DNA of 64,000 nucleotides from Gemmatimonadetes bacterium 13_1_20CM_4_69_16. GTDB lineage: Bacteria > Gemmatimonadota > Gemmatimonadetes > Gemmatimonadales > GWC2-71-9. Each line of letters opens with the position of its first letter. The stretch's first letter is position 1. Below the pieces are notes generated by a model. That model was not told the DNA's origin. It did no database searches and was given only the letters and a program-made list of their open reading frames with translations. The translations under genes and the position numbers were made by a program. Shown in pieces: positions 1 through 64,000 of this stretch. The stretch is taken from contig MNIR01000051.1 of assembly GCA_001919865.1 (NCBI GenBank), positions 11,933 through 75,932 on the forward strand, given 5' to 3'.

Positions 1-537
1 TCGATTCGCTATCGCGAAGGCGAACACGACCAGCCGGGTGACACACAGCGCGCATCCCACTACCTGGGAGCGCAGTCAATCGGACTGGGGTTCGCCGATC
101 AGCGCCTGGATCGGGGCAGCAACCTGGAGTTGATTCAAGCCCTCGAGAGACAGATTCAGGAGTTCCAACCGCACGTCATCTACACCCATTGGTGGGGAGA
201 CGTCAACGCGGACCATGCACGCGTTGCTGAGGCGGTCGACGTGGCGGCCCGCCCCTATTCTGCACCGGGCCTCAAATCGATCTACGCATTCGAGACCCCC
301 TCCAGCACTGAATGGACTGCAAGTGCCAGGGGGAGGGCGTTTGCCCCCAATGTTTTCGTGGACATCTCGGAGGAGCTGGATCGCAAGCTGGACGCGATGC
401 GATGCTACGAGAGCGAACTCCGCCCACCCCCGCACCCCCGGTCCCTTCGGTCTTTGCAGCAGCGCGCGGCTTACTGGGGTAGCGTCGCCAACATGCCGGC
501 GGCCGAGGCACTCGCGCTGCTTCGAACGCGCCAGTGA
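1..537 (+). CDS. PIG-L/LmbE-family deacetylase, 5' end cut by window edge
   Basis: The frame of ORF 130..537 stays open back to nt 1. The C-terminal part has an LmbE/PIG-L-like HxDH-type segment (VIYTHWWGDVNADHARV). Polysaccharide-locus context. Its stop overlaps the next start. Confidence 0.55.
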   Translation, partial: SIRYREGEHDQPGDTQRASHYLGAQSIGLGFADQRLDRGSNLELIQALERQIQEFQPHVIYTHWWGDVNADHARVAEAVDVAARPYSAPGLKSIYAFETPSSTEWTASARGRAFAPNVFVDISEELDRKLDAMRCYESELRPPPHPRSLRSLQQRAAYWGSVANMPAAEALALLRTRQ

Positions 538-1703
538 GCATGGTGAAGCTTTGGCTGGTCGGTTCGGACGACGTACGGTTCCGGCTCCCGTTGCTGAACG
601 CACTGCGGGAGCGCGGCTTCGACGCGGGCGCCGTCGGGTCGGAAAGCGAGACGGCGTTCGCGGAAGCCGGAATTCCGTACTGGCGATTTTCGCTGAACCG
701 GTGGGTCAGTCCCTGGAGCGACCTTCGGTCGCGGCGGCAACTGTATGATCTCTTCCGGGCGCACCGGCCCGACATTGTCCACGCGTTCGACACCAAGCCC
801 GCGATCCTGGCGCCTCTAGCCGCCCGGGACGCGGGGGTCCCCGGTACGGTCGCCACCATAACGGGCCTTGGGTACCTCTTCTCCTCGCGGTCGCCGCTGG
901 CGCTCTCACTGCGACCGGTCTTTCGGTTGCTGCAACGCCGCGCCGCCGCCGCGACAGGGGTCACGATCTTTCAGAACCCCGACGACCGCGCGTACTTCCG
1001 GCGTCACCGCTTGGTTCGCCCGGGTCGCGACACGCTGGTGCTGGGGTCGGGGATCGACTTCACGCCCTTGCAGGTGGACGGAGCGGCGGTGGGCAGGCTC
1101 AGGCGTGAGTTGGGTCTTGAAGGTCGGCTCGTGGTGACGATGATCGCCCGCCTCGTGGTGCAAAAGGGCGTGCGGGATTTCCTCCACGCGGCCGCCCTCG
1201 TGCGCCAGCAGCTACCAGACTCCGTCTTTCTCCTGATCGGCCCCGTCTCGTCCGAGGGCCGGGGGGCTGTGTCGTCGCGCGAGGTGGAGCGCAGCGCGCG
1301 CGACGTGCGCTATCTCGGTCCCCGCAGTGATGTTTCCATGCTGCTCGCGCTATCCGACCTGTTCGTGCTCCCGACCTACCTCCGCGAGGGAATACCGCGC
1401 GTGCTGCTGGAGGCGGCGGCTTTGGGGCTTCCGCTCATTACCACCGATACACCGGGCTGCAAGGAGATCGTCCGAGACGGCTGGAATGGGCTGCTCGTTC
1501 CTCCACGAGACCCACGCCGGCTGGCCGGGGCGGTGCTGCGATTGTTGGCCTCGCCGGACGAGCGCACGCTCATGGGGAGCCGCAGCCGAACGCACGTAAT
1601 GGGGAACTTCTCCCTCGATTACGTCGCCCGAGCCTACGCGGAGATCTACGAGCGCGTGCTGCGCGAGAGGTCGCCGAGTGTCGCGGCCCGCGCCGTGGGT
1701 TAA
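534..1703 (+). CDS. Glycosyltransferase, GT-B fold (family 4/1)
   Basis: 389-aa ORF. The C-terminal half carries a typical GT4 segment (FVLPTYLREGIPRVLLEAAALGLPLITTDTPGCKEIV). GTG/ATG start at 534/540. Confidence 0.8.
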   Translation: MSMVKLWLVGSDDVRFRLPLLNALRERGFDAGAVGSESETAFAEAGIPYWRFSLNRWVSPWSDLRSRRQLYDLFRAHRPDIVHAFDTKPAILAPLAARDAGVPGTVATITGLGYLFSSRSPLALSLRPVFRLLQRRAAAATGVTIFQNPDDRAYFRRHRLVRPGRDTLVLGSGIDFTPLQVDGAAVGRLRRELGLEGRLVVTMIARLVVQKGVRDFLHAAALVRQQLPDSVFLLIGPVSSEGRGAVSSREVERSARDVRYLGPRSDVSMLLALSDLFVLPTYLREGIPRVLLEAAALGLPLITTDTPGCKEIVRDGWNGLLVPPRDPRRLAGAVLRLLASPDERTLMGSRSRTHVMGNFSLDYVARAYAEIYERVLRERSPSVAARAVG

Positions 1704-1707
1704 GCCG

Positions 1708-3321
1708 ATGGCCGAGCTCAAGCGCCCACTCGCGGAAGAGTCGCCAGCCGGCAGCGACTCGAGCGTGGAGCCGCTGGCGACCGGTCCAGCGAGCGGAGGC
1801 AGCCGTGTCGGCCGGGCCCCTGGCATGGTGACCAGACTGCTCGACCGGCTAAACGAGCAGGAGATCGCCTATTGCCGGTGGCAAGGCGACGAGCACTTGC
1901 AGGCCGAAACGGCCGCGCCACAAGGGCTGGACATTCTGGTGGACCGGCAAGACGCGCTGCGAGTGGCCGTGATCCTGGCCGAAGCCGGCTTTAAGCGCGC
2001 GGTAGCGGCGGCCCTCCTCCCGGACCCCGGTGGCGAACACCACTACCTGGCCCTCGAGGAGGACTGCGGCAGCATCGTGCAATTGCATCTGCGCTACAAT
2101 CTGGCGATCGGCGACGAGCGCCTGAGCGAGTACCGCCTGCCGTGGGAACCGTTGGTCCTCTCCACCCGGCGCCTCGATCAACAAGCAGGGATGTACGTAG
2201 CTGATCCGTCGGTCGAGTTCCTGTTCCTTCTCGTTCAGGTCGCATTCGACCTCCGACTCGGCTCCTTGGTTCGGCATCGGCTGGGTGCCCCATGGTGCTG
2301 CCCCAGGCGGCTCCGCGAGGTGCATTGGCGGCTGCGGGGAGATGCCGGGCCGGTGGCCGACCTGTCTCGCCGCTTGTTGGGCGCCGCTGCCGCGGACTTG
2401 GTTTCCGAGATGGTCGCTGGTGAGCCGTCGTTTACCAAAGTCAGGGAGTTTCGACGTTGTGCCGTCCCAGTGGTCCACAACTATCGACTGTACCGGCGGG
2501 GGGGGGCCAGGTGGCGCAGATCGTGGCGGGCACTGTGCGTGGTGGCGAGGAACCTCTCCCGGGGCCTCGCCCGCTCGCGTCGCCCTGAAGGCCGGATGGT
2601 GCCGAGCGGCGGGGTGGCGATCGCATTCCTGGGAAGTGACGGATCCGGGAAATCAACACTCCTTGTGGAGACCATGGCATGGCTGTCGGGGTCGCTCCGC
2701 ACGGTGCCCATTTACTTCGGGAGCGGCGTTGGGCCGAGCTCGGTGCTTCGATGGCCGCTGCTGCAGGCCGAACGCCTCCTGCGGAAGCGCATGCCGTCCG
2801 TACGAGACCGGCCCTGGCGGCGGTCCACTGGGCCGACCTCATCGCTCCGTGCTCGTCTGTCGCGGTCGTTATGGGCGGCAGCGAGGCTCGTCTGGGCAGT
2901 GGCTCTGGCGTACGAGAAGCGCGGCAAGCTCCACGCCCTGACGCGCGCTCGCAACCGTGGTCTCGTGGTGGTCTGCGACCGCTACCCACAGAACCAGTTC
3001 CAGGACTTCAACGACGGGCCGATGCTGGGGAGGTGGCGGGACCATCCGTGGCGGCTGCTCCGCGCCGTGGCGGAGTGGGAGGGCACGCCGTATCGCTGGG
3101 CCGAGCACGTAGTGCCGGATCTGGTCCTCAAGCTCCACGTCCGGCCGGACGTGGCGCAGCGGCGGAAGCCGGACATGCAGCTGCAGGAGCTCGAGAAACG
3201 GGCGGAAGCCATCCGCGGCCTCCGGTTTCCCGACGTAACAGAAACGGTCGACATCGACGCGGAGGAGCCGTTGGAGCAGGTCGTGCGCCGGATCAGACGG
3301 TGCGTCTGGCGGAAGATATGA
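1708..3321 (+). CDS. Two-domain protein: nucleotidyltransferase-like N-terminal domain plus thymidylate-kinase-like P-loop NTPase
   Basis: P-loop GSDGSGKST followed by a DRYPQ motif in the C-terminal half. The N-terminal half (EIAYCRWQGDEHL...DILVDRQD) resembles the uncharacterised nucleotidyltransferase domains found in polysaccharide loci. The start is ambiguous (1678 GTG, 1708 ATG or 1825 ATG). Confidence 0.55.
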   Translation: MAELKRPLAEESPAGSDSSVEPLATGPASGGSRVGRAPGMVTRLLDRLNEQEIAYCRWQGDEHLQAETAAPQGLDILVDRQDALRVAVILAEAGFKRAVAAALLPDPGGEHHYLALEEDCGSIVQLHLRYNLAIGDERLSEYRLPWEPLVLSTRRLDQQAGMYVADPSVEFLFLLVQVAFDLRLGSLVRHRLGAPWCCPRRLREVHWRLRGDAGPVADLSRRLLGAAAADLVSEMVAGEPSFTKVREFRRCAVPVVHNYRLYRRGGARWRRSWRALCVVARNLSRGLARSRRPEGRMVPSGGVAIAFLGSDGSGKSTLLVETMAWLSGSLRTVPIYFGSGVGPSSVLRWPLLQAERLLRKRMPSVRDRPWRRSTGPTSSLRARLSRSLWAAARLVWAVALAYEKRGKLHALTRARNRGLVVVCDRYPQNQFQDFNDGPMLGRWRDHPWRLLRAVAEWEGTPYRWAEHVVPDLVLKLHVRPDVAQRRKPDMQLQELEKRAEAIRGLRFPDVTETVDIDAEEPLEQVVRRIRRCVWRKI

Positions 3322-4097
3322 ATACCAAACGCCGATCGGCCGTCATAGAGTTCATCGGGCTGCCCGGTGTGGGGAAGTCGACACTCTCCCACCGGGTCGC
3401 CGAGATGCTGCAGCAGCGGGGATGGCGAGTCGAGCAGCCCACCTATTCGGTGGATCACGAGATGCACACCTGGGAGCGGCTGCTGCTCAAACTCCGGCTG
3501 GTGTCCGCGGAGGCGATCTTCCACCCCGCGAGCGCCGTCCGCTCCGTAAGAGCGATCCTGGCAACACGCCAAGCCTCGGCCGCAGGTTTCATCGGCGTCA
3601 CGGTGAACTGGCTGTTTATGTCCTCCTTGCTACGGAAGGCCGACCGCCGGACAGGAGTACACATCTTCGATGAAGGCCCGCTCAACGCGCTTTGGTCGAT
3701 CGCATTCAGTGCGAGTTCCGCCGGCACCGCCGGGATCCTCGGGAAGCTCGCGAGGCAGCGGTCCACGCCTGTGCTCGTCGCCCTGATCGAGGCCGAGATT
3801 GCGGCGGTCAGGGAACGGCTCGATCTCCGCACGAATGGCCAGAGCCGTCTTGAGCGGGCCGGGCCGGCGGACGATGCGTGGGAGCGGGCTCGGCGGGCGC
3901 TGCAGCAGGTCAAGGCGACGCTGCAGATGCTGACCGAGGAAGGGGCGGATATTCAAGTGGTTGCCGTGCGAAACCGGGGAAGCGAGGGCCTGGACGCCCT
4001 CGCCAATCGGCTCGCTGCTGCGTTCGAGGAGTTCTTGGCGCCTCCCGCTGGCGCACGGGTCGAGCGCGCGGGCAAGACTGGGAGGCCTACGAGCTAA
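3318..4097 (+). CDS. P-loop NTPase/kinase-like protein
   Basis: Start MNTKRRSAVIEFIGLPGVGKSTLSHRV with a Walker A motif. The ATG overlaps the upstream stop (ATGA). It lies in frame with the long ORF 2679..4097, whose upstream part overlaps the previous gene. Confidence 0.6.
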   Translation: MNTKRRSAVIEFIGLPGVGKSTLSHRVAEMLQQRGWRVEQPTYSVDHEMHTWERLLLKLRLVSAEAIFHPASAVRSVRAILATRQASAAGFIGVTVNWLFMSSLLRKADRRTGVHIFDEGPLNALWSIAFSASSAGTAGILGKLARQRSTPVLVALIEAEIAAVRERLDLRTNGQSRLERAGPADDAWERARRALQQVKATLQMLTEEGADIQVVAVRNRGSEGLDALANRLAAAFEEFLAPPAGARVERAGKTGRPTS

Positions 4098-4133
4098 TGT
4101 GACTTCCCGTCTCGTTCGCGGTTGTGATCTGGC

Positions 4134-4781
4134 TTACTTGTACTGGTGGATGAAGATCCCGACGGAGGCCAACGCCCCGACCACGGTCAGCGTGGGAAGA
4201 ATCACCTGGGAGAAGATGGACCGCCCGCGCTCCACCAGGATCTGATCGCCGGACCGGATCGGCCACTGCGCGGCCCCGGTCTCTGGATGGTTCAGGTCTA
4301 ATCGCACCTGGGTGTGTCCGCCGTTAGCGCTGCCGCGCAGGAGCCGGACTCGGTCCAGGCGCCCGAATTGGGTGGGACCGCCGGCGTGCGCGACCGCCTC
4401 GGCGATGGTCGTCTCCGGACTCAACGCGTACACGCTCGGCCGGTTCACTTCACCCTCGATCGCCACCCGGAACAGGGGCTCAATCACGAATTGAGGCTCC
4501 TGATCGAACTTCGCCAGGAAGGAGCGCAGCGCGGCCCGCGCCGTGGCCAAGGGAACGCCACCCACCCTGACGGCTTGGTAGAGCGGGTGCGAAATGGAGC
4601 CGTCCGCGGCGACCGCGAACTCCCCGCTGAACTCGGGTTTGCGCCAGACCACGATCCGCACCGAGTCGCCTGGAGTGAGTACGCTTCCGTCTCTCGATGA
4701 ATCGGGCGCCTGGCCGTGGAGTAGGCCCGGAACGCTTCCGCCGATGAGTAGAGAGGCCAACACCAGGGCCGGGGTTCTCAT
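4134..4781 (-). CDS. Polysaccharide export protein (Wza/SLBB-type), secreted
   Basis: 215-aa product starting MRTPALVLASLLIGGSVPGLLHG (signal peptide). Polysaccharide-export-like core (GDSVRIVVWRKPEFSGEFAVAADGSISHPLY...). The ATG is confirmed as 'cat' at 4779-4781. Confidence 0.7.
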   Translation of the reverse strand: MRTPALVLASLLIGGSVPGLLHGQAPDSSRDGSVLTPGDSVRIVVWRKPEFSGEFAVAADGSISHPLYQAVRVGGVPLATARAALRSFLAKFDQEPQFVIEPLFRVAIEGEVNRPSVYALSPETTIAEAVAHAGGPTQFGRLDRVRLLRGSANGGHTQVRLDLNHPETGAAQWPIRSGDQILVERGRSIFSQVILPTLTVVGALASVGIFIHQYK

Positions 4782-5277
4782 GGATCGCCTACGGGTGATC
4801 GTGGGTGTGTGGGCTCGGTGCTCTGGGGTTAGGGGTCGGCAGGGCGACTGAGCGCGGTAATCTTCTTCATCGAACAGGCCGGCACAAGTGGCGCAGCGGC
4901 GGTGTATGAGCGTCGGCCCCGCGGCCTCGCCGATTGATGTTGCATCAGCCCAGCACCAGCTAGGGCGGCTCCACTCAAACTTTCCTGATGTTGCAGGGAC
5001 GCCTCCCTCGTTGGCGAACTTTCCCGTCACGCCGCGGGCGGCACCATCGTCGCATTCGCGCGCGCACGAGCACGAACCCCGGCTCGCGGCGCCGCCGGTC
5101 GCGACGCGAGTGACCCGCGTTCCGCGTGGGATTGACACAGTTCCTGGCACAGCCACGGCCCGCCTCGCGGGGCGTTCCGGATAGGAGGCCCCCGCAGAGC
5201 AAACTGGGAAGAGATTATGGCCGACGTGCTGCTGCGAAGCGCGTAGCTCCACAGTCCGTCCCACAGTGGGCCGCACA

Positions 5278-5304
5278 AACGCCCCAGCGAGCCGCTGGGG
5301 CGTT
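5278..5304 (-). terminator. Hairpin downstream of tRNA-Phe (candidate intrinsic terminator)
   Basis: Perfect 12-bp inverted repeat AACGCCCCAGCG / CGCTGGGGCGTT with a 3-nt loop. On the minus strand it is followed by TTGTG, a weak U-tract. Confidence 0.35.
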
Positions 5305-5340
5305 CGCGCACCTGGCGCTATCTCAGGCTGATAGATCAAG

Positions 5341-5413
<73 letters not shown>

Positions 5414-5527
5414 GGAACTATGCAGCAGAACAACTTAGCGGGCTGGGTGGTGGGGTGGGAGTGCCAAAGCTTGCCCTTGTCTGCCTTTTGTTTGCCATTG
5501 TTTGGTCCCGGAACCCCGCGGTCGTCG

Positions 5528-6004
5528 TCAGGGGCTTGAGAGATTGAGTTGGTGCATCAATGCGTCCGTGTCTGCTCGAACTTCCTTTGTCGTTCCGATT
5601 TCGCGGTACTCCTGCACGATATTGTGCTTCTCGAACGTCCAGGCCGACACGCTGACGGGCCATCCCGTCGAGGGACTCTCGGGGCTGACGGCCACGATTA
5701 ACACGTCGATCCTCTTGCACCCCACGATCCCGAGCAGTCCGCAACCACGATGTTTCTCAGCGTACACCAGTACTTCTCCTGCGCCCAGACTCGTTTCCAG
5801 ACCCACCTCGTGCATTCGCTGCACAGCGCCCTCCGCAGGGTAGGGGACATATCCCAGCGCCTGCAACCGGCGAATGATCTCGGGGTGCACCGTCCAGGAC
5901 GTATCGGAGCGGACCGGAACGATTTCGTTGGCGACATATGGCGTAGGGCGGGCGCACCCGACCAGGAGGACTCCCGCGGCGATCAGTGAGAACGGGCGGA
6001 ACAT
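5528..6004 (-). CDS. Orphan lipoprotein of unknown function
   Basis: Signal peptide with lipobox (MFRPFSLIAAGVLLVGC). I recognise no family. GC is visibly lower than the surroundings. Confidence 0.55.
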   Translation of the reverse strand: MFRPFSLIAAGVLLVGCARPTPYVANEIVPVRSDTSWTVHPEIIRRLQALGYVPYPAEGAVQRMHEVGLETSLGAGEVLVYAEKHRGCGLLGIVGCKRIDVLIVAVSPESPSTGWPVSVSAWTFEKHNIVQEYREIGTTKEVRADTDALMHQLNLSSP

Positions 6005-6135
6005 CTCGCGACTCCTGAGGCGACGGGGAACGATGGCTTGCCAGGGTCAAGGCGTGATCAAGGAACCTGAATGCTTTTCCATACCCACCGAGGCAACCGT
6101 GGCGCCGTGGGATTGCGAGCCGTACTTTCCGGCCC

Positions 6136-6780
6136 ATGCCGCACCCGCGATTCCCCAACCTCACCGTGCTGGACCATCCCCTGATCCAGCACAAGCTCAC
6201 GATCCTGCGCGACAAAGACACAACGACCCGCGACTTCAAGCAGCTGGTGAACGAGATCGCGATGCTGATGGCGTACGAGGTGACGAAGGACCTGCCGCTC
6301 GAGCGGATCGACGTGGCCACGCCGCTCGAGTCGATGCAGGGCGCGCGGGTGGCGGGGAAGAAGCTCGCGCTGGTGCCGATCCTGCGGGCCGGCCTCGGCA
6401 TGGTCGAAGGTATCGCCCAGCTCATCCCCTCAGCGCGGGTGGGGCACATCGGCATCTACCGCGAGCACGACACCCTCCAGCCGGTGGACTACTACTTCAA
6501 GATCCCCGAGGGCCGCGACGCCCGCGACTTCTTCGTGCTCGACCCGATGCTCGCGACCGGGGGGTCCGCGGTGGACGCCGTGAGCGCGCTCAAGCACGCC
6601 GGCGCGCAACGCATCCGCTTCCTCTGCCTCGTGGCGGCTCCGGAGGGCGTGGGCCGCATGCTCCAGGCCCACCCCGATGTCCCCATCTTCGCCGCCGCGC
6701 TCGACCGGGAGCTGAACGCCAACGGCTACATTCTGCCGGGCTTAGGAGACGCCGGCGACCGGCTGTTCGGCACGCGCTGA
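6136..6780 (+). CDS. upp: Uracil phosphoribosyltransferase
   Basis: 214 aa with near-textbook Upp sequence ([16 protein letters not shown]..., [35 protein letters not shown]). Confidence 0.93.
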
Positions 6781-6787
6781 CCACCGG

Positions 6788-6862
6788 TTGACAGTTTGCG
6801 TCATAACGGTAGATTGTGACGTAATTCGTCATAAAAGACCAATGTGACGTAAAATGTCATCC
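6788..6862 (+). promoter_or_regulatory. AT-rich promoter/operator region of the satD-like gene
   Basis: TTGACA (6788-6793), 16 nt, TAGATT (6810-6815). Two 20-bp direct repeats follow: TGTGACGTAAttcGTCATaa (6815-6834) and TGTGACGTAAaatGTCATcc (6843-6862). Each contains a TGAC(G)...(C)GTCA inverted repeat, and the second covers the ATG at 6854. Confidence 0.5.
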
Positions 6863-7325
6863 ATCTATATCGCCCTCATCGCCGACGCGACGGCGTCCCG
6901 CGCGCTGCCACCGCCGCGCCGCGCCCGCCTGCAGCACGCGCTCCGCCGCGCCCTCCCGGAGTTCAACCGCCGCTGGCGCACGGCGCTCGCCGCGCGCTTC
7001 GCCCTCACGCTGGGCGACGAGGTGCAGGCGCTCCTCACCACGGCCGATCCGGTGTGGGCGATCACGACGGCGCCTGCTGCTCGCGTTCGGCGGCTTCGGG
7101 CCCGCCGTCGAACCACTCGCAAGCTACTACTCCGCGCTCTACTGGAGCTGGACGCCACGGCAGCGCCGCACCGCCACCCTGCTCCGGCTCGGTCCCCCCG
7201 CCTTCGCCGCCGCTCAGCTCAAGGTCGACCGCAGCGCCGTCTCGCACCTCTCCCGCCGCATGGCCTGGCCCCTCGTCGCGGCCGGCGATAAGATGTTCCG
7301 GGCAACCCTGTCGGAGGCCCTGTGA
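6854..7325 (+). pseudogene. SatD-family-like protein with an apparent frameshift
   Basis: The N-terminus MSSIYIALIADATASRAL...FALTLGDEVQALL is SatD-like and then degenerates into Arg-rich text after about nt 7065. Another frame reads ...LLLAFGGFGPAVEP...AAAQLKVDRSAVSHLSRRMAWPLVAAGDKMFRATLSEAL (HTH-like). That frame ends at TGA 7323-7325, overlapping the next GTG by 4 nt. Confidence 0.45.
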
Positions 7326-7867
7326 ACCCGCTGTTCGTGGTCCCGCTGCTGGTGTACACGCTCGCGGCGGCTTTGTGGCCGGGCCAGGTGGACGGCCGGC
7401 GCCGCGGCGCGACCGTGCTGATCGTCGAGGCGATCTTGGTGGTCGTTGCCCTCGCCGTCGGCACCTTCCTCGCGCCGCTCGTCGTGCCGCGGGCGCAGGG
7501 GCTGTTCTGGGGTCGCGTGGGCCTGCTCGCGACCGGCTACCTGTACGTCTGCGGCCGGGGCATGGTGCTCGTCCGCGCCGTGCTCGATCTGCCCACCCTC
7601 CAGATGCGCCGGGACGAGGATCGCACGGCGAGCGCGATCGACGTCGCCCGCGGCCGCACCATCGGCGCCTTGGAGCGGGCCCTCGCGCTCACTCTCGTGC
7701 TGCTGGGCGAATACGCCGCGGTCGGCTGGATCATCGCCGCGAAGTCGCTCGCCCGCTTCAAAGCGTTGGAAGACCGAGAGTTCGCCGAATACTTCCTGAT
7801 CGGCACGCTCGCTTCCTTCCTCTTGGCGCTGTTGGCGGGCCTCGGGATGCGACTCCTCCTTAAATAG
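7322..7867 (+). CDS. Integral membrane protein, DUF3307-like (SatD partner)
   Basis: Four to five predicted TM helices. The C-terminal segment (GALERALALTLVLLG...AAKSLARFKAL...EYFLIGTLASF) resembles DUF3307 proteins, which commonly sit next to satD. Confidence 0.5.
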   Translation: MNPLFVVPLLVYTLAAALWPGQVDGRRRGATVLIVEAILVVVALAVGTFLAPLVVPRAQGLFWGRVGLLATGYLYVCGRGMVLVRAVLDLPTLQMRRDEDRTASAIDVARGRTIGALERALALTLVLLGEYAAVGWIIAAKSLARFKALEDREFAEYFLIGTLASFLLALLAGLGMRLLLK

Positions 7868-7962
7868 GCTCCCCCCCCCCAACCCGACCGCAGCCGTCCA
7901 ACGCAACCCTTCCATCACGCGCCGTGTCAGAGGGTTGACCGTCACCGCCGCTCCGGAGCCCG

Positions 7963-8505
7963 GTGGACGAACGCGAACTGATTGCCAGAGTCCGCGCCGG
8001 GGACGGCGCCGCCGAGCGTGCGTTGTACGATGCGCACGTCGACCGGGTGTACCGGTTGGCGTATCGTCTCGCCGGTGACGACGAGCTGGCCCGGGAATTC
8101 ACGCAGGACACGTTCGTCCGCGCGTTCGAGCGGCTCGACTCCTTTCGGGGTGAAGCGCGGCTCTCGACCTGGCTCCACGCGATCACCACGTCGGTGGTGC
8201 TGAACGGGCTCCGGAAGGTGAAGCGGTTCCGCCACCGCGAGACGGACCTCGCGGAGGCAACCGAGGTCTCGCGGGGCAGACGACAGGCCGAGCCGGACTT
8301 GAAGCGGCGGCTCGCGGGGGCGATCGATGCGCTGCCCCACGGGTATCGCACGGTGTTCGTGATGCACGACGTCGAGGGCTACACGCACGAGGAGATCGGC
8401 GCGGCCCTCGGCATCGAGACTGGCACCTCGAAGGCACAGCTATCGCGCGCCCGCGCCAAGCTGCGCGAGGCGCTGGCGGACTTCGCAGGAGAGTGGGTGT
8501 CATGA
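7963..8505 (+). CDS. ECF-type RNA polymerase sigma factor
   Basis: Sigma-70 region 2 (VYRLAYRLAGDDELAREFTQDTFVRAF) and region 4 (LPHGYRTVFVMHDVEGYTHEEIGAALGIETGTSKAQLSRARAKLR). Confidence 0.88.
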   Translation: MDERELIARVRAGDGAAERALYDAHVDRVYRLAYRLAGDDELAREFTQDTFVRAFERLDSFRGEARLSTWLHAITTSVVLNGLRKVKRFRHRETDLAEATEVSRGRRQAEPDLKRRLAGAIDALPHGYRTVFVMHDVEGYTHEEIGAALGIETGTSKAQLSRARAKLREALADFAGEWVS

Positions 8506-9170
8506 GCCTAGATCAGAGCGATCAGAACGACCAGGGCGATCGGGAAGATCGGTTCGAACAACGCCTGCGCGACATGGCGCAGGAGTATCACCGTCCCCCG
8601 GAGACGCCGCGGGAGGAGTTGTGGCAGCGGATCGCCGCGGCCCGGGCGGCACGGCGGCGGCGGCGCGCGGTCAGCGCAAGCCCCTGGCTCCGCTGGGGCG
8701 TCGGCATCGCCGCCGTGCTGGTGCTGGGCATCGGGATCGGTCGGTGGACGGCGCGCCAGCCGGGCGGAAACGCGATCCCGCTGGCGACCGCCGGCGGCAA
8801 TGACCAGGGGATGCTCGCGTACCGGGTCGCGGCGGCGCAGTACCTGACGCGCACCGAGGCCCTCCTCACCGGGTTCCGCTCGGAGGCGCGCTCCGGCCAG
8901 CCCGACGCGCAGTTTGCGCGGCAGGCGCGCGACCTCCTGGGCACGACGCGATTGATGCTCGACTCACCGGCAGCACAGGATGCCAGACTGAAGGGCCTGC
9001 TGGAGGACCTGGAGCTGGTGCTGGCGCAAATCGCTCAGCTCCCGGCGAACGGGAATCAGGAAGACTTACAGCTGATCAACCAGGGATTGGAACAACGTGG
9101 CGTGCTGCTTCGGCTCCGGACGGCGAACCCCGCCGGCCCCGGGCCGGTGCGCATGCAAGGAGCACTGTGA
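8502..9170 (+). CDS. Putative anti-sigma factor (single-pass membrane protein)
   Basis: ATGA overlap with the sigma gene. Cytoplasmic N-terminus, one TM helix (WLRWGVGIAAVLVLGIGIG) and an extracytoplasmic domain. Classic sigma/anti-sigma arrangement. Confidence 0.6.
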   Translation: MSLDQSDQNDQGDREDRFEQRLRDMAQEYHRPPETPREELWQRIAAARAARRRRRAVSASPWLRWGVGIAAVLVLGIGIGRWTARQPGGNAIPLATAGGNDQGMLAYRVAAAQYLTRTEALLTGFRSEARSGQPDAQFARQARDLLGTTRLMLDSPAAQDARLKGLLEDLELVLAQIAQLPANGNQEDLQLINQGLEQRGVLLRLRTANPAGPGPVRMQGAL

Positions 9171-10735
9171 TGCAGACGCTGCAGCTCGTGGTGGCGGCCG
9201 TTTTGGGAATCCAGCAACCGGCAATCCCCCCCCCTCCGCACCGCGACGTGCTCCCCAGCGTCGCGCTCGACGGACTACAAGCCCTGCAGGGATTCGCGGG
9301 ACTTGAGGGACTCGAGGGACTCGAGGGACTCGCGGGGCTCGCGGGACTCGAAGGACTCGAGGGGCTGCAAGGGCTCGAGGGGCTGCAGGGGCTTGAGGGT
9401 TTCGAAGGACTGGCTGGATTCGAGGGGCTGCAAGCGTTCGACGCTTTCGATGCGTTCGACGGCGCGTCACCATCTCTCTTGCGGGACGCGCAAGACCCGA
9501 CCGACTCGTTGTGGCGGGCGGCGCGCCAGGCGTTCAATCGCGGCGACTACGCGAGCGCCGCGAACCTGTACGGCGATCTCACGCGCCGCTACCCCAACAC
9601 GACTCGGGCGGGGGACGCCCTCTACTGGGCGGCGTTCGCGCTGTACAAGAACGACGATCTCGCCCGCGCCCGCAGCCTGCTCGTCACCCAGGAGCGCCGC
9701 TACGCCAAGGCGGCGACGCTGCGCGACGGCGCCGCGCTGCTGGCGCGCATCCAGGCGGCACTCGCCAAGCAGGGCGACGAGCAGGCCGGCCGCTGGATCA
9801 GCCAGCACGCCCAGCCCGGCCCCGATGCCGACACCGCGCACACCAAGGGCTGTCTGAGCGAGGACGAGGATGACGACATGCGTGTCGCCGCGCTCAATGG
9901 CTTGCTGCAGATGGACGCGGTCAACGCGGTGCCGATCCTGCGTAAGGTGCTGGCCCGCCGCGACGCCTGCGCCACCGTGCTGCGCCGCAAGGCGGTGTTT
10001 CTCGTGTCGCAGAAGCGGACCGCCGAAACCGAAGACATCCTGCTCGACGCCGCCCAGCACGACCCCGACTCGGAGGTGCGCCAGCAGGCGGTGTTCTGGC
10101 TGTCGCAGGTGCCCACCGAGCGGGCCGTGGGGATGCTCGACTCGATCCTCAAGACCGCGACCGACCAGGAGCTCCAGGAGAAGGCGATCTTTGCTCTCTC
10201 GCAGCAGCACAGCCCGCGCGCGGGGCAGATCCTCCGCGCGTACGCCGAGCGCTCCGACGCCCCGTCCGAAACCCGGGAGAAAGCGATCTTCTGGCTGGGG
10301 CAGCACCACTCGGCCGAAAACGCCGCCTTCCTGCGCGGCCTGTACGCGAAGGTCAGCGACGACAATCTGAAGGACAAAGTGATCTTCTCCCTCTCGCAGA
10401 TGGGCGGGACGGAAAACATGCGCTGGATGATGGATATCGCGGTGAACGACCGTGAGCCGGTCGAGCAACGCAAGAAGGCGCTGTTCTGGGCGGGCCAGAG
10501 CGGGGCCGACCTGGGCGAGCTGGCGGGGCTGTACGACCGGATGCAGAACCGGGAGATGAAAGAGCAGCTGATCTTCGTGTACTCGCAGCGCCACGAGTCG
10601 GCGGCGCTGGACGCGCTGATCAAGATCGCCAAGACGGAGCAGGACCGCGAGCTCCGCAAGAAGGCGATCTTCTGGCTCGGCCAGTCGCACGACCCGCGAG
10701 CCGCCCAGGTGCTGCTGGAGATCATCAACCAGTGA
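9167..10735 (+). CDS. HEAT-repeat protein with an N-terminal (Gly/Ala)-(Leu/Phe)-X tripeptide repeat and a TPR-like segment
   Basis: GTGA overlap with the anti-sigma gene. At least six HEAT-like units, each ending in an A(I/V)FWL(G/S)Q-type motif (QAVFWLSQ, KAIFALSQ, KAIFWLGQ x2, KVIFSLSQ, KALFWAGQ, QLIFVYSQ). Confidence 0.7.
   Translation: MMQTLQLVVAAVLGIQQPAIPPPPHRDVLPSVALDGLQALQGFAGLEGLEGLEGLAGLAGLEGLEGLQGLEGLQGLEGFEGLAGFEGLQAFDAFDAFDGASPSLLRDAQDPTDSLWRAARQAFNRGDYASAANLYGDLTRRYPNTTRAGDALYWAAFALYKNDDLARARSLLVTQERRYAKAATLRDGAALLARIQAALAKQGDEQAGRWISQHAQPGPDADTAHTKGCLSEDEDDDMRVAALNGLLQMDAVNAVPILRKVLARRDACATVLRRKAVFLVSQKRTAETEDILLDAAQHDPDSEVRQQAVFWLSQVPTERAVGMLDSILKTATDQELQEKAIFALSQQHSPRAGQILRAYAERSDAPSETREKAIFWLGQHHSAENAAFLRGLYAKVSDDNLKDKVIFSLSQMGGTENMRWMMDIAVNDREPVEQRKKALFWAGQSGADLGELAGLYDRMQNREMKEQLIFVYSQRHESAALDALIKIAKTEQDRELRKKAIFWLGQSHDPRAAQVLLEIINQ
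9272..9460 (+). repeat. In-frame 9-bp tandem repeat array encoding 21 tripeptide units
   Basis: GLQ ALQ GFA GLE GLE GLE GLA GLA GLE GLE GLQ GLE GLQ GLE GFE GLA GFE GLQ AFD AFD AFD. At DNA level this is an imperfect GGNCTCGAG-type 9-mer repeat. Confidence 0.9.
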
Positions 10736-11399
10736 TCGCGCCCCTGGTCCTCGCGCTCGGTCTCGCTCTGCAGGGCAGCCTCGCCGACCGCGTGGCGGCC
10801 GCGCCCGACGGCGAGGTACGATTCTCCTACGCCACTCGGCCCGGCGTGTGCGGCAACGGCCGTAACGTCATCTCGTTCGAGTGCGAGGACGGCCGCTGCG
10901 GCAGGCATCGCATGTCGTTCGGCAGCTACGACGACGACGACGCGGGCTGCCCCTGCGAGTTTCCGCTGCCGCCGCCGCCCGCTACCTCCTTGAGCTCGCT
11001 ACGCGTTCGGGGGACGACGCCGGGCACGACGCCGTGTTCCCCGCCGTCCTGGTGGACAGCGTCACCGTCTGGCCCGACCTGCTGCGCCTCGCACGCACGC
11101 CTGCGCTGCCGCGCGAGACGCGGCGCTCGGCGGTCTTCTGGCTCGGCCAGGCGGCCGGCGAGGCCGCCACGCGCGGGCTCACTGAGTTGGTGGACGACGC
11201 CGCCGTCGGGCTCGACGTGAAGGAGAGCGCCGTGTTCGCGTTGTCTCAGCGGCCGCGGGACGAGGGCGTGCCGGCCCTGATCCGCATCGCGCGCACCCAC
11301 CCCAGTCCGGGGGTTCGCAAGAAGGCCCTCTTCTGGCTGGGACAGTCCGAGGACCCCCGCGCGCTGGCGCTGTTCGAGGAGCTGCTGACCAAGCCCTGA
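10732..11399 (+). pseudogene. Second HEAT-repeat protein, apparent frameshift near 10960-10985
   Basis: The frame from GTG 10732 gives a plausible N-terminus (signal-like MIAPLVLALGLALQG...VCGNGRNVISFECEDGRCG...DDDDAGCPCEF) and then Pro/Ser/Arg-rich text. The frame of ORF 10881..11399 becomes protein-like from AAAAARYLLELATRSG and carries HEAT motifs (SAVFWLGQ, SAVFALSQ, KALFWLGQ). The switch lies at a (GCC)4 tract. Confidence 0.45.
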
Positions 11400-11481
11400 C
11401 ACGCTCCTGACCCGTCGCCTGCTGGCGACGCTTCAGGGACGTGGCGCATCATTTGGGCGTTGCCTCCCGCGAGGGCCGTCG

Positions 11482-14148
11482 ATGTCGCTCGCCATCCTCC
11501 CCGCGCTGCTCCTCCAGGTCGGCTCGGGAGACTCGACCGCGCTGCGCCATTCCAACGGGCTGGTGCCGCCCGTGGTGACGGCGGTCCGCATCGACCGCCC
11601 GCCGACGATCGACGGTCGCCTCGATGACCCGGTGTGGGCCCTCGCCCCGCCGGTCACGCTGTTCCTCCAGACCGACCCCGAAGAGGGGAAGCCGGTGTCC
11701 GAAGCGACCGAAGTGCGCGTGCTGTACGATGCGGAGGCGATCTACGTCGGGGCGCGGCTGTTCGACCGCGAGCCGCGACGCATCATTCGCCGGCTGGGCC
11801 GCCGCGACGCGCAGCCGCCGAGCGACGACTTCCGCGTGCTGTTCGACAGCTATCACGATCATCGCACTGCGTTCCGCTTCACGTTGAATCCCGCCGGCGT
11901 GAAGGGCGACGTCCTGTTCGGCGGCGACGGCGACTTCGCCGACGACTCCTGGGACCCCGTTTGGGCGGGAGCGGCGACGGTGGACTCGCTCGGCTGGACG
12001 GCGGAGCTGCGGATCCCCTTCTCGCAGCTACGGTTTTCAGCCGCGCGCGTCCAGGTATGGGGCGTGCGATTCGTGCGCTGGATCCAGCGCAAGAACGAGT
12101 TCGCGTTGTTTCCGTTCGTCGGCAAGACCGAGAGCGGCTTTGTGTCCCGCTTCGCCCATCTGGTAGGCCTCCATGACATCCCCCAGCCGCGGCGGCTCGA
12201 GCTGCTGCCCTATACCGTCGCGCGCGGCACGTACGACGATCCGGTGGTGCCCGGCAATCCGTTCGACCCCGGCAGCCGCTACTTCGGCGGCGCCGGCCTC
12301 GACGTGAAGTACGGCGTCACTTCGAACCTCACGATCGATGCGGCGTTCAATCCGGACTTCGGCCAGGTAGAGATCGACCCCGCCTTCGTGAACCTCACGG
12401 CGTTCGAGCAGTTCTTGCCGGAACATCGGCCGTTCTTCATCGAGGGGGCCGACATTTTCGGCTTCGGCGGGAACGGTGGCGGCTTCTCGAGCTTCGGGGG
12501 TACGCCGCAGTTCTTCTACTCGCGGCGCATCGGCCGGCCCCCGCACGGCGACGCGACCTCGCCCGGTCAGTTCGTGCAGATGCCCGACAACACGACGATC
12601 CTCGGGGCGGCGAAGCTCTCCGGCAAAGCGAGCGGCTGGTCCGTCGGCGTGCTCGACGCGCTCACCGCCCGGGAGTACGCGAGGGTGGTGGACACCGTTG
12701 CTGGCGCGCGCTATGCGGACGAAGTCGAGCCAGTCACCAACCACTTCGTCGGTCGGGTGAAGCGGGATTACGACGGCGGGAACACGACGCTCGGCCTGCT
12801 CGGGACCGCGGTCCACCGCGACCTCCGCACGCCGTCGCTCGACTTCCTGCGGCGCGCGGCCTACGCGGGCGGTGTGGATGTGTTCCATCGGTGGGCCAAG
12901 AGCACGTACACCATCGCGGCGAACCTCGGCTTTTCTCATATCGGCGGCGACACGGTCGCGATCCAGCAGGCGCAGCAGGCATCCAACCGCTACTTCCAGC
13001 GACCGGATGCCGAGCACTTCCACTACGACCCGACCCGGACCTCGCTGTTCGGGATCACCGGCGAGGTCTACCTCAACAAGGTCGCCGGCAACTGGCTGTG
13101 GGGTCTCGCCGGTAGCACCACGACGCCGGGGTTCGAAGTGAACGACCTCGGCTTCCAGCGGCGCGTGGACCGTATCTCCGGCTCGGCCACAGGAGGTTAC
13201 CACTGGACGAAGCCCGGCAAGGTACTGCGTGAGGCGAGCGCGTTCCTCTTTCTCGGGCCCAGTTGGAACTACGACTGGAACAACATCCAGAACGCCATCG
13301 GCGCCTTCAGCTTCGGGACGTTCCGAAACTTCTGGTCGTACAACGCCAGTGCGACGTTCACCGCCCGCGCGCTGGACGACCGACTGACGCGCGGCGGACC
13401 GCTCGCCGCGGCCCCGGCTGGCTGGAATGCATCCGCCGGGGTGGGAACGGACAACCGCCGGCCGGTGAGTCTCAACGCCGTCGCATCCTACTCGATCAAC
13501 GACGCGAGTGGCTGGAGGCTCTTCGCCTCACCCGGCGTGGACTGGCGGCCCAGCGGCGCGGTCTCGCTCAGCCTCGGACCGAACTACACCGTGGGTCGGG
13601 ACGCGGCGCAGTACGTCGTGGCCGTGACCGACCCCAACGCCTCAGCCACCCTCGGCGCGCGTTACGTGTTCGCGCAGTTCGTGCAGCACAGCCTGGACGT
13701 AACCCTCCGAATGAACCTCACGTTTTCCCAGACGCTCTCGTTCCAGCTGTACGCCCAGCCCTTCATGTTCGCGGGCGACTACCGCGACTTCGCCGAGCTG
13801 CGCGCGCCCCGCACCTTCCAGTTCAACGTGTACGGGCGCGACCAGGGATCCACCATCAGGTACGACGCCGCCAGCCGCGTGTACACCGTTCATCCCGACG
13901 GCGCGTTCCCGAACGATTCGCTGCAGTTCGCCAACCCCGCCTTCCGCGATCGCTCGCTCCGCAGCAACGCGGTACTGCGCTGGGAGTACCGGCCCGGCTC
14001 CACATTGTTCGTGGTCTGGACGCAATCGCGCTTCGGAGAGCTCCCCGATCCCGCCTTCGACGCGGGCCACTTCTTGACGCACGAGGTGTTCCGCGACCGC
14101 CCCACGAACGTACTCCTCGTGAAGCTGAACTACTGGCTCAGCCGCTGA
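11482..14148 (+). CDS. Large outer-membrane-type protein, CBM9-like N-terminal domain plus DUF5916-like beta-rich domain
   Basis: 888 aa. The N-terminal segment (IDRPPTIDGRLDDPVW...EATEVRVLYDAEAIYVGARLFD...WTAELRIPFSQLRF) is typical of carbohydrate-binding family 9 / DUF5916 proteins. Confidence 0.6.
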   Translation: MSLAILPALLLQVGSGDSTALRHSNGLVPPVVTAVRIDRPPTIDGRLDDPVWALAPPVTLFLQTDPEEGKPVSEATEVRVLYDAEAIYVGARLFDREPRRIIRRLGRRDAQPPSDDFRVLFDSYHDHRTAFRFTLNPAGVKGDVLFGGDGDFADDSWDPVWAGAATVDSLGWTAELRIPFSQLRFSAARVQVWGVRFVRWIQRKNEFALFPFVGKTESGFVSRFAHLVGLHDIPQPRRLELLPYTVARGTYDDPVVPGNPFDPGSRYFGGAGLDVKYGVTSNLTIDAAFNPDFGQVEIDPAFVNLTAFEQFLPEHRPFFIEGADIFGFGGNGGGFSSFGGTPQFFYSRRIGRPPHGDATSPGQFVQMPDNTTILGAAKLSGKASGWSVGVLDALTAREYARVVDTVAGARYADEVEPVTNHFVGRVKRDYDGGNTTLGLLGTAVHRDLRTPSLDFLRRAAYAGGVDVFHRWAKSTYTIAANLGFSHIGGDTVAIQQAQQASNRYFQRPDAEHFHYDPTRTSLFGITGEVYLNKVAGNWLWGLAGSTTTPGFEVNDLGFQRRVDRISGSATGGYHWTKPGKVLREASAFLFLGPSWNYDWNNIQNAIGAFSFGTFRNFWSYNASATFTARALDDRLTRGGPLAAAPAGWNASAGVGTDNRRPVSLNAVASYSINDASGWRLFASPGVDWRPSGAVSLSLGPNYTVGRDAAQYVVAVTDPNASATLGARYVFAQFVQHSLDVTLRMNLTFSQTLSFQLYAQPFMFAGDYRDFAELRAPRTFQFNVYGRDQGSTIRYDAASRVYTVHPDGAFPNDSLQFANPAFRDRSLRSNAVLRWEYRPGSTLFVVWTQSRFGELPDPAFDAGHFLTHEVFRDRPTNVLLVKLNYWLSR

Positions 14149-14181
14149 CATCCCGTCTTCCGGCGCTTCTATATTTGCCGC

Positions 14182-14784
14182 ATGCCCTTTTGGACCGTGC
14201 GCCGCAGGCTCGCGGCAGCCGCCGTGCTGGCGATCGCCTTGGCCTTCGCGTGGGCCGCCGTCGTGGTGGCCGCCGCGCTCGCCGGGGCGCGCGACCAGGC
14301 CAGGAATGCCGACGCCATCGTGGTGCTCGGCGCGGCGCAATACAACGGGCGACCGTCACCCGTGTTCCGCGCCCGCCTGGACCACGCCGCGGCGCTGTAC
14401 CAGCGCGGGCTCGCTCCCGTGGTGCTGGTGACGGGTGGCGTGGGAGCGGGCGACACCTTGAGCGAATCGGAGGTGGGCCGCCGCTACCTGGCGAAGGCAG
14501 GACTCCCCGACGGCGCGGTGCTGGCGCTCCCCGCGGGAACGAGCACCTCCGCATCGCTCGCCGGCGTGGCGCGCTGGTTCAGCGGTCGGGACAGCCGTCG
14601 CGTGCTGCTCGTCTCCGACGGGTTCCACATGCTCCGGCTCCAGATCATCGCCACGCGGCTCGGGCTCGTCCCCTTCACGTCCCCGGCAGCGAACTCCCCG
14701 ATCCGCGCCAACCCGCGCCGCAACGCGGCGTTCTTCTTCGCGGAAGGGTTCAAAGTCCCGATCACCTGGCTCTTCAACCGCTGA
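14182..14784 (+). CDS. DUF218 (YdcF/ElyC/SanA-like) protein
   Basis: N-terminal TM helix, then DAIVVLGAAQYNGRPSPVFRARLDHAAALYQRGLAPVVLVTGG...SDGFHMLR, which is characteristic of DUF218. Confidence 0.7.
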   Translation: MPFWTVRRRLAAAAVLAIALAFAWAAVVVAAALAGARDQARNADAIVVLGAAQYNGRPSPVFRARLDHAAALYQRGLAPVVLVTGGVGAGDTLSESEVGRRYLAKAGLPDGAVLALPAGTSTSASLAGVARWFSGRDSRRVLLVSDGFHMLRLQIIATRLGLVPFTSPAANSPIRANPRRNAAFFFAEGFKVPITWLFNR

Positions 14785-14793
14785 GGACGCTCC

Positions 14794-15333
14794 GTGCAAC
14801 TCGCCACGCGCCGCGCTTACGCCGGCCGGGTCCTCCGGCTCGACGTCGACACCGTCCGCTTCCCCGACGGCTCCACCGGGGAGCTCGAGCTGATCCGGCA
14901 TCCGGGCGCGGCAGCCGTGGTCCCCTGCGCCTCGGATCCAGCGGGCCCGGACCCGAACATTCTGATGATCAAGCAATACCGATACGCCACCGGCGGCCCG
15001 TTGTGGGAGATCCCCGCGGGCACCCTCGACGCCGGGGAGGCGCCCGAGGCGTGCGCGCGGCGGGAGTTGCTCGAGGAGGCGGGCGTTACGGCCCGGCGGC
15101 TCGAGCGCCTCACCGCGATCTGGACGACGCCCGGGTTCACCGACGAGGTCATTCACCTCTACATGGCCAGTGGGCTCGGGCCGGGCACGGCCGCGCGCGA
15201 GCGCGACGAGTTCATCGAGGTCGTGCCGCGTGCGTTGTCCGAGATCTTGGCGGGAATTCGCGACGGCGAGATTCGTGACGCGAAGACGATTGTCGCTATC
15301 CTTTATATGGCGACCTTCCGATTGGCGCGCTGA
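14794..15333 (+). CDS. NUDIX hydrolase (ADP-ribose pyrophosphatase-like)
   Basis: Nudix box GTLDAGEAPEACARRELLEEAGV. GTG start. Confidence 0.8.
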   Translation: MQLATRRAYAGRVLRLDVDTVRFPDGSTGELELIRHPGAAAVVPCASDPAGPDPNILMIKQYRYATGGPLWEIPAGTLDAGEAPEACARRELLEEAGVTARRLERLTAIWTTPGFTDEVIHLYMASGLGPGTAARERDEFIEVVPRALSEILAGIRDGEIRDAKTIVAILYMATFRLAR

Positions 15334-15535
15334 CGCGGCGGAGACGTTGCGGTGTCACCTCAGGTGGACGATATTGCCGTGGGCGGCCGGCGTCCGTGCC
15401 GGAAGCGAAGGCCCTGCGAGGTTTCCACTTAGTGAAAGGTCAGACCGACCGGTATAGTTCGTGCCGTTTCTGAGGTAGGAGCGTAGTCTCGCGCGGTCCG
15501 GGGCCGTTTCCATCTGGAACAGCGGAGCCACCCAC

Positions 15536-16180
15536 ATGCGAGCAACCCTCAAGCGGAAGACGCCAGCCATCGTCACGGCGCGTGCGCAGCAGCGCGTAGC
15601 GCTGCACGAGCTCGAGGACGGCCGGCTGGTGCTCGGGCACCTGGCCGGGGACGCCCAGGCGTTCGGCGCTCTCGTGGACCGCTATCAGACCCGGTTGCTC
15701 AACTTCATCAATCGCACGATCGGCGATCGCGAGCGGGCTGAAGACCTCGTGCAGGAGGTGTTTATCCGCGTATTTCGCCACCTGCACCGGTTCGACCAGA
15801 CCAAGAAGTTCTCGACGTGGATCTATACGATCGCCTCGAACCTGGCCAAGAACGAGCTTCGCAACCGCAGCCGCAATCCGCTCGTGCTGTTCCAGACGAT
15901 CAAGAAGCACTGGGAGGCCGACCACCGCCCGCTGCAGTTCGAGGACACGACCGCCCGGCCGGATGACCTCTACCGCAAGCGGTATCTCAAGGAGGCCGTG
16001 GACCAGTGCGTGGGGCAGCTCCCCGTCCACCATCGGGCCGTGTTCGTGCTGCGCGAGCTCGAGGGGAAGAGCTACGCGGAGATCGCGGACATCACCGGCT
16101 GCAATCTGGGGACCGTCAAGAGCAGGCTCAACCGGGCCCGCAACAGCTTCGCCCAGCTCATCGAGCCGCTGCTCGAGTAG
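15536..16180 (+). CDS. ECF-type RNA polymerase sigma factor (second copy)
   Basis: Region 2 (RLLNFINRTIGDRERAEDLVQEVFIRVF...WIYTIASNLAKNELR) and region 4 (LPVHHRAVFVLRELEGKSYAEIADITGCNLGTVKSRLNRAR). Confidence 0.88.
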   Translation: MRATLKRKTPAIVTARAQQRVALHELEDGRLVLGHLAGDAQAFGALVDRYQTRLLNFINRTIGDRERAEDLVQEVFIRVFRHLHRFDQTKKFSTWIYTIASNLAKNELRNRSRNPLVLFQTIKKHWEADHRPLQFEDTTARPDDLYRKRYLKEAVDQCVGQLPVHHRAVFVLRELEGKSYAEIADITGCNLGTVKSRLNRARNSFAQLIEPLLE

Positions 16181-16223
16181 CCGCTGGAACCCGTCGCTAC
16201 CTGCACGGTACAACATAGCCGTC

Positions 16224-16712
16224 ATGACGTGCGCTGAATTCCTGGACCGTTATACGGATTTCCGCGATGGGCTGATCACGGCTCCACGCGAGGTGAGGCG
16301 TTTCCAGCGCCACTTGGCGTGGTGCCCCGCGTGTCGCCGCTACGACACCACGGTGCGACGCAGCGTACTCGCGCTCCGAGCAGTCGAGACCATCGAGCCG
16401 TCACCAGACTTCCGGCGCCGGCTTGACGCGCGTCTGGCCCAGGAGCGCCGGGCGCTGGTGGCGGTCCCGGCCAGCGCCGGAATCGCGGCGGCTCTATTCG
16501 TCGCCGCCGCCTTGGCGCTGGTTGCCCTCGAAGGGGTGCGACGTCCCGAAGTGGCGCGAGCGCCGGTGCTGCCGCCAGCCCCCTTCCCAAAGCCGGTCGC
16601 GCACGCGGGCGTGCCGTTCGTCTCGTTCCAGGATCCGCGCGCCAGCGTGGTCACGGGTAATCCGAGCCCGTACGGCACCGCGCTGGTGGAGCCCGCCTCC
16701 GCCGGCCGTTAG
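16224..16712 (+). CDS. Anti-sigma factor with zf-HC2-type motif
   Basis: MTCAEFLDRYTDFRDG...FQRHLAWCPACRRY (H-x3-C-x2-C) followed by one TM helix. Lies directly downstream of the sigma gene. Confidence 0.7.
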   Translation: MTCAEFLDRYTDFRDGLITAPREVRRFQRHLAWCPACRRYDTTVRRSVLALRAVETIEPSPDFRRRLDARLAQERRALVAVPASAGIAAALFVAAALALVALEGVRRPEVARAPVLPPAPFPKPVAHAGVPFVSFQDPRASVVTGNPSPYGTALVEPASAGR

Positions 16713-16801
16713 GCGCCTTCCCAATCCGCTCACACTCGGGGCACGGCTCGCCGTGCCCCGACCTTTCTCCGGGCGCCAGGCCACGGTAACTTCCGGCCGG
16801 T

Positions 16802-17893
16802 ATGGGGGCTCTCACCTTCGATGCGCTGCTACGGAGCCTCAAGCAGGGGGGGGTGGGGGGCACGGCGGCGGCGCTCGGCGCGGTGTACTACCTCCACGGC
16901 GACGAGGACGTCCTCAAGGAGGAAGCCGTCCGGGCGCTCGTCGACCGCGCCCTCGACCCGGGCGCACGAGACTTCAATTTCGAGCAACGCCGGGCGGGTG
17001 ACCTCGACCCCGAAGCATTCCACAGCCTGGTGAACACCCCGCCGATGCTCGCCGCGGCCCGGGTCGTCGTGATTCGGGGAATCGAGGACCTGCGCAAGAC
17101 CTCCAGAGTCCGCCAAGACCTGATGCGCTACCTCGGGTCTCCCAGCCCGACGACGCTGCTCGTCCTAGTGCAGGGCGCGGGCGAGCCGCCCGACCCGGAG
17201 TTGGCGCGCATCGCCACGAGCATCGCCGTCGAGCCGCTCCCACCCGCCCGAGTACAACGCTGGGTCGCTCACCGGGCGGGTCAGCTCAAGCTCGATCTCG
17301 AACCGGACGCCGCAGACCTGCTGGTGCAGACGGTCGGGGGCGACCTCGGCGCTCTGGGTGGCGAGCTCGAGAAGCTCGCCGCCTTGACCGCAGGCCGTTC
17401 CGGCGAGGGAGGAGGTGCGGCTACGCGGGATGACGTCGCGGCCCTGGTCGGTGCGCGACCGGGCGAAACGCTGCAAGACTTGATCGACGCCGCACTCGAG
17501 CGGCGCGCCGCCGCGGCTGGCCGGCTCATCGAGCCGGTGCTCGAGCAGGCTGGGATGACCGGTGTGCGTATCCTCGCAGCGCTCGGCACGGCGCTCGTCG
17601 GCACAGCCCTCGCGCGTGCCGAGCTCGACCGCGGCACGTCGCCGGGCCGGCTGGCGTCCGTCCTGCTCGGTCACCTCCGCTCGGCGCGACCGTACGGCCT
17701 CGGGAGCTGGCAGCAGGCGGCCACGAGCTGGGCGCGCTGGGCTGAGCGGTGGGAGGCCGGCGCGCTCCGGCGGGCGCTGGAGCTTGCGCGTGATGCCGAC
17801 CAGGCGCTCAAGTCGAGCACGCTGACCGACGAGCAGGGGGTGCTGGTGCAGCTGGTGCTGTCGTGGGCGGTCCTGGACCGGGAGGCAGCGTGA
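16802..17893 (+). CDS. holA: DNA polymerase III delta subunit
   Basis: 363 aa with HolA-like layout (YYLHGDEDVLKEEAV...FNFEQR...PPMLAAARVVVIRG...GGDLGALGGELEKLA). Confidence 0.75.
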   Translation: MGALTFDALLRSLKQGGVGGTAAALGAVYYLHGDEDVLKEEAVRALVDRALDPGARDFNFEQRRAGDLDPEAFHSLVNTPPMLAAARVVVIRGIEDLRKTSRVRQDLMRYLGSPSPTTLLVLVQGAGEPPDPELARIATSIAVEPLPPARVQRWVAHRAGQLKLDLEPDAADLLVQTVGGDLGALGGELEKLAALTAGRSGEGGGAATRDDVAALVGARPGETLQDLIDAALERRAAAAGRLIEPVLEQAGMTGVRILAALGTALVGTALARAELDRGTSPGRLASVLLGHLRSARPYGLGSWQQAATSWARWAERWEAGALRRALELARDADQALKSSTLTDEQGVLVQLVLSWAVLDREAA

Positions 17894-18750
17894 CGGCGCT
17901 TCGGCGGTTGGACGGCTGGGCGGTTGGTGTGATGTTGGTCGGGCTCACCGTCTCCCCCTCCGGCCAACTGACCGCCCAGACTGACAGCGTCCGCGCGACC
18001 GCGCTGCGAGTAGCCCAGACCCGCCCAGACTCCGCCCGCGCGTTGGTCCGCCGCTTACTGGCGCGCCTCTCCCCCCAGGACTCGCTCTACCCCGGGGCGC
18101 TCTTCACCGCCGCGCGCATCGCGACCGACGCCGCAACCGCTGCCACCAATCTCCAGCGCGTCGTCGTCGAGTACGGGCGTTCGGTCTGGGCGGACTCGGC
18201 CCTGGTGCTGCTGACTCAGCTGTACTTCGCCCAAGGTGATCCGGCGGCCACCGTACAGGCGGCGGAGCGGCTGCGGCGCGACTACCCCGATTCTCCCCTC
18301 AAACCGCGCGCCGACTTCTGGGGGGCCCGAGCTTACTTCGACCTCAAGGACGACGCGCACGGGTGCGGTTTGATCCGAGAGGCGCTCGATGGCGCCGGCA
18401 ACGATGTCGAGTTCAAGAACCAGGTGAGCTTCTACGCGTCGCGCTGCCCGACCACCCCCTCCATCCCCCCTCCCACGGTCTCGGGCGCTGACAGTCAGTC
18501 CAAGACCGCCACTCCCACGGCCGGCGGCGTCTATTCCGTCCAGGTGCTCGCCGTCAAGGGCGCTGCGCAAGTGGACGACCTGCTCACGCGCCTCAAGGTG
18601 ATGGGGTTCGATGCTCGGGTCGTGCGCGATACAAGCGGGCTGTTCAAGGTCCGCGTGGGACACTACGCCACACGGGACGAGGCCCAGCAGGCGCAGCGGC
18701 GGATCAAGACGCGGCTCGGCGGGCAGCCGTTCGTCGTGGAGGAGCCGTGA
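17890..18750 (+). CDS. SPOR-domain protein with TPR-like N-terminal region
   Basis: GTGA overlap with holA. C-terminal SPOR-like segment (YSVQVLAVKGAAQVDDLLTRLKVMGFDARVV...FKVRVGHYATRDEAQQAQRRI). Confidence 0.7.
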   Translation: MTALRRLDGWAVGVMLVGLTVSPSGQLTAQTDSVRATALRVAQTRPDSARALVRRLLARLSPQDSLYPGALFTAARIATDAATAATNLQRVVVEYGRSVWADSALVLLTQLYFAQGDPAATVQAAERLRRDYPDSPLKPRADFWGARAYFDLKDDAHGCGLIREALDGAGNDVEFKNQVSFYASRCPTTPSIPPPTVSGADSQSKTATPTAGGVYSVQVLAVKGAAQVDDLLTRLKVMGFDARVVRDTSGLFKVRVGHYATRDEAQQAQRRIKTRLGGQPFVVEEP

Positions 18751-21362
18751 CGCCGCGAGTCGAGATCGATACCCCCTTCATGCAGCAGTACCACGAGATC
18801 AAGGCGCGGTATCCTCATGCCATCTTGTTTTTCCGCATGGGCGATTTCTACGAAATGTTCGAGGACGACGCCCGACTCGCAGCCCGCGAGCTGGGTCTCA
18901 CGCTCACGTCGCGCAACAACGGTGGGGCGGCGGATGTGCCGCTCGCCGGCGTCCCGGTCAAGGCGGCGACGGAGTACCTGCGACGTCTGATTGCGAAGGG
19001 GCATCGCGTGGCAATCTGCGAGCAGGTTGAGGACCCCAAGCTCGCCAAAGGCCTCGTGCGGCGCGAAGTGGTGGAAACGGTCACACCGGGCACGGTCCTC
19101 GCCGAGGACTGGCTCGAGCGGAACCGCAACAACTTTCTGCTCGCGCTCGATCCGCGCGGGGCGGGTGGGGGGGGTGGTGGGAATGGAGCGGGGCTGGCCG
19201 CCCTGGACCTGACCACTGGGGAGTTGGCGCTCGAGACGGTCCCGATCGAGGACGTGGAGAGCGCGCTGGCCCGCTACGAAGCCCCTGAGGTCGTGCTCCC
19301 GGCTGGCTGCCGCGTCACGCTCCCGGTCGGGTCTCTCACGGTCACCGAGCGGGAGGCGTGGGAATTCGACCCGGAGCTCGCCCGCGACGACCTGGCGCGC
19401 ACGTTCCGACTGGCGTCGCTCGACGGGCTCGGCATCGAGGCGGCGGACCGGGCGGCGGTCGGCGCGGCGGGGGCGCTGCTGCGCTATGCGCGGGAGCTCA
19501 AGCCGGGCGGGCTCCCACATCTCGCGCGCCCCCGCGTGCTGCGGCGTGGCGACGTGTTGCCGCTCGACGAGATGACGCGCCGCAACCTCGAGCTGGTAGA
19601 GCCGCTGCGCCCCGGTGCCGCCGGGGCGACCCTGCTCGAAGTACTCGACCGCACGACGACACCGATGGGGGCGCGTTTGTTGCGGCGTTGGCTGCTGGCG
19701 CCGCTCGTCGACCCCGCGGCCATCAACGCGCGACTCGACGCGGTGGACGTGCTAGTGCATGACCCGCGCGGCCGCGACCGGGTACGGGAGGCGCTGGACG
19801 GCGTGCGGGACCTGGAGCGGCTGGCGGGGCGCGCGGCGCTGGGTCGCGCCACTCCGCGCGAGCTGGGTGCGCTGCGTGACTCGATCCTCCGGTTGCCCGA
19901 CGTGCGCGCGGCGCTCGACGGGCTCGAGGCGCGCGGCCGCGCCGCCCTGCTCGAGCGGGCCGCCGAACGGTTCGACCTGCTCGCCGACCTGGGCGACGAG
20001 CTGGCCCGCGCCTTGGTCGAACGGCCGCCTGCGCAAGCGCCGGATGGCGACGCGATCCGCGCGGGCTACGACCGCGAGCTCGACGAGGTGAAGGACGCGC
20101 GCGACGGCGGGAAGCAGTACATCGCCTCGCTCCAGGCGCGCGAGCGGGAGCGTACCGGGATTGCTTCGCTCAAGGTGGGCTTCAACAAGGTGTTCGGGTA
20201 CTACATCGAAGTCACCAACCCGCACAAGGATCGCGTCCCCGGAGACTACGAGCGGCGGCAAACCCTGTCCGGAGCCGAGCGGTTCGTCACGCCGGAGCTG
20301 AAGGAGTATGAGGCGAAGGTGTTGGGCGCCGAAGAGCGGATCGCCGCCCGCGAGGCGGAGCTCGTGGACGCGCTGCGCGCGCGTATCGCGCAGGCGATCG
20401 CCCGGGTCCAGGCCTCCGCGGGGATCGTCGCGGAGCTCGACGTCTGGGGCGGGCTCGCCGACCTGGCGCATCGCGAGGCGTACGTGCGCCCCCAGGTGAC
20501 CGGGGACTTCGTGCTCGACCTCGAAGCGAGCCGCCACCCAGTGGTGGAGCGGATGATGGCGCGCGAGACGTTCATCCCGAACGATGTGCGGCTGGACGAG
20601 GGCGGACGCGTGATTCTCCTCACCGGCCCAAACATGGCGGGAAAGTCCACACTGCTGCGCCAGGTGGGTCTGTGCATGCTGCTCGCGCAGGCGGGCTCGT
20701 TCGTGCCGGCGCGGCGCGCGGTGATCGGCGCGGTCGACCGGCTGTTCACCCGCGTGGGGGCCAGTGACAATCTGGTGCGCGGCCAGTCCACCTTCATGGT
20801 GGAGATGAGCGAGACGAGCGCGATCCTCCACGGCGCGACGTCCCGAAGCCTCGTGCTGTTGGACGAGATCGGCCGCGGGACGTCCACGTATGACGGCGTG
20901 GCGATCGCGTGGGCGGTGACCGAGCACCTGCACAACGTGATCGGCTGCAAGACGGTGTTCGCGACCCACTACCACGAACTGACACAGCTCACGGAGGAGC
21001 TCGCCCACGCCCGCAACTTCAACGTGGTGGTGCGGGAAGCGGGGGACGAGATCGTATTCCTCCACCGGCTCGAGCCGGGAGGGGCCGACCGCTCCTACGG
21101 CATCCACGTGGGCCGGCTCGCCGGGCTGCCCGCAGCGGTCGTGGAGCGCGCCTGGCAGGTGCTGAAGCTGCTCGAAGCCGGCCATCACGTGGCCCACCAA
21201 CCTCCGCCCACTGCTCCCGACGCACAGCAGCTCGGTCTCTTCGCCCCGGGAACGCACCCCTTGCTCGCGGAGCTCGATCGCCTGGATGTGAACGCGCTGT
21301 CGCCGCTCGAAGCCCTCAACCGCCTGGCGGCGTGGAAGAAGCAGCTCGAGGAGACTCCGTGA
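18747..21362 (+). CDS. mutS: DNA mismatch repair protein MutS
   Basis: 871 aa. N-terminus TPFMQQYHEIKARYPHAILFFRMGDFYEMFEDDA. Walker A GPNMAGKST. STFMVEM and DEIGRGTSTYDG motifs. Confidence 0.95.
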   Translation: MTPRVEIDTPFMQQYHEIKARYPHAILFFRMGDFYEMFEDDARLAARELGLTLTSRNNGGAADVPLAGVPVKAATEYLRRLIAKGHRVAICEQVEDPKLAKGLVRREVVETVTPGTVLAEDWLERNRNNFLLALDPRGAGGGGGGNGAGLAALDLTTGELALETVPIEDVESALARYEAPEVVLPAGCRVTLPVGSLTVTEREAWEFDPELARDDLARTFRLASLDGLGIEAADRAAVGAAGALLRYARELKPGGLPHLARPRVLRRGDVLPLDEMTRRNLELVEPLRPGAAGATLLEVLDRTTTPMGARLLRRWLLAPLVDPAAINARLDAVDVLVHDPRGRDRVREALDGVRDLERLAGRAALGRATPRELGALRDSILRLPDVRAALDGLEARGRAALLERAAERFDLLADLGDELARALVERPPAQAPDGDAIRAGYDRELDEVKDARDGGKQYIASLQARERERTGIASLKVGFNKVFGYYIEVTNPHKDRVPGDYERRQTLSGAERFVTPELKEYEAKVLGAEERIAAREAELVDALRARIAQAIARVQASAGIVAELDVWGGLADLAHREAYVRPQVTGDFVLDLEASRHPVVERMMARETFIPNDVRLDEGGRVILLTGPNMAGKSTLLRQVGLCMLLAQAGSFVPARRAVIGAVDRLFTRVGASDNLVRGQSTFMVEMSETSAILHGATSRSLVLLDEIGRGTSTYDGVAIAWAVTEHLHNVIGCKTVFATHYHELTQLTEELAHARNFNVVVREAGDEIVFLHRLEPGGADRSYGIHVGRLAGLPAAVVERAWQVLKLLEAGHHVAHQPPPTAPDAQQLGLFAPGTHPLLAELDRLDVNALSPLEALNRLAAWKKQLEETP

Positions 21363-21964
21363 GGGGCTGGCTCGCGGTCGTCGGCGTCATAGGTGCGGCC
21401 GCCGCCGCGTGCGGCAAACCGGCGCCCCCCCCCGATCAGGCCGGCGCGCAGGCGCCCGCGCCCCCGGACCAGGAGCCGCCGGTGCCGCTCAACCCCGATT
21501 CGCCGATCCAGTATCCGCCGCGCTTATACGACCAGAGGGTCGAGGGAGACGTCGTGCTGCGCCTGTTCGTCGACTCGGCGGGGCGACTCGTCGCCGAGTC
21601 GAGCAAAGTCGCCGAGTCGAGCGGTTATTCCGCGCTCGATTCGGCGGCGCTGGCGGGCGCACGGCAGCTGCAGTTCGCCCCCGCCCGGCGGCATGGCCTC
21701 GCGGTGGCGACGGCGTTCCTGCAGCCGATCGAGTTCCGCCGTCCGGCGGCTGGCCCGGCGGGTAGCAGGGGCAGACCGGATGCCGGCGGCGCGCGGCGCT
21801 CTACTCCCCGAGCGCGCGATACGACCGCCGCACGGCCAGCGCCGACTGCACCACCGGAGACGACGGGCGCGCGGCGCGACACCACGGCCGCGCCGCGGGA
21901 CACGAGCGGCGTGCGGCGGGACACCACGAAGGCGAAAGCGGATAGCGGTGCCGGCCCACACTAG
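21359..21964 (+). CDS. TonB C-terminal-domain lipoprotein with a low-complexity tail
   Basis: GTGA overlap with mutS. Lipobox (IGAAAAAC), Pro-rich linker and a TonB_C-like core (IQYPPRLYDQRVEGDVVLRLFVDSAGRL...GYSALDSAALAGARQLQFAPA). The tail has RRDTT-type repeats. Confidence 0.65.
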   Translation: MRGWLAVVGVIGAAAAACGKPAPPPDQAGAQAPAPPDQEPPVPLNPDSPIQYPPRLYDQRVEGDVVLRLFVDSAGRLVAESSKVAESSGYSALDSAALAGARQLQFAPARRHGLAVATAFLQPIEFRRPAAGPAGSRGRPDAGGARRSTPRARDTTAARPAPTAPPETTGARRDTTAAPRDTSGVRRDTTKAKADSGAGPH

Positions 21965-23333
21965 GCCCTACGCCAACGTCCTCGAGACGATCGGGTGGAC
22001 CCCGCTGATCCGCCTCAACAAGGTGACGCAGGGGATCCGCACGCCGGTGTACGGCAAAGCGGAGTTCTTCAACCCGGGCGGCTCGGTCAAGGACCGGATC
22101 GGTATCGCGATGATCGAAGCGGCCGAGCGCGCCGGGCAGCTCCGGCCCGGCGGGCTGATCGTCGAGGCGACGTCGGGCAACACCGGCGTCGGGTTGGCGC
22201 TGGCAGCCGCGGTGAAGGGCTACCGCTGCATCTTCACGATGCCCGACAAGATGTCGCAGGAGAAGGCGCGGCTGCTCCGCGCGCTCGGCGCCGAGGTCAT
22301 CATCACACCGACCGCGGTGCCGCCGGATCACCCCGAGAACTACATCATGAAGGGCCGCGCCATCGCCGCGGCGCACCCCAACGCCATCTTCGCCGACCAG
22401 CACTACAACCCCGTGAACCCGGAAGTCCACTATCGCACCACCGGCCCGGAGATCTGGGAGCAGACCGAGGGACAGGTTACCCACTTCGTCTGCGCGCCCG
22501 GGACGGGTGGAACCGTGAGCGGCGCAGGCCGTTTTCTGAAGGAGCGGAACGCGGCCATCCAGGTGATCGCCGGCGATCCGGCGGGCTCCATCTACACCGA
22601 GTACGCGCGCACCCGTCGCAAGACCGAGGGTCACCCGTACAAGGTGGAGGGGATCGGCGGCGACAAGCTTCCGACGTCGCTGCACTGGGACGTGATCGAC
22701 GAATGGATCACGGTGTCCGACAAGGACGCGATGCTGTCGGTCCGACGGCTCGCCCAGGAGGAAGGCTTGTTCTGCGGGGGGTCGACCGGCGTGAACCTGG
22801 TCGCGGCGCTCGAGGTGGCGCGCCGCGGGAACGACCCGAAGGCGCTCGTCGTCACCGTGCTGTGCGATACCGGGGAACGCTACCTCTCCAAGGTCTACAA
22901 CGACGAGTGGCTGCGCGAGAATCAGATCCTCGAGAGCGCACACGTGACGGTGGCCCGGGTGCTCGAGGCGAGGAACTCGGGGGCCCCGCCGCTCATTTCG
23001 GTCGCGCCGACCGCCACGGTGCGGCAGGCGCTGAACCTCATGAGCACCTACAACGTGTCGCAGCTGCCGGTCCTCGACGGGGGGGACGGCGTCGGCGCGG
23101 TGTCCGAGCCGACGCTCATGGCCAAGGCGCTCGAGCAGCCCGGCGCGCTGGACCAAGCCGTCCAGGAGGTCATGGATGCGCCGTTCCCCGTAGTGGACGC
23201 CGATCTCCCGGTCGAGCGGCTCACCGCGCTCCTGTCGCGTGAGACGCCGGCGGCGTTGGTGCGGCGCGACGGCAAGATCGACGGCATCGTCACGCGCTAC
23301 GACGTGCTGCACCAGCTGGCCGGGATCCGCTGA
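21948..23333 (+). CDS. cbs: Cystathionine beta-synthase (PLP domain plus tandem CBS domains)
   Basis: PLP-enzyme motifs (FFNPGGSVKDRIG, TSGNTGVGLA, GTGGTVSG, GGSTG) followed by a CBS-pair region. GTG at 21948 is chosen because the long upstream part of ORF 21393..23333 is Arg-rich overlap text. Confidence 0.8.
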   Translation: MPAHTRPYANVLETIGWTPLIRLNKVTQGIRTPVYGKAEFFNPGGSVKDRIGIAMIEAAERAGQLRPGGLIVEATSGNTGVGLALAAAVKGYRCIFTMPDKMSQEKARLLRALGAEVIITPTAVPPDHPENYIMKGRAIAAAHPNAIFADQHYNPVNPEVHYRTTGPEIWEQTEGQVTHFVCAPGTGGTVSGAGRFLKERNAAIQVIAGDPAGSIYTEYARTRRKTEGHPYKVEGIGGDKLPTSLHWDVIDEWITVSDKDAMLSVRRLAQEEGLFCGGSTGVNLVAALEVARRGNDPKALVVTVLCDTGERYLSKVYNDEWLRENQILESAHVTVARVLEARNSGAPPLISVAPTATVRQALNLMSTYNVSQLPVLDGGDGVGAVSEPTLMAKALEQPGALDQAVQEVMDAPFPVVDADLPVERLTALLSRETPAALVRRDGKIDGIVTRYDVLHQLAGIR

Positions 23334-24367
23334 TGCGGGTCACCGTGCTCACCGGTGGTGCGACCGCGGAGCGCGCCGTCGCGTTCGCGGGCGCCAGCCA
23401 GATCGTCGCCAGCCTGCGGGGCCGGGGCCACGAGGTCTCCGTCGTCGACACGACCGCCGGGTTGCTCGGGCGCGCCGACGAGGAGCGGCTGCTGACGAGC
23501 GCCGTGGGCCGGGAGCCGCCACCGGTGGCCGAGCTCGATGAGCGCGAGCGCGCCTTCCTGTCCAACGGGCTCGCCGAGTTGGCCGAAGTGCGACGGGCGG
23601 ACGTGCTGTGCCTGTGCCTGCACGCCGGCCGGGGCGAGGGAGGGACGCTCCAGGCGCTGCTCGACGTGATCGGCGTCCCCTACACCGGCAGCGGCGCGCT
23701 CGCGAGCGCCCTGGCGATGGACAAGGACCTGTCCAAACGGCTGTTCCGCGCGGCCGGCGTCCCGGTGCCCGCCTGGTTCATGACCCCCCCGCCGGTCGCG
23801 CCCGAGGACGTGACCACCGCCCTCGGGTGGCCGGTGATCGTGAAGCCTTCCCGGATGGGGTCCTCCGTCGGGATGACCCTCGTCAAGAACGCCAAGGGCC
23901 TGGACGCGGCGGTGGATCTGGCGCGTGGCTACGACCGCGAAGTGATGGTCGAGCAGTTCATCGGAGGGAGGGAGGTCACGGTCGGTATCCTGGGCGACGT
24001 CCCGCTGCCGGTGGGCGAGATCATCCCGAAGCACGAACTGTTCGACTACGAATGCAAGTACACGCCCGGGATGTCCGAGGAGATCTTCCCGGCGAAGCTC
24101 GACCCCAAGCCGGCCCGGCAGCTGCAGGAGCTGGCACTCGCGGCGCACCGGGCGCTCAAGCTGGGGGGATATTCGCGGGTCGACTTCCGGTTGAGTGCAG
24201 AGGGGGACATCTTTTGCCTGGAGGCGAACACGCTCCCCGGCATGACCCGGACGAGCCTGCTCCCGCAGGCCGCGCGGGCCGCCGGGATCGAGTTTCCCGA
24301 GCTGTGCGAGCGCATCTGCCGGCTGGCGGGGAACCCGGGGAGCGGGCGCGGGGGAATAACAAGCTAG
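23333..24367 (+). CDS. ddl: D-alanine--D-alanine ligase
   Basis: 344 aa with Ddl-like ATP-grasp sequence (HGGRGEGGTLQALLDVIGVPYTGSG, KPSRMGSSVGM, GYSRVDFRL..., EANTLPGMT). Confidence 0.88.
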   Translation: MRVTVLTGGATAERAVAFAGASQIVASLRGRGHEVSVVDTTAGLLGRADEERLLTSAVGREPPPVAELDERERAFLSNGLAELAEVRRADVLCLCLHAGRGEGGTLQALLDVIGVPYTGSGALASALAMDKDLSKRLFRAAGVPVPAWFMTPPPVAPEDVTTALGWPVIVKPSRMGSSVGMTLVKNAKGLDAAVDLARGYDREVMVEQFIGGREVTVGILGDVPLPVGEIIPKHELFDYECKYTPGMSEEIFPAKLDPKPARQLQELALAAHRALKLGGYSRVDFRLSAEGDIFCLEANTLPGMTRTSLLPQAARAAGIEFPELCERICRLAGNPGSGRGGITS

Positions 24368-24396
24368 GCACACAAGCGCAGAGGCGCCGAGGGTAG

Positions 24397-25224
24397 ATGG
24401 GCCCGCAGCGAGTTTTCGGCATGACCCCCTGGGTGCGACGGTTGTTCGTCGCCAATCTCGTCGTCTTTCTCTTCCAGATGACGATCTTCGTCGACCCGCG
24501 CTTCCTCTCCACGTTCGGGTTCGTGCCACTGCGCGCCCTCGCGCAGCCGTGGACGTTCCTGACGTACATGTTCCTGCACGCGGGGCCGCTGCACCTGGCG
24601 TTCAACCTCCTCGCCCTGTTCGTGTTCGGGCCCGAGGTGGAGGAGCGGATGGGCGGCGGGCCGTTCCTCGCGTACTACCTGCTGTGCGGTCTGGGCGGCG
24701 CGGTGCTGTCGTTCGTGCTGATGCAGTTCCGCTCGGTGGAGCTCGTGATCGGCGCGTCAGCCGCCGTGTACGGTGTGCTGCTGGCCTTCGCGTGGGCCGC
24801 GCCCGACCGGCCGATCTATGTGTTCCCGCTTCCCGAGCCGATCGCGGCCAAGTGGCTCGTGACGTTCGCCGCCGCCGTCTCCCTGGCGCTCGCGATCTTT
24901 CCGCCGAACGACAAAGTGGCGCACCTCGCCCATCTCGGTGGCTTCGGGGCCGGCTTCCTGTATCTCAAGGTCGCGGACTGGCGACTCGCCCGGGCGGAGC
25001 GCCACGTGCGGCGTGCCGCACAGCCGAGCGTGCTGGTCCACCCCGGCCGCGCCGCGCGCGCCAGCGACGCCGCGCTCAAGCCGCGCCGCCCGCACCGCGA
25101 TGCGGCGCAGGTGGAGATCGACCGCGTGCTCGACAAGATCTCGGCGCGCGGGATCGAGAGCCTCACCCCCGCCGAGCGGAAATTTCTCGCGGAGATGAGT
25201 CGCAAGATGCGCGACCGGCACTGA
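24397..25224 (+). CDS. Rhomboid-family intramembrane serine protease
   Basis: Motifs HAGPLHLAFNLLALFVFG, GASAAVYGVL (catalytic Ser) and AHLAHLGGFGAG (catalytic His). Confidence 0.85.
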   Translation: MGPQRVFGMTPWVRRLFVANLVVFLFQMTIFVDPRFLSTFGFVPLRALAQPWTFLTYMFLHAGPLHLAFNLLALFVFGPEVEERMGGGPFLAYYLLCGLGGAVLSFVLMQFRSVELVIGASAAVYGVLLAFAWAAPDRPIYVFPLPEPIAAKWLVTFAAAVSLALAIFPPNDKVAHLAHLGGFGAGFLYLKVADWRLARAERHVRRAAQPSVLVHPGRAARASDAALKPRRPHRDAAQVEIDRVLDKISARGIESLTPAERKFLAEMSRKMRDRH

Positions 25225-25323
25225 CCGGTCTCCCACAAAAAGTCAAGCCGCGGCGAGATCACCATCCGCTGACCGACGCTTGTCACCGGCGGGACCGTTT
25301 CCCAAATTGGGGCCGGCCGCGCC

Positions 25324-26331
25324 ATGCTCGTCAATCTCGTCCCGGAGTTTCTGGCGGTCCTCGCCGCGCCCGACCCCGCCGCGGCCTACCACGCGTATCT
25401 CGACCGGCACGGGCCCATCCTGGCCAGCTACTGGCACAACTATGTGCTCGACCCGGCGTCCCCCCACGCCGAGCAGGTGATCGCGGCGGCGCTCCGGGCG
25501 GACCGCTCCGACCTGAAGCGGCTGCTCGAGGACGTGGACGTCGTGTCGATCGCGGACGACGCCCTGCAGCGTGCCCTCGAGCGGTTCGAAGCGGACTGTC
25601 CGGTGGACCTCTACCTGATGGTCGGTGTGGGCGCGGCCAACGCGGGCGAGCTGGTGGTCGGGGGGCGCGGCATCGCATTCGTGTGCCTCGAGCACTTCAC
25701 CGGCCGTGCGAACCCCCAGACGTACGGTATGGGGCTCGCGCCGCACCTGTTGCCGCTGTGGGTGGCGCATGAGACGGCGCACGCGGTGCGGTACACGTCG
25801 CCCACGAGCCGAGCTGACCTGCGGCGTCTGGTAGCGGACCGGCGCGGCCACTACGACTACTGGGACACCGGGAGCCGCGCCACCCTGCGGGAGCTGCTGG
25901 TGAACGAAGGGGCGGCGGTCGCCGCGGCGCAGGCCGTGGCGCCGGGGTTCGAGCCGTGGGAATACTTCGGCTATACGCGGCGCCAGTACCGACGGATCCG
26001 GGAGCTGGACGCCTTCCTGCGCCGCGTCAGCGCCCCCGAGCTCGATCAGACCGGTCTCGGGCTGCGGCTGCGGTTCCTCTCGGGCGGGATGACGCCCGCC
26101 GCGCGCCTGATGGGCGGCAAGGTGCTGCCGGAGCGCGCCGGCTACTACCTCGGCCTGCGTTTGGTGGAGAACTTCCTCGCCGAGCAGGGCATCGCCTCGA
26201 CGCTGCGCGCGGCGGCGGAGCAGTTTCGCAAGGCGGACGAGCGGGCGGAGTTCGACTACGCGCAGCAGCGGCTCGAATGGCTCGCCGACGAGGTGTGGCG
26301 CGTGGCGACGGGCGGCGCGCCGCTGCAGTAG
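25324..26331 (+). CDS. Hypothetical protein with an HExxH motif (DUF2268-like putative metalloprotease)
   Basis: 335-aa ORF with good coding character and a WVAHETAHAVRY motif. The family assignment is tentative. Confidence 0.45.
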   Translation: MLVNLVPEFLAVLAAPDPAAAYHAYLDRHGPILASYWHNYVLDPASPHAEQVIAAALRADRSDLKRLLEDVDVVSIADDALQRALERFEADCPVDLYLMVGVGAANAGELVVGGRGIAFVCLEHFTGRANPQTYGMGLAPHLLPLWVAHETAHAVRYTSPTSRADLRRLVADRRGHYDYWDTGSRATLRELLVNEGAAVAAAQAVAPGFEPWEYFGYTRRQYRRIRELDAFLRRVSAPELDQTGLGLRLRFLSGGMTPAARLMGGKVLPERAGYYLGLRLVENFLAEQGIASTLRAAAEQFRKADERAEFDYAQQRLEWLADEVWRVATGGAPLQ

Positions 26332-26550
26332 CCGCCCGAAAAGTTCCCATTTGCGACTCTGTTCGCGGCCTTGACACGGGTCTCCACGGCCGGCAGGTTA
26401 GCTCCCCATCGATACGGTTCCGTAAGAGCTACCCGCTGACGCGGGACCGCGTGGTTCTCCTGACACCCCGCAGCCACGCCGCTCTCAACGCCGCATTCGT
26501 GACACCGGCAGGCGAAGCTCGTGCACCCCATCCGGAATCGGGAGGTAGTT

Positions 26551-27066
26551 ATGGCAGCGGACTTCTTCATCGGCGAATCGCTGGTAGGCGACGGGAATGA
26601 GGTCGCCCACATCGACCTGATCATCGGGTCGAAGGCGGGCCACGCCGGGCAGGCCTTCGTCAACACGTTGTCGAACAACACCGACGGCTTTACGAAGCTG
26701 CTCGCCGTCGTCACACCCAACCTACCGGCGAAGCCGGACACCCTGCTCTTCAACAAGGTCACGCTCAAGAACGCCACCCAGGCGGTGCAGATGTTCGGTC
26801 CGGCGCAGGCGGCCGTCGCCCGCGCGGTCGTGGACAGCGTGTCCTCGGGCGTGATTCCGCGCGACAAGGTGGACGACTACTGCATCCTGGTGGGCGTGTT
26901 CATCCACTGGCAGGCGAAGAACGACAAGAAGATCTTCGACTTCAACTACCGGGCGGTGAAAGAGTCGATCGAGCGCGCGTTGAAGAACCAGCCGCGGGTC
27001 GACGCGGTCATCTCGGGCGCCAAGACCGCCACCCACCCGTTTGCGGGCGGGGCCGACAAGAGCTGA
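26551..27066 (+). CDS. fae: Formaldehyde-activating enzyme (5,6,7,8-tetrahydromethanopterin hydro-lyase)
   Basis: 171 aa starting [33 protein letters not shown], which closely matches known Fae N-termini. GGAGG sits 6 nt upstream of the ATG. Confidence 0.9.
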
Positions 27067-27090
27067 CGCCCCGGCGGTCGTCGGATCCTG

Positions 27091-27132
27091 CTGTCGGGGG
27101 GCGGTGGCGTTGCCGCCCCTCGACTGTTTTTT
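27091..27132 (+). terminator. Intrinsic terminator/attenuator after fae
   Basis: 14-bp GC-rich stem CTGTCGGGGGGCGG / CCGCCCCTCGACTG with one mismatch and one G-U pair, immediately followed by TTTTTT (27127-27132). Confidence 0.65.
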
Positions 27133-27163
27133 CCCCGTCCGAGCCCGTGGAGCCCGACCCTTG

Positions 27164-28036
27164 ATGCGCAAGCTGCTGCTGCAGCTCGACAGCTCCCGGC
27201 TGCCGAGCGTGTTCGACCGGATAGTGGCCTACGACAGCGGCGCCGACGAGGTGATGAGCTACGGCGGCATCACCGAAGCGGACGTCCGCGACCTGATCTA
27301 CGGCTGCATTTTCACCCGCGGCCCCAAGGACCTGAAGCACACGGCCGTGTTCATCGGCGGCTCGGACATGGCGGTGGGAGAGGTGCTGCTCGCCGCGGCG
27401 ACGCAGGCGTTCTTCGGGCCGTTCACGGTGTCGCTGATGCTTGACTCGAACGGATCGAACACGACCGCGGTCGCCGCCGTGGCGAAGATGCTGCAAGCGG
27501 CGGGCGACGTGCGCGGCAAGCGGGTGCTGATTGTCGCCGGGACCGGGCCCGTGGGGATCCGAGCGGCGGGCTTGTTCGCCAGAGCGGGGGCCGAAGTGAT
27601 CATCACCTCCCGCAAGGCCGAGGCGGGCGAGCGGGCGCGCGATCTCGTCGCGAAGCGGTTCGGCGGGACGGTACGCGCTGTGACGATGCCGGATGCGGCT
27701 GAGGCGGTGCGCGCCTGCAAGGACGCGGAGCTCGTGCTCAACGCGGGCCCCGCGGGCGTGATGCTGGTGCCGAAGCAGGCGTGGGCGAACCGCCCGCGCT
27801 TGAAGGTCATCGCGGACGTGAACGCGGTTCCTCCCCTCGGCGTCGAGGGCGTCGAGCCGACGGACGACGGCGTGACGAAGGACGGCGTGCGGTGCTTCGG
27901 CGCGCTCGCCATCGGCAACCTGAAGATGAAGGTGCACAAGGCGTGCGTCGCGCGTCTGTTCGAGCGCAACGACCTCGTGCTGGACGCCGAGACCATCGCC
28001 GACGTGGCGCGGGAGTTGGCCGCGACGCAGCAATAA
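27164..28036 (+). CDS. NAD(P)-dependent methylene-tetrahydromethanopterin dehydrogenase (MtdA/MtdB family)
   Basis: MRKLLLQLDSSRLPSVFDRIVAYDSGADEV...FFGPFTVSLMLDSNGSNTTAVAAVAKM...AGTGPVG is highly similar in pattern to methylotroph MtdA/MtdB. Confidence 0.85.
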   Translation: MRKLLLQLDSSRLPSVFDRIVAYDSGADEVMSYGGITEADVRDLIYGCIFTRGPKDLKHTAVFIGGSDMAVGEVLLAAATQAFFGPFTVSLMLDSNGSNTTAVAAVAKMLQAAGDVRGKRVLIVAGTGPVGIRAAGLFARAGAEVIITSRKAEAGERARDLVAKRFGGTVRAVTMPDAAEAVRACKDAELVLNAGPAGVMLVPKQAWANRPRLKVIADVNAVPPLGVEGVEPTDDGVTKDGVRCFGALAIGNLKMKVHKACVARLFERNDLVLDAETIADVARELAATQQ

Positions 28037-28041
28037 GGCGC

Positions 28042-29133
28042 ATGCCCCGCGTGATCGGCATCGACCCGGGGACGGTCACCATCGATGTGTGCGGCCTCGA
28101 GGACGGCCGCGTATTTCTCGACCAGGCGTTTCCGACCGCCACGGCGCTCGCCGACCCCGCCCGCTTCATCGGCCGACTGGAGGCGGCGGGACCGCTCGAC
28201 TGCATCGCCGGTCCGTCGGGTTACGGCCTCCCGCTCACCCGGGCGCAGCAGGCAACCGAGGAGGACCTGCGGCTCGCCTTCCTCGCTCGCGAAGGCGAGC
28301 CGGGCGGGATCGGCGGGTTGGGCGCGTTGGCCCGGGCACTCGCCCGGTCGGCCCTCCCGGTGTTTTTCACGCCGGGCGTCATCCACCTCAGCACGGTCCC
28401 GGCGCACCGCAAGGTGAATCGTGTGGACATGGGCACGGCGGACAAGGTGTGCGCGGCGGCGCTCGCCGTCGCCCAGCAGGCCGAACGTGGCTCGCGACCG
28501 ATCGCCCAGGTATCGCTCGTGCTGCTCGAGCTGGGCGGCGCCTTCAGCGCCGTGATCGCGGTCGGAGGCGGCAAGATCGTGGACGGCGTCGGCGGCTCCT
28601 CGGGTCCGCTGGGGTTCCGCGCGGCGGGGGCGCTGGACGGCGAGGTCGCGTTCCTCGCGGGCAGCGTGTCGAAGGCGATGCTGTTCACCGGCGGAGCCGC
28701 CGCCATAGCGGGCTGGGACGACGCGGGCGCGTCGCCGGAGCGGTTCGGCACGCCAGCCACGCCGCCCGAGGGCGTCGCCTGGGACGCGTTCGTCGAGAGC
28801 GTCGCAAAATACGCCGCGGCGCTCGCCCTCTCCGTCCCCTCGCCAACCGAGTTCGTCCTCTCCGGGCGGCTGGCCCAGGTGGGGGCGGTGCAGCACGCCA
28901 TGCGCCAGCGGCTCGGCCCGCTGGGCCCGACCCGCGTGCTGGAGGGGGAGGGGTTTGCCCACGTGGCGAAGACAGCGGCGCAGGGGGCCGCGCTCATCGC
29001 GGACGGCCTCGCGGGCGGCGCGCATCGGGCGCTCGTCGAGACGATGGGGATTCGGGACGCCCGCGGCACCGCGCTCGACCACTTGTACGTGATCTCCCGC
29101 CAACAGGCCCGGCGACGGCTGGGGCTCTCCTGA
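28042..29133 (+). CDS. ASKHA-fold, DUF1464-like protein of H4MPT gene islands
   Basis: N-terminal phosphate-1-like motif VIGIDPGTVTIDVCG and a later LELGGAFSAVIAV motif. Co-oriented and overlap-coupled with the H4MPT genes. The family call is from memory. Confidence 0.5.
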   Translation: MPRVIGIDPGTVTIDVCGLEDGRVFLDQAFPTATALADPARFIGRLEAAGPLDCIAGPSGYGLPLTRAQQATEEDLRLAFLAREGEPGGIGGLGALARALARSALPVFFTPGVIHLSTVPAHRKVNRVDMGTADKVCAAALAVAQQAERGSRPIAQVSLVLLELGGAFSAVIAVGGGKIVDGVGGSSGPLGFRAAGALDGEVAFLAGSVSKAMLFTGGAAAIAGWDDAGASPERFGTPATPPEGVAWDAFVESVAKYAAALALSVPSPTEFVLSGRLAQVGAVQHAMRQRLGPLGPTRVLEGEGFAHVAKTAAQGAALIADGLAGGAHRALVETMGIRDARGTALDHLYVISRQQARRRLGLS

Positions 29134-30284
29134 TGCTCCCCCGCGTGCTCATCGTGGGGGTGTCGACGCGCGGGCTCGCCGAATCTGCCGCTCGAGCGGG
29201 GTATCGCGTCGTCGCCGTGGATAGCTTCGGGGACCTCGATCTGCGCGCCTGCGCGGACGCCGTGTCGATCGCGCGGACCGCAGAGGAAAACCGCTTCAGC
29301 GTGCGAGCGGCGCTGCACGCCGTACGCGCCGTTCCCTGTGACGTCGCTACGTACGTGGCAAGCTTCGAGAACCATCCCGACGCCGTGCGGGCCCTCGCGC
29401 GGCGCGCCCCTCTGTGGGGCAATCCGCCCGCCGTGCTCCGACGGGTGCGAGACCCGGTCCGGCTCGCGCGCGCCCTCGTGGCCGGGGGAATTCCAGCGCC
29501 GGCGGTCCGTTTGAGTGCCCCCCGCCGCGCGCGGTCTGCGACTCGGTGGCTCGTGAAGCCGCGCGCGTCGGGCGGTGGGAGCGGCATCGTGCCGTGGCGC
29601 GGCCGGCGCGTGGCGGCGGGGAGTTACCTCCAGCAGCGGATCGCCGGCGTGCCGGGCTCAATCCTGTTCGCCGCCGATGGGCGGCACGCGGTGACCCTCG
29701 GCGTCTCGCGCCTCTTGAGCGGAGACGGGGCGTTCGGGGCCAGCGGATTTCGCTACTGCGGCAACATTCTGTGCGGCGTAGCGCCGGGCGTCCGACACCT
29801 CGCCGACCGCATTACCGACACGGTGACGCGGGCGTTCAAGCTGAGAGGTGTGAACGGGATCGACTTCGTGGCGCGCGGCGGCGTACCGTATCCGGTCGAG
29901 GTGAACCCGCGCTACACCGCGGCGCTGGAGTTGGTCGAGCGAGCGCACGGGCTCTCGATCTTCGAGACCCACGCGCGCGCGTGCGCAGGCGTGCTGCCGG
30001 CGTCGCTGCCGCCGGGCGACGCGGCGGCGGTCGGCGCGGTCGGCAAGGCGATCGTTTACGCCAAGCGCACCATCGTAATCGGGGACACGCACGCATGGCT
30101 CGAGGACGACAGCGTGCGCGACATCCCCGCCCCCGGCCAGCGGATCGCCCGGGGGCACCCGGTGTGCACCGTGTTCGCGCGCGGCCCGGACCAGGCGGCG
30201 TGCTATGCGGCGCTGGTGCGGCGCGCCGACGCCGTGTACCGCCAGATCACAGCGGGGACGGCACGGGAGCGGCGGATCGCATGA
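29133..30284 (+). CDS. ATP-grasp ligase (MfnD / carboligase-like, cofactor biosynthesis)
   Basis: ATGA-type overlap with the upstream gene. ATP-grasp pattern (WLVKPRASGGGSGI..., YLQQRIAG, GVNGIDFV...PYPVEVNPR). Confidence 0.6.
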   Translation: MLPRVLIVGVSTRGLAESAARAGYRVVAVDSFGDLDLRACADAVSIARTAEENRFSVRAALHAVRAVPCDVATYVASFENHPDAVRALARRAPLWGNPPAVLRRVRDPVRLARALVAGGIPAPAVRLSAPRRARSATRWLVKPRASGGGSGIVPWRGRRVAAGSYLQQRIAGVPGSILFAADGRHAVTLGVSRLLSGDGAFGASGFRYCGNILCGVAPGVRHLADRITDTVTRAFKLRGVNGIDFVARGGVPYPVEVNPRYTAALELVERAHGLSIFETHARACAGVLPASLPPGDAAAVGAVGKAIVYAKRTIVIGDTHAWLEDDSVRDIPAPGQRIARGHPVCTVFARGPDQAACYAALVRRADAVYRQITAGTARERRIA

Positions 30285-31540
30285 GCCCGGCTGAGCGGGC
30301 CGTCGAGCACGTCACCTGCCTCGGCTGCGGGTGCGCGTGCGACGACATCACCCTCGTCGTGAAACAGGATCGCGTCGCCGCAGCGCGCAACGCCTGCACG
30401 CTGGGCGTCGCGTGGTTCGGCGACGGCAGCGCCTCGCACGAGGTGCGAGTGGACGGCCGCAGTACGTCGCTCGAACAGGCGCTCGCCCGAGCTGCGGAAA
30501 TCCTGCGGGCGGCCAAACGACCGCTCGTCTACCTCGCCGCCGACATCTCCTGCGAGGCGCAGCGTGAGGCGGTGGCGATCGGTGACCACCTGGGCGCGAT
30601 GCTCGACACCCTCACATCCGCCGCCGCGGCAAGCGTCCTTGCCGCCCAGCGGCGGGGCCGGGCGGGCGCGACGCTGGGCGAGCTCCGCCAGCGGGCCGAC
30701 GTGATCGTCTTCTGGGGCGTGGACCCGGCGACGAGATACCCGCGCTTTGCGTCGCGCTACGCCGTCGAGCCGCGGGGCCTCCAGGCCCCTGACGGCCGAC
30801 GGAGCCGCAGGGTCGTCGCCGTGGACGTGGGCTCCAGCCGCGCTGTCGCGGACGCCGACGCCCGCGTCGCGGTCGCGGCGGCGGACGAGCTGGACGCGCT
30901 CGGCGTCCTGCGCGCGATCGCTCAGGGCCGCGTGGCGAGCGAAGACGCCCGGTTTCACCCCATCGCCGAACTCGCCCGCGCCATGATGCAGGCGCGGTAC
31001 GTGGCGCTCGTCGCCGACGGAGAGCCCGCCGGCCCGCCCGACGACCTCGCCCCCGACCGCGCGGAGGCGCTCGTGACCCTCGCCCAAGCGCTCAACGGGC
31101 CCACCCGCTGCGCGCTCGCGACGCTGCGCGGTGGCGGGAACCGCTCCGGCGCGGACGCCGTGATCACCTGGCAGACCGGCTTCCCGTTCGCGGTGGACTT
31201 CGCCCCGGGCTATCCCACGTACCGGCCGCACGCCGGGGCGGCCGCGCTGCTCGACGCCGGTGAGGTGGATGCGGCGTTGGTGATCGGCTCGCCGGCCAGC
31301 GTCCCCGCGCCGGTCGTCAACAGGCTCACGCGGCTCCCGGCAGTCGGGATCGGCCCGCGGGCGAGCGCGGCGCTCTTCCAACCCGCCGTGGCGGTGGACA
31401 CGGGGGTCGCGGGCATCCACGAGTCCGGTACGGCGTTCCGGATGGATGACGTCCCGTTGCCGCTGCGCGCGGCACTCACCGGGCCCCCATCCACGACCGC
31501 CAGCGCGCTGCACGCGCTGCGCCAGCAGTTGGGCGCGTGA
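30281..31540 (+). CDS. fhcB: Formyltransferase/hydrolase complex subunit B (FwdB/FmdB homolog)
   Basis: ATGA overlap. N-terminus VTCLGCGCACDDI and molybdopterin-oxidoreductase-like fold text typical of FhcB. Confidence 0.8.
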   Translation: MSPAERAVEHVTCLGCGCACDDITLVVKQDRVAAARNACTLGVAWFGDGSASHEVRVDGRSTSLEQALARAAEILRAAKRPLVYLAADISCEAQREAVAIGDHLGAMLDTLTSAAAASVLAAQRRGRAGATLGELRQRADVIVFWGVDPATRYPRFASRYAVEPRGLQAPDGRRSRRVVAVDVGSSRAVADADARVAVAAADELDALGVLRAIAQGRVASEDARFHPIAELARAMMQARYVALVADGEPAGPPDDLAPDRAEALVTLAQALNGPTRCALATLRGGGNRSGADAVITWQTGFPFAVDFAPGYPTYRPHAGAAALLDAGEVDAALVIGSPASVPAPVVNRLTRLPAVGIGPRASAALFQPAVAVDTGVAGIHESGTAFRMDDVPLPLRAALTGPPSTTASALHALRQQLGA

Positions 31541-33186
31541 GCGCTCCCGCACGCCTCCGCATCACCGGCGGCCGGGTGTACGATCCCGCGAACGGAGTCG
31601 ACGGCGCGGTGCGCGACGTATGCATCGAGGGCGACCGGATCGTCGCCGAGCTGCCGGCCGGCGCTCCGCGGCTCGACGCCCGCGGCCTGATTGTGATGCC
31701 GGGGGGCGTCGACATCCATGCGCACGTCGCCGGCTCGAGTGTGAACCACGGTCGCCGCCTGCTCCCGGAGGAGCACGCCGCCGACCCGGCGCCGGCACCC
31801 ACGCTCGCTGACGGCGCGACCGCGCGGTCGGGGACGGGCGGCACCATCCCGAGCACGTTCACCACCGGCTACCGCTATGCCGGCCTCGGCTACACGACCG
31901 CGATGGAGGCGGCGGTCGCCCCGCTCGCGGCCCGGCAGGCGCACGCGGAGCTCGACGACACGCCGATCATCGATGCGGGCTGCTTCGTGCTGCTCGGCAA
32001 CGACGAGTATCTGCTCCGCCAGCTGGCGGCGGGAGAGTCGGCACGCGCGCGCGAGTATGCGGCGTGGCTGCTTGGCGCGACCCGAGGCTACGCGATCAAG
32101 GTCGTGAATCCGGGCGGCATCGCGCGCTGGAAATCGGGGGGAGGGGGGGGAGGGGACGCCGCACGCAATGTGACCGGGCTCGACGACGCCGTCGGATCGA
32201 GCGCCGTGACGCCGCGCCTGATTCTCGAGACGCTCGCGGCCGCGGCCAACGCCCTGCAGCTGCCGCACCCGGTACACATCCACTGCAACAACTTGGGGCA
32301 GCCCGGAAACGTGGCGACCACCCTCGCGACCATGCAGGCGCTCACCGGCCGGCGCGCGCACTTCACGCACCTCCAGTTCCACAGCTACGGTGGCGAGCGG
32401 GGCAAGGGCTGGAGCTCGGCCGCGAAACAGGTGATCGAGCACGTCAACGCGCATCCGGAGGTGAGCGCGGATGTGGGCCAGGTGATGTTCGGTCCCGCCA
32501 CCACCGTCACCGCCGATGGGCCGGTCGAGCACCTGCTTCACGTGAGCACCGGTCGCAAGTGGGTGAACGTCGACATCGAGCTCGAGACCGGGTGTGGGAT
32601 CGTTCCCTACGCCTACAAGGAGAAGGCCGCGGTCGCGGCGCTGCAGTGGGCGGTGGGGCTCGAGCTGTTCCTGCTGGCGCGCGATCCCTGGCGCGTCGTG
32701 CTCTCCACCGATCACCCGAACGGCGGGTCGTTCCGCTCCTATCCGGAGCTCATCCGACTGCTGATGGACCGGGCGTATCGCGACGAGAAGCTGAAGCAGG
32801 TGAACCAGAAGCTGCTCGCCGGGAGCGCGCTGCTGGACGGGTTGGGGCGCGAGTACACGCTGTCCGAGATCGCCGTCGTCACGCGCGCCGGACCGGCGCG
32901 ACTGCTCGGGTTGAGCAACAAAGGGCACCTGGGCGTCGGGGCGGACGCGGACGTCACGATCTACCCGGACGACCCCGACCGCGCGACCATGTTCTCGACC
33001 CCGCGCCACGTGATCAAGGGCGGCACCCTCGTCGTCGAGGAGGGCCAGCTGCGCCGCGCGCCTGCCGGGCGACGGCTGTCGGTGCGCCCCGCCTTCGACG
33101 CCGCGGTCACGAAGGATCTGAGGCGCTTCTTCGACGAGTACGCCTGTGTGGCGTTCGAGAACTACGGCGTCGAGCCCGCGCCATGA
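31537..33186 (+). CDS. fhcA: Formyltransferase/hydrolase complex subunit A (amidohydrolase, FwdA homolog)
   Basis: GTGA overlap. ITGGRVYDPANG...MPGGVDIHAHV metal-binding start, 549 aa. Confidence 0.85.
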   Translation: MSAPARLRITGGRVYDPANGVDGAVRDVCIEGDRIVAELPAGAPRLDARGLIVMPGGVDIHAHVAGSSVNHGRRLLPEEHAADPAPAPTLADGATARSGTGGTIPSTFTTGYRYAGLGYTTAMEAAVAPLAARQAHAELDDTPIIDAGCFVLLGNDEYLLRQLAAGESARAREYAAWLLGATRGYAIKVVNPGGIARWKSGGGGGGDAARNVTGLDDAVGSSAVTPRLILETLAAAANALQLPHPVHIHCNNLGQPGNVATTLATMQALTGRRAHFTHLQFHSYGGERGKGWSSAAKQVIEHVNAHPEVSADVGQVMFGPATTVTADGPVEHLLHVSTGRKWVNVDIELETGCGIVPYAYKEKAAVAALQWAVGLELFLLARDPWRVVLSTDHPNGGSFRSYPELIRLLMDRAYRDEKLKQVNQKLLAGSALLDGLGREYTLSEIAVVTRAGPARLLGLSNKGHLGVGADADVTIYPDDPDRATMFSTPRHVIKGGTLVVEEGQLRRAPAGRRLSVRPAFDAAVTKDLRRFFDEYACVAFENYGVEPAP

Positions 33187-34085
33187 AGATCAACGGCGTG
33201 CCGATCGAGGACACGTTCGCCGAGGCGTTCACGATGCGGGTCGCCCGACTCATCATCACGGGGCGGAATGCGAAATGGGCGCGCGAAGCGGCCGTGAAGC
33301 TCACCGGCTTCGCCACGTCGGTCATCGGCTGCAAGTGCGAAGCGGGGATCGAGCGCGAGCTGAAGGAGAGCGAGACGCCGGACGGACGACCCGGTATCAG
33401 CGTGCTGTTTCTCACGATGGACAAGGCGAGCCTTCCCGAGCAGTTGATCGTGCGGGTGGGGCAGACCGTGCTCACGTGTCCCACCACCGCCTGTTTCGAC
33501 GGCCTGCCGGACGTGCCGGACCGGCTGACGGTGGGCAAGGCGTTGCGCGTGTTCGGTGACGGCTTTCAAGCGAGCAAGCTGATCGCCGGCAAGCGCTACT
33601 GGCGGCTGCCGGTCATGGAAGGGGAGTTCCTCATCGAAGAGACGTTCGGTATGCAAAAGGGAGTGGGCGGCGGCAACTTCCTGATCCTCGCCGCGGACGC
33701 CGACGCGGCGCTCGCCGCCGCCGAGGCCGCCGTCCAAGCGATGACGAACCTGCCAGGGGTGATCCTCCCCTTTCCGGGGGGCGTCGTGCGGAGCGGGAGT
33801 AAAGTGGGCTCGCAGCGCTACAAGAACATGATCGCGACGACCAACGACGCCTTCAACCCGACGCTGCGGGCGATCACGCAATCCCAGCTCCCCGAAGGGG
33901 TGAACAGCGTGCTCGAGATCGTGCTGGACGGGACCGACGTCCCCGCGATCGAAGCGGCGATGCGGGTCGGCATTCGTGCCGCCTGCGGCCCGGGGGTCAG
34001 GTCTATCACGGCCGGCAACTACGGGGGGAAGTTGGGCCCGCATCACTTTCATCTGCGGAAAATCATGAGTGAGGTCGGCGCGTGA
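33183..34085 (+). CDS. fhcD: Formylmethanofuran--tetrahydromethanopterin N-formyltransferase
   Basis: ATGA overlap. MKINGVPIEDTFAEAFTMRVARLIITG...GGNFLILA...RYKNMIATTN is typical Ftr/FhcD sequence. Confidence 0.88.
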   Translation: MKINGVPIEDTFAEAFTMRVARLIITGRNAKWAREAAVKLTGFATSVIGCKCEAGIERELKESETPDGRPGISVLFLTMDKASLPEQLIVRVGQTVLTCPTTACFDGLPDVPDRLTVGKALRVFGDGFQASKLIAGKRYWRLPVMEGEFLIEETFGMQKGVGGGNFLILAADADAALAAAEAAVQAMTNLPGVILPFPGGVVRSGSKVGSQRYKNMIATTNDAFNPTLRAITQSQLPEGVNSVLEIVLDGTDVPAIEAAMRVGIRAACGPGVRSITAGNYGGKLGPHHFHLRKIMSEVGA

Positions 34086-34119
34086 GGAGCCGCAGCTTCA
34101 GCCGCGACCGGAGGCCGGC

Positions 34120-34880
34120 ATGAGCGCCGCGGTCACCCTGTCGCTCGCCCAGCAACCCGAGCATACCCTGGTCGCCGATTGCATCGCCGCCGATCGCTTC
34201 GCGTCACTCGGCGCGAAGCAGATCGCCGAGCTTCCCGTGGTCCACGGGGGCCGCCGCGCGACGCTGGGCGACTTCTTCAAGGTCCGGGGCGAGCGTTCGA
34301 CCACGCTGCGGATCGAAGGCGACCTCGCCCGGGTGGAGGGCATCGGCACCGCAATGGCGGGCGGCGAGATCGTCATCGCGGGCGGCGCCGGCCGGGACGT
34401 GGGCGTGCAGATGATCGGTGGCAGGATCGACGTCGGCGGCGATGCGGGCGACAATGCGGGCGGGGCCCGGCCGGGCGCGTCGCGCGGCATGGCGGGTGGG
34501 GAGATCGTCATTCGCGGGAGCGCCGGGGCGGAGGCCGGCGCGCGGATGCGCCGGGGACTGGTCGTCGTGACAGGAGACGCGCGGCGCGGGGCGGGCAGCG
34601 GCATGATCGCCGGCACGGTGGTCGTGTTCGGCAAGGCGGCCGCAGGAGCGGGCCGGTTTCTGAAGCGCGGCTCGCTCGTCGCGCTCGGCGCGATCGAGCG
34701 CCCGGCGACGTTCCGGTACGCGTGCACCTACCGGCCCCCGCACCTCCCCGTGCTGCTGCGCTACCTGCGCGCGCGCTACGGGCTCGCCGTCGCGGAGCCG
34801 CAGATCACGGGTCGCTACGCGCGTTACTCAGGCGACCTGGCCGAGCTGGGTCGGGGAGAGATCCTCCAGTGGGTCGCGCC

Positions 34881-34884
<4 letters not shown>
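34120..34884 (+). CDS. fhcC: Formyltransferase/hydrolase complex subunit C (FwdC homolog)
   Basis: Gly-rich beta-helix repeats (GTAMAGGEIVIAGGAGRDVGVQMIGGRIDVGGDAGDNAG...MAGGEIVIRGSAG). Alternative start at 34069. Confidence 0.8.
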
Positions 34885-35846
<962 letters not shown>

Positions 35847-35886
35847 AACGCGCCCCCTCACCACTCACACCAGAAGGAGCGATCTC

Positions 35887-36303
35887 ATGCAGCGTCCGTT
35901 GCTCAGCTTCGCCGCGCTCGCCACGCTTGCGCTTGGTGCCGCCTGCTCCAAGCCGGCGCCGCAACAACAGCAGGCCGCCGCGGCCGTGCAGTCGGGGGTG
36001 ATCGTGCTGTACAACCAGCCAAAGGACACGGCCGCGTTCGAGAAGTACTACGCGGAGAAGCACGTGCCGCTGTTCGCTTCCCATGCGCAGGAGATCGGGG
36101 TGACGCGCGTAGAGCTCGTGAAATTCGCGGCGACCATCGACGGGCAGCGGCCGACGTTGTATCGCATGGCCGACCTCCGGTGGGAGTCCCGAGCCGCGCT
36201 CGAGAAGGGAATCGCGACGCCCGGGTTCAAAGCGGTGGCGGCGGACCTCGCGAACTTTGCCACGGGCGGCGTGACCGTCCTGATCGGCGGGAAGACGAAC
36301 TAG
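35887..36303 (+). CDS. EthD-family protein with a lipoprotein signal peptide
   Basis: AAGGAG RBS. Lipobox LALGAAC. Mature part VIVLYNQPKDTAAFEKYYAEKHVPL...WESRAALEKGIATPGFKAV resembles the EthD/TIGR02118 family. Confidence 0.6.
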   Translation: MQRPLLSFAALATLALGAACSKPAPQQQQAAAAVQSGVIVLYNQPKDTAAFEKYYAEKHVPLFASHAQEIGVTRVELVKFAATIDGQRPTLYRMADLRWESRAALEKGIATPGFKAVAADLANFATGGVTVLIGGKTN

Positions 36304-36308
36304 CGGCT

Positions 36309-37187
36309 GTGCGCATCGCGATCCTCGCGGCGCGGCAGGGCTGGCACACCGACGAGCTCTGCCGCGCGCTTGCCGCCCGGGGACACGCCGGGTGCGTTCT
36401 CGCTTACGAGGCGCTGGTAGCGCGCTTCGGCGGCACGGCACCGGGGTTTGCCGCTGCCGGAGCAGACCTCGGCGCCTGCGACGCGGTGCTCGCCCGCATC
36501 GTGCCCGCCGGCTCGCTCGAGCAGATCATCTTCCGGATGGACGCGCTGCATGCGCTGGAAGAGCGGGGGGTACTCGTCGTGAACTCGCCCCGCGCCATCG
36601 AGCGCACGGTGGACAAGCTGTGGACGACGGCGATCCTCGAGCGAGCCGGGCTCGCGGTCCCCGAGACCGTCGTGTGCGAGAGCCCGGATGAGGCGGTCGC
36701 GGCGTTTCGCACGCTCGGAGACGTGATCGTGAAACCGCTGTTCGGCTCGATGGGGCTGGGCATGGTGCGCGTGACGACGGAGGAGATGGCGTTTCGCGTG
36801 TTTCGCACGCTGGAGACGATCCGCGCGGTATATTACGTTCAGCGTGCGATCGACCACGCGGGCTGCGACGTGCGGGCCTTCGTGGTGGGCGGCCGCGTGA
36901 TCGGGGCGATCGAGCGCAGCGCGGCCGGCTGGAAGACAAACCTGGCGCGCGGCGGGAGCGCGCGGGCGACCACCCTCTCGGCGGAGCGGGCCGCGCTGGC
37001 TGTGCGCGCGGCCCAGGCCGTGGGGGCCGAGTACGCCGGCGTCGACCTGCTCCCCGCGCGCGACGGCACGGACTATGTGGTCGAGGTGAACGGAATTCCG
37101 GGATGGCGCGGCTTGCAGGAAGCGACCTCCATCGACGTCGCGGCGACGATCGTCACGCACCTCCTCGGGCGCCTGACGCCGCGGTGA
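36309..37187 (+). CDS. RimK-type alpha-L-glutamate ligase (MptN-like, H4MPT glutamylation)
   Basis: GTG start. VNSPRAIERTVDKLWTT, VIVKPLFGSMGLGM, WKTNLARGG, DYVVEVNGIPGW is the RimK/MptN ATP-grasp pattern. Confidence 0.75.
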   Translation: MRIAILAARQGWHTDELCRALAARGHAGCVLAYEALVARFGGTAPGFAAAGADLGACDAVLARIVPAGSLEQIIFRMDALHALEERGVLVVNSPRAIERTVDKLWTTAILERAGLAVPETVVCESPDEAVAAFRTLGDVIVKPLFGSMGLGMVRVTTEEMAFRVFRTLETIRAVYYVQRAIDHAGCDVRAFVVGGRVIGAIERSAAGWKTNLARGGSARATTLSAERAALAVRAAQAVGAEYAGVDLLPARDGTDYVVEVNGIPGWRGLQEATSIDVAATIVTHLLGRLTPR

Positions 37188-38092
37188 GCCGGGCGGCGCG
37201 GGCGGCCGAGGTCGCTGCCGCGGCGCAGCTCGCCTGCCTGCTGGAGGCGAGCGCTCCCAAGCCCGGCAACGTGTCCCCCGGCGCCGCTTTCCGCGACGCG
37301 ACCTACGAGGACTTCTTGGCGAGCGCCGTGGCGATCGGCCCCGCGCTCGCCGCGGCGGGCCAGCAGCCGCTCGGCGCCACGATCCGCGCCGCCGTGGAGG
37401 CCACCGCCCGGTGGGCCCCGTCCAATACCAACCTCGGCCTGGTGCTGCTGCTCGCCCCCCTCGCCCGAGCCGCCTTGCGGCCGGGGGGGACGGAGGGGAA
37501 GAGGGGGGGCGCGCCGCTGCGGTCCGGCCTCGCCGCCACGCTCGCCGAGACCACAGTGGCCGACGCGGCTGAGGCCTACGCCGCGATCCGCCGCGCCGCG
37601 CCGGGCGGCCTCGGCCACACGTCCGAGCAGGACGTGACCGGGACACCGACGGTGACGTTGCGCGCGGCGATGGCGCTGGCGGCCGGGCGGGACGCGATTG
37701 CCCGCGAGTACGCGACCGACTTCGAGACCACCTTCGATGCTGGCGTGCCGGCGCTGCGCCGGGCGCTCGCGGCGGGGCTTGCCTGGCGCGACGCCGTAGT
37801 CGAGACCTACCTCACACTTCTGGCCGCCTGGCCGGACACGCACATCGCCCGTAAGGTTGGCCCTGAGCACGCGGTCCACGTGCAGCGACGGGCGCGGGCC
37901 GTGCTCGACGCGGGAGGGGTGCGCACTGCCGCCGGTCGCGAGACGATCGGCGCGCTCGACCGCGAGCTGCGGGACGAGCGCAATACGAGCAACCCGGGGG
38001 CCACGGCCGATCTCACGGGCGCCGCGATCTGCGTCGTCTTGTTGGAGGGCGGCTGGCGGCGGGGAGAACAGGAAGCCGATGGCCGGGCGTAA
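37184..38092 (+). CDS. Triphosphoribosyl-dephospho-CoA synthase (CitG/MdcB)-like protein
   Basis: GTGA overlap. CitG signature region LLEASAPKPGNVSPG...DATYEDFLASA and NTNLGLVLLLAPL. Confidence 0.7.
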   Translation: MSRAARAAEVAAAAQLACLLEASAPKPGNVSPGAAFRDATYEDFLASAVAIGPALAAAGQQPLGATIRAAVEATARWAPSNTNLGLVLLLAPLARAALRPGGTEGKRGGAPLRSGLAATLAETTVADAAEAYAAIRRAAPGGLGHTSEQDVTGTPTVTLRAAMALAAGRDAIAREYATDFETTFDAGVPALRRALAAGLAWRDAVVETYLTLLAAWPDTHIARKVGPEHAVHVQRRARAVLDAGGVRTAAGRETIGALDRELRDERNTSNPGATADLTGAAICVVLLEGGWRRGEQEADGRA

Positions 38093-38582
38093 GCAGTTCA
38101 AGGTGGCGGTGAGCAAGGACAACCACGTCTTCGCGTCCGCGCACTTCATCACCTTCCCGGGGCACCGCTGCGAGACGCTGCACGGCCACAACTACCGCAC
38201 GCAGGTCGTGGTCGAAGGGGGGCTCGATCCCGAAGCGCACTACGTGGTGGACTTCTCGGAGCTGAAGCAGCTGATGAAGCGGCTCACCGACGAGCTCGAC
38301 CACAAGGTGCTGCTGCCGATGCAGAACCCGAAGCTGCAGGTGGGAGAAGAAGGGGAGACCGTGACGGTCGCGGTCAACGGCAAGCCCCGCTACGTCTTTC
38401 CCAAGATCGATTGCGCACTGCTGCCGATCCCGAACACGACGGTCGAGATGCTGGCGCAGTACCTCGCGGGGCGCGTGTGCCGCGAGCTCACGACGGCGCC
38501 CGGCGTGGACCTGATGGCGATCGAGGTCGAGGTGGAGGAGAACTTCGGCCAGTCCGCCACTTACCGCGAGGCGCTCGGGTGA
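38079..38582 (+). CDS. 6-pyruvoyl-tetrahydropterin synthase (PTPS/QueD)-family protein
   Basis: FKVAVSKDNHVFASAHFITFPGHRCETLHGHNYRTQVVVEG...VVDFSELK is the PTPS fold signature (C...HGHxY). Confidence 0.75.
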   Translation: MAGRKQFKVAVSKDNHVFASAHFITFPGHRCETLHGHNYRTQVVVEGGLDPEAHYVVDFSELKQLMKRLTDELDHKVLLPMQNPKLQVGEEGETVTVAVNGKPRYVFPKIDCALLPIPNTTVEMLAQYLAGRVCRELTTAPGVDLMAIEVEVEENFGQSATYREALG

Positions 38583-39343
38583 CCCCCGAGCCGCCCCGGT
38601 CCGCGGCCTCGCACGGCGTCGAGGTCATGTTTGCCCAGCCCGCCGTCGTGCAGGGCGGTGGCTACCAGCGCCCCGTCGCACCCCGCGTCCGCGAGGCGCT
38701 CCAGATCCCGCAGCGCGCCGACCCCGCCACCCGCCAAGAGCTCCACGGTCGGATGGGCGCGTCGGATCTCGGCCACGAGGTGAAAGTCCGCGCCGCGCCC
38801 CGTCCCTACGCGCGCCAGGTCGAGCACGAGCAGCGCCGGCACCCCCGCAGCGACAGCCGCGCGTGTCAGCTCGAGCGGCGTCGCACGATGGCGCGCCCCG
38901 GACCGGACGACCGGCGTCCCTCCGCGCAAGTCGAGGCCGAACACGACGCGTGCGCTCCCGATCGCCCGGGCGATCTCTTGCAAGGCGGCGAAGCTCGGCA
39001 GCGTCTCCAGGCCGACCACGACGCGCGCGGCGCCATGCGCGACCGCCTGCTTGGCGGCCACCGGATCGGCGACGCCGCCGTCGACCAGCAACGGACCGGC
39101 CACTGCGGCGAGGGACTCGAGCAGCGCGTGCTGCGGCCGCCCACCCGTGATCGCATCGAGGTCCGCGACGTAGCACTCGTCGCAACCGAGCCGCTCGCGG
39201 AACGCGCCAGCCAGCGCGAGCGCGTCTCCTGCTTCCCGCTCGGGCAGGAGCACCGAGTCGGCGGGCGCGTAGTCGGCCCGGTGGCCGCCGCGCGCCCACA
39301 CCGCGCGCCCCGCCCGGAGGTCGAGCGCGGGAATCACCCGCAC
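38561..39343 (-). CDS. HisA/HisF-family (beta/alpha)8-barrel protein
   Basis: MRVIPALDLRAGRAV...YVADLDAI...VVGLETL...LLVLDLARVGTGRG...LLAGGGV is the HisA/HisF pattern. Such paralogs occur in H4MPT islands. Confidence 0.7.
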   Translation of the reverse strand: MRVIPALDLRAGRAVWARGGHRADYAPADSVLLPEREAGDALALAGAFRERLGCDECYVADLDAITGGRPQHALLESLAAVAGPLLVDGGVADPVAAKQAVAHGAARVVVGLETLPSFAALQEIARAIGSARVVFGLDLRGGTPVVRSGARHRATPLELTRAAVAAGVPALLVLDLARVGTGRGADFHLVAEIRRAHPTVELLAGGGVGALRDLERLADAGCDGALVATALHDGGLGKHDLDAVRGRGPGRLGGHPSASR

Positions 39344-39369
39344 GCCAACGTACCCCGGACGCGCGGCGT

Positions 39370-40401
39370 ATGAAGGGCGTGTTCGGCTGGGACATCGGTG
39401 GCGTCAACACGAAAGTGGCCCGTGCGACGGGCACCCGCGTCGCCGCCACGCGGGTGGTGCCGTACGAGATTCAGCGCGATCCCGCCGCGCTCGCGCCGCT
39501 GCTCGACCGTCTCGCGCGGGAGCTCGGCGCGCAACCCGGCGACGCCCACGCGGTGACCATGACCGCCGAGCTGTCGCAGCTGTTTCGCACCAAGCGCGAG
39601 GGTGTGGCGTTCGTCCTCGAGGCCGTGACGCAGGCCTTTCCGGACGGACTGGTGCGCGTGTACGCGGTCGACGGGCGCTGGCGCACCCCGGACGAGGCGC
39701 GCCGCGACCCGCTCGCCGTGGCGGCCGCCAACTGGGCCGCGACGGCGCGCCTCGTGGCCCGCAGCTTCCCCGATTGCATCCTGATCGACGTGGGCTCCAC
39801 CACCACCGACATCATTCCGGTCGTGGAGGGCGCGCCCGCGGCGATCGGTCGCACCGATCCCGAGCGGCTGTGCGAGGGCGAGCTGATCTACACGGGAGCC
39901 TTGCGCACGCCGGCGGAGGCTATCGCATCCAGCGTTCCGTTCCGGGGACGGCCCAGCGGCGTGTCGGCGGAAGCGTTCGCGCTCGCGGGCGATGTTCACC
40001 TCTGGCGGGGTCAGCTCACGCCTGCGGAGTACTCGGTCCCCACGCCGGACGGGCGCCCCGCCACGCGAGCGTTGGCGGGGGAGCGGCTCGCCCGGGTCGT
40101 GTGCGCCGATCGCGAAATGCTCGATGACGCAGCGATCGGCGCGATCGCCGACGCGCTGTGCGACGCGCAGGTTACCCGCATCGCCGAGGCGGTCACCCGC
40201 GTGTGCCGGCGCCACGCCGCGCTCGCCCTCGCCGTGGTCACCGGCCTCGGTGACTTCCTGGCTCGAGAGGCGGCCCGCCGCGCCGCATTGACGGTCACCC
40301 ATCTCTCGACCTCGCTCGGCCCGGCCGCCCGCCACGCGCCGGCGGCGGCGGTGGCGCTGCTGCTCGCCGGGGAGCTCGCCCGAGAAACGGTGCCCTCATG
40401 A
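39370..40401 (+). CDS. Hydantoinase-A-like 'H4MPT-linked C1 transfer pathway protein' (MfnF-like)
   Basis: FGWDIGGVNTKVA...VTMTAELSQLF...LIDVGSTTTDIIPV matches the pattern of the methylotroph/archaeal family, which I recall as TIGR03123 / MJ0840. Confidence 0.7.
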   Translation: MKGVFGWDIGGVNTKVARATGTRVAATRVVPYEIQRDPAALAPLLDRLARELGAQPGDAHAVTMTAELSQLFRTKREGVAFVLEAVTQAFPDGLVRVYAVDGRWRTPDEARRDPLAVAAANWAATARLVARSFPDCILIDVGSTTTDIIPVVEGAPAAIGRTDPERLCEGELIYTGALRTPAEAIASSVPFRGRPSGVSAEAFALAGDVHLWRGQLTPAEYSVPTPDGRPATRALAGERLARVVCADREMLDDAAIGAIADALCDAQVTRIAEAVTRVCRRHAALALAVVTGLGDFLAREAARRAALTVTHLSTSLGPAARHAPAAAVALLLAGELARETVPS

Positions 40402-41015
40402 CGGACGAGACCCGGGTCGTACACACGGTCGTGAAGGTCGGGGGAGGACTGCTCAGCAGGGCCGGGGCGCTCGATCTCGTCGTCGAGGCGCTGACGGCGT
40501 TCAGCCCGCGGCGCCGCATCGTGATCATCCCCGGCGGCGGACCGTTCGCCGAGGCGGTGCGCACCATGTTCCGGCGGGTGAAGATCGGCGAGGACGCAGC
40601 GCACTGGATGGCCGTGCTCGGCATGGATCAGTACGCCCACGCCCTGGCGTCTCGCCTCCCGGGCGCCGTGCTCGTCGAGCAGCAGTCGGAGGTCGGCGCC
40701 GCGCGCGTGGCCGGGCGGCTCCCCGTACTCGCACCGTACCGCTGGCTCCGGGCGGCCGACCCCCTTCCGCACAGCTGGGAAATCACCAGCGACAGTATCG
40801 CGGCCTGGCTCGCCGGCGCGCTCGGCGCCCGGCGTGTCGTCCTGATCAAACCTGCGGGCGGCGACCCCCGGAAGCTCGTGGACCCCTTCTTCCTGCGGAC
40901 CCTGCCGCCCGGAGTGGAGCACTTCATCATCACCGCGGATGACCTGGGGCAGCTGGACGTGGCGCTAGACGAGGGTGGCGGCAGCGGCCAGGGGCGCCGC
41001 GCGCGCCAGGGCTGA
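40398..41015 (+). CDS. Amino-acid-kinase-family protein (MfnE-like)
   Basis: ATGA overlap. VVKVGGGLL...VIIPGGGPFAEAVR...SDSIAAWLA is the aspartate/glutamate/uridylate kinase fold. It pairs with the preceding gene as in other C1 islands. Confidence 0.65.
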   Translation: MTDETRVVHTVVKVGGGLLSRAGALDLVVEALTAFSPRRRIVIIPGGGPFAEAVRTMFRRVKIGEDAAHWMAVLGMDQYAHALASRLPGAVLVEQQSEVGAARVAGRLPVLAPYRWLRAADPLPHSWEITSDSIAAWLAGALGARRVVLIKPAGGDPRKLVDPFFLRTLPPGVEHFIITADDLGQLDVALDEGGGSGQGRRARQG

Positions 41016-41696
41016 CAGCTCGGCAACGCGGGCGCGCGAGATCCGACCGCTCCGCCCGCCGACGCACGCGGCTCCCCGAACGCCGACGAGGTCGGCTCCG
41101 AGCGCGCGCGCCGCGGCAAAGTCCGGTCCGCCGAGGCTGCCCGCGAGGCACGCGAACAGGCCGGCGTCGTGCGCTGCCGCGATCCACGCACCGACCGTCC
41201 GGGTGTCGAGCAGGGCGAACAGGCCGGCCGGCTTGAACGCCGTGTCGAGCAGCACCCCCGCCGCGTCGGTGTCGGCCGCCAGCGCGACGAGCGGCTCGGG
41301 AGCGAGGCTGTGCGCGCGCGCCCAGTCGGCGTATGCGACCAGCACCACCCGCGTGCCCTCCCCTTCCCTCTCCCCCGCCCCCCGGCGTGCTGCCTCCGCT
41401 CGGCGGCGCGCCTGCGACACGGTGGGGGCAGCGCGGAACCCCACCTTTACGAATGCCGCTCCGCGCCGCGCGGCCGCGCGGGCGCGCCGCTCGATCAGCG
41501 TCGGGGGCCCTTCGTCCCCGAGCGCCGCGCTCACAGGGCGGCCCGCCCCGACCGCGGTGCAGATAGTGCCCAGCACCACCTGTCGCACGGCACCCAAGGC
41601 GCCCTGGCGCGGGTCCTTCGCGTCGATCACGTCCGCGCCGCCGAGCAGCGCGGCATGCGCTTCAGAGGCATCGGCGACGCTGACGAGAAGCTGCAT
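40965..41696 (-). CDS. mfnB: (5-formylfuran-3-yl)methyl phosphate synthase (methanofuran biosynthesis)
   Basis: MQLLVSVADASEAHAALLGGADVIDAKDPRQGALGA...FVKVGF is the MfnB (DUF556) N-terminal signature. Confidence 0.75.
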   Translation of the reverse strand: MQLLVSVADASEAHAALLGGADVIDAKDPRQGALGAVRQVVLGTICTAVGAGRPVSAALGDEGPPTLIERRARAAARRGAAFVKVGFRAAPTVSQARRRAEAARRGAGEREGEGTRVVLVAYADWARAHSLAPEPLVALAADTDAAGVLLDTAFKPAGLFALLDTRTVGAWIAAAHDAGLFACLAGSLGGPDFAAARALGADLVGVRGAACVGGRSGRISRARVAELSALARAAPLAAAATLV

Positions 41697-41756
41697 GACG
41701 CGCGCTCCCTTGTGGGTGTCGCAAAGTCGCCGATAGGTTAGGCTTCCGGAGACCCG

Positions 41757-42584
41757 ATGTCAAAACGACAACTGGAGGGAGCGGTGGAAACGGCGCCGCC
41801 TGGCGCGGCGTTCGACGCCGCTGAACCGACTCTCATCGGAAAAGTGGTGCTCGTCACCGGCGCCTCGAGCGGCATCGGCCGCGCGATCGCGGTTGCCTGC
41901 GCGGCCGCCGGGGCCGATGTAGCCCTGACCTACCGCGCGAACCGCACGGGGGCCGACGAGACCGCCCAGCGCGTCCGCTCGCAGGGCCGCCGCGCCGAGC
42001 TGCTGCCGGTGGACCTGACCGAGACGCGGGACCTCGAGGCTCTGGCCGCCCTCGTACGCGGGGCCCTCGGCCGGGTGGACGTATGGGTGAACAACGCCGG
42101 CGCCGACATCCTGACGGGAGCAGCGGCCCGGCTCAGCTGGGTCGAGAAGCTGGACCGACTGCTCGCCGTGGACTTACGCGGGACGGTGCTCGCCTCCTGG
42201 AAGGCGGTCGAACTGATGCGGGCCCAGCCGCCCGGCGGCGTGATCCTGAACCTGGCGTGGGACCACGTGCTCACGGGGGGGATGAAGGGCGGGTACGCCG
42301 AGGTGTTCTGCGCCGCCAAAGGCGGGGTGTACTCGTTCAGCCGCGCGCTCGCTCACTCGGTGGCGCCCCACATCCGCGTGAACGTGCTCGGGCCCGGTTG
42401 GATCGAGACGGCCTACGGGGACGAGCTCGATCCCACGGTGAAGCAGCGCATCGCGCGGTCGATCCCGCTCGAGCGCTGGGGCACGCCCGAGGACATCGCG
42501 CACGCAGCCGTGTACCTCGCCTCCGACGCCGCGTCCTACGTCACCGGGCAAATGTTGATGATCAACGGCGGGGCCGTCATCTAA
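41757..42584 (+). CDS. Short-chain dehydrogenase/reductase with an atypical catalytic region
   Basis: TGASSGIGRAI and NNAG motifs are present. Where S...YxxxK is expected, the sequence reads LNLAWDHV...GGYAEVFCAAKGG. Confidence 0.75.
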   Translation: MSKRQLEGAVETAPPGAAFDAAEPTLIGKVVLVTGASSGIGRAIAVACAAAGADVALTYRANRTGADETAQRVRSQGRRAELLPVDLTETRDLEALAALVRGALGRVDVWVNNAGADILTGAAARLSWVEKLDRLLAVDLRGTVLASWKAVELMRAQPPGGVILNLAWDHVLTGGMKGGYAEVFCAAKGGVYSFSRALAHSVAPHIRVNVLGPGWIETAYGDELDPTVKQRIARSIPLERWGTPEDIAHAAVYLASDAASYVTGQMLMINGGAVI

Positions 42585-42605
42585 GGCCCCGATAAGGAGA
42601 CTCGT

Positions 42606-42965
42606 ATGGCGCAGAAAGACCCGACCTACAACGAGACCCAGATCGCGCAAAAGCTGCAGGACCTCCCGGGATGGTGGTACGAAGACGGCTGGATCCGCCG
42701 CAACTACAAGACGGACGGTTGGCCCACCACGCTGATGCTCGTGAACGCCATCGGCTACATCGCCGAAGCCGCGTACCACCACCCCGATCTCGCCGTCACG
42801 TGGGGTCGAGTGATCGTGAAGCTCCAGAACCACGCGGCCGGCGGAATCACGGACAAAGACTTCGAGCTAGCGAAGCAGCTCGAGGAGTCGGTGCTGTGGC
42901 GGCCGAAGGGCGGCGCGCTCGAGGGGACGCCGAACAAGTTCGTGCGGTCGGGCGACCCGCGGTGA
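42606..42965 (+). CDS. Pterin-4a-carbinolamine dehydratase
   Basis: 119 aa. LPGWWYEDGWIRRNYKTDGWPTTLMLVNAIGYIAEAAYHHPDLAVTWGRVIVKLQNH is the PCD signature (HHPD). Confidence 0.85.
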   Translation: MAQKDPTYNETQIAQKLQDLPGWWYEDGWIRRNYKTDGWPTTLMLVNAIGYIAEAAYHHPDLAVTWGRVIVKLQNHAAGGITDKDFELAKQLEESVLWRPKGGALEGTPNKFVRSGDPR

Positions 42966-44401
42966 CGTCCGCTCCGGCGGACGCCGGACCCCAGCGGGTG
43001 CTGTTCGTGACCGGAAAGCTCGCCGAGCCGGCGCTGCGCCGGACGCTCACCGACATGGCGCCGGCATTCGCCCACGAGGTGGCCGTCATGAAGATCACCG
43101 TGGCCGCCTTGATGACCACGCCGTGGATCGCGCGCTTCCTCGACGTGCCGGCGGGCACGGATCTCGTCCTGATCCCCGGCCTGTGCGAGGGCGACGTCGC
43201 CGTCATCGCGGAGAAGGTCGGAACCCGCGTGGAGAAGGGGCCCAAGGACTTGCGCCAGATCCCCGAGTATTTCGGCCGCGCGGCGGCGACTCGTGCGTAC
43301 GGGGCGTCCGACATCGAAATCGTCGCCGAGGTGAACAACGCCCCCCGGTTGGCACGTGAGGCGCTGCGGCGTGAGGCCGAGCACTACCGCGCCAGCGGCG
43401 CCGACATCATCGACGTCGGCTGCACACCGGGCCGCGAGTTTCCCGAGCTCGCGGGCGTGGTGCGCGAGCTGGTGGGCGGGGGGATGCGAGTGAGCATCGA
43501 CTCGTTTGACCCGAGCGAGATTCGCACCGCCGTGGCGGCCGGTGCCGAGCTCGTCCTCTCCGTCAACCGGTCGAACCTCGACGTGGCGCGTGACTTCGCG
43601 CGCACCAAGACGCGCGTCGTCGTGATCCCCGATTTCGGGCAGGGCATCGAGACCCTCGAGCCGAGCGTGGAGGCGCTCGAGCAGTGGGGGGTGTCGTACC
43701 TGATCGACCCCGTCGTCGAGCCGATCGGGTTCGGCTTCTTCGCCTCGCTGGAGCGCTTCGCCGCGGTGCGCCGCCGTCACCCCGCCGCGGCCCTGTTCAT
43801 GGGCATCGGGAACATCACCGAGCTCACCGCCGCCGACACGACGGGAGTGAACGCCCTCCTGATCGCCATCTGTCAGGAGCTGGGCGTGCGGGCAGTCCTC
43901 ACCACCGAGGTGATCCCCTGGGCCCGCGGCGTGGTGCGCGAAGTGGACCTCGCGCGCCGTCTCATGTACCACGCCGTCACCCAGAAGACGCTTCCCAAGG
44001 GCGTGGACGACCGGCTCGTCACGCTCAAGGATCCCACGATCCTGGCCTACGGCGAAGCCGAGCTGCGCGAGCTGCAGGCGCGCGTGACCGATCCCAACTT
44101 CCGCATCTTCGCCGACCGCGAGGTGATCACCGTTTTCAACCACGAGATCTTCCTGCGCGGAACGGATATCCACGAGATCTTCGCCGGGCTCGGCGTGGAC
44201 CAGGCGAGCCACGCCTTTTACCTCGGCCGTGAGCTCATGAAAGCAAAGCTCGCCCTCACGCTGGGCAAGAACTACCGCCAGGAGGGGGCGCTGCAGTGGG
44301 GCTACCTCACGCCCCCGGACGACCGCGGCCCCGAGCACGTAAAGCTCACGCAGCGGTCCACACGATCCCGCGAGCGCCGCAACGCAAAGGGCGGCACGTG
44401 A
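42962..44401 (+). CDS. Dihydropteroate-synthase-like protein (H4MPT pterin-arylamine condensing enzyme type) with an N-terminal extra domain
   Basis: GTGA overlap. Pterin-binding barrel text (ADIIDVGCTPG...MRVSIDSFDP...LVLSVN...FMGIGNITELT) preceded by about 110 aa (RVLFVTGKLAEPALR...). Confidence 0.7.
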   Translation: MTSAPADAGPQRVLFVTGKLAEPALRRTLTDMAPAFAHEVAVMKITVAALMTTPWIARFLDVPAGTDLVLIPGLCEGDVAVIAEKVGTRVEKGPKDLRQIPEYFGRAAATRAYGASDIEIVAEVNNAPRLAREALRREAEHYRASGADIIDVGCTPGREFPELAGVVRELVGGGMRVSIDSFDPSEIRTAVAAGAELVLSVNRSNLDVARDFARTKTRVVVIPDFGQGIETLEPSVEALEQWGVSYLIDPVVEPIGFGFFASLERFAAVRRRHPAAALFMGIGNITELTAADTTGVNALLIAICQELGVRAVLTTEVIPWARGVVREVDLARRLMYHAVTQKTLPKGVDDRLVTLKDPTILAYGEAELRELQARVTDPNFRIFADREVITVFNHEIFLRGTDIHEIFAGLGVDQASHAFYLGRELMKAKLALTLGKNYRQEGALQWGYLTPPDDRGPEHVKLTQRSTRSRERRNAKGGT

Positions 44402-45882
44402 CCGACCCCGCGCCCGTCGCCGAACAGCTCATTCCCGCCCCCGACTCGGTGGACGTGTGCGCGCGGTTCGCGGACCTGCCGTACGTGGTGTTTCTCGACA
44501 GCGCCACACAGGCCGGGCAGGTCGGCCGGTACTCCTTCCTCGTCGCCGATCCCGCGACGGTCGTGCGTTCCAAGGGCGTCCTCACGCAACAGCTCGACGG
44601 CACGGGCTGGACCCGCGTCGCCGCCGATCCGCTCACCCATGTCCGCACCCTGCTAGCGCCGTTCGCGTGTGAGCCGCTCGCCGATATCCCGCCGTTCCAA
44701 GGCGGGGCGGCGGGCTACGTGGGCTACGATTGGGGGGCGCAGCTCGAGCGCATCCCTCACCCGCGGTACGACGATCTCGCGATTCCCGACGTGATGCTCG
44801 GCGTGTACGACTGGGTCATCGCGTGGGATCACGCCGCCGGGAGCGCCTGGGTGATCTCAACGGGCATCCCTGAGCAGGGCGCGGCGCGCAACCGGCGGGC
44901 GGTGAGCCGACTGGCGTTCGTGAAGCAGCGGCTCGCGGGTGGGCGGCCCAGCGACCAGGGCGCCTGGGGCCTCCCCGAACGACTGCGCAGCTTTGTCGCG
45001 CAGGGAGACCCCCGGCGTCCGGACCGTCACACCGCTCCCTCCTACCCCGTCCCCGACGTGCCCGGGCTGCGCTCGAACTTCACTCGTGCCGGCTACCTCG
45101 ACGCGGTTGCGCGGGTCATCGAGTACGTCCACGCCGGCGACATCTTTCAGGCGAATCTCTCGCAGCGACTCGAGGCGCCGCTCGCAGGGCCGCCGTTCGA
45201 GCTGTACCGCCGGCTGCGGCTGCGCAATCCCGCGCCCTTCGCCGCCTACCTCGATTTCGGCGAGTTCGTCGTCGCGAGCTCTTCGCCCGAGCGCTTCCTG
45301 CACGTCGACTGCGACCGCCGCGTCGAGACGCGCCCGATCAAGGGGACCCGACCGCGCGGCGTCGGTCCGGAGCACGACGCGGCGCTCGCGTTGGCGCTCG
45401 CCGAAAGCGACAAGGACAGGGCCGAGAACGTGATGATCGTGGACCTGCTACGGAACGACCTCTCACGCGTGTGTCGGGTGGGCAGCGTGGGCGTGCCCGA
45501 GTTGTTCGCGCTCGAGCACTACCAAACGGTGCACCACCTCGTCTCCACCGTGGTGGGCGAGCTCGCCCCGGAGCACGATGCGCTGGACCTGGTGCGCGCG
45601 GCGTTCCCCGGCGGGTCCATCACCGGCGCGCCCAAAGTGCGGGCGATGCAGATCATCGCCGAGCTCGAGCCGACCCGGCGCGCCGTGTACTGCGGCTCCA
45701 TCGGCTATTGGAGCGTCACCGGGGCGCTCGATACGAGCATCGTGATTCGGACCTATCTGGTGCTCGGGGGCGACGTGTACTTTCAGGCCGGCGGCGGCAT
45801 CGTAGCCGATTCCGACCCCGAGCAGGAGTACCGTGAGACCCTCGATAAGGCCCGCGGCCTGATCGCCGCCCTGGCGCCATGA
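44398..45882 (+). CDS. pabB: Aminodeoxychorismate synthase component I
   Basis: GTGA overlap. Chorismate-binding enzyme motifs (SSPERFL, IKGTRPRG, MIVDLLRNDL, FPGGSITGAPK, GGGIVADSDPEQEY). Confidence 0.85.
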   Translation: MTDPAPVAEQLIPAPDSVDVCARFADLPYVVFLDSATQAGQVGRYSFLVADPATVVRSKGVLTQQLDGTGWTRVAADPLTHVRTLLAPFACEPLADIPPFQGGAAGYVGYDWGAQLERIPHPRYDDLAIPDVMLGVYDWVIAWDHAAGSAWVISTGIPEQGAARNRRAVSRLAFVKQRLAGGRPSDQGAWGLPERLRSFVAQGDPRRPDRHTAPSYPVPDVPGLRSNFTRAGYLDAVARVIEYVHAGDIFQANLSQRLEAPLAGPPFELYRRLRLRNPAPFAAYLDFGEFVVASSSPERFLHVDCDRRVETRPIKGTRPRGVGPEHDAALALALAESDKDRAENVMIVDLLRNDLSRVCRVGSVGVPELFALEHYQTVHHLVSTVVGELAPEHDALDLVRAAFPGGSITGAPKVRAMQIIAELEPTRRAVYCGSIGYWSVTGALDTSIVIRTYLVLGGDVYFQAGGGIVADSDPEQEYRETLDKARGLIAALAP

Positions 45883-46541
45883 TCCTGCTGATCGACAACT
45901 ACGACTCCTTCGTCTACAACCTGGCGCGGTACGTGCGCGAGCTGGGGGAGGAGACCGTGGTCCGACGCCACGACACCACGACGCCCGAGGAAATCGAGGC
46001 GCTCCGACCCTCCCATATCATCATCTCGCCCGGACCGTGCTCGCCCGGCGAGGCCGGTATTTCGACCGAGGTAGTGCGCCGCTTCGGCCCGGCGACCCCC
46101 ATCCTCGGGGTCTGCCTCGGCCACCAGTGCATCGGCGCCGCCTACGGCGCCGCGATCGTACGGGCGGCGCGGCCGGTCCACGGCAAGGCATCGCGCATTC
46201 ATCACGACGGCCGCGGCATCTTCACCGGCCTGCCGACCCCGTTCCAGGCCGCCCGCTATCACTCCCTCGTCGTCGCCCGGACGGGCCTGCCTGCGGAGCT
46301 GCGCGTCACGGCCACGGCCGAAGACGGCGAGATCATGGCGATCGAGCACCGCCAGCACCGCGTGATCGGCCTCCAGTTTCACCCGGAATCGGTGCTCACC
46401 GAGCACGGCTACGCCCTGCTCGACCGGTTCCTCCACCCGGACACGACCCGGGCGGAGACCCTCCCCGACCGCGCCGACGGCGCGCGCGCACGGCCTCGGA
46501 CGCCGGGCTTCGTCCCGCCGCCTGCGGCGTTGGTCCGGTGA
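45879..46541 (+). CDS. pabA: Aminodeoxychorismate/anthranilate synthase component II (glutamine amidotransferase)
   Basis: ATGA overlap. MILLIDNYDSFVYNL, ISPGPCSP, GVCLGHQ and QFHPES motifs. Confidence 0.88.
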   Translation: MILLIDNYDSFVYNLARYVRELGEETVVRRHDTTTPEEIEALRPSHIIISPGPCSPGEAGISTEVVRRFGPATPILGVCLGHQCIGAAYGAAIVRAARPVHGKASRIHHDGRGIFTGLPTPFQAARYHSLVVARTGLPAELRVTATAEDGEIMAIEHRQHRVIGLQFHPESVLTEHGYALLDRFLHPDTTRAETLPDRADGARARPRTPGFVPPPAALVR

Positions 46542-47113
46542 TCATCGAATCGATCCTCACCACGCTCGACGCCCTCGGGACGGCCAACTTCGCCCCTATG
46601 GGCGTCGAGTGGGGCGAGCGAGAGATCGTCATCAAGCCGTTCGTCGAAACCACCACGTTCCACAACCTGCGTGACACCGGGGCGGCGGTGGTGAACCTGA
46701 CCGACGACGTCATGCTGTTCGCGCGCGGCGCGATCTCGACCGCTCGATTTCCCACGCTCCCCGCGGCGGTGGTGCCGGGCGTCGTGCTCGAAGCCGCCTG
46801 CTCGTGGAGGGAAGTCGAGGTCCGGTCGCTCGACGCCACGCCACCACGGGCGCGCATCGTGACGGCCGTGGCGCACCAGGGGTTCCGGCGTGAATTTCTC
46901 GGCTTCAACCGGGCGCGGCACGCCGTGCTCGAGGCGGCGATCCTCGCGACCCGCACGCACCTCCTGCCGGCCGGGCAGATCCGCGACGAGTTCGCGCGGC
47001 TGCAGGTGATCGTGGACAAGACGGCCGGTCCCCGGGAGCGCGAGGCGATGGCGCTGCTCACCGAGTACGTGCGCACCGCGCCCGCAGGGCGGCCCGAGCC
47101 CGCGCCGCGATGA
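46538..47113 (+). CDS. DUF447-family protein (FMN-binding split-barrel-like)
   Basis: GTGA overlap. IIESILTTLDALGTANFAPMGVEW...TTFHNLRDTGAAVVNLTDD resembles the DUF447 proteins of H4MPT islands. Confidence 0.6.
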   Translation: MIIESILTTLDALGTANFAPMGVEWGEREIVIKPFVETTTFHNLRDTGAAVVNLTDDVMLFARGAISTARFPTLPAAVVPGVVLEAACSWREVEVRSLDATPPRARIVTAVAHQGFRREFLGFNRARHAVLEAAILATRTHLLPAGQIRDEFARLQVIVDKTAGPREREAMALLTEYVRTAPAGRPEPAPR

Positions 47114-47979
47114 GCGGAGCGCCCCCCCCGCCCCGCCCGCCCCCCCCCGCCCCAGAGCTTCGGGCCGAAGGCCCCGACGCGACCCGGGCGCTCGAGTTCG
47201 CGCGGCGTTTCGCCTCCCATCACGGCATCGACGCTCGCCTCCACTTCTGCCTGCACCGGACCATCCCGGCGCATGCGGGTCTGGGTTCGGGTACCCAGCT
47301 CGCCCTCGCGGTGGCGGGCGCCATGGCCGAGCTGTACGGGCTGCCCCAGGAAGTGACGGCGCTGGCCCGGGCCGTGGACCGGGGACGACGCTCGGCGGTG
47401 GGCACCTGGACGTTCGCGTTGGGCGGGTTCGTGCTCGAGGGCGGCCGGAGGACGAGCGACGACGGGCCCGCGCCCCTGCTCACTCGCCTGCCGATCCCGG
47501 CGGCCTGGCGCTGTGTGGTAGTCGTCCCCGACGGGAAGTCCGGGCTCTCCGGAGACGAGGAGGCGGCCGCGTTCGCGCGCCTGCCGCCACCCGACCGCCG
47601 CGAGGTCGAGCGGGTCGCGCACCTCGTGTTGATGCAACTACTCCCGGCCGTCGCCGTAGCCGACCTCACAGCCTTCGGGGCGGCGCTGACCGAGGTGCAG
47701 CGCATCACCGGCGGGTGGTTCGCGCCGGCTCAGGGCGGCGTGTTCGCGCCGGGCGAAACGGGGGGCCTGGTCGAGCGACTGCGAGAGGGAGGGGCGATGG
47801 GAGTGGGGCAGAGCTCCTGGGGTCCGGCCGTGTACGGGATTGTGGCAGGCGCGGCCGCCGCGCACGCGCTCGCCGAGCGGGTGCGGGGGACGCTCGGGCC
47901 TGGCGGCGCCGTGTATGAGGGCCCCTTCAGCGCCCGCGGGGCGCGGGTGTGGCGCGGTGAAACCCTCGTTTCAGCCTGA
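47110..47979 (+). CDS. mptG: Beta-ribofuranosylaminobenzene 5'-phosphate synthase, N-terminally short
   Basis: ATGA overlap. GHMP-kinase-type motif IPAHAGLGSGTQLALAVA plus GVGQSSWGPAVYG. The first 17 codons are Pro-rich and encoded by C8 and C9 homopolymers. Confidence 0.75.
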   Translation: MSGAPPPPRPPPPAPELRAEGPDATRALEFARRFASHHGIDARLHFCLHRTIPAHAGLGSGTQLALAVAGAMAELYGLPQEVTALARAVDRGRRSAVGTWTFALGGFVLEGGRRTSDDGPAPLLTRLPIPAAWRCVVVVPDGKSGLSGDEEAAAFARLPPPDRREVERVAHLVLMQLLPAVAVADLTAFGAALTEVQRITGGWFAPAQGGVFAPGETGGLVERLREGGAMGVGQSSWGPAVYGIVAGAAAAHALAERVRGTLGPGGAVYEGPFSARGARVWRGETLVSA

Positions 47980-48002
47980 AAACTCAGGTCTTTCGAGGCT
48001 GA

Positions 48003-48040
48003 TTGACAGCCCCTGGACACGGGGATATAACCAATATCCC
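48003..48040 (+). promoter_or_regulatory. Sigma-70-type promoter of xoxF with an overlapping 7-bp inverted repeat
   Basis: TTGACA (48003-48008), 17 nt, TATAAC (48026-48031). Perfect inverted repeat GGGATAT-AACCA-ATATCCC at 48022-48040 spans the -10 box. Confidence 0.6.
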
Positions 48041-48193
48041 TGCCGGCATTCCTTGGTTGGAGGAGTCGGACGATGGCTGTGGCCTGTCGGGAACGCGGGC
48101 CCCCGGACGTTGCCCCCCGAGGCTTACGAGCGCTGACAGGCAAGTAGCGTGGACGGTTTTCTCACCACCCTCATCCTCAACATGAGGTCAGCT

Positions 48194-49957
48194 ATGAACC
48201 GCTTCAAACTGCTGTCCGGCGGAATCGCGACGAGCATGATGGTGCTCGCGGCGTCCGCCGTCGCCCAGGGTCCGGGCGAGTGGACGATGACAGGCCGGAC
48301 GTACGACCTGCAGCGGTACAGCCCACTCACTCAGATCAACAAGGCGAACGTAAAGAGCCTCAAGGCCGCATGGACGTTCTCGACCGGCGTCCTCAACGGT
48401 CATGAGGGCAACCCGCTGGTGATCAACAACGTGCTGTACGTGCACAGCGCCTTCCCGAACATCGTGTTCGCCCTCGACCTGACGAAGCCGGGCGCGCCGA
48501 TGATCTGGAAGCACGTGCCGAACCAGCCGCCCGAGGCGAAGCCGATCGCGTGTTGCGACCTGGTCAACCGCGGCCTCGCCTACCATCCGAGCGGCAAGCT
48601 GTTCATCGAGCTGCTGGCTGGCGACCTGCTGGCGCTGGATGCGAAGTCGGGCAAGCAGATCTGGCGCGTCCCGAACGCCGACTACAAGACCGGCTCGACG
48701 ATGACCAACGCGCCCATCGTGATCAAGGATGTCGTGATCGCGGGGATTTCGGGCGGTGAGTTCGGCGTGCGTGGCCGCGTGACGGCGTACGACGTGAACA
48801 CCGGCAAGGAGCTGTGGCGGGCGTATTCGACCGGCCCCGATGCCGACGTGAAGATCGTGGGCGAGCCCAACTCCAACTACGCGTCGATGAAGGGGAAGGA
48901 CCTGGGTGTGTCGACGTGGCAGGGGGACGAGTGGCAGCACGGCGGCGGGACGACGTGGGGCTGGTACTCCTACGATCCGACGCTGAACCTGCTCTACTAC
49001 AGCTCGGGCAACCCGGGCACCTGGAACCCCGATCAGCGGCCCGGTGACAACAAGTGGTCGATGACCATCTTCGCGCGCAACCCGGACAACGGGGAGGCGA
49101 AGTGGGTGTACCAGATGACGCCGCACGACGAGTGGGATTATGACGGCGTCAACGAGAACGTCCTGGCCGACCTGACGATCGGCGGGAAGCCGGTGAAGGC
49201 GCTGGTGCATTTCGACCGCAACGGCTTCGGTTACACGCTCGATCGGACCACCGGCAAGGTGCTGGTGGCCGAGCCGTTCGGGCCGGTCAATTGGGCCTCG
49301 AAGATCGATCTGACGACGGGCGTCCCGGTTCGGAACGCACAGTTCGGGACCACCTCGAAGAAGAACACCGAGGGTATCTGTCCGGCCGCCATCGGCTTCA
49401 AGGATCAGCAGCCTTCCGCATTCTCTCCGCAGACCAAGCTCTTCTACGTCCCGACGAACAACATCTGCATGGATTACGAGGGCGTAGAGGTGAAGTACTC
49501 GGCCGGTCAGCCCTACGTCGGCGCGATCGTGCGGATGTTCCCTGGCCCGGGCGGCAACCGTGGCGCCTTCATCGCCTGGGATCCGACCATCGGGAAGATC
49601 AAGTGGTCGATCAAGGAGAACCTCGCGGCGTACGGCGGTGCCTTGGCCACGGCCTCAGGCATCGTCTTCTACGGCACGATGGAAGGTTGGCTCAAGGCAG
49701 TGGATGCCACGACCGGGACCGAGCTGTGGCGGTTCAAGTGCCCGTCGGGCATCATCGGCAATCCGATGACCTATCTCGGGCCGGACGGCAAGCAGTACGT
49801 CGCCGTGCTCTCGGGCATCGGCGGCTGGGCCGGGGCCGGCGTGGCCCTCGGCATCAGCCCGGAGGACCCGACCGCGGCACTCGGCGCGATCGGCGCGTTC
49901 TCCGACTACACCAGCATGAGCAACGCCGGCGGCACGCTGCTGGTGTTCGGGCTCTAG
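48194..49957 (+). CDS. xoxF: PQQ-dependent methanol dehydrogenase, XoxF (lanthanide) type
   Basis: Signal peptide MNRFKLLSGGIATSMMVLAASAVAQG. Vicinal Cys pair IACCDLVNRG. Active-site WDYDG carries the extra Asp characteristic of XoxF, where MxaF has Ala. GAGG RBS before ATG 48194 (alternative ATG 48182). Confidence 0.88.
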   Translation: MNRFKLLSGGIATSMMVLAASAVAQGPGEWTMTGRTYDLQRYSPLTQINKANVKSLKAAWTFSTGVLNGHEGNPLVINNVLYVHSAFPNIVFALDLTKPGAPMIWKHVPNQPPEAKPIACCDLVNRGLAYHPSGKLFIELLAGDLLALDAKSGKQIWRVPNADYKTGSTMTNAPIVIKDVVIAGISGGEFGVRGRVTAYDVNTGKELWRAYSTGPDADVKIVGEPNSNYASMKGKDLGVSTWQGDEWQHGGGTTWGWYSYDPTLNLLYYSSGNPGTWNPDQRPGDNKWSMTIFARNPDNGEAKWVYQMTPHDEWDYDGVNENVLADLTIGGKPVKALVHFDRNGFGYTLDRTTGKVLVAEPFGPVNWASKIDLTTGVPVRNAQFGTTSKKNTEGICPAAIGFKDQQPSAFSPQTKLFYVPTNNICMDYEGVEVKYSAGQPYVGAIVRMFPGPGGNRGAFIAWDPTIGKIKWSIKENLAAYGGALATASGIVFYGTMEGWLKAVDATTGTELWRFKCPSGIIGNPMTYLGPDGKQYVAVLSGIGGWAGAGVALGISPEDPTAALGAIGAFSDYTSMSNAGGTLLVFGL

Positions 49958-50005
49958 CAAGGCAGTGCAGGCGTAACAGTAGTCGCAGCATGCAGAACCG
50001 TAAGG

Positions 50006-50043
50006 CACCCGGTGCTGGAGCGAACGCGCTCCGGCACCGGGTG
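50006..50043 (+). other. Strong intercistronic hairpin between xoxF and the xoxJ-cytochrome gene
   Basis: 17-bp stem CACCCGGTGCTGGAGCG / CGCTCCGGCACCGGGTG with one G-U pair and an AACG loop. No U-tract follows. Confidence 0.6.
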
Positions 50044-50097
50044 TAGCATCTTCACGACACTGAAGCCCTCCGTCCGCCGAAACCAGCAAGGAGCACG

Positions 50098-51321
50098 ATG
50101 ATTCCTCCTCGGGCCCAACTCGCGGCTGCCCTGTTCCTCGGAGCCGGGGCCGTCGCGCTCACGGCGAGCGCGCCACGGGCGCCCACCGAGCTCAGAGTTT
50201 GCGCCGACCCCTTCGACCTGCCGTTTTCGAACGATCAAGAAGAGGGCTTCGAGAACAAGATCGCGCACCTCGTCGCGCGCGACCTGAACGCGAGGGTGAT
50301 CAACTACTGGTGGCCCAGCCGGCGCGGTGTCCTGCGGAACTCGATCCTCGGCGGATTTTGCGACGTGATGATCCAGGCGCCGGTCGGCCTCGACCCGGTC
50401 GCCACGACGCAGCCCTACTACCGCTCCACCTATTACTTCGTGTACCGCCCCGACCGCGGCCTCCGGATTCGCTCGCTCGACGACACGATCTTGAAGCACT
50501 TGAAGATCGGGGTGAACATCATCGGCTACGACTACACCAACACGCCGCCGGCCCACGCGCTCGGCGCGCGCGGCATCATCGGCCTGGTCGGCTTCGGCAA
50601 CTTTCTCAACCCCGACCCCAAGGCCGACCACCCCGACGACATCATCAATGCCGTCGCGAAAGACTCCATCGACGTGGCGATCGTGTGGGGACCGCTGGCG
50701 GGCTACTGGGTCAAGCGCGCGGCCGTGCCGCTCACCATGGTCGCGCTGCCCGACTCGGACGCGGTCTCGAGCATGCCGTTCGCGTTCAGCATGGCGATGG
50801 CCGTGCGACATCGCGACAAGGAGCTCAAGGCACAGCTCGATTCGGTGATCGAGCGCCGTCGCAGCGAGATCACCGCGATTCTGCAGGAGTACGCCGTGCC
50901 GCTGCTCGCCCTCCACGCGCCGGCGACGGGACCCTCCGAGCACGGCACGCGATCCACGCCAAGCCCGGTGATCCGCGATACGGCGCGGGACAGCCTCCTG
51001 GTATCGGACTCGATCTACCAGGGGTGGAAGTGGTTCAACGTGTACTGCTTCCGCTGTCACGGTGAGGACGCCATGCACCCCATACTCCCCAGCGCTCCCG
51101 ACCTGCGGTGGGTGTTGAGCAAGGAGGGGAAGGCGTACCCTCGCGACTCGTTCGAGTACACGGCACTGAACGGCCGCCCCGATAAGGGAATGCCGGCGTG
51201 GAAGGTGTTGCTCGACACGGCCGCTATCAAGGAGCTGTACCAGTACGTGAAAGCGCGTAGCGACGGATGGTTGAAGCCGGGACGGCCGCACCGCGAATCG
51301 GATCTCAAGAAGAGCCAGTGA
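50098..51321 (+). CDS. XoxJ/MoxJ-like periplasmic binding protein fused to a C-terminal class I cytochrome c domain
   Basis: AAGGAG RBS. Residues about 30-270 are MoxJ-like (ELRVCADPFDLPFSN...YYRSTYYFVYR...IVWGPLAGYW). Pro/Ser/Thr linker. CFRCH haem motif (nt 51046-51060) and GMPAW Met ligand in the last roughly 100 aa. Confidence 0.75.
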   Translation: MIPPRAQLAAALFLGAGAVALTASAPRAPTELRVCADPFDLPFSNDQEEGFENKIAHLVARDLNARVINYWWPSRRGVLRNSILGGFCDVMIQAPVGLDPVATTQPYYRSTYYFVYRPDRGLRIRSLDDTILKHLKIGVNIIGYDYTNTPPAHALGARGIIGLVGFGNFLNPDPKADHPDDIINAVAKDSIDVAIVWGPLAGYWVKRAAVPLTMVALPDSDAVSSMPFAFSMAMAVRHRDKELKAQLDSVIERRRSEITAILQEYAVPLLALHAPATGPSEHGTRSTPSPVIRDTARDSLLVSDSIYQGWKWFNVYCFRCHGEDAMHPILPSAPDLRWVLSKEGKAYPRDSFEYTALNGRPDKGMPAWKVLLDTAAIKELYQYVKARSDGWLKPGRPHRESDLKKSQ

Positions 51322-52061
51322 CCCGCGCGGTCGTGGGGGCGGCGCTGGCGAGCCTCGTGGCGGGAAGCACCGCCCCCGCCCCGGCCCAGCAGGCCCTCAC
51401 CCGCGACCAGGTCCTCGCCGCCCTCGCCGTTGCCACGCCCCAGGCTCCGGCCGACCTCACCGGACGCGATCTCTCGGGCCTCGATCTCAGCGGCGTCGAC
51501 TTCAAGCGGGCCAACCTGTCCCGCTGTCGCCTCGTGAAAACCGTCTTCGTCAAGGCGCAGCTCTTTTCGGCCACGCTCTCCGACGCGGTCGCCACGGAGG
51601 CGAACTTCACCGGCGCGAACCTCGATGCCTCCGTGATGTACCGCGTGGACATGCGCCGGGCGGTGCTGCGCGACGCCCGGCTGTTCGCCGTCATCGCGTA
51701 CGACGCGGACTTCTCGGATGCGGACCTCACCCACGCGCGCATCATCTCCCCCATGAACAACGCCAAGTTCGCCCGCGCGAAGCTGACCAACGCGGACTTA
51801 GGCGCGGACCCAGCGAACCAGGGGATGGGCCTCATGCGCACCGACGCGAGTGGGGTCGATTTCACCGGCGCCGACCTTTCCGGCGCCAACCTGCGGAAGG
51901 CCCTCCTCGTGCGGGCCGATCTGACGGGCGCGGACCTGACCGATGCCGACGTGACGGGCACGGACCTGACGGGCGCGATCTTACGGAACATCCGCGGGCG
52001 CGATCGCCTGCGCGGGCTCGACAAGGCGCTCCACGTCGATCAGGCCATCTTCAACGATTGA
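51318..52061 (+). CDS. Secreted pentapeptide-repeat protein
   Basis: GTGA overlap. Signal-like N-terminus, then runs of A(D/N)LxG-type pentapeptides (DLTGRDLSGLDLSGVDFKRANLSRCRL...GADLSGANLRKALLVRADLTGADLTDADVTGTDLTGA). Confidence 0.8.
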   Translation: MTRAVVGAALASLVAGSTAPAPAQQALTRDQVLAALAVATPQAPADLTGRDLSGLDLSGVDFKRANLSRCRLVKTVFVKAQLFSATLSDAVATEANFTGANLDASVMYRVDMRRAVLRDARLFAVIAYDADFSDADLTHARIISPMNNAKFARAKLTNADLGADPANQGMGLMRTDASGVDFTGADLSGANLRKALLVRADLTGADLTDADVTGTDLTGAILRNIRGRDRLRGLDKALHVDQAIFND

Positions 52062-52074
52062 CCGGAAGGCGCCG

Positions 52075-53049
52075 ATGAACGCTGCGATGCTGCGGGGACG
52101 CTACCTCGCCCTGCTCGGGCCGTTGTGCCTCGCGGCCGCCGTGCCGACCCACTCGCCTGACCCGCAGCTGTGGGTCAGCAACGAGCTGAGTAACACCCTC
52201 TCCGTCATCTCCCCCCGCAGCAACGGCGTCACGGCGACCATCCCGGTGGGCAAGCGCCCCCGCGGTCTGGCGGGGAGCCCCGATCGGCGTACCGTGTACG
52301 TGGCGCTCGGCCAGGACGACGCCGTCGGGGTGATCGACATCGCCCAGGCCAAGTTGACGAGGACGATCCCCGCCGGACGCGATCCGGAGCTGGTCGTGGT
52401 GAGCCCCGACGGCAAGACGCTGTACGTCTCGAACGAGGAGATCGCGCACGTCTCCGCCATCGATGTGGCGACCGGCCAGCTGAAGTTCTCCACGCCAGTG
52501 GGCGTCGAGCCGGAGGGGATCGCCCTCTCGCCCGATGGAGCGAAGCTGTACGTCACGGCGGAAACGAGCAACAACGTGAGCGTGCTCGACGCCAGGAACG
52601 GGCGTCTGCTGAAGACGATCCCCGTGGGCGAGAACCCCCGCACCGTGGCCGTCACACCCGACGGACGACGCGCGTACGTCACCGCCGAAGCCGGCGGCAA
52701 CGTCACCGTCATCGACCTCGCCACCGACGTGGTACTCGCGCAATTCCCAATCCGCGACGGGAAGACCAAGCCGGTGCGGATCGCCTTCGCGCCGGACGGG
52801 CGTCTCGCCTACGTGACTGAAGGAGCGGCCGGTACGGTGAGCGTCATCGACCTAGCGCTGGCCAAGGTGATCGACACGATCCCCGTCGGGAAGCGCCCCT
52901 GGGGCATCGCGCTCTCGCCCGACGCCAAACACCTCTATACCGCCGACGGGCGCTCCAACCAGGTCTCGGTGATCGACACGGAAACACAGAAAGTCGTGGC
53001 TAGCATTCCGGTGGGCGAGCGGCCCAACGATCTGCTCTACATCCCCTAG
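52075..53049 (+). CDS. YVTN-type beta-propeller protein (PQQ-dehydrogenase-cluster associated)
   Basis: Signal peptide. Repeated units of the form VxVID...xxxIPVGxxPxGIAxSPDGxxLYV occur seven to eight times. Confidence 0.8.
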   Translation: MNAAMLRGRYLALLGPLCLAAAVPTHSPDPQLWVSNELSNTLSVISPRSNGVTATIPVGKRPRGLAGSPDRRTVYVALGQDDAVGVIDIAQAKLTRTIPAGRDPELVVVSPDGKTLYVSNEEIAHVSAIDVATGQLKFSTPVGVEPEGIALSPDGAKLYVTAETSNNVSVLDARNGRLLKTIPVGENPRTVAVTPDGRRAYVTAEAGGNVTVIDLATDVVLAQFPIRDGKTKPVRIAFAPDGRLAYVTEGAAGTVSVIDLALAKVIDTIPVGKRPWGIALSPDAKHLYTADGRSNQVSVIDTETQKVVASIPVGERPNDLLYIP

Positions 53050-53079
53050 CGAAGACTTCAGATCGCTGCTTGTGGCACC

Positions 53080-53625
53080 CTAGCCGAGCGGCAGGCGCGC
53101 CAGCCACCAGCCGGGCCGCCGCGCGCGCACCCAGCCATCTACACCCCACGTCCGACCCGCGCGGGTCGCAAGGATCACGATCAGGGTGGTAATCAGCATG
53201 TAATGGAATCCCTGCTGGGACGAGCCCTGCCACTGCACCGCGAGGGCGTAGTTCAGCACCAGGAAGAGCCCGACCCCCGATGCCAGAACCGTGAGGCAGC
53301 CGAACACCAACCCCAGCCCCACCGCCGCCTCCCCCAGCGCCGTGAGCTGCGCGAAGGGCGCGCTGTGCACGATCACGGTGTTCTGCAGGAAGTCCCGAAA
53401 AAACGCCACGGGATTTCCTTCGGCGTACTTCCCGACGAGCACCGGCATCACGTGCTGCCAGCGGTCCGAAGCGCTGGGAACAGGTAAAAATCCCCAGAGC
53501 AGAGTGACGGACAGCTTTGTGAACAGGGCCTTGGCGAACCACGCGCCGACGGCGATCCGGAGCACCGCCAGCCAGCGCTCGGGGGCGCGCATCGCGGGGG
53601 GGCCAGCGACACTCACATCCATCAC
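53080..53625 (-). CDS. DoxX-family membrane protein
   Basis: Four TM helices. LRIAVGAWFAKALFTK...LGEAAVGLGLVFG is the DoxX pattern. Confidence 0.6.
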   Translation of the reverse strand: MMDVSVAGPPAMRAPERWLAVLRIAVGAWFAKALFTKLSVTLLWGFLPVPSASDRWQHVMPVLVGKYAEGNPVAFFRDFLQNTVIVHSAPFAQLTALGEAAVGLGLVFGCLTVLASGVGLFLVLNYALAVQWQGSSQQGFHYMLITTLIVILATRAGRTWGVDGWVRARRPGWWLARLPLG

Positions 53626-53692
53626 CGCGTCGACCCCCTCGCAAGCATGCGGCGTTTCCCCGTGCTCGCGCGGCGCGACCCCGCGGAAGAGC

Positions 53693-54658
53693 CTACGGAT
53701 TCGGCCAGCTGGACCAGACAGCGTTCATGGACGCCAAGTCGGTCGGGAACGGTGACTGTCGGATGCCGGCGTACACGGGGTTCATCACGGAGGCCGGCGG
53801 CGGACCAAAATGTCCGATGCCCAACGCGTGGCCGTTCTCGTGCAACGCAACTGTCTGGACGTCGACACCGGGCGGCGAAATGTTCGTGCCCCACGGGTTC
53901 CCGGCGCGGTCCCCGGTCGGGTTGCCGAAGTTGTCGTTGTAATACACTTCGCTGAACGCGGTGTCGAAGTAGTTGTCGCCGTTGATGTCGGTCGGCACGC
54001 CATGCGAAACGAATATGAACGACACCGTGAAGGCCAAAATGCCGCGCCCTCCGCCCGGGCCGCCGGCAGCTTCGAAGAAACCCCGGGGCCGCCAACCAGC
54101 TTCTACAATGTCCGCTTGGAACCGCGTGGCGGACGCTTCGTTGGGATCGCCAAAGCCCGGGAAGAAGCCGTCAAAGATGTCCGGGTCGGTAGCCGTCTCG
54201 CTCCGCTTGATGATCGTCACCTTCTTGAGTGGACTGGTGCCGTCCCACGTCGACAGGGCGGCGTCGATCGCTCCGGCCGTCTGGGCAGCCGAGAGACCGC
54301 TGGCCGTCACGCCGTGACTTGCGCGCACCAGATAGGTGATGTTGTCGCCGTCGGCGCGCCGCCGTGGGTCGTTGGGGACCGGGCGGAGACCATCCTGATG
54401 AATGCGAATGCTCGGCCTCCCCAGGCCGATCGTGAAGTAATCGATCCCTTCGATCGCGACATCTGAGCCTCGGGCCAGGAGTTCGGCGTTGATCGCTCGC
54501 ACCTTTACTAGCACAGAGTCCTCGGCGGGCCCGGTCGCCGACGCTGAGAAGCTCGGGGCGCTGGGCGCTGCGCCGGGAGAAAGCGGTGCCTGCCGTTCGC
54601 AGGCGGAGGCGATTGCCACGAGGGCGAGGGCCCATGCGGGACGCGAGATGTGCTTCAT
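53693..54658 (-). CDS. Matrixin-like zinc metalloprotease lipoprotein
   Basis: Lipobox LVAIASAC. Zinc motif HENGHALGIGH followed by a Met-turn candidate (SVMNP). Confidence 0.75.
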   Translation of the reverse strand: MKHISRPAWALALVAIASACERQAPLSPGAAPSAPSFSASATGPAEDSVLVKVRAINAELLARGSDVAIEGIDYFTIGLGRPSIRIHQDGLRPVPNDPRRRADGDNITYLVRASHGVTASGLSAAQTAGAIDAALSTWDGTSPLKKVTIIKRSETATDPDIFDGFFPGFGDPNEASATRFQADIVEAGWRPRGFFEAAGGPGGGRGILAFTVSFIFVSHGVPTDINGDNYFDTAFSEVYYNDNFGNPTGDRAGNPWGTNISPPGVDVQTVALHENGHALGIGHFGPPPASVMNPVYAGIRQSPFPTDLASMNAVWSSWPNP

Positions 54659-54746
54659 GCGAGTACCTCAGTGCCGAAGACAGTGCGAAGGGTCATCCGA
54701 TTCTGCCTCTGAGATACGCCCTGGTCGAGCGCGCGTCAACCCGCGG

Positions 54747-56084
54747 TCACTTCCCCACGCAGAAGCTCGCGAACACCCGATCCAGCACGTCGTCCGGGGT
54801 CACGGCACCGATCAGGTCGTCGAGCGCACCGACCGCGGCGTGCAGATGTGTCGCTGCCGCCGCCGCGTCCACGGCTTGAGCGCGCGCCGCGTCGAAGGCG
54901 TCGACCTCCGCGAGCGCCCGCTCGAGCGCGGCGCGGTGGCGCGCCCGGGTGATCACCGGCTCGACGTCGCCCAGCGCGAGCAGCCGGCCGAACGCCGCCT
55001 CGGCGAGCCGCGCGCGCAGGGTGTCGAGGCCCTCGCCCGTCATGACCGAAACAGCGAGGCGGTCCGAAGGTCGCGTGACGAGATCGATCTTCGTCACCAC
55101 TTCGACGACCGGCGCACGGCACGCGGTCAGGAACCGCGCCGACTCGGGATCTCCCCCCTCGCATCCCGCGTCCCGGCAAAACAGGATCAAATCCGCCGCG
55201 CCGAGGTACTGTCGAGCGACTTCGATCCCGATCTGCTCCACACGGTCGTCACTGCGGCGCAGGCCCGCCGTGTCCACCAGTCGGAACGGGAACCCGGCGA
55301 TCACCGTGTACGCCTCGATCGCATCGCGCGTCGTGCCCGGCACCTCGGTGACGATAGCCCGCTCGCGACCCAGCAGGGCGTTGAAGAGCGAGGACTTGCC
55401 GGCGTTGGGGCGGCCGGCGATCACCAGCAGCGCGCCCTCGCGCAGCCGCTCCCCCTCCGGCGCCGTCGCGAGTAGTCCGGCGAGGCGCTCCCGCACCGCA
55501 CGCCACGCCGCCGCCACGCGCGCCGGGCTCACGGGGCCTTCGTCCTCTTCGGGAAAGTCGATGTCGTAGGCGATCAGCGCCTCGAGCTCGAGCAGCTCGG
55601 CGCGCAACTGCTCCAGCCGCCCGGACAGGCCACGGTCGAGCTGGCGCAGCGCCTGGCGGTGCTGCGCCGGTGACCCGGCGTCGATCAGGTCCGCGGTCGC
55701 CTCGGCCTGGAGCAGATCGAGCTTTCCGTTGAGCACCGCCCGACGGGTGAATTCCCCCGGACGTGCGGGTCGTGCCCCCGCCGCCACGAGGGCCGCCACG
55801 GCTTCGCCAGGAACCAGCAGGCCGCCGTGCGTCGAGAGCTCGACCAAGTCTTGACCCGTGTAGGAGCGGGGCGCGGGAAAGCACGCGACGAGCACGTCGT
55901 CCACCGGCTCGCCCGTCGCGGGGTGGACGAGCCGCGCGCGCAATGCGGCTCGGGGCCGCTCGGGTCGGAACGGTCGGACGCAGCGCAGCGCGACGTCGAA
56001 CGCGCCCGCGCCCGACAACCGGATCAGCGCGACTGCGGACCGGCCCGGGGGCGTCGCCAGCGCGACGATGGGATCGCTCAGCAC
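54747..56084 (-). CDS. mnmE: tRNA modification GTPase MnmE
   Basis: DPIVALATPPGRSAVALIRLSG start. G-domain motifs GRPNAGKSSL and DTAGLR. C-terminal FCVGK. GTG start chosen at 56084. Confidence 0.9.
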   Translation of the reverse strand: MLSDPIVALATPPGRSAVALIRLSGAGAFDVALRCVRPFRPERPRAALRARLVHPATGEPVDDVLVACFPAPRSYTGQDLVELSTHGGLLVPGEAVAALVAAGARPARPGEFTRRAVLNGKLDLLQAEATADLIDAGSPAQHRQALRQLDRGLSGRLEQLRAELLELEALIAYDIDFPEEDEGPVSPARVAAAWRAVRERLAGLLATAPEGERLREGALLVIAGRPNAGKSSLFNALLGRERAIVTEVPGTTRDAIEAYTVIAGFPFRLVDTAGLRRSDDRVEQIGIEVARQYLGAADLILFCRDAGCEGGDPESARFLTACRAPVVEVVTKIDLVTRPSDRLAVSVMTGEGLDTLRARLAEAAFGRLLALGDVEPVITRARHRAALERALAEVDAFDAARAQAVDAAAAATHLHAAVGALDDLIGAVTPDDVLDRVFASFCVGK

Positions 56085-56106
56085 CCTTCCCCCCTTGCCT
56101 TCTCGC

Positions 56107-57804
56107 CTACGTGCGCCGCCCCTGTTCGCGCAGCCGCCGTCGGGCAATCAAATACTGCTGCGGGATGCTGAAGATGTTGCTCACCGCGTAGTACAGATTC
56201 AGGCCGGACGCGAACCGCAGCAACAGCAGCGTCATGAAAACCGGCATGAAGTACAACATCGTCTTCGTCTGCGGGTTCGGCGGCACGCCGATCTGCCCGA
56301 CCTTGGACAGCACGAACATCGACAGCCCCATCACCACCGGAATGATGAAGTAGGGGTCGGCGCGCGACAGGTCCGGGAGCCACAGGAACGGCGCGCCACG
56401 GAACTCGATCGTGTTCGCGAACACGAAGAAGAGCGCGAACAACACCGGCATCGGAATCAGCATCGGGAGACCCCCGCCGAGCGGGTTGACGTTGTGCTCC
56501 TTGTACAGCCGCATCGTCTCGCGCTGCAGTCGCTCGGGATCGTTCTTGTAGCGCTCTTGGGTCTCCTTGAGCAGCGGCGCCACCGCCTGCATCCGGATGC
56601 TCGACTCCATCGCCTTCTGGTTCAGCGGCCACAGCAGCGCCCGCACGAGGATCCCGAAGATCACCAGCACCCAGCCGTACGCGAGCGACAGGCGGTCGTG
56701 CATCCAGATCAGGATGTTGACCACGAGGATCGACACCGGTTGGATGATGGGTCGGAAGATCCCGCCGTAGGGGTTGGCATCATCCAGGTCGTGGCCCAGA
56801 CGCGCGAGCCGCCGGTACTCGAGCGGTCCCGCGTACAGCTCGTAGCGGAACTCTCCCGACGGCGGGACCGGCAGAGTCAGCGCGAGCGTCGTGCGCGTCG
56901 CCACCCCGGCCCGGCCGCTGAACAGCGACGAGGTGGTCACCGTGATCGGGCCCCCGACCGCGATACCGCCCCCGAACCGCGGTTGATTCTCCTCGAGCGC
57001 GAGCGCCGCCGTGAGGAAATACTTCGACTTGATGCCGGCCCACTCGAACGGCCCGTCCAGCAGCTTCACCACGCCGGGTTTGAGGGACTGGAACGCGGTG
57101 CTCTGCGTCTTCGCGGCCTTGGTGACCACCGCGAAGTGGCGGAAATCGTCCATGGTGTCCGCCTCGACCGAGCGCAGCCCGTCCCCCAGTCCGACCAGCA
57201 GGACGGCGCCCGCCGGTCCGAGGCCCGTGACATGAGCGCGCACCTGGAAGTGGTACTCGTCCGGGGAAAATTGGTAAGCGAGCGTCACCCGCGCGCCGCC
57301 GCGCTCGGCCGTGAACGTCAGGGGCGTGCTGTCGCGTTGCACCCGCAGCGCCGCCACACTCGGCGTGAAGCGCCAGTCGGCGAGCGAGATCGTGTCCGCG
57401 CCCAGCACGAGACAGTGGGCCAGGAGCGGCCGGCCGGGGGGGACGAGCTGCACCGGCTTGCCTGAGTCGCCTGGCGCAAACGACTTGTAGTCAAGGAGTT
57501 CCGCACTCAAGAGCTGCGCGCCAGCGGTGCTGAAGCCGAACCGCACGCGCGGCGAAACGACCCACACGGTTTCGGCCGCAGCGACGCGCGACGGACGCAC
57601 TGCGGGACAGCCGGACTGGAGCGACGCGGTCGCAGCGACGGACTCCGGGGGAGCCGGGGCGGCGGGCGCGGTGTCCGACCGTGGCGTGGTGTCGCCGACC
57701 GCCCGACCGCCGGTCCGCCGGTCCGGCTTGGGAGGAAACAAGATGCTCGGCAGGATCAACACGATGAGCATCAGGATGAATGCAAGAAGGACGCGTCGTT
57801 CCAC
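56107..57804 (-). CDS. yidC: Membrane protein insertase YidC
   Basis: 565 aa. N-terminal TM helix, large periplasmic domain and a conserved C-terminal core (WGWVLVIFGILVRALLWPL..., MRLYKEHNVNPLGG). Confidence 0.9.
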   Translation of the reverse strand: MERRVLLAFILMLIVLILPSILFPPKPDRRTGGRAVGDTTPRSDTAPAAPAPPESVAATASLQSGCPAVRPSRVAAAETVWVVSPRVRFGFSTAGAQLLSAELLDYKSFAPGDSGKPVQLVPPGRPLLAHCLVLGADTISLADWRFTPSVAALRVQRDSTPLTFTAERGGARVTLAYQFSPDEYHFQVRAHVTGLGPAGAVLLVGLGDGLRSVEADTMDDFRHFAVVTKAAKTQSTAFQSLKPGVVKLLDGPFEWAGIKSKYFLTAALALEENQPRFGGGIAVGGPITVTTSSLFSGRAGVATRTTLALTLPVPPSGEFRYELYAGPLEYRRLARLGHDLDDANPYGGIFRPIIQPVSILVVNILIWMHDRLSLAYGWVLVIFGILVRALLWPLNQKAMESSIRMQAVAPLLKETQERYKNDPERLQRETMRLYKEHNVNPLGGGLPMLIPMPVLFALFFVFANTIEFRGAPFLWLPDLSRADPYFIIPVVMGLSMFVLSKVGQIGVPPNPQTKTMLYFMPVFMTLLLLRFASGLNLYYAVSNIFSIPQQYLIARRRLREQGRRT

Positions 57805-57815
57805 GAGACCTCTCG

Positions 57816-57855
57816 GCGCCTGTGCGCCTGTACGTCTATGCGCCTGTACGTCTAG
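57816..57855. repeat. Tandem direct repeat in the yidD-yidC spacer
   Basis: GCGCCTGT (57816-57823), then GCGCCTGTACGTCTAT (57824-57839), then GCGCCTGTACGTCTAG (57840-57855). Confidence 0.9.
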
Positions 57856-57858
57856 TCC

Positions 57859-58086
57859 TTACGGCACCGGATCGTAGCCGCCCGGATGCAACGGGTGACA
57901 GCGGAGGATGCGTTTCATGCCGAGCCAGGTTCCTTTGAGCGCGCCGTAGCGCTCGACGGCCTCGAACGTGTAACGCGAGCACGACGGCGTGAACCGACAC
58001 TGCGTGATCACCAGATGCGACAGCGACACCTGGTACCCGCGAATCAGTGCCATGACGGCGAGTCGCGGCCAGCGCCCGACGCTCAT
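57859..58086 (-). CDS. yidD: Membrane protein insertion efficiency factor YidD
   Basis: 75 aa. [12 protein letters not shown]...[36 protein letters not shown] is the YidD signature. Confidence 0.9.
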
Positions 58087-58397
58087 GTGATGCGCCTCAC
58101 CACACCGCTCAGCTCGGCGCGCAGCACTGCGAACGGGGCGGCGTAGGCGACGCGCTTCGCGCGCACGACGAGGTCGACCGCGGGGAGCGATGCGAGCGCG
58201 TGGCGTCTGAGAATCTCCCGCACGCGGCGCCGCACGCGATTGCGGGCCACGGCAGTGAACTGGAAGCGGGGGACGACGATCGCGGTGCGCGGGTGGCCTG
58301 CTCGGTTCGGACGCCAGGCGAGATCGAGATGCGGAGTGCGCAAGCGGTGCCCTTGATCCCAGCAGGCCGTGAGCTCCGAGCCACGCGCGAGGCGCAC
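58083..58397 (-). CDS. rnpA: Ribonuclease P protein component
   Basis: Basic 104-aa product with an RNR-like motif ([16 protein letters not shown]), positioned between rpmH and yidD. The start may lie further upstream. Confidence 0.8.
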
Positions 58398-58420
58398 GCG
58401 GCGCGGAAACCGCTCGCCCG

Positions 58421-58582
58421 TTAGCGACTCCTGTGCTTGGACGGCAGGCGGACGACGAGGCGTTTGCGCCCCTTCTTCCGCCGACGGGACAGGACCGCGC
58501 GGCCCCAGACTGTCTTCATCCGCGCGCGAAAACCATGTTTGTTGATGCGCCGCCGATTGCGCGGCCGGTACGACGGATGCAT
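58421..58582 (-). CDS. rpmH: 50S ribosomal protein L34
   Basis: [44 protein letters not shown] is the canonical L34 pattern. It is the C-terminal part of the long ORF 58421..59452. Confidence 0.88.
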
Positions 58583-58708
58583 GGAGTCCTCTCGTGTGGC
58601 CGGGAAACGTACATCAATTTCGCGGGACCGGTCAAGGTTGACTTTTCCACATGCGACGCGTACTTTCGGGCCGCCCTTGCTGGACGTCCCACCTCTCGTT
58701 ATTCGCGG

Positions 58709-60100
58709 ATGGAGCAGTCTACTAAAGAAGCCTGGCGACGTCTCCTCGACGAAGCGCGGCGCGAGCTCCCCGACGCGACCGTGCGCACGTGGCTCGAGCC
58801 GGCGGTGCCGATTGCGCTCGACGACAATCGCCTGATCGTCGGCGCGCCGGATCAATTCGCAGTCGAGTGGAACGAGCAAAAACACGCCACCGTGTTGGCG
58901 CGCGCCGCGGAGCGCGTGTTCGGTCGTCCCACGGCGGTCGTCTTCCGGGTCCAGGAGGATCGTCAGCAGCGCCCGCAGATGGACTTCTTCGTCGCGCCGC
59001 GGGCCCCGGCAGAGGGCGCCCCGGGCGACAAGAGTGCCGTGCCGACGACACCGCTCAACGAGCGCTACACCTTCCAGACGTTCGTCATCGGGAAATCGAA
59101 CGAGCTCGCGGCCGCCGCGGCGCACGCGGTGGGGGAGGCCCCGGGCAAGACCTACAACCCGCTGTTCATCTACGGGGCCACCGGGCTGGGCAAGACGCAC
59201 CTGATGCAAGCCATCGCCCACGCCGTGCTCGGCAAGTTCCCCACGACGCGCGTGCACTACTTCGGCGCCGAGCAGTTCATCAACGAGGTCATCGAGTCGA
59301 TTCACGCGCGCACGATGTCCGAGTTCCGGCGGCGCTACCGCAACGACGTAGACCTCTTCCTGGTTGACGACGTGCATTTCCTCGAAGGCAAGGAGATGAC
59401 GCAGGAAGAATTCTTTCACACGTTCAACGCGCTGTTCGAGGGGCACAAGCAAATCGTGCTCACCTCCGACCGGCCGCCCAAGGAGATCCCGGGGCTCGAG
59501 GATCGGCTCATCTCACGCTTCGAGTGGGGGCTCGTGGCGGACATCGGGCACCCGGACCTGGAGCACCGGATCGCCATCCTGCGGAAGAAGGCGGAGCAGG
59601 ACCACCTCGAGCTGACGATCCCGGATGACGTGCTGCGCTTCATCGCCGAGCACGTCCGCTCGAGCGTGCGGGAGCTGGAAGGGTGCATCATCAAGCTGCT
59701 GCTGTTCGCTTCGCTCAAGAATCGCGAGGTGACGATCGAGCTCGCCCGCGAGGCGCTCTCGGACAAGATTCGCCAGGGGGAGGACGCGTCGAGTTACGGC
59801 GCCCAGCCCACGCCGAGCATCGATCGCGTGCAGGAAGTGGTGGCGCGCCGCTGGGGTGTGACGCCGGAAGGGCTGCGCTCGAAGGCCCGCACCAAGACCC
59901 TGACCGTCCCACGGCAAGTCGCGATGTACCTCGCCCGCGACATGCTCGGCATGCAACTCGTGGAGATCGGGCAGGCGTTCGGGGGGCGGGACCATTCGAC
60001 CGTGATCCACTCTGTGGACAAGGTGGAGCGCCAGCTAATGCGGGACCGCACGTTCAAGGAGCGCGTTGAAATGGCCCGCCAGGAGTTGTCCGCACTCTAG
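58709..60100 (+). CDS. dnaA: Chromosomal replication initiator protein DnaA
   Basis: 463 aa. Walker [33 protein letters not shown]-terminal DNA-binding domain ([12 protein letters not shown]...[12 protein letters not shown]). Confidence 0.95.
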
Positions 60101-60340
60101 CCCACATGGGCCAGGACGGGTGTTGGAGCGTGTGGGAAGGGGCGCGGGAGGTGGGGAACCCGCCGGATACCAACACTCCCAACATTCGGGTCAGATGCAG
60201 ACAATGCTGTTACCCTGGCGCGGGCTACACAAGTTAGCCCGATTCCCCAACATTTCCCCACACTCTACTATTACTACTAGTAGTTCTATCTTAGTACAGC
60301 AGTAGAGTCTTTACCCACAGAGCGCGAGGCGACAGGCCGG
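60101..60340. other. Candidate oriC (dnaA-dnaN intergenic region)
   Basis: Contains the lowest-GC stretch of the window (about 60263-60310). DnaA-box-like 9-mers TTACCCACA (60311-60319, 1 mismatch) and TTCCCCACA (60254-60262, 2 mismatches). A TTTTCCACA box also lies upstream of dnaA at 58643-58651. Confidence 0.45.
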
Positions 60341-61447
60341 ATGAAGTTCACGATCACGCGGGAGCAGTTGCAGGAAGGCTTGAGCGGTGTTGCCGCGGCG
60401 ATCCCCGCCAAGACGACCTTGCCCGTCCTCGCCAACGTTCTCGTCGAGGCGACGAAGCAGGGAATCCGACTGTCCGGCACCGATCTCGACATCGCCGTGA
60501 GCACGACGGTACCGGCGGAGGTGGACGCGGACGGCGCCGTGACCCTGCCAGCCAAGAAGCTCGTGGACATCGCGCGCGAGCTGCCGTCCGGGCCGGTGCG
60601 CTTCACGGCCGCCGGCGAGGCACGCGTCGCTATCGAATGCGGCCGGTCGAAGTTCAAGCTGCTGGGGCTCCCGCGAGAGGAGTTTCCCTCCTTCCCCGCG
60701 GTGAAGTTCGACGGCGCCTGGACCGCGGAGGCGGGCGTCGTGCACAAGCTGGTCGGGCACGTCGCGTTCGCCGCGTCCACCGAGGAGAGCCGTCCGATTC
60801 TGAACGGCGTGCTGTGGGAGCTGCGCCCGGACCGCATGCGCATGGTCGCGACCAACGGCCATCGGCTGGCCAAGATGGATGTGCCGGCAAAGGGAGGCTC
60901 GACGGCGGACTTGATCGTTCCGCCCAAGGCGCTCGAGCAGATCCGGCGCCTGTTCGCCGCCGACGAGGCGATCGAGGTCGCCAAGAGCGACAATCACATC
61001 GGGTTCCGCGCCGGCGGCACGCTGGTGTTCTCGCGGCTGATCGAGGGACCGTACCCGAATTACGAGCAGGTGATTCCGCGTGAGAACGACAAAGCGGCGA
61101 CGGTGGACAAGGCCGCGATGGCGGCGGCGCTGCGCCGCATGAGCGTGGTCGCGAGCGACCAGACCCACCGGATTCGGCTCGCCTTCGCGGGCGGCGCCGT
61201 CAAGTTCTCCGTCCAGACTCCCGACCTGGGAGAGGCGCAGGACGAGCTCCCGGTCACCTACGAGGGCGAGCCGCTCGAGATCGGCTTCAACGCCATGTAC
61301 CTGCTGGAGATTCTCAAGTACATGCCGACCGACGAGGTCCGGCTCACCTTCAAGGCGCCCGAGCGCGCCTCGACGGTGGAGCCGGTCGGCTGGGATGACC
61401 CCGCCAGCTATATGGCGCTGGTGATGCCGCTGCGGTTGGTGGACTGA
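60341..61447 (+). CDS. dnaN: DNA polymerase III beta subunit (sliding clamp)
   Basis: 368 aa. MKFTITREQLQEGL...LPVLANVLVEA...RPILNGVLWEL...FNAMYLLEILK is the DnaN pattern. Confidence 0.93.
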   Translation: MKFTITREQLQEGLSGVAAAIPAKTTLPVLANVLVEATKQGIRLSGTDLDIAVSTTVPAEVDADGAVTLPAKKLVDIARELPSGPVRFTAAGEARVAIECGRSKFKLLGLPREEFPSFPAVKFDGAWTAEAGVVHKLVGHVAFAASTEESRPILNGVLWELRPDRMRMVATNGHRLAKMDVPAKGGSTADLIVPPKALEQIRRLFAADEAIEVAKSDNHIGFRAGGTLVFSRLIEGPYPNYEQVIPRENDKAATVDKAAMAAALRRMSVVASDQTHRIRLAFAGGAVKFSVQTPDLGEAQDELPVTYEGEPLEIGFNAMYLLEILKYMPTDEVRLTFKAPERASTVEPVGWDDPASYMALVMPLRLVD

Positions 61448-62312
61448 CAGACGCCGACCGGCCAGCCGTGACACTGTCCTGTGTCGTGTCCACTGGAATC
61501 GGTGCCTCGATAGGCAGGGATTCCACCGGCGTCGGAGCGATCGCCGGCACCTGAAGCGTGTCGGTTTCCTCCGCGGGCGGGATGTCCACCTCCACGCCGC
61601 GGTAGCGCGCCAGGATCAGATCGCGCCGCGCCGTCATTCGGTCGGGCCGAAACATCGGGTTGGACGTCCGTGGGTGGGGCAGGGTGGCCGCCAGCGCGGC
61701 CGCCTGGCTCTCGTCGACCCGCGAGGCGGGCACGCCGAAGTAGGCGCGGCTTGCGGCGTCCGCGCCCCAGACGCCCGGCCCCCACTCGACGACGTTCAGG
61801 TAGAGCTCCAGAATCCGATCCTTGGAGAGGGCGCTCTCGAGGCGCAGCGCGGTCACCGCCTCCTTCACCTTCCGTAGTGGGTTGCGCGACGACGAGAGGT
61901 ACAGGTTCTTCGCGAGCTGCTGGGTGATCGTGCTCGCGCCCCGCAACCGGTCACGGTGCCGCCACGCGGCGACGATCGTCCCCCGCCACCCCTTTGTCTG
62001 GTCGATGCCGACCGCGTCCGCGATCTCCGCGGGGTCGATGCCGTGGTGGGTGCGGAAGCGCGAGTCCTCGGCGATGATGACCATGCGCTGGAGCACCGGA
62101 GAGATATCTCGCAGGGCAGTCGGATGGACGGCGGGAAGGTTGGAAGACGATCCGGCCTGCCAACCTTCCGCCTCTCTCATCATCGCCGTCGCGCGCGGCC
62201 GGTGATCGCGCCACCATAGCGGTGGTGGCCACACGCCGAACAGCCACACCAACGCCAGCGCCGCCGTCCCTAGCGCCACGCGGCGTGCCTTCCTAGGTTT
62301 CGCGTCCGCCAT
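61350..62312 (-). CDS. mtgA: Monofunctional peptidoglycan glycosyltransferase (GT51) with a Pro-rich C-terminal extension
   Basis: TM anchor, then EDSRFRTHHGID, GASTITQQLAKN and RKVKEAV motifs. The C-terminal tail overlaps the 3' end of dnaN by about 98 nt (convergent). Confidence 0.8.
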   Translation of the reverse strand: MADAKPRKARRVALGTAALALVWLFGVWPPPLWWRDHRPRATAMMREAEGWQAGSSSNLPAVHPTALRDISPVLQRMVIIAEDSRFRTHHGIDPAEIADAVGIDQTKGWRGTIVAAWRHRDRLRGASTITQQLAKNLYLSSSRNPLRKVKEAVTALRLESALSKDRILELYLNVVEWGPGVWGADAASRAYFGVPASRVDESQAAALAATLPHPRTSNPMFRPDRMTARRDLILARYRGVEVDIPPAEETDTLQVPAIAPTPVESLPIEAPIPVDTTQDSVTAGRSASVSPPTAAASPAPYSWRGHPSRPAPPSRRARAP

Positions 62313-63654
62313 GTCCCTCGATATCTCCACCCTGCGTCAGCGACTACAAGAGGCCCTCGGAGCGGAATTTATCGTCGGCGACCTGTTGGGCGAAGGTGGC
62401 TTCGCCGCAGTGTTTCGCGTCAGGGAGAAGCGGGCACGTCGCGACGTAGCGGTGAAAGTCGTGGACCTCGGGCTCACTCCTTCCCCGTCGCTGGCCACGC
62501 GCTTCGTGCGCGAAGCGCGCACCGTCGCCCGGCTCGAGCATCCGCACATCGTGCCGATCTACAAGGTCGGCGGCTACCAGAACGAGGTGCTGTACATCGT
62601 GATGCGGTGCGTCGACGGCCCGTCGCTGCGGCAGCTGCTCGAGAGGAAGAGGCGGCTCTCGGTGCGCAAGGCCGCCACTATCGGCCGGCAGGTCGCCGAT
62701 GCCCTCGGCTACGCGCATCGCTACGGTGTCGTGCACCGGGATGTGAAGCCCGACAACATTCTGGTCGATACGGGCGGGCACGTCCTGGTCACCGACTTTG
62801 GGATCGCCAAGGCCGCGCAGCAGGCGTCCTCGCAGCTCACGACCGAGGGGATGGTGGTGGGGACGCCGCAATACATGAGCCCCGAACAGGCCACCGGAGA
62901 AAGCCTCGACGCCCGCTCGGACATCTATTCGCTCGGCATCCTGCTGTATCAGATGCTCACGGGCCTCGCGCCGTTCGACGGCGAGTCGGCGCAGTCCATC
63001 CTCATGAAGCAGGCCACGGCGAACCATGCGCCGATCGGGGATCACCGCGACGACGTGCCCGCAGCGCTCGTCGGCGTGGTCGACCGGATGCTCGCCAAGG
63101 ATCCGGGAGAGCGCTTCCAGACCGCCGAGGAAGCGAGCCGGGCCCTCGTCGCGGCGGTTCCCGCGGCCTCTGGCGAGACGGTGCGGGTGCGCGGTGGCTC
63201 CCCCGTGATGGCGGTCAAGGCGCTCATCGGACTCGTCATCCTCGCCGGCGCCGCCCTGGTGGCGCTCACGCTGTTGGGCAAGCCAGCGCGGCTCGCGGTC
63301 AGCGCGCCGATTCCAGACGGCGTAGTGCGGGCGCTCCGTCGGCGGGGGGCGTTGACGACCGGGGACGTGGCCCAATTCGTGTTCGCTCCCGCGGGCGCGG
63401 AGGACACGACGTTCCTCGTGGTGGGGCGCCACAACGTGGCGATCGTCACGCCGCACCGCGTGCGCTCCTACCCGCGGGACGGCGTGCGCGCGAGGTATGG
63501 CGCCCACGTCAGCCGGGGGCTGCAATTTCGCTTGGTGCTGCTGCTACCGCAGTCGCAGCGGGACACGGTGTTTCGGGGGCTCTCGTTCCGCGACCTGTCC
63601 GAACTGGTGTGGCGTCTCGAGCGGCTGCTGGGGACATCCCTCGGCGGTAGCTAG
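62311..63654 (+). CDS. Ser/Thr protein kinase with a TM helix and an uncharacterised C-terminal domain
   Basis: Hanks kinase motifs GEGGFAAVF, VAVK, HRDVKPDNIL, DFGIAK and GTPQYMSPE. TM segment LIGLVILAGAALVALTLL. Confidence 0.88.
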   Translation: MSLDISTLRQRLQEALGAEFIVGDLLGEGGFAAVFRVREKRARRDVAVKVVDLGLTPSPSLATRFVREARTVARLEHPHIVPIYKVGGYQNEVLYIVMRCVDGPSLRQLLERKRRLSVRKAATIGRQVADALGYAHRYGVVHRDVKPDNILVDTGGHVLVTDFGIAKAAQQASSQLTTEGMVVGTPQYMSPEQATGESLDARSDIYSLGILLYQMLTGLAPFDGESAQSILMKQATANHAPIGDHRDDVPAALVGVVDRMLAKDPGERFQTAEEASRALVAAVPAASGETVRVRGGSPVMAVKALIGLVILAGAALVALTLLGKPARLAVSAPIPDGVVRALRRRGALTTGDVAQFVFAPAGAEDTTFLVVGRHNVAIVTPHRVRSYPRDGVRARYGAHVSRGLQFRLVLLLPQSQRDTVFRGLSFRDLSELVWRLERLLGTSLGGS

Positions 63655-64000
63655 CGCGTCAAGCGCCGCGTGGACACACCGTACAGGCTCAGGGCGTCGA
63701 CGCGACGGAGGTCACCGGGTGCCGTGGCGACGGCGCCGATCAAGTCGTCCGCGCCAACTGAGAGACCCAACGCGAACCCCGCGCGCCTCAGGGTACGGTC
63801 CGTATCGACGCGCAACAGGAGCCGGAGCGGCCACGCGGTCCGCTCGCGCAGCCCCATGCGCGCTCCAAACGCGTACCCCGCCACGCCGTCCGACATGATC
63901 CGCACATCGGCCGAAATCGCCCCGCTCACTCCCGCCATGCCCACCACGCCTCCCACCCCTCCCAACCCCCCCGCGCCCGGCAGCCGCAGCGTCGCCCCTG
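63651..64000 (-). CDS. Hypothetical Gly-rich protein, 5' end beyond window
   Basis: The frame of ORF 63651..63965 stays open to the window edge. Composition is Gly/Ala/Val-rich and I recognise no family. Confidence 0.3.
   Translation of the reverse strand, partial: GATLRLPGAGGLGGVGGVVGMAGVSGAISADVRIMSDGVAGYAFGARMGLRERTAWPLRLLLRVDTDRTLRRAGFALGLSVGADDLIGAVATAPGDLRRVDALSLYGVSTRRLTR

What the first reader, a model, noticed from the sequence alone, without database searches (positions are those of the whole stretch)
41757..42965. Atypical SDR plus pterin-4a-carbinolamine dehydratase inside the H4MPT biosynthesis operon: candidate non-orthologous pterin reductase
I see nothing in the island resembling the known dihydromethanopterin reductases (DmrA, AfpA-like DmrB, Fe-S DmrX). 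An SDR gene lies 21 nt upstream of a PCD gene, and the PCD gene is GTGA-coupled to the DHPS-like gene.

The SDR keeps the TGxxxGxG and NNAG motifs. The expected Ser...YxxxK region instead reads LNLAWDHV...GGYAEVFCAAKGG. By eye, Phe sits where the catalytic Tyr normally aligns (FCAAK), an Asp lies near the Ser position, and a Tyr lies 4 residues upstream. Pteridine reductases (PTR1/FolM type) are SDRs that use Asp in place of Ser.

The SDR, or alternatively the FMN-barrel-like DUF447 protein at 46538-47113, could supply the missing H2MPT-to-H4MPT reduction. PCD would recycle a 4a-carbinolamine pterin.
Basis: inference. Interest (0 to 1): 0.6.

Follow-up and report, generated by a model that had tools for sequence, protein, structure and literature searches.

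The report
Tyrosine-less reductase tied to methanopterin synthesis
An unusual short-chain reductase that lacks the family's catalytic serine and tyrosine, plus a pterin dehydratase, head the operon that builds the one-carbon coenzyme tetrahydromethanopterin in this soil Gemmatimonadales genome; the reductase sits where other bacteria keep their dihydromethanopterin reductase, so it is a strong but untested candidate for a missing version of that enzyme.

Summary
At 41757-42584 lies an SDR in which three of the four classical catalytic residues are replaced: Asn to D139, Ser to W168 and Tyr to F184. Only K188 is kept. A canonical pterin-4a-carbinolamine dehydratase (PCD) follows 21 nt downstream and overlaps the DHPS-like mptH gene by GTGA.

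The SDR belongs to a distinct, widespread subfamily. The order SDR-PCD-MptH recurs in Gemmatimonadota, Acidobacteriota, Actinomycetota and Planctomycetota.
- In 201 Gemmatimonadota, 41 of 43 SDR carriers also carry mptG.
- In 300 Gammaproteobacteria-class genomes, 11 of 12 do.
- Other subfamily members are fused to HPPK, or follow a genuine folP in a genome with no FolA and no H4MPT genes.

No DmrA-, DmrB- or DmrX-type gene was found in this genome (85% complete), nor a DmrB/X type in 49 other carriers. Where DmrB exists, it lies directly upstream of mptH, in the SDR's slot.

Best reading (about 0.55): a NADPH-dependent dihydromethanopterin (dihydropterin) reductase, with PCD repairing oxidised coenzyme. 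Nothing has been assayed.
- It is not a PTR1/FolM member, because it lacks the TGX3RXG motif.
- About 15 of 35 H4MPT-positive Gammaproteobacteria have no recognisable reductase of any type, so complementarity is incomplete.

This scan has already flagged and followed up the same pair on other genomes.

The parts
41757..42584 (+). Atypical SDR (275 aa, P0001). It has TGASSGIG, NNAG followed by an A116-D117 insertion, D139, W168-D169, F184-x3-K188, PGW215 and RW241G. Candidate NADPH-dependent dihydromethanopterin/dihydropterin reductase.
   Evidence: AlphaFold2 model with pLDDT 91. FabG-like fold.
42585..42605 (+). 21-nt spacer between the SDR and PCD genes, with an AAGGAG ribosome-binding site.
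   Evidence: Sequence read.
42606..42965 (+). Pterin-4a-carbinolamine dehydratase (119 aa, P0002) with the full activity signature E54-x3-HHP-x5-W-x9-H-x8-D. It is the only PCD found in the genome.
42962..44401 (+). DHPS-like MptH (DUF6513 + Pterin_bind + PterinBD-DUF4346). Its GTG start overlaps the PCD stop (GTGA).
   Evidence: TIGR00284, 204 bits.
44398..45882 (+). PabB (aminodeoxychorismate synthase component I). Its likely GTG start overlaps the mptH stop (GTGA).
   Evidence: The homolog in L004 has the same 4-nt overlap.
45879..46541 (+). PabA (glutamine amidotransferase component II).
46538..47113 (+). DUF447 protein, a conserved H4MPT-cluster gene of unknown step.
   Evidence: It lies next to MptH in Gammaproteobacteria-class clusters as well.
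47110..47979 (+). MptG (beta-ribofuranosylaminobenzene 5'-phosphate synthase).
   Evidence: TIGR00144, 129 bits against a cut-off of 113.5.
40965..41696 (-). MfnB-like 4-HFC-P synthase, transcribed divergently from the SDR. A 60-nt intergenic region (41697-41756) separates them.
   Evidence: No sigma-70 consensus was found there.
37857..38582 (+). PTPS/QueD-like gene of the island (the true start is probably later). It lies directly upstream of the SDR in Planctomycetota and of dmrB in one Gammaproteobacteria-class genome.

Best explanation
The SDR is a nicotinamide-dependent reductase of the pterin ring, probably using NADPH. It most likely reduces 7,8-dihydromethanopterin to tetrahydromethanopterin, the last step of H4MPT synthesis and the re-reduction step after oxidation.

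It would be a non-orthologous substitute for DmrA, DmrB and DmrX in Gemmatimonadota, Acidobacteriota, Thermoleophilia, Planctomycetota and some Gammaproteobacteria.

Proposed mechanism (inferred):
- The Rossmann fold and K188 hold the cofactor.
- The classical Ser/Tyr acid pair is gone.
- Subfamily-specific carboxylates (D117, D139, D169) and tryptophans (W168, W215, W241) would bind and polarise the pterin. Protonation of N5 would then go through water, as in DHFR and in the second half-reaction of PTR1.

The PCD next door is an active dehydratase. It would convert 4a-hydroxy-H4MPT, formed when H4MPT meets oxygen, to a dihydro form that the reductase returns to H4MPT.

Shown: gene identities, residue replacements, synteny, phyletic patterns. 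Inferred: substrate, cofactor preference, mechanism.
For: 1. Synteny. SDR-PCD-MptH order is kept in about 65 genome loci from Gemmatimonadota, Acidobacteriota, Actinomycetota and Planctomycetota. Planctomycetota show RimK-CitG-PTPS-SDR-PCD-MptH-PabB.

2. Phyletic link.
- In 201 Gemmatimonadota, 43 have the SDR, 43 have mptG, and 41 have both (Fisher p about 1e-37, not corrected for kinship).
- In 300 Gammaproteobacteria-class genomes, 12 have the SDR. Eleven of these are among the 35 mptG-positive genomes, although there the SDR lies outside the island (p about 1e-10).
- Subfamily hits score 300 bits or more; generic SDRs score 193 or less.

3. Slot equivalence. dmrB scores 193 bits to PDB 3WIS 'dihydromethanopterin reductase (AfpA)'. 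It lies immediately upstream of mptH in 3 of 3 loci examined, and one of these reads PTPS-dmrB-mptH.

4. Known reductases not found.
- This genome has no DHFR_1 and no AfpA/DmrB/DmrX. Its Flavoprotein hits are UbiX and CoaBC.
- 0 of 49 SDR-bearing genomes score above 31 bits with TIGR02699.
- 0 of 36 genomes match a bacterial DmrB profile.
- None of the 5 DmrB-bearing Gammaproteobacteria-class genomes has the SDR.

5. Links to the dihydropterin product of DHPS-type enzymes outside H4MPT.
- Three HPPK-SDR fusion proteins carry the same GWDQ...F...K signature.
- In an Anaerolineales genome the SDR follows a genuine folP (260 bits) by 5 nt. That genome has no FolA, MptH or MptG.

6. Cofactor-binding features are conserved while N, S and Y are replaced in a fixed pattern across phyla. 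This argues for an active enzyme with altered chemistry.

7. A missing reductase is a recognised gap. The literature states that the afpA/dmrB gene is not recognised in Planctomycetes and some Proteobacteria (PMC5020050).
Against: - No assay has been done, and no structure with ligand exists.
- Complementarity is incomplete. About 15 of 35 mptG-positive Gammaproteobacteria-class genomes have neither this SDR, nor DmrB, nor an extra DHFR-like gene. Lacking a known Dmr therefore does not by itself point to the SDR.
- SDR/DmrB exclusivity there (13 against 5, no overlap) is not significant (p = 0.13).
- In Gammaproteobacteria the SDR lies far from the H4MPT genes, beside unrelated-looking genes: GT2, a phosphatase, a phosphorylase-family protein and a radical-SAM-like protein.
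- The enzyme lacks the Tyr that all characterised SDR pteridine reductases keep, and it lacks their TGX3RXG motif.
- Its nearest solved structures are FabG-type ketoreductases.
- Adjacency to PCD fits a quinonoid-dihydropterin reductase equally well.
- This genome is only 85% complete.
Confidence: 0.55

Rival explanations
1. The SDR is a quinonoid (6,7-) dihydropterin reductase and the functional partner of PCD. Together they would form the classical two-enzyme recycling pair: PCD dehydrates the 4a-carbinolamine and the SDR reduces the quinonoid product. On this reading the pair only repairs or recycles H4MPT, and the biosynthetic 7,8-H2MPT reductase is something else.
For: - The SDR and PCD are adjacent in four phyla, and also in a small contig reading PTPS-x-SDR-PCD.
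- Mammalian dihydropteridine reductase is an SDR (established knowledge).
- The PCD keeps its catalytic signature, and the genome has no aromatic amino acid hydroxylase. Its substrate must therefore come from elsewhere.
Against: - PCD orthologs (50-57% identical) close MptH-DUF447-MfnB-PCD clusters in genomes that lack the SDR.
- The SDR occurs without an adjacent PCD, next to mptH, next to folP, and fused to HPPK.
- These biosynthetic contexts, and the positional swap with dmrB, fit a 7,8-dihydro reductase better.
Confidence: 0.15
2. The SDR catalyses a different reduction in methanopterin synthesis. One option is the unassigned reductive opening of the ribofuranosyl ring of the pterin-RFAP adduct to the ribitol form. 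Another is reduction of a side-chain carbonyl of the product of the PTPS-like enzyme, in the manner of sepiapterin reductase.
For: - The gene sits between PTPS-like and DHPS-like genes in Planctomycetota.
- PTPS, an SDR and PCD are the enzyme classes of tetrahydrobiopterin synthesis and recycling (established knowledge).
- The ribitol-forming reductase has, to my knowledge, no assigned gene.
Against: - Those steps should be needed by every H4MPT producer. The SDR is absent from 22 of 35 mptG-positive Gammaproteobacteria-class genomes, including all five with DmrB. The PTPS-like and DUF447 genes recur beside mptH in those clusters.
- The folP-linked member sits in a genome without H4MPT genes, so it cannot act on RFAP adducts.
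Confidence: 0.12
3. The SDR is primarily the cell's dihydrofolate or dihydropteroate reductase, a FolA substitute. It would merely be co-located with the pABA and pterin genes of the island.
For: - No SDR-bearing Gemmatimonadota genome (0 of 43) has a strong FolA hit, against 33 of 158 without the SDR (p about 3e-4, not corrected for kinship).
- Planctomycetota carriers also lack FolA.
- folP-SDR adjacency occurs in a FolA-less Anaerolineales genome.
Against: - 125 of 201 Gemmatimonadota lack both FolA and the SDR, so the phylum has some other route to tetrahydrofolate.
- Gammaproteobacteria-class carriers nearly all have a normal FolA as well.
- SDR presence tracks mptG, not folate synthesis.
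Confidence: 0.1
4. The protein is a catalytically dead or non-pterin SDR, for example a structural subunit or an enzyme of an unrelated substrate, carried along with the island.
For: - Three of the four tetrad residues are replaced.
- The nearest solved relatives are FabG-type ketoreductases.
Against: - The replacements are fixed across at least six phyla, and the cofactor-binding motifs stay intact.
- Association with pterin genes is seen through three independent kinds of link: synteny, fusion and phyletic profile.
Confidence: 0.08

Closest known systems
DmrB (AfpA-type dihydromethanopterin reductase of Burkholderia xenovorans and other Proteobacteria; PDB 3WIS/4MWG)
   Same: Same proposed reaction. 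Same genomic slot directly upstream of mptH. Patchy distribution among H4MPT users.
   Different: DmrB is an unrelated fold and uses a different cofactor: it is an FMN flavoprotein of the Flavoprotein/AfpA family, not an SDR. In the genomes examined, DmrB and the SDR do not co-occur.
DmrA (NADPH-dependent dihydromethanopterin reductase of Methylorubrum extorquens AM1, DHFR family)
   Same: Same proposed reaction, and probably the same nicotinamide cofactor, without flavin (PMC6193120).
   Different: DmrA has a DHFR fold and is almost confined to Alphaproteobacteria. The window's genome has no DHFR_1 match at all.
PTR1 (trypanosomatid pteridine reductase) and FolM (bacterial dihydromonapterin/dihydrofolate reductase), SDR family
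   Same: These are SDR-fold, NADPH-dependent reducers of 7,8-dihydropterins. folM-like genes also cluster with pterin genes (PMC1971073).
   Different: PTR1 and FolM are defined by TGX3RXG; here the motif is TGASSGIG. They keep the catalytic Tyr, and PTR1 has Asp at the Ser position. Here the Ser position is W168, Asp follows at +1, and Tyr is Phe. Neither family appears among the best 60 sequence matches or the best 50 fold matches in the PDB.
Dihydropteridine reductase (QDPR/DHPR) with PCD, the tetrahydrobiopterin recycling pair
   Same: An SDR next to a PCD. It would regenerate a tetrahydropterin after oxidation.
   Different: DHPR keeps YxxxK and serves aromatic amino acid hydroxylases. 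No such hydroxylase was found in this genome, and the gene context is biosynthetic.

Membership tests
Classical SDR (Pfam adh_short / adh_short_C2) | Rossmann fold with the TGxxxGxG and NNAG motifs | tested here: met
   adh_short_C2 scores 176 bits and adh_short 127 bits. TGASSGIG and NNAG are present. The model has pLDDT 91, with FabG-type structures as the top fold matches at TM 0.8-0.9.
Classical SDR (Pfam adh_short / adh_short_C2) | Catalytic tetrad Asn-Ser-Tyr-Lys | tested here: not met
   The tetrad positions read D139, W168, F184 and K188 in HMMER alignments to solved SDRs. The same holds in 43 subfamily members against 59 classical sequences: W in 43 of 43, F in 37 and Y in 5, D139 in 40 of 43.
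PTR1/FolM pteridine reductases | TGX3RXG cofactor motif (PMC1971073) | tested here: not met
   The motif here is TGASSGIG. G39 is invariant in the 28-sequence subfamily alignment.
PTR1/FolM pteridine reductases | Asp at the catalytic Ser position together with a retained YxxxK (recalled from PTR1 structural work, not re-read here) | tested here: not met
   W168 occupies the Ser position, D169 is one residue later, and Phe replaces Tyr.
PTR1/FolM pteridine reductases | NADPH-dependent reduction of 7,8-dihydropterins | not testable with these tools
   This needs an enzyme assay.
DmrA (DHFR-type dihydromethanopterin reductase) | DHFR_1 fold (PF00186) | tested here: not met
   The protein has an SDR fold. 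The whole genome has no PF00186 match (85% complete).
DmrB/DmrX (AfpA-type flavoprotein reductases; TIGR02699/TIGR02700) | Flavoprotein (PF02441) fold with FMN | tested here: not met
   The SDR has no such domain. The genome's only PF02441 proteins are UbiX (209 bits) and CoaBC (398 bits). It has no TIGR02699 match and no bacterial DmrB profile match.
Pterin-4a-carbinolamine dehydratase (PF01329 / COG2154), for the second gene | Family model scored above the curated cut-off | tested here: met
   PF01329 scores 87 bits (cut-off 26). NF002017 scores 91 bits (cut-off 80).
Pterin-4a-carbinolamine dehydratase (PF01329 / COG2154), for the second gene | Activity signature [EDKH]-x3-H-[HN]-[PCS]-x5,6-[YWF]-x9-[HW]-x8,15-D (recalled from Naponelli et al. 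2008, not re-read here) | tested here: met
   The regex matches at residue 54: EAAYHHPDLAVTWGRVIVKLQNHAAGGITDKD.
H4MPT biosynthesis gene set (functional association, not homology) | Conserved clustering and co-occurrence with mptG/mptH across lineages | tested here: met
   Synteny holds in four phyla. Co-occurrence with mptG is 41 of 43 in Gemmatimonadota and 11 of 12 in the Gammaproteobacteria class.

The most novel reading that the evidence does not exclude
This SDR subfamily is a fourth, evolutionarily independent class of dihydromethanopterin reductase. It would be flavin-free, NADPH-dependent, and would work without the SDR catalytic Ser/Tyr pair. It would fill the reductase gap long noted for Planctomycetes and extend to Gemmatimonadota, Acidobacteriota and Thermoleophilia. 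Sister members fused to HPPK or linked to folP would serve as dihydrofolate/dihydropteroate reductases in FolA-less bacteria. The accompanying 'partnerless' PCD would be a general repair enzyme for oxidised H4MPT.
Probability: 0.45. Interest if true: 0.75.

Novelty: new variant of a known kind. Interest (0 to 1): 0.65.

Why it matters
The last step of tetrahydromethanopterin synthesis is known to be carried out by unrelated enzymes in different lineages (DmrA, DmrB, DmrX). For Planctomycetes and other bacterial H4MPT users, no enzyme has been recognised (PMC5020050).

This work gives a concrete candidate with a clear sequence signature and a simple test: an assay with H2MPT, or complementation of a dmrA mutant. 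That would close the gap, improve annotation of methylotrophy and formaldehyde-detoxification islands in soil metagenomes, and add an SDR that reduces a C=N bond without the canonical Ser/Tyr pair.

The folP-linked and HPPK-fused relatives may also explain some 'missing DHFR' cases. The PCD link gives a possible job to PCDs that have no hydroxylase partner.

Tried and rejected
- A first attempt to scan genome contigs with the 28-sequence alignment failed because no stretch was conserved enough. A 10-sequence alignment worked.
- Foldseek against the PDB gave only generic FabG, glucose dehydrogenase and naphthol reductase SDRs. Nothing was pterin-specific. The fold therefore does not discriminate function.
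- I looked for the reductase used by the 17 mptG-positive Gammaproteobacteria-class genomes that have neither the SDR nor DmrB.
  - Genes upstream of mptH there are regulators, a genuine folP, PTPS-like genes or unrelated genes.
  - Genes downstream of PCD are a GT2, an HTH protein, a cupin, a CBS protein and similar.
  - Only two have an extra DHFR-like gene.
  - No candidate emerged.
- The contexts of the HPPK-SDR fusions and of two deep-branching representatives lie on short contigs and told me nothing.
- Literature searches for PCD together with methanopterin or H4MPT found nothing relevant.
- I rejected Y180 as a shifted catalytic Tyr, because it is not conserved.
- I rejected DUF447 as the variable reductase, because it accompanies MptH in clusters of every reductase type examined.
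- I did not run a complex prediction for SDR with PCD, because I do not claim that they bind.
Full report
**What is there.**
The window comes from a soil Gemmatimonadales metagenome-assembled genome (2.82 Mb, 87 contigs, 85% complete). The nearest relatives of the gene are named Gemmatimonadetes or Gemmatimonadales.

The finding's coordinates hold two genes at the head of a tightly packed seven-gene operon:
- SDR, 41757-42584
- a 21-nt spacer with AAGGAG
- PCD, 42606-42965
- DHPS-like MptH, from 42962 (GTGA overlap with PCD)
- PabB, from 44398 (GTGA overlap with MptH)
- PabA, DUF447 and MptG, each overlapping the previous gene by 4 nt

An MfnB-like gene diverges upstream. A XoxF-type methanol dehydrogenase follows downstream.

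**The SDR is atypical in a fixed way.**
Pfam calls it an ordinary SDR. No NCBIfam model reaches its cut-off. HMMER alignments to solved FabG-type enzymes put W168 on the catalytic Ser, F184 on the catalytic Tyr and D139 on the tetrad Asn. Only K188 is kept.

A search of 1.8 billion representative proteins showed that this is not a one-off. Among the best 150 hits, 43 share the following features, against 59 classical SDRs that carry N, S and Y at the tetrad positions:
- an Ala-Asp insertion after NNAG (D117)
- D139
- W168-D169
- a two-residue insertion before F184-x3-K188 (Tyr in only 5 of 43)
- PGW215
- RW241G

In a maximum-likelihood tree the classical SDRs form one clade (support 100/99). 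The remainder splits into two groups:
- an 'SWDH...NPxxF' group: Gemmatimonadota, Acidobacteriota, Actinomycetota and Gammaproteobacteria
- a 'GWDQ...SGxLF' group: Planctomycetota, a Chloroflexota member and the HPPK fusions

The AlphaFold2 model is confident (pLDDT 91). Its nearest solved folds are generic FabG-type SDRs.

**Link to methanopterin and pterin genes.**
Of 80 loci recovered from species-representative genomes, about 65 show SDR, then PCD (+0.6 kb), then MptH (+1.5 kb). The rest of the H4MPT/methanofuran set lies around them. This holds in Gemmatimonadota, Acidobacteriota, Actinomycetota (Thermoleophilia) and Planctomycetota, where the order is RimK-CitG-PTPS-SDR-PCD-MptH-PabB. 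One of the five Actinomycetota loci (L074) lies in a genome flagged unpublished. The statement stands without it.

A 41%-identical member sits directly before mptH, next to DUF447, pabA and pabB, in a 4.8-Mb genome. Another sits in PTPS-x-SDR-PCD.

Phyletic patterns agree:
- In a sample of 201 Gemmatimonadota, 43 have the SDR, 43 have mptG and 41 have both.
- In 300 Gammaproteobacteria-class genomes, 35 have mptG and 12 have the SDR. Eleven of those 12 are mptG-positive, although the gene there lies far from the island. One of the eleven (G088) is flagged unpublished. In one search only 8 candidates per genome were scored, so the counts are a floor.

These tests are not corrected for kinship.

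Two further links point to the dihydropterin made by DHPS-type enzymes rather than to H4MPT alone:
- Three proteins fuse HPPK to an SDR with the same signature.
- In an Anaerolineales genome the SDR follows a genuine folP by 5 nt. That genome shows no FolA, MptH or MptG.

**Known reductases.**
This genome has no DHFR_1 match. Its two Flavoprotein-family genes are UbiX and CoaBC. RibD_C occurs only in RibD. It has no match to the AfpA model or to a bacterial DmrB profile.

None of 49 SDR-bearing genomes scores above 31 bits with the AfpA model, whereas genuine bacterial DmrB scores 90-106 bits.

In the five mptG-positive Gammaproteobacteria-class genomes that do have DmrB, the SDR is absent. 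DmrB identity was confirmed by 193 bits to PDB 3WIS. In all three loci fetched, dmrB lies immediately upstream of mptH, once as PTPS-dmrB-mptH. That is the position the SDR (with PCD) holds in the window. This positional swap is the strongest single argument that the SDR does DmrB's job.

**Limits.**
- Seventeen of the 35 mptG-positive Gammaproteobacteria-class genomes have neither the SDR nor DmrB. Only two of those carry an extra DHFR-like gene. At least one more reductase type is therefore still unknown, and 'no known Dmr' is weak evidence on its own.
- The SDR/DmrB exclusion is not significant (p = 0.13).
- Most Gemmatimonadota lack FolA whether or not they have the SDR.
- The enzyme fails the defining TGX3RXG motif of PTR1/FolM (PMC1971073), so the resemblance to those enzymes is functional analogy, not membership.

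**The PCD.**
It passes the family cut-offs and the recalled activity signature. It is the only PCD found in the genome, and no aromatic amino acid hydroxylase was found.

Orthologs 50-57% identical close MptH-DUF447-MfnB-PCD clusters in four Gammaproteobacteria-class genomes that lack the SDR. PCD therefore looks like a general accessory of bacterial H4MPT clusters rather than a dedicated partner of this SDR. I found no paper that connects PCD with methanopterin.

The most economical role is dehydration of 4a-hydroxy-H4MPT formed by reaction with oxygen, feeding a dihydro form back to the reductase. This is inference.

**Verdict.**
- The SDR is a well-founded candidate for a further, non-orthologous dihydromethanopterin (dihydropterin) reductase (about 0.55).
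- Rivals are a quinonoid-dihydropterin reductase (0.15), another reduction in the pathway (0.12), a FolA substitute (0.10), and an inactive or unrelated protein (0.08).

The same gene pair has been flagged repeatedly by this scan on other genomes. Two earlier follow-ups reached similar conclusions.

This report adds the following:
- the folP-linked and HPPK-fused members
- the dmrB/mptH slot comparison
- the quantitative cross-tabulations
- the presence of PCD in clusters without the SDR
- the caveat that many H4MPT users still lack any recognisable reductase

Noticed in passing
L136:4633-5022, L138:794-1132, L141:4801-5145, L144:3430-3816: Full-length PCD orthologs, 50-57% identical to the window's, end MptH-DUF447-MfnB-PCD clusters in Gammaproteobacteria-class genomes that have neither this SDR nor DmrB. 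PCD seems to be a general, undescribed member of bacterial H4MPT clusters.
   Followed up: partly
Genomes G059, G064, G101, G168, G180, G194, G199, G222, G227, G253, G282, G320, G328, G344, G345: About 15 of 35 mptG-positive Gammaproteobacteria-class genomes show no SDR of this subfamily, no DmrB, and only one FolA. At least one more dihydromethanopterin reductase type may remain to be found, or FolA moonlights.
   Followed up: partly
L078:5830-9355: An Anaerolineales genome has folP, then this SDR subfamily (5-nt gap), then a DNA photolyase. It has no FolA, MptH or MptG. This is a possible SDR-type dihydrofolate/dihydropteroate reductase.
   Followed up: partly
Proteins P0181, P0188, P0185 (loci L010-L012): HPPK (FolK) is fused N-terminally to an SDR carrying the GWDQ...F...K signature. 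In the tree these fusions branch next to the Planctomycetota H4MPT-island members. The contigs are too short to show context.
   Followed up: partly
Gemmatimonadota sample of 201 genomes: Only 33 have a strong canonical FolA and 168 do not. The phylum largely lacks a recognisable dihydrofolate reductase.
   Followed up: no
Tree; L023, L044, L062, L063, L065, L072: Acidobacteriota SDR sequences nest inside the Gemmatimonadota clade with the same island order. This suggests transfer of the whole H4MPT island between these soil phyla.
   Followed up: no
L082, L088, L090, L092 (about 5.4-9.9 kb in each locus): In Gammaproteobacteria MAGs the SDR is transcribed divergently from a conserved block: a GT2 glycosyltransferase, a dual-specificity phosphatase-like protein, a PNP_UDP phosphorylase-family protein, an SPL-like radical-SAM protein and a sodium:solute symporter. 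The function of this block is unknown.
   Followed up: partly
G298:C40:23444-23650: A short DHFR-like match (61 bits, covering only the C-terminal half of the model) lies 7 kb from mptG. It could be a DmrA-like gene outside Alphaproteobacteria.
   Followed up: no
window 40965-41015: The convergent amino-acid-kinase-like ORF (40398-41015, +) and the MfnB-like ORF (40965-41696, -) overlap by about 50 nt at their 3' ends, as also called in the homologous locus L004.
   Followed up: no
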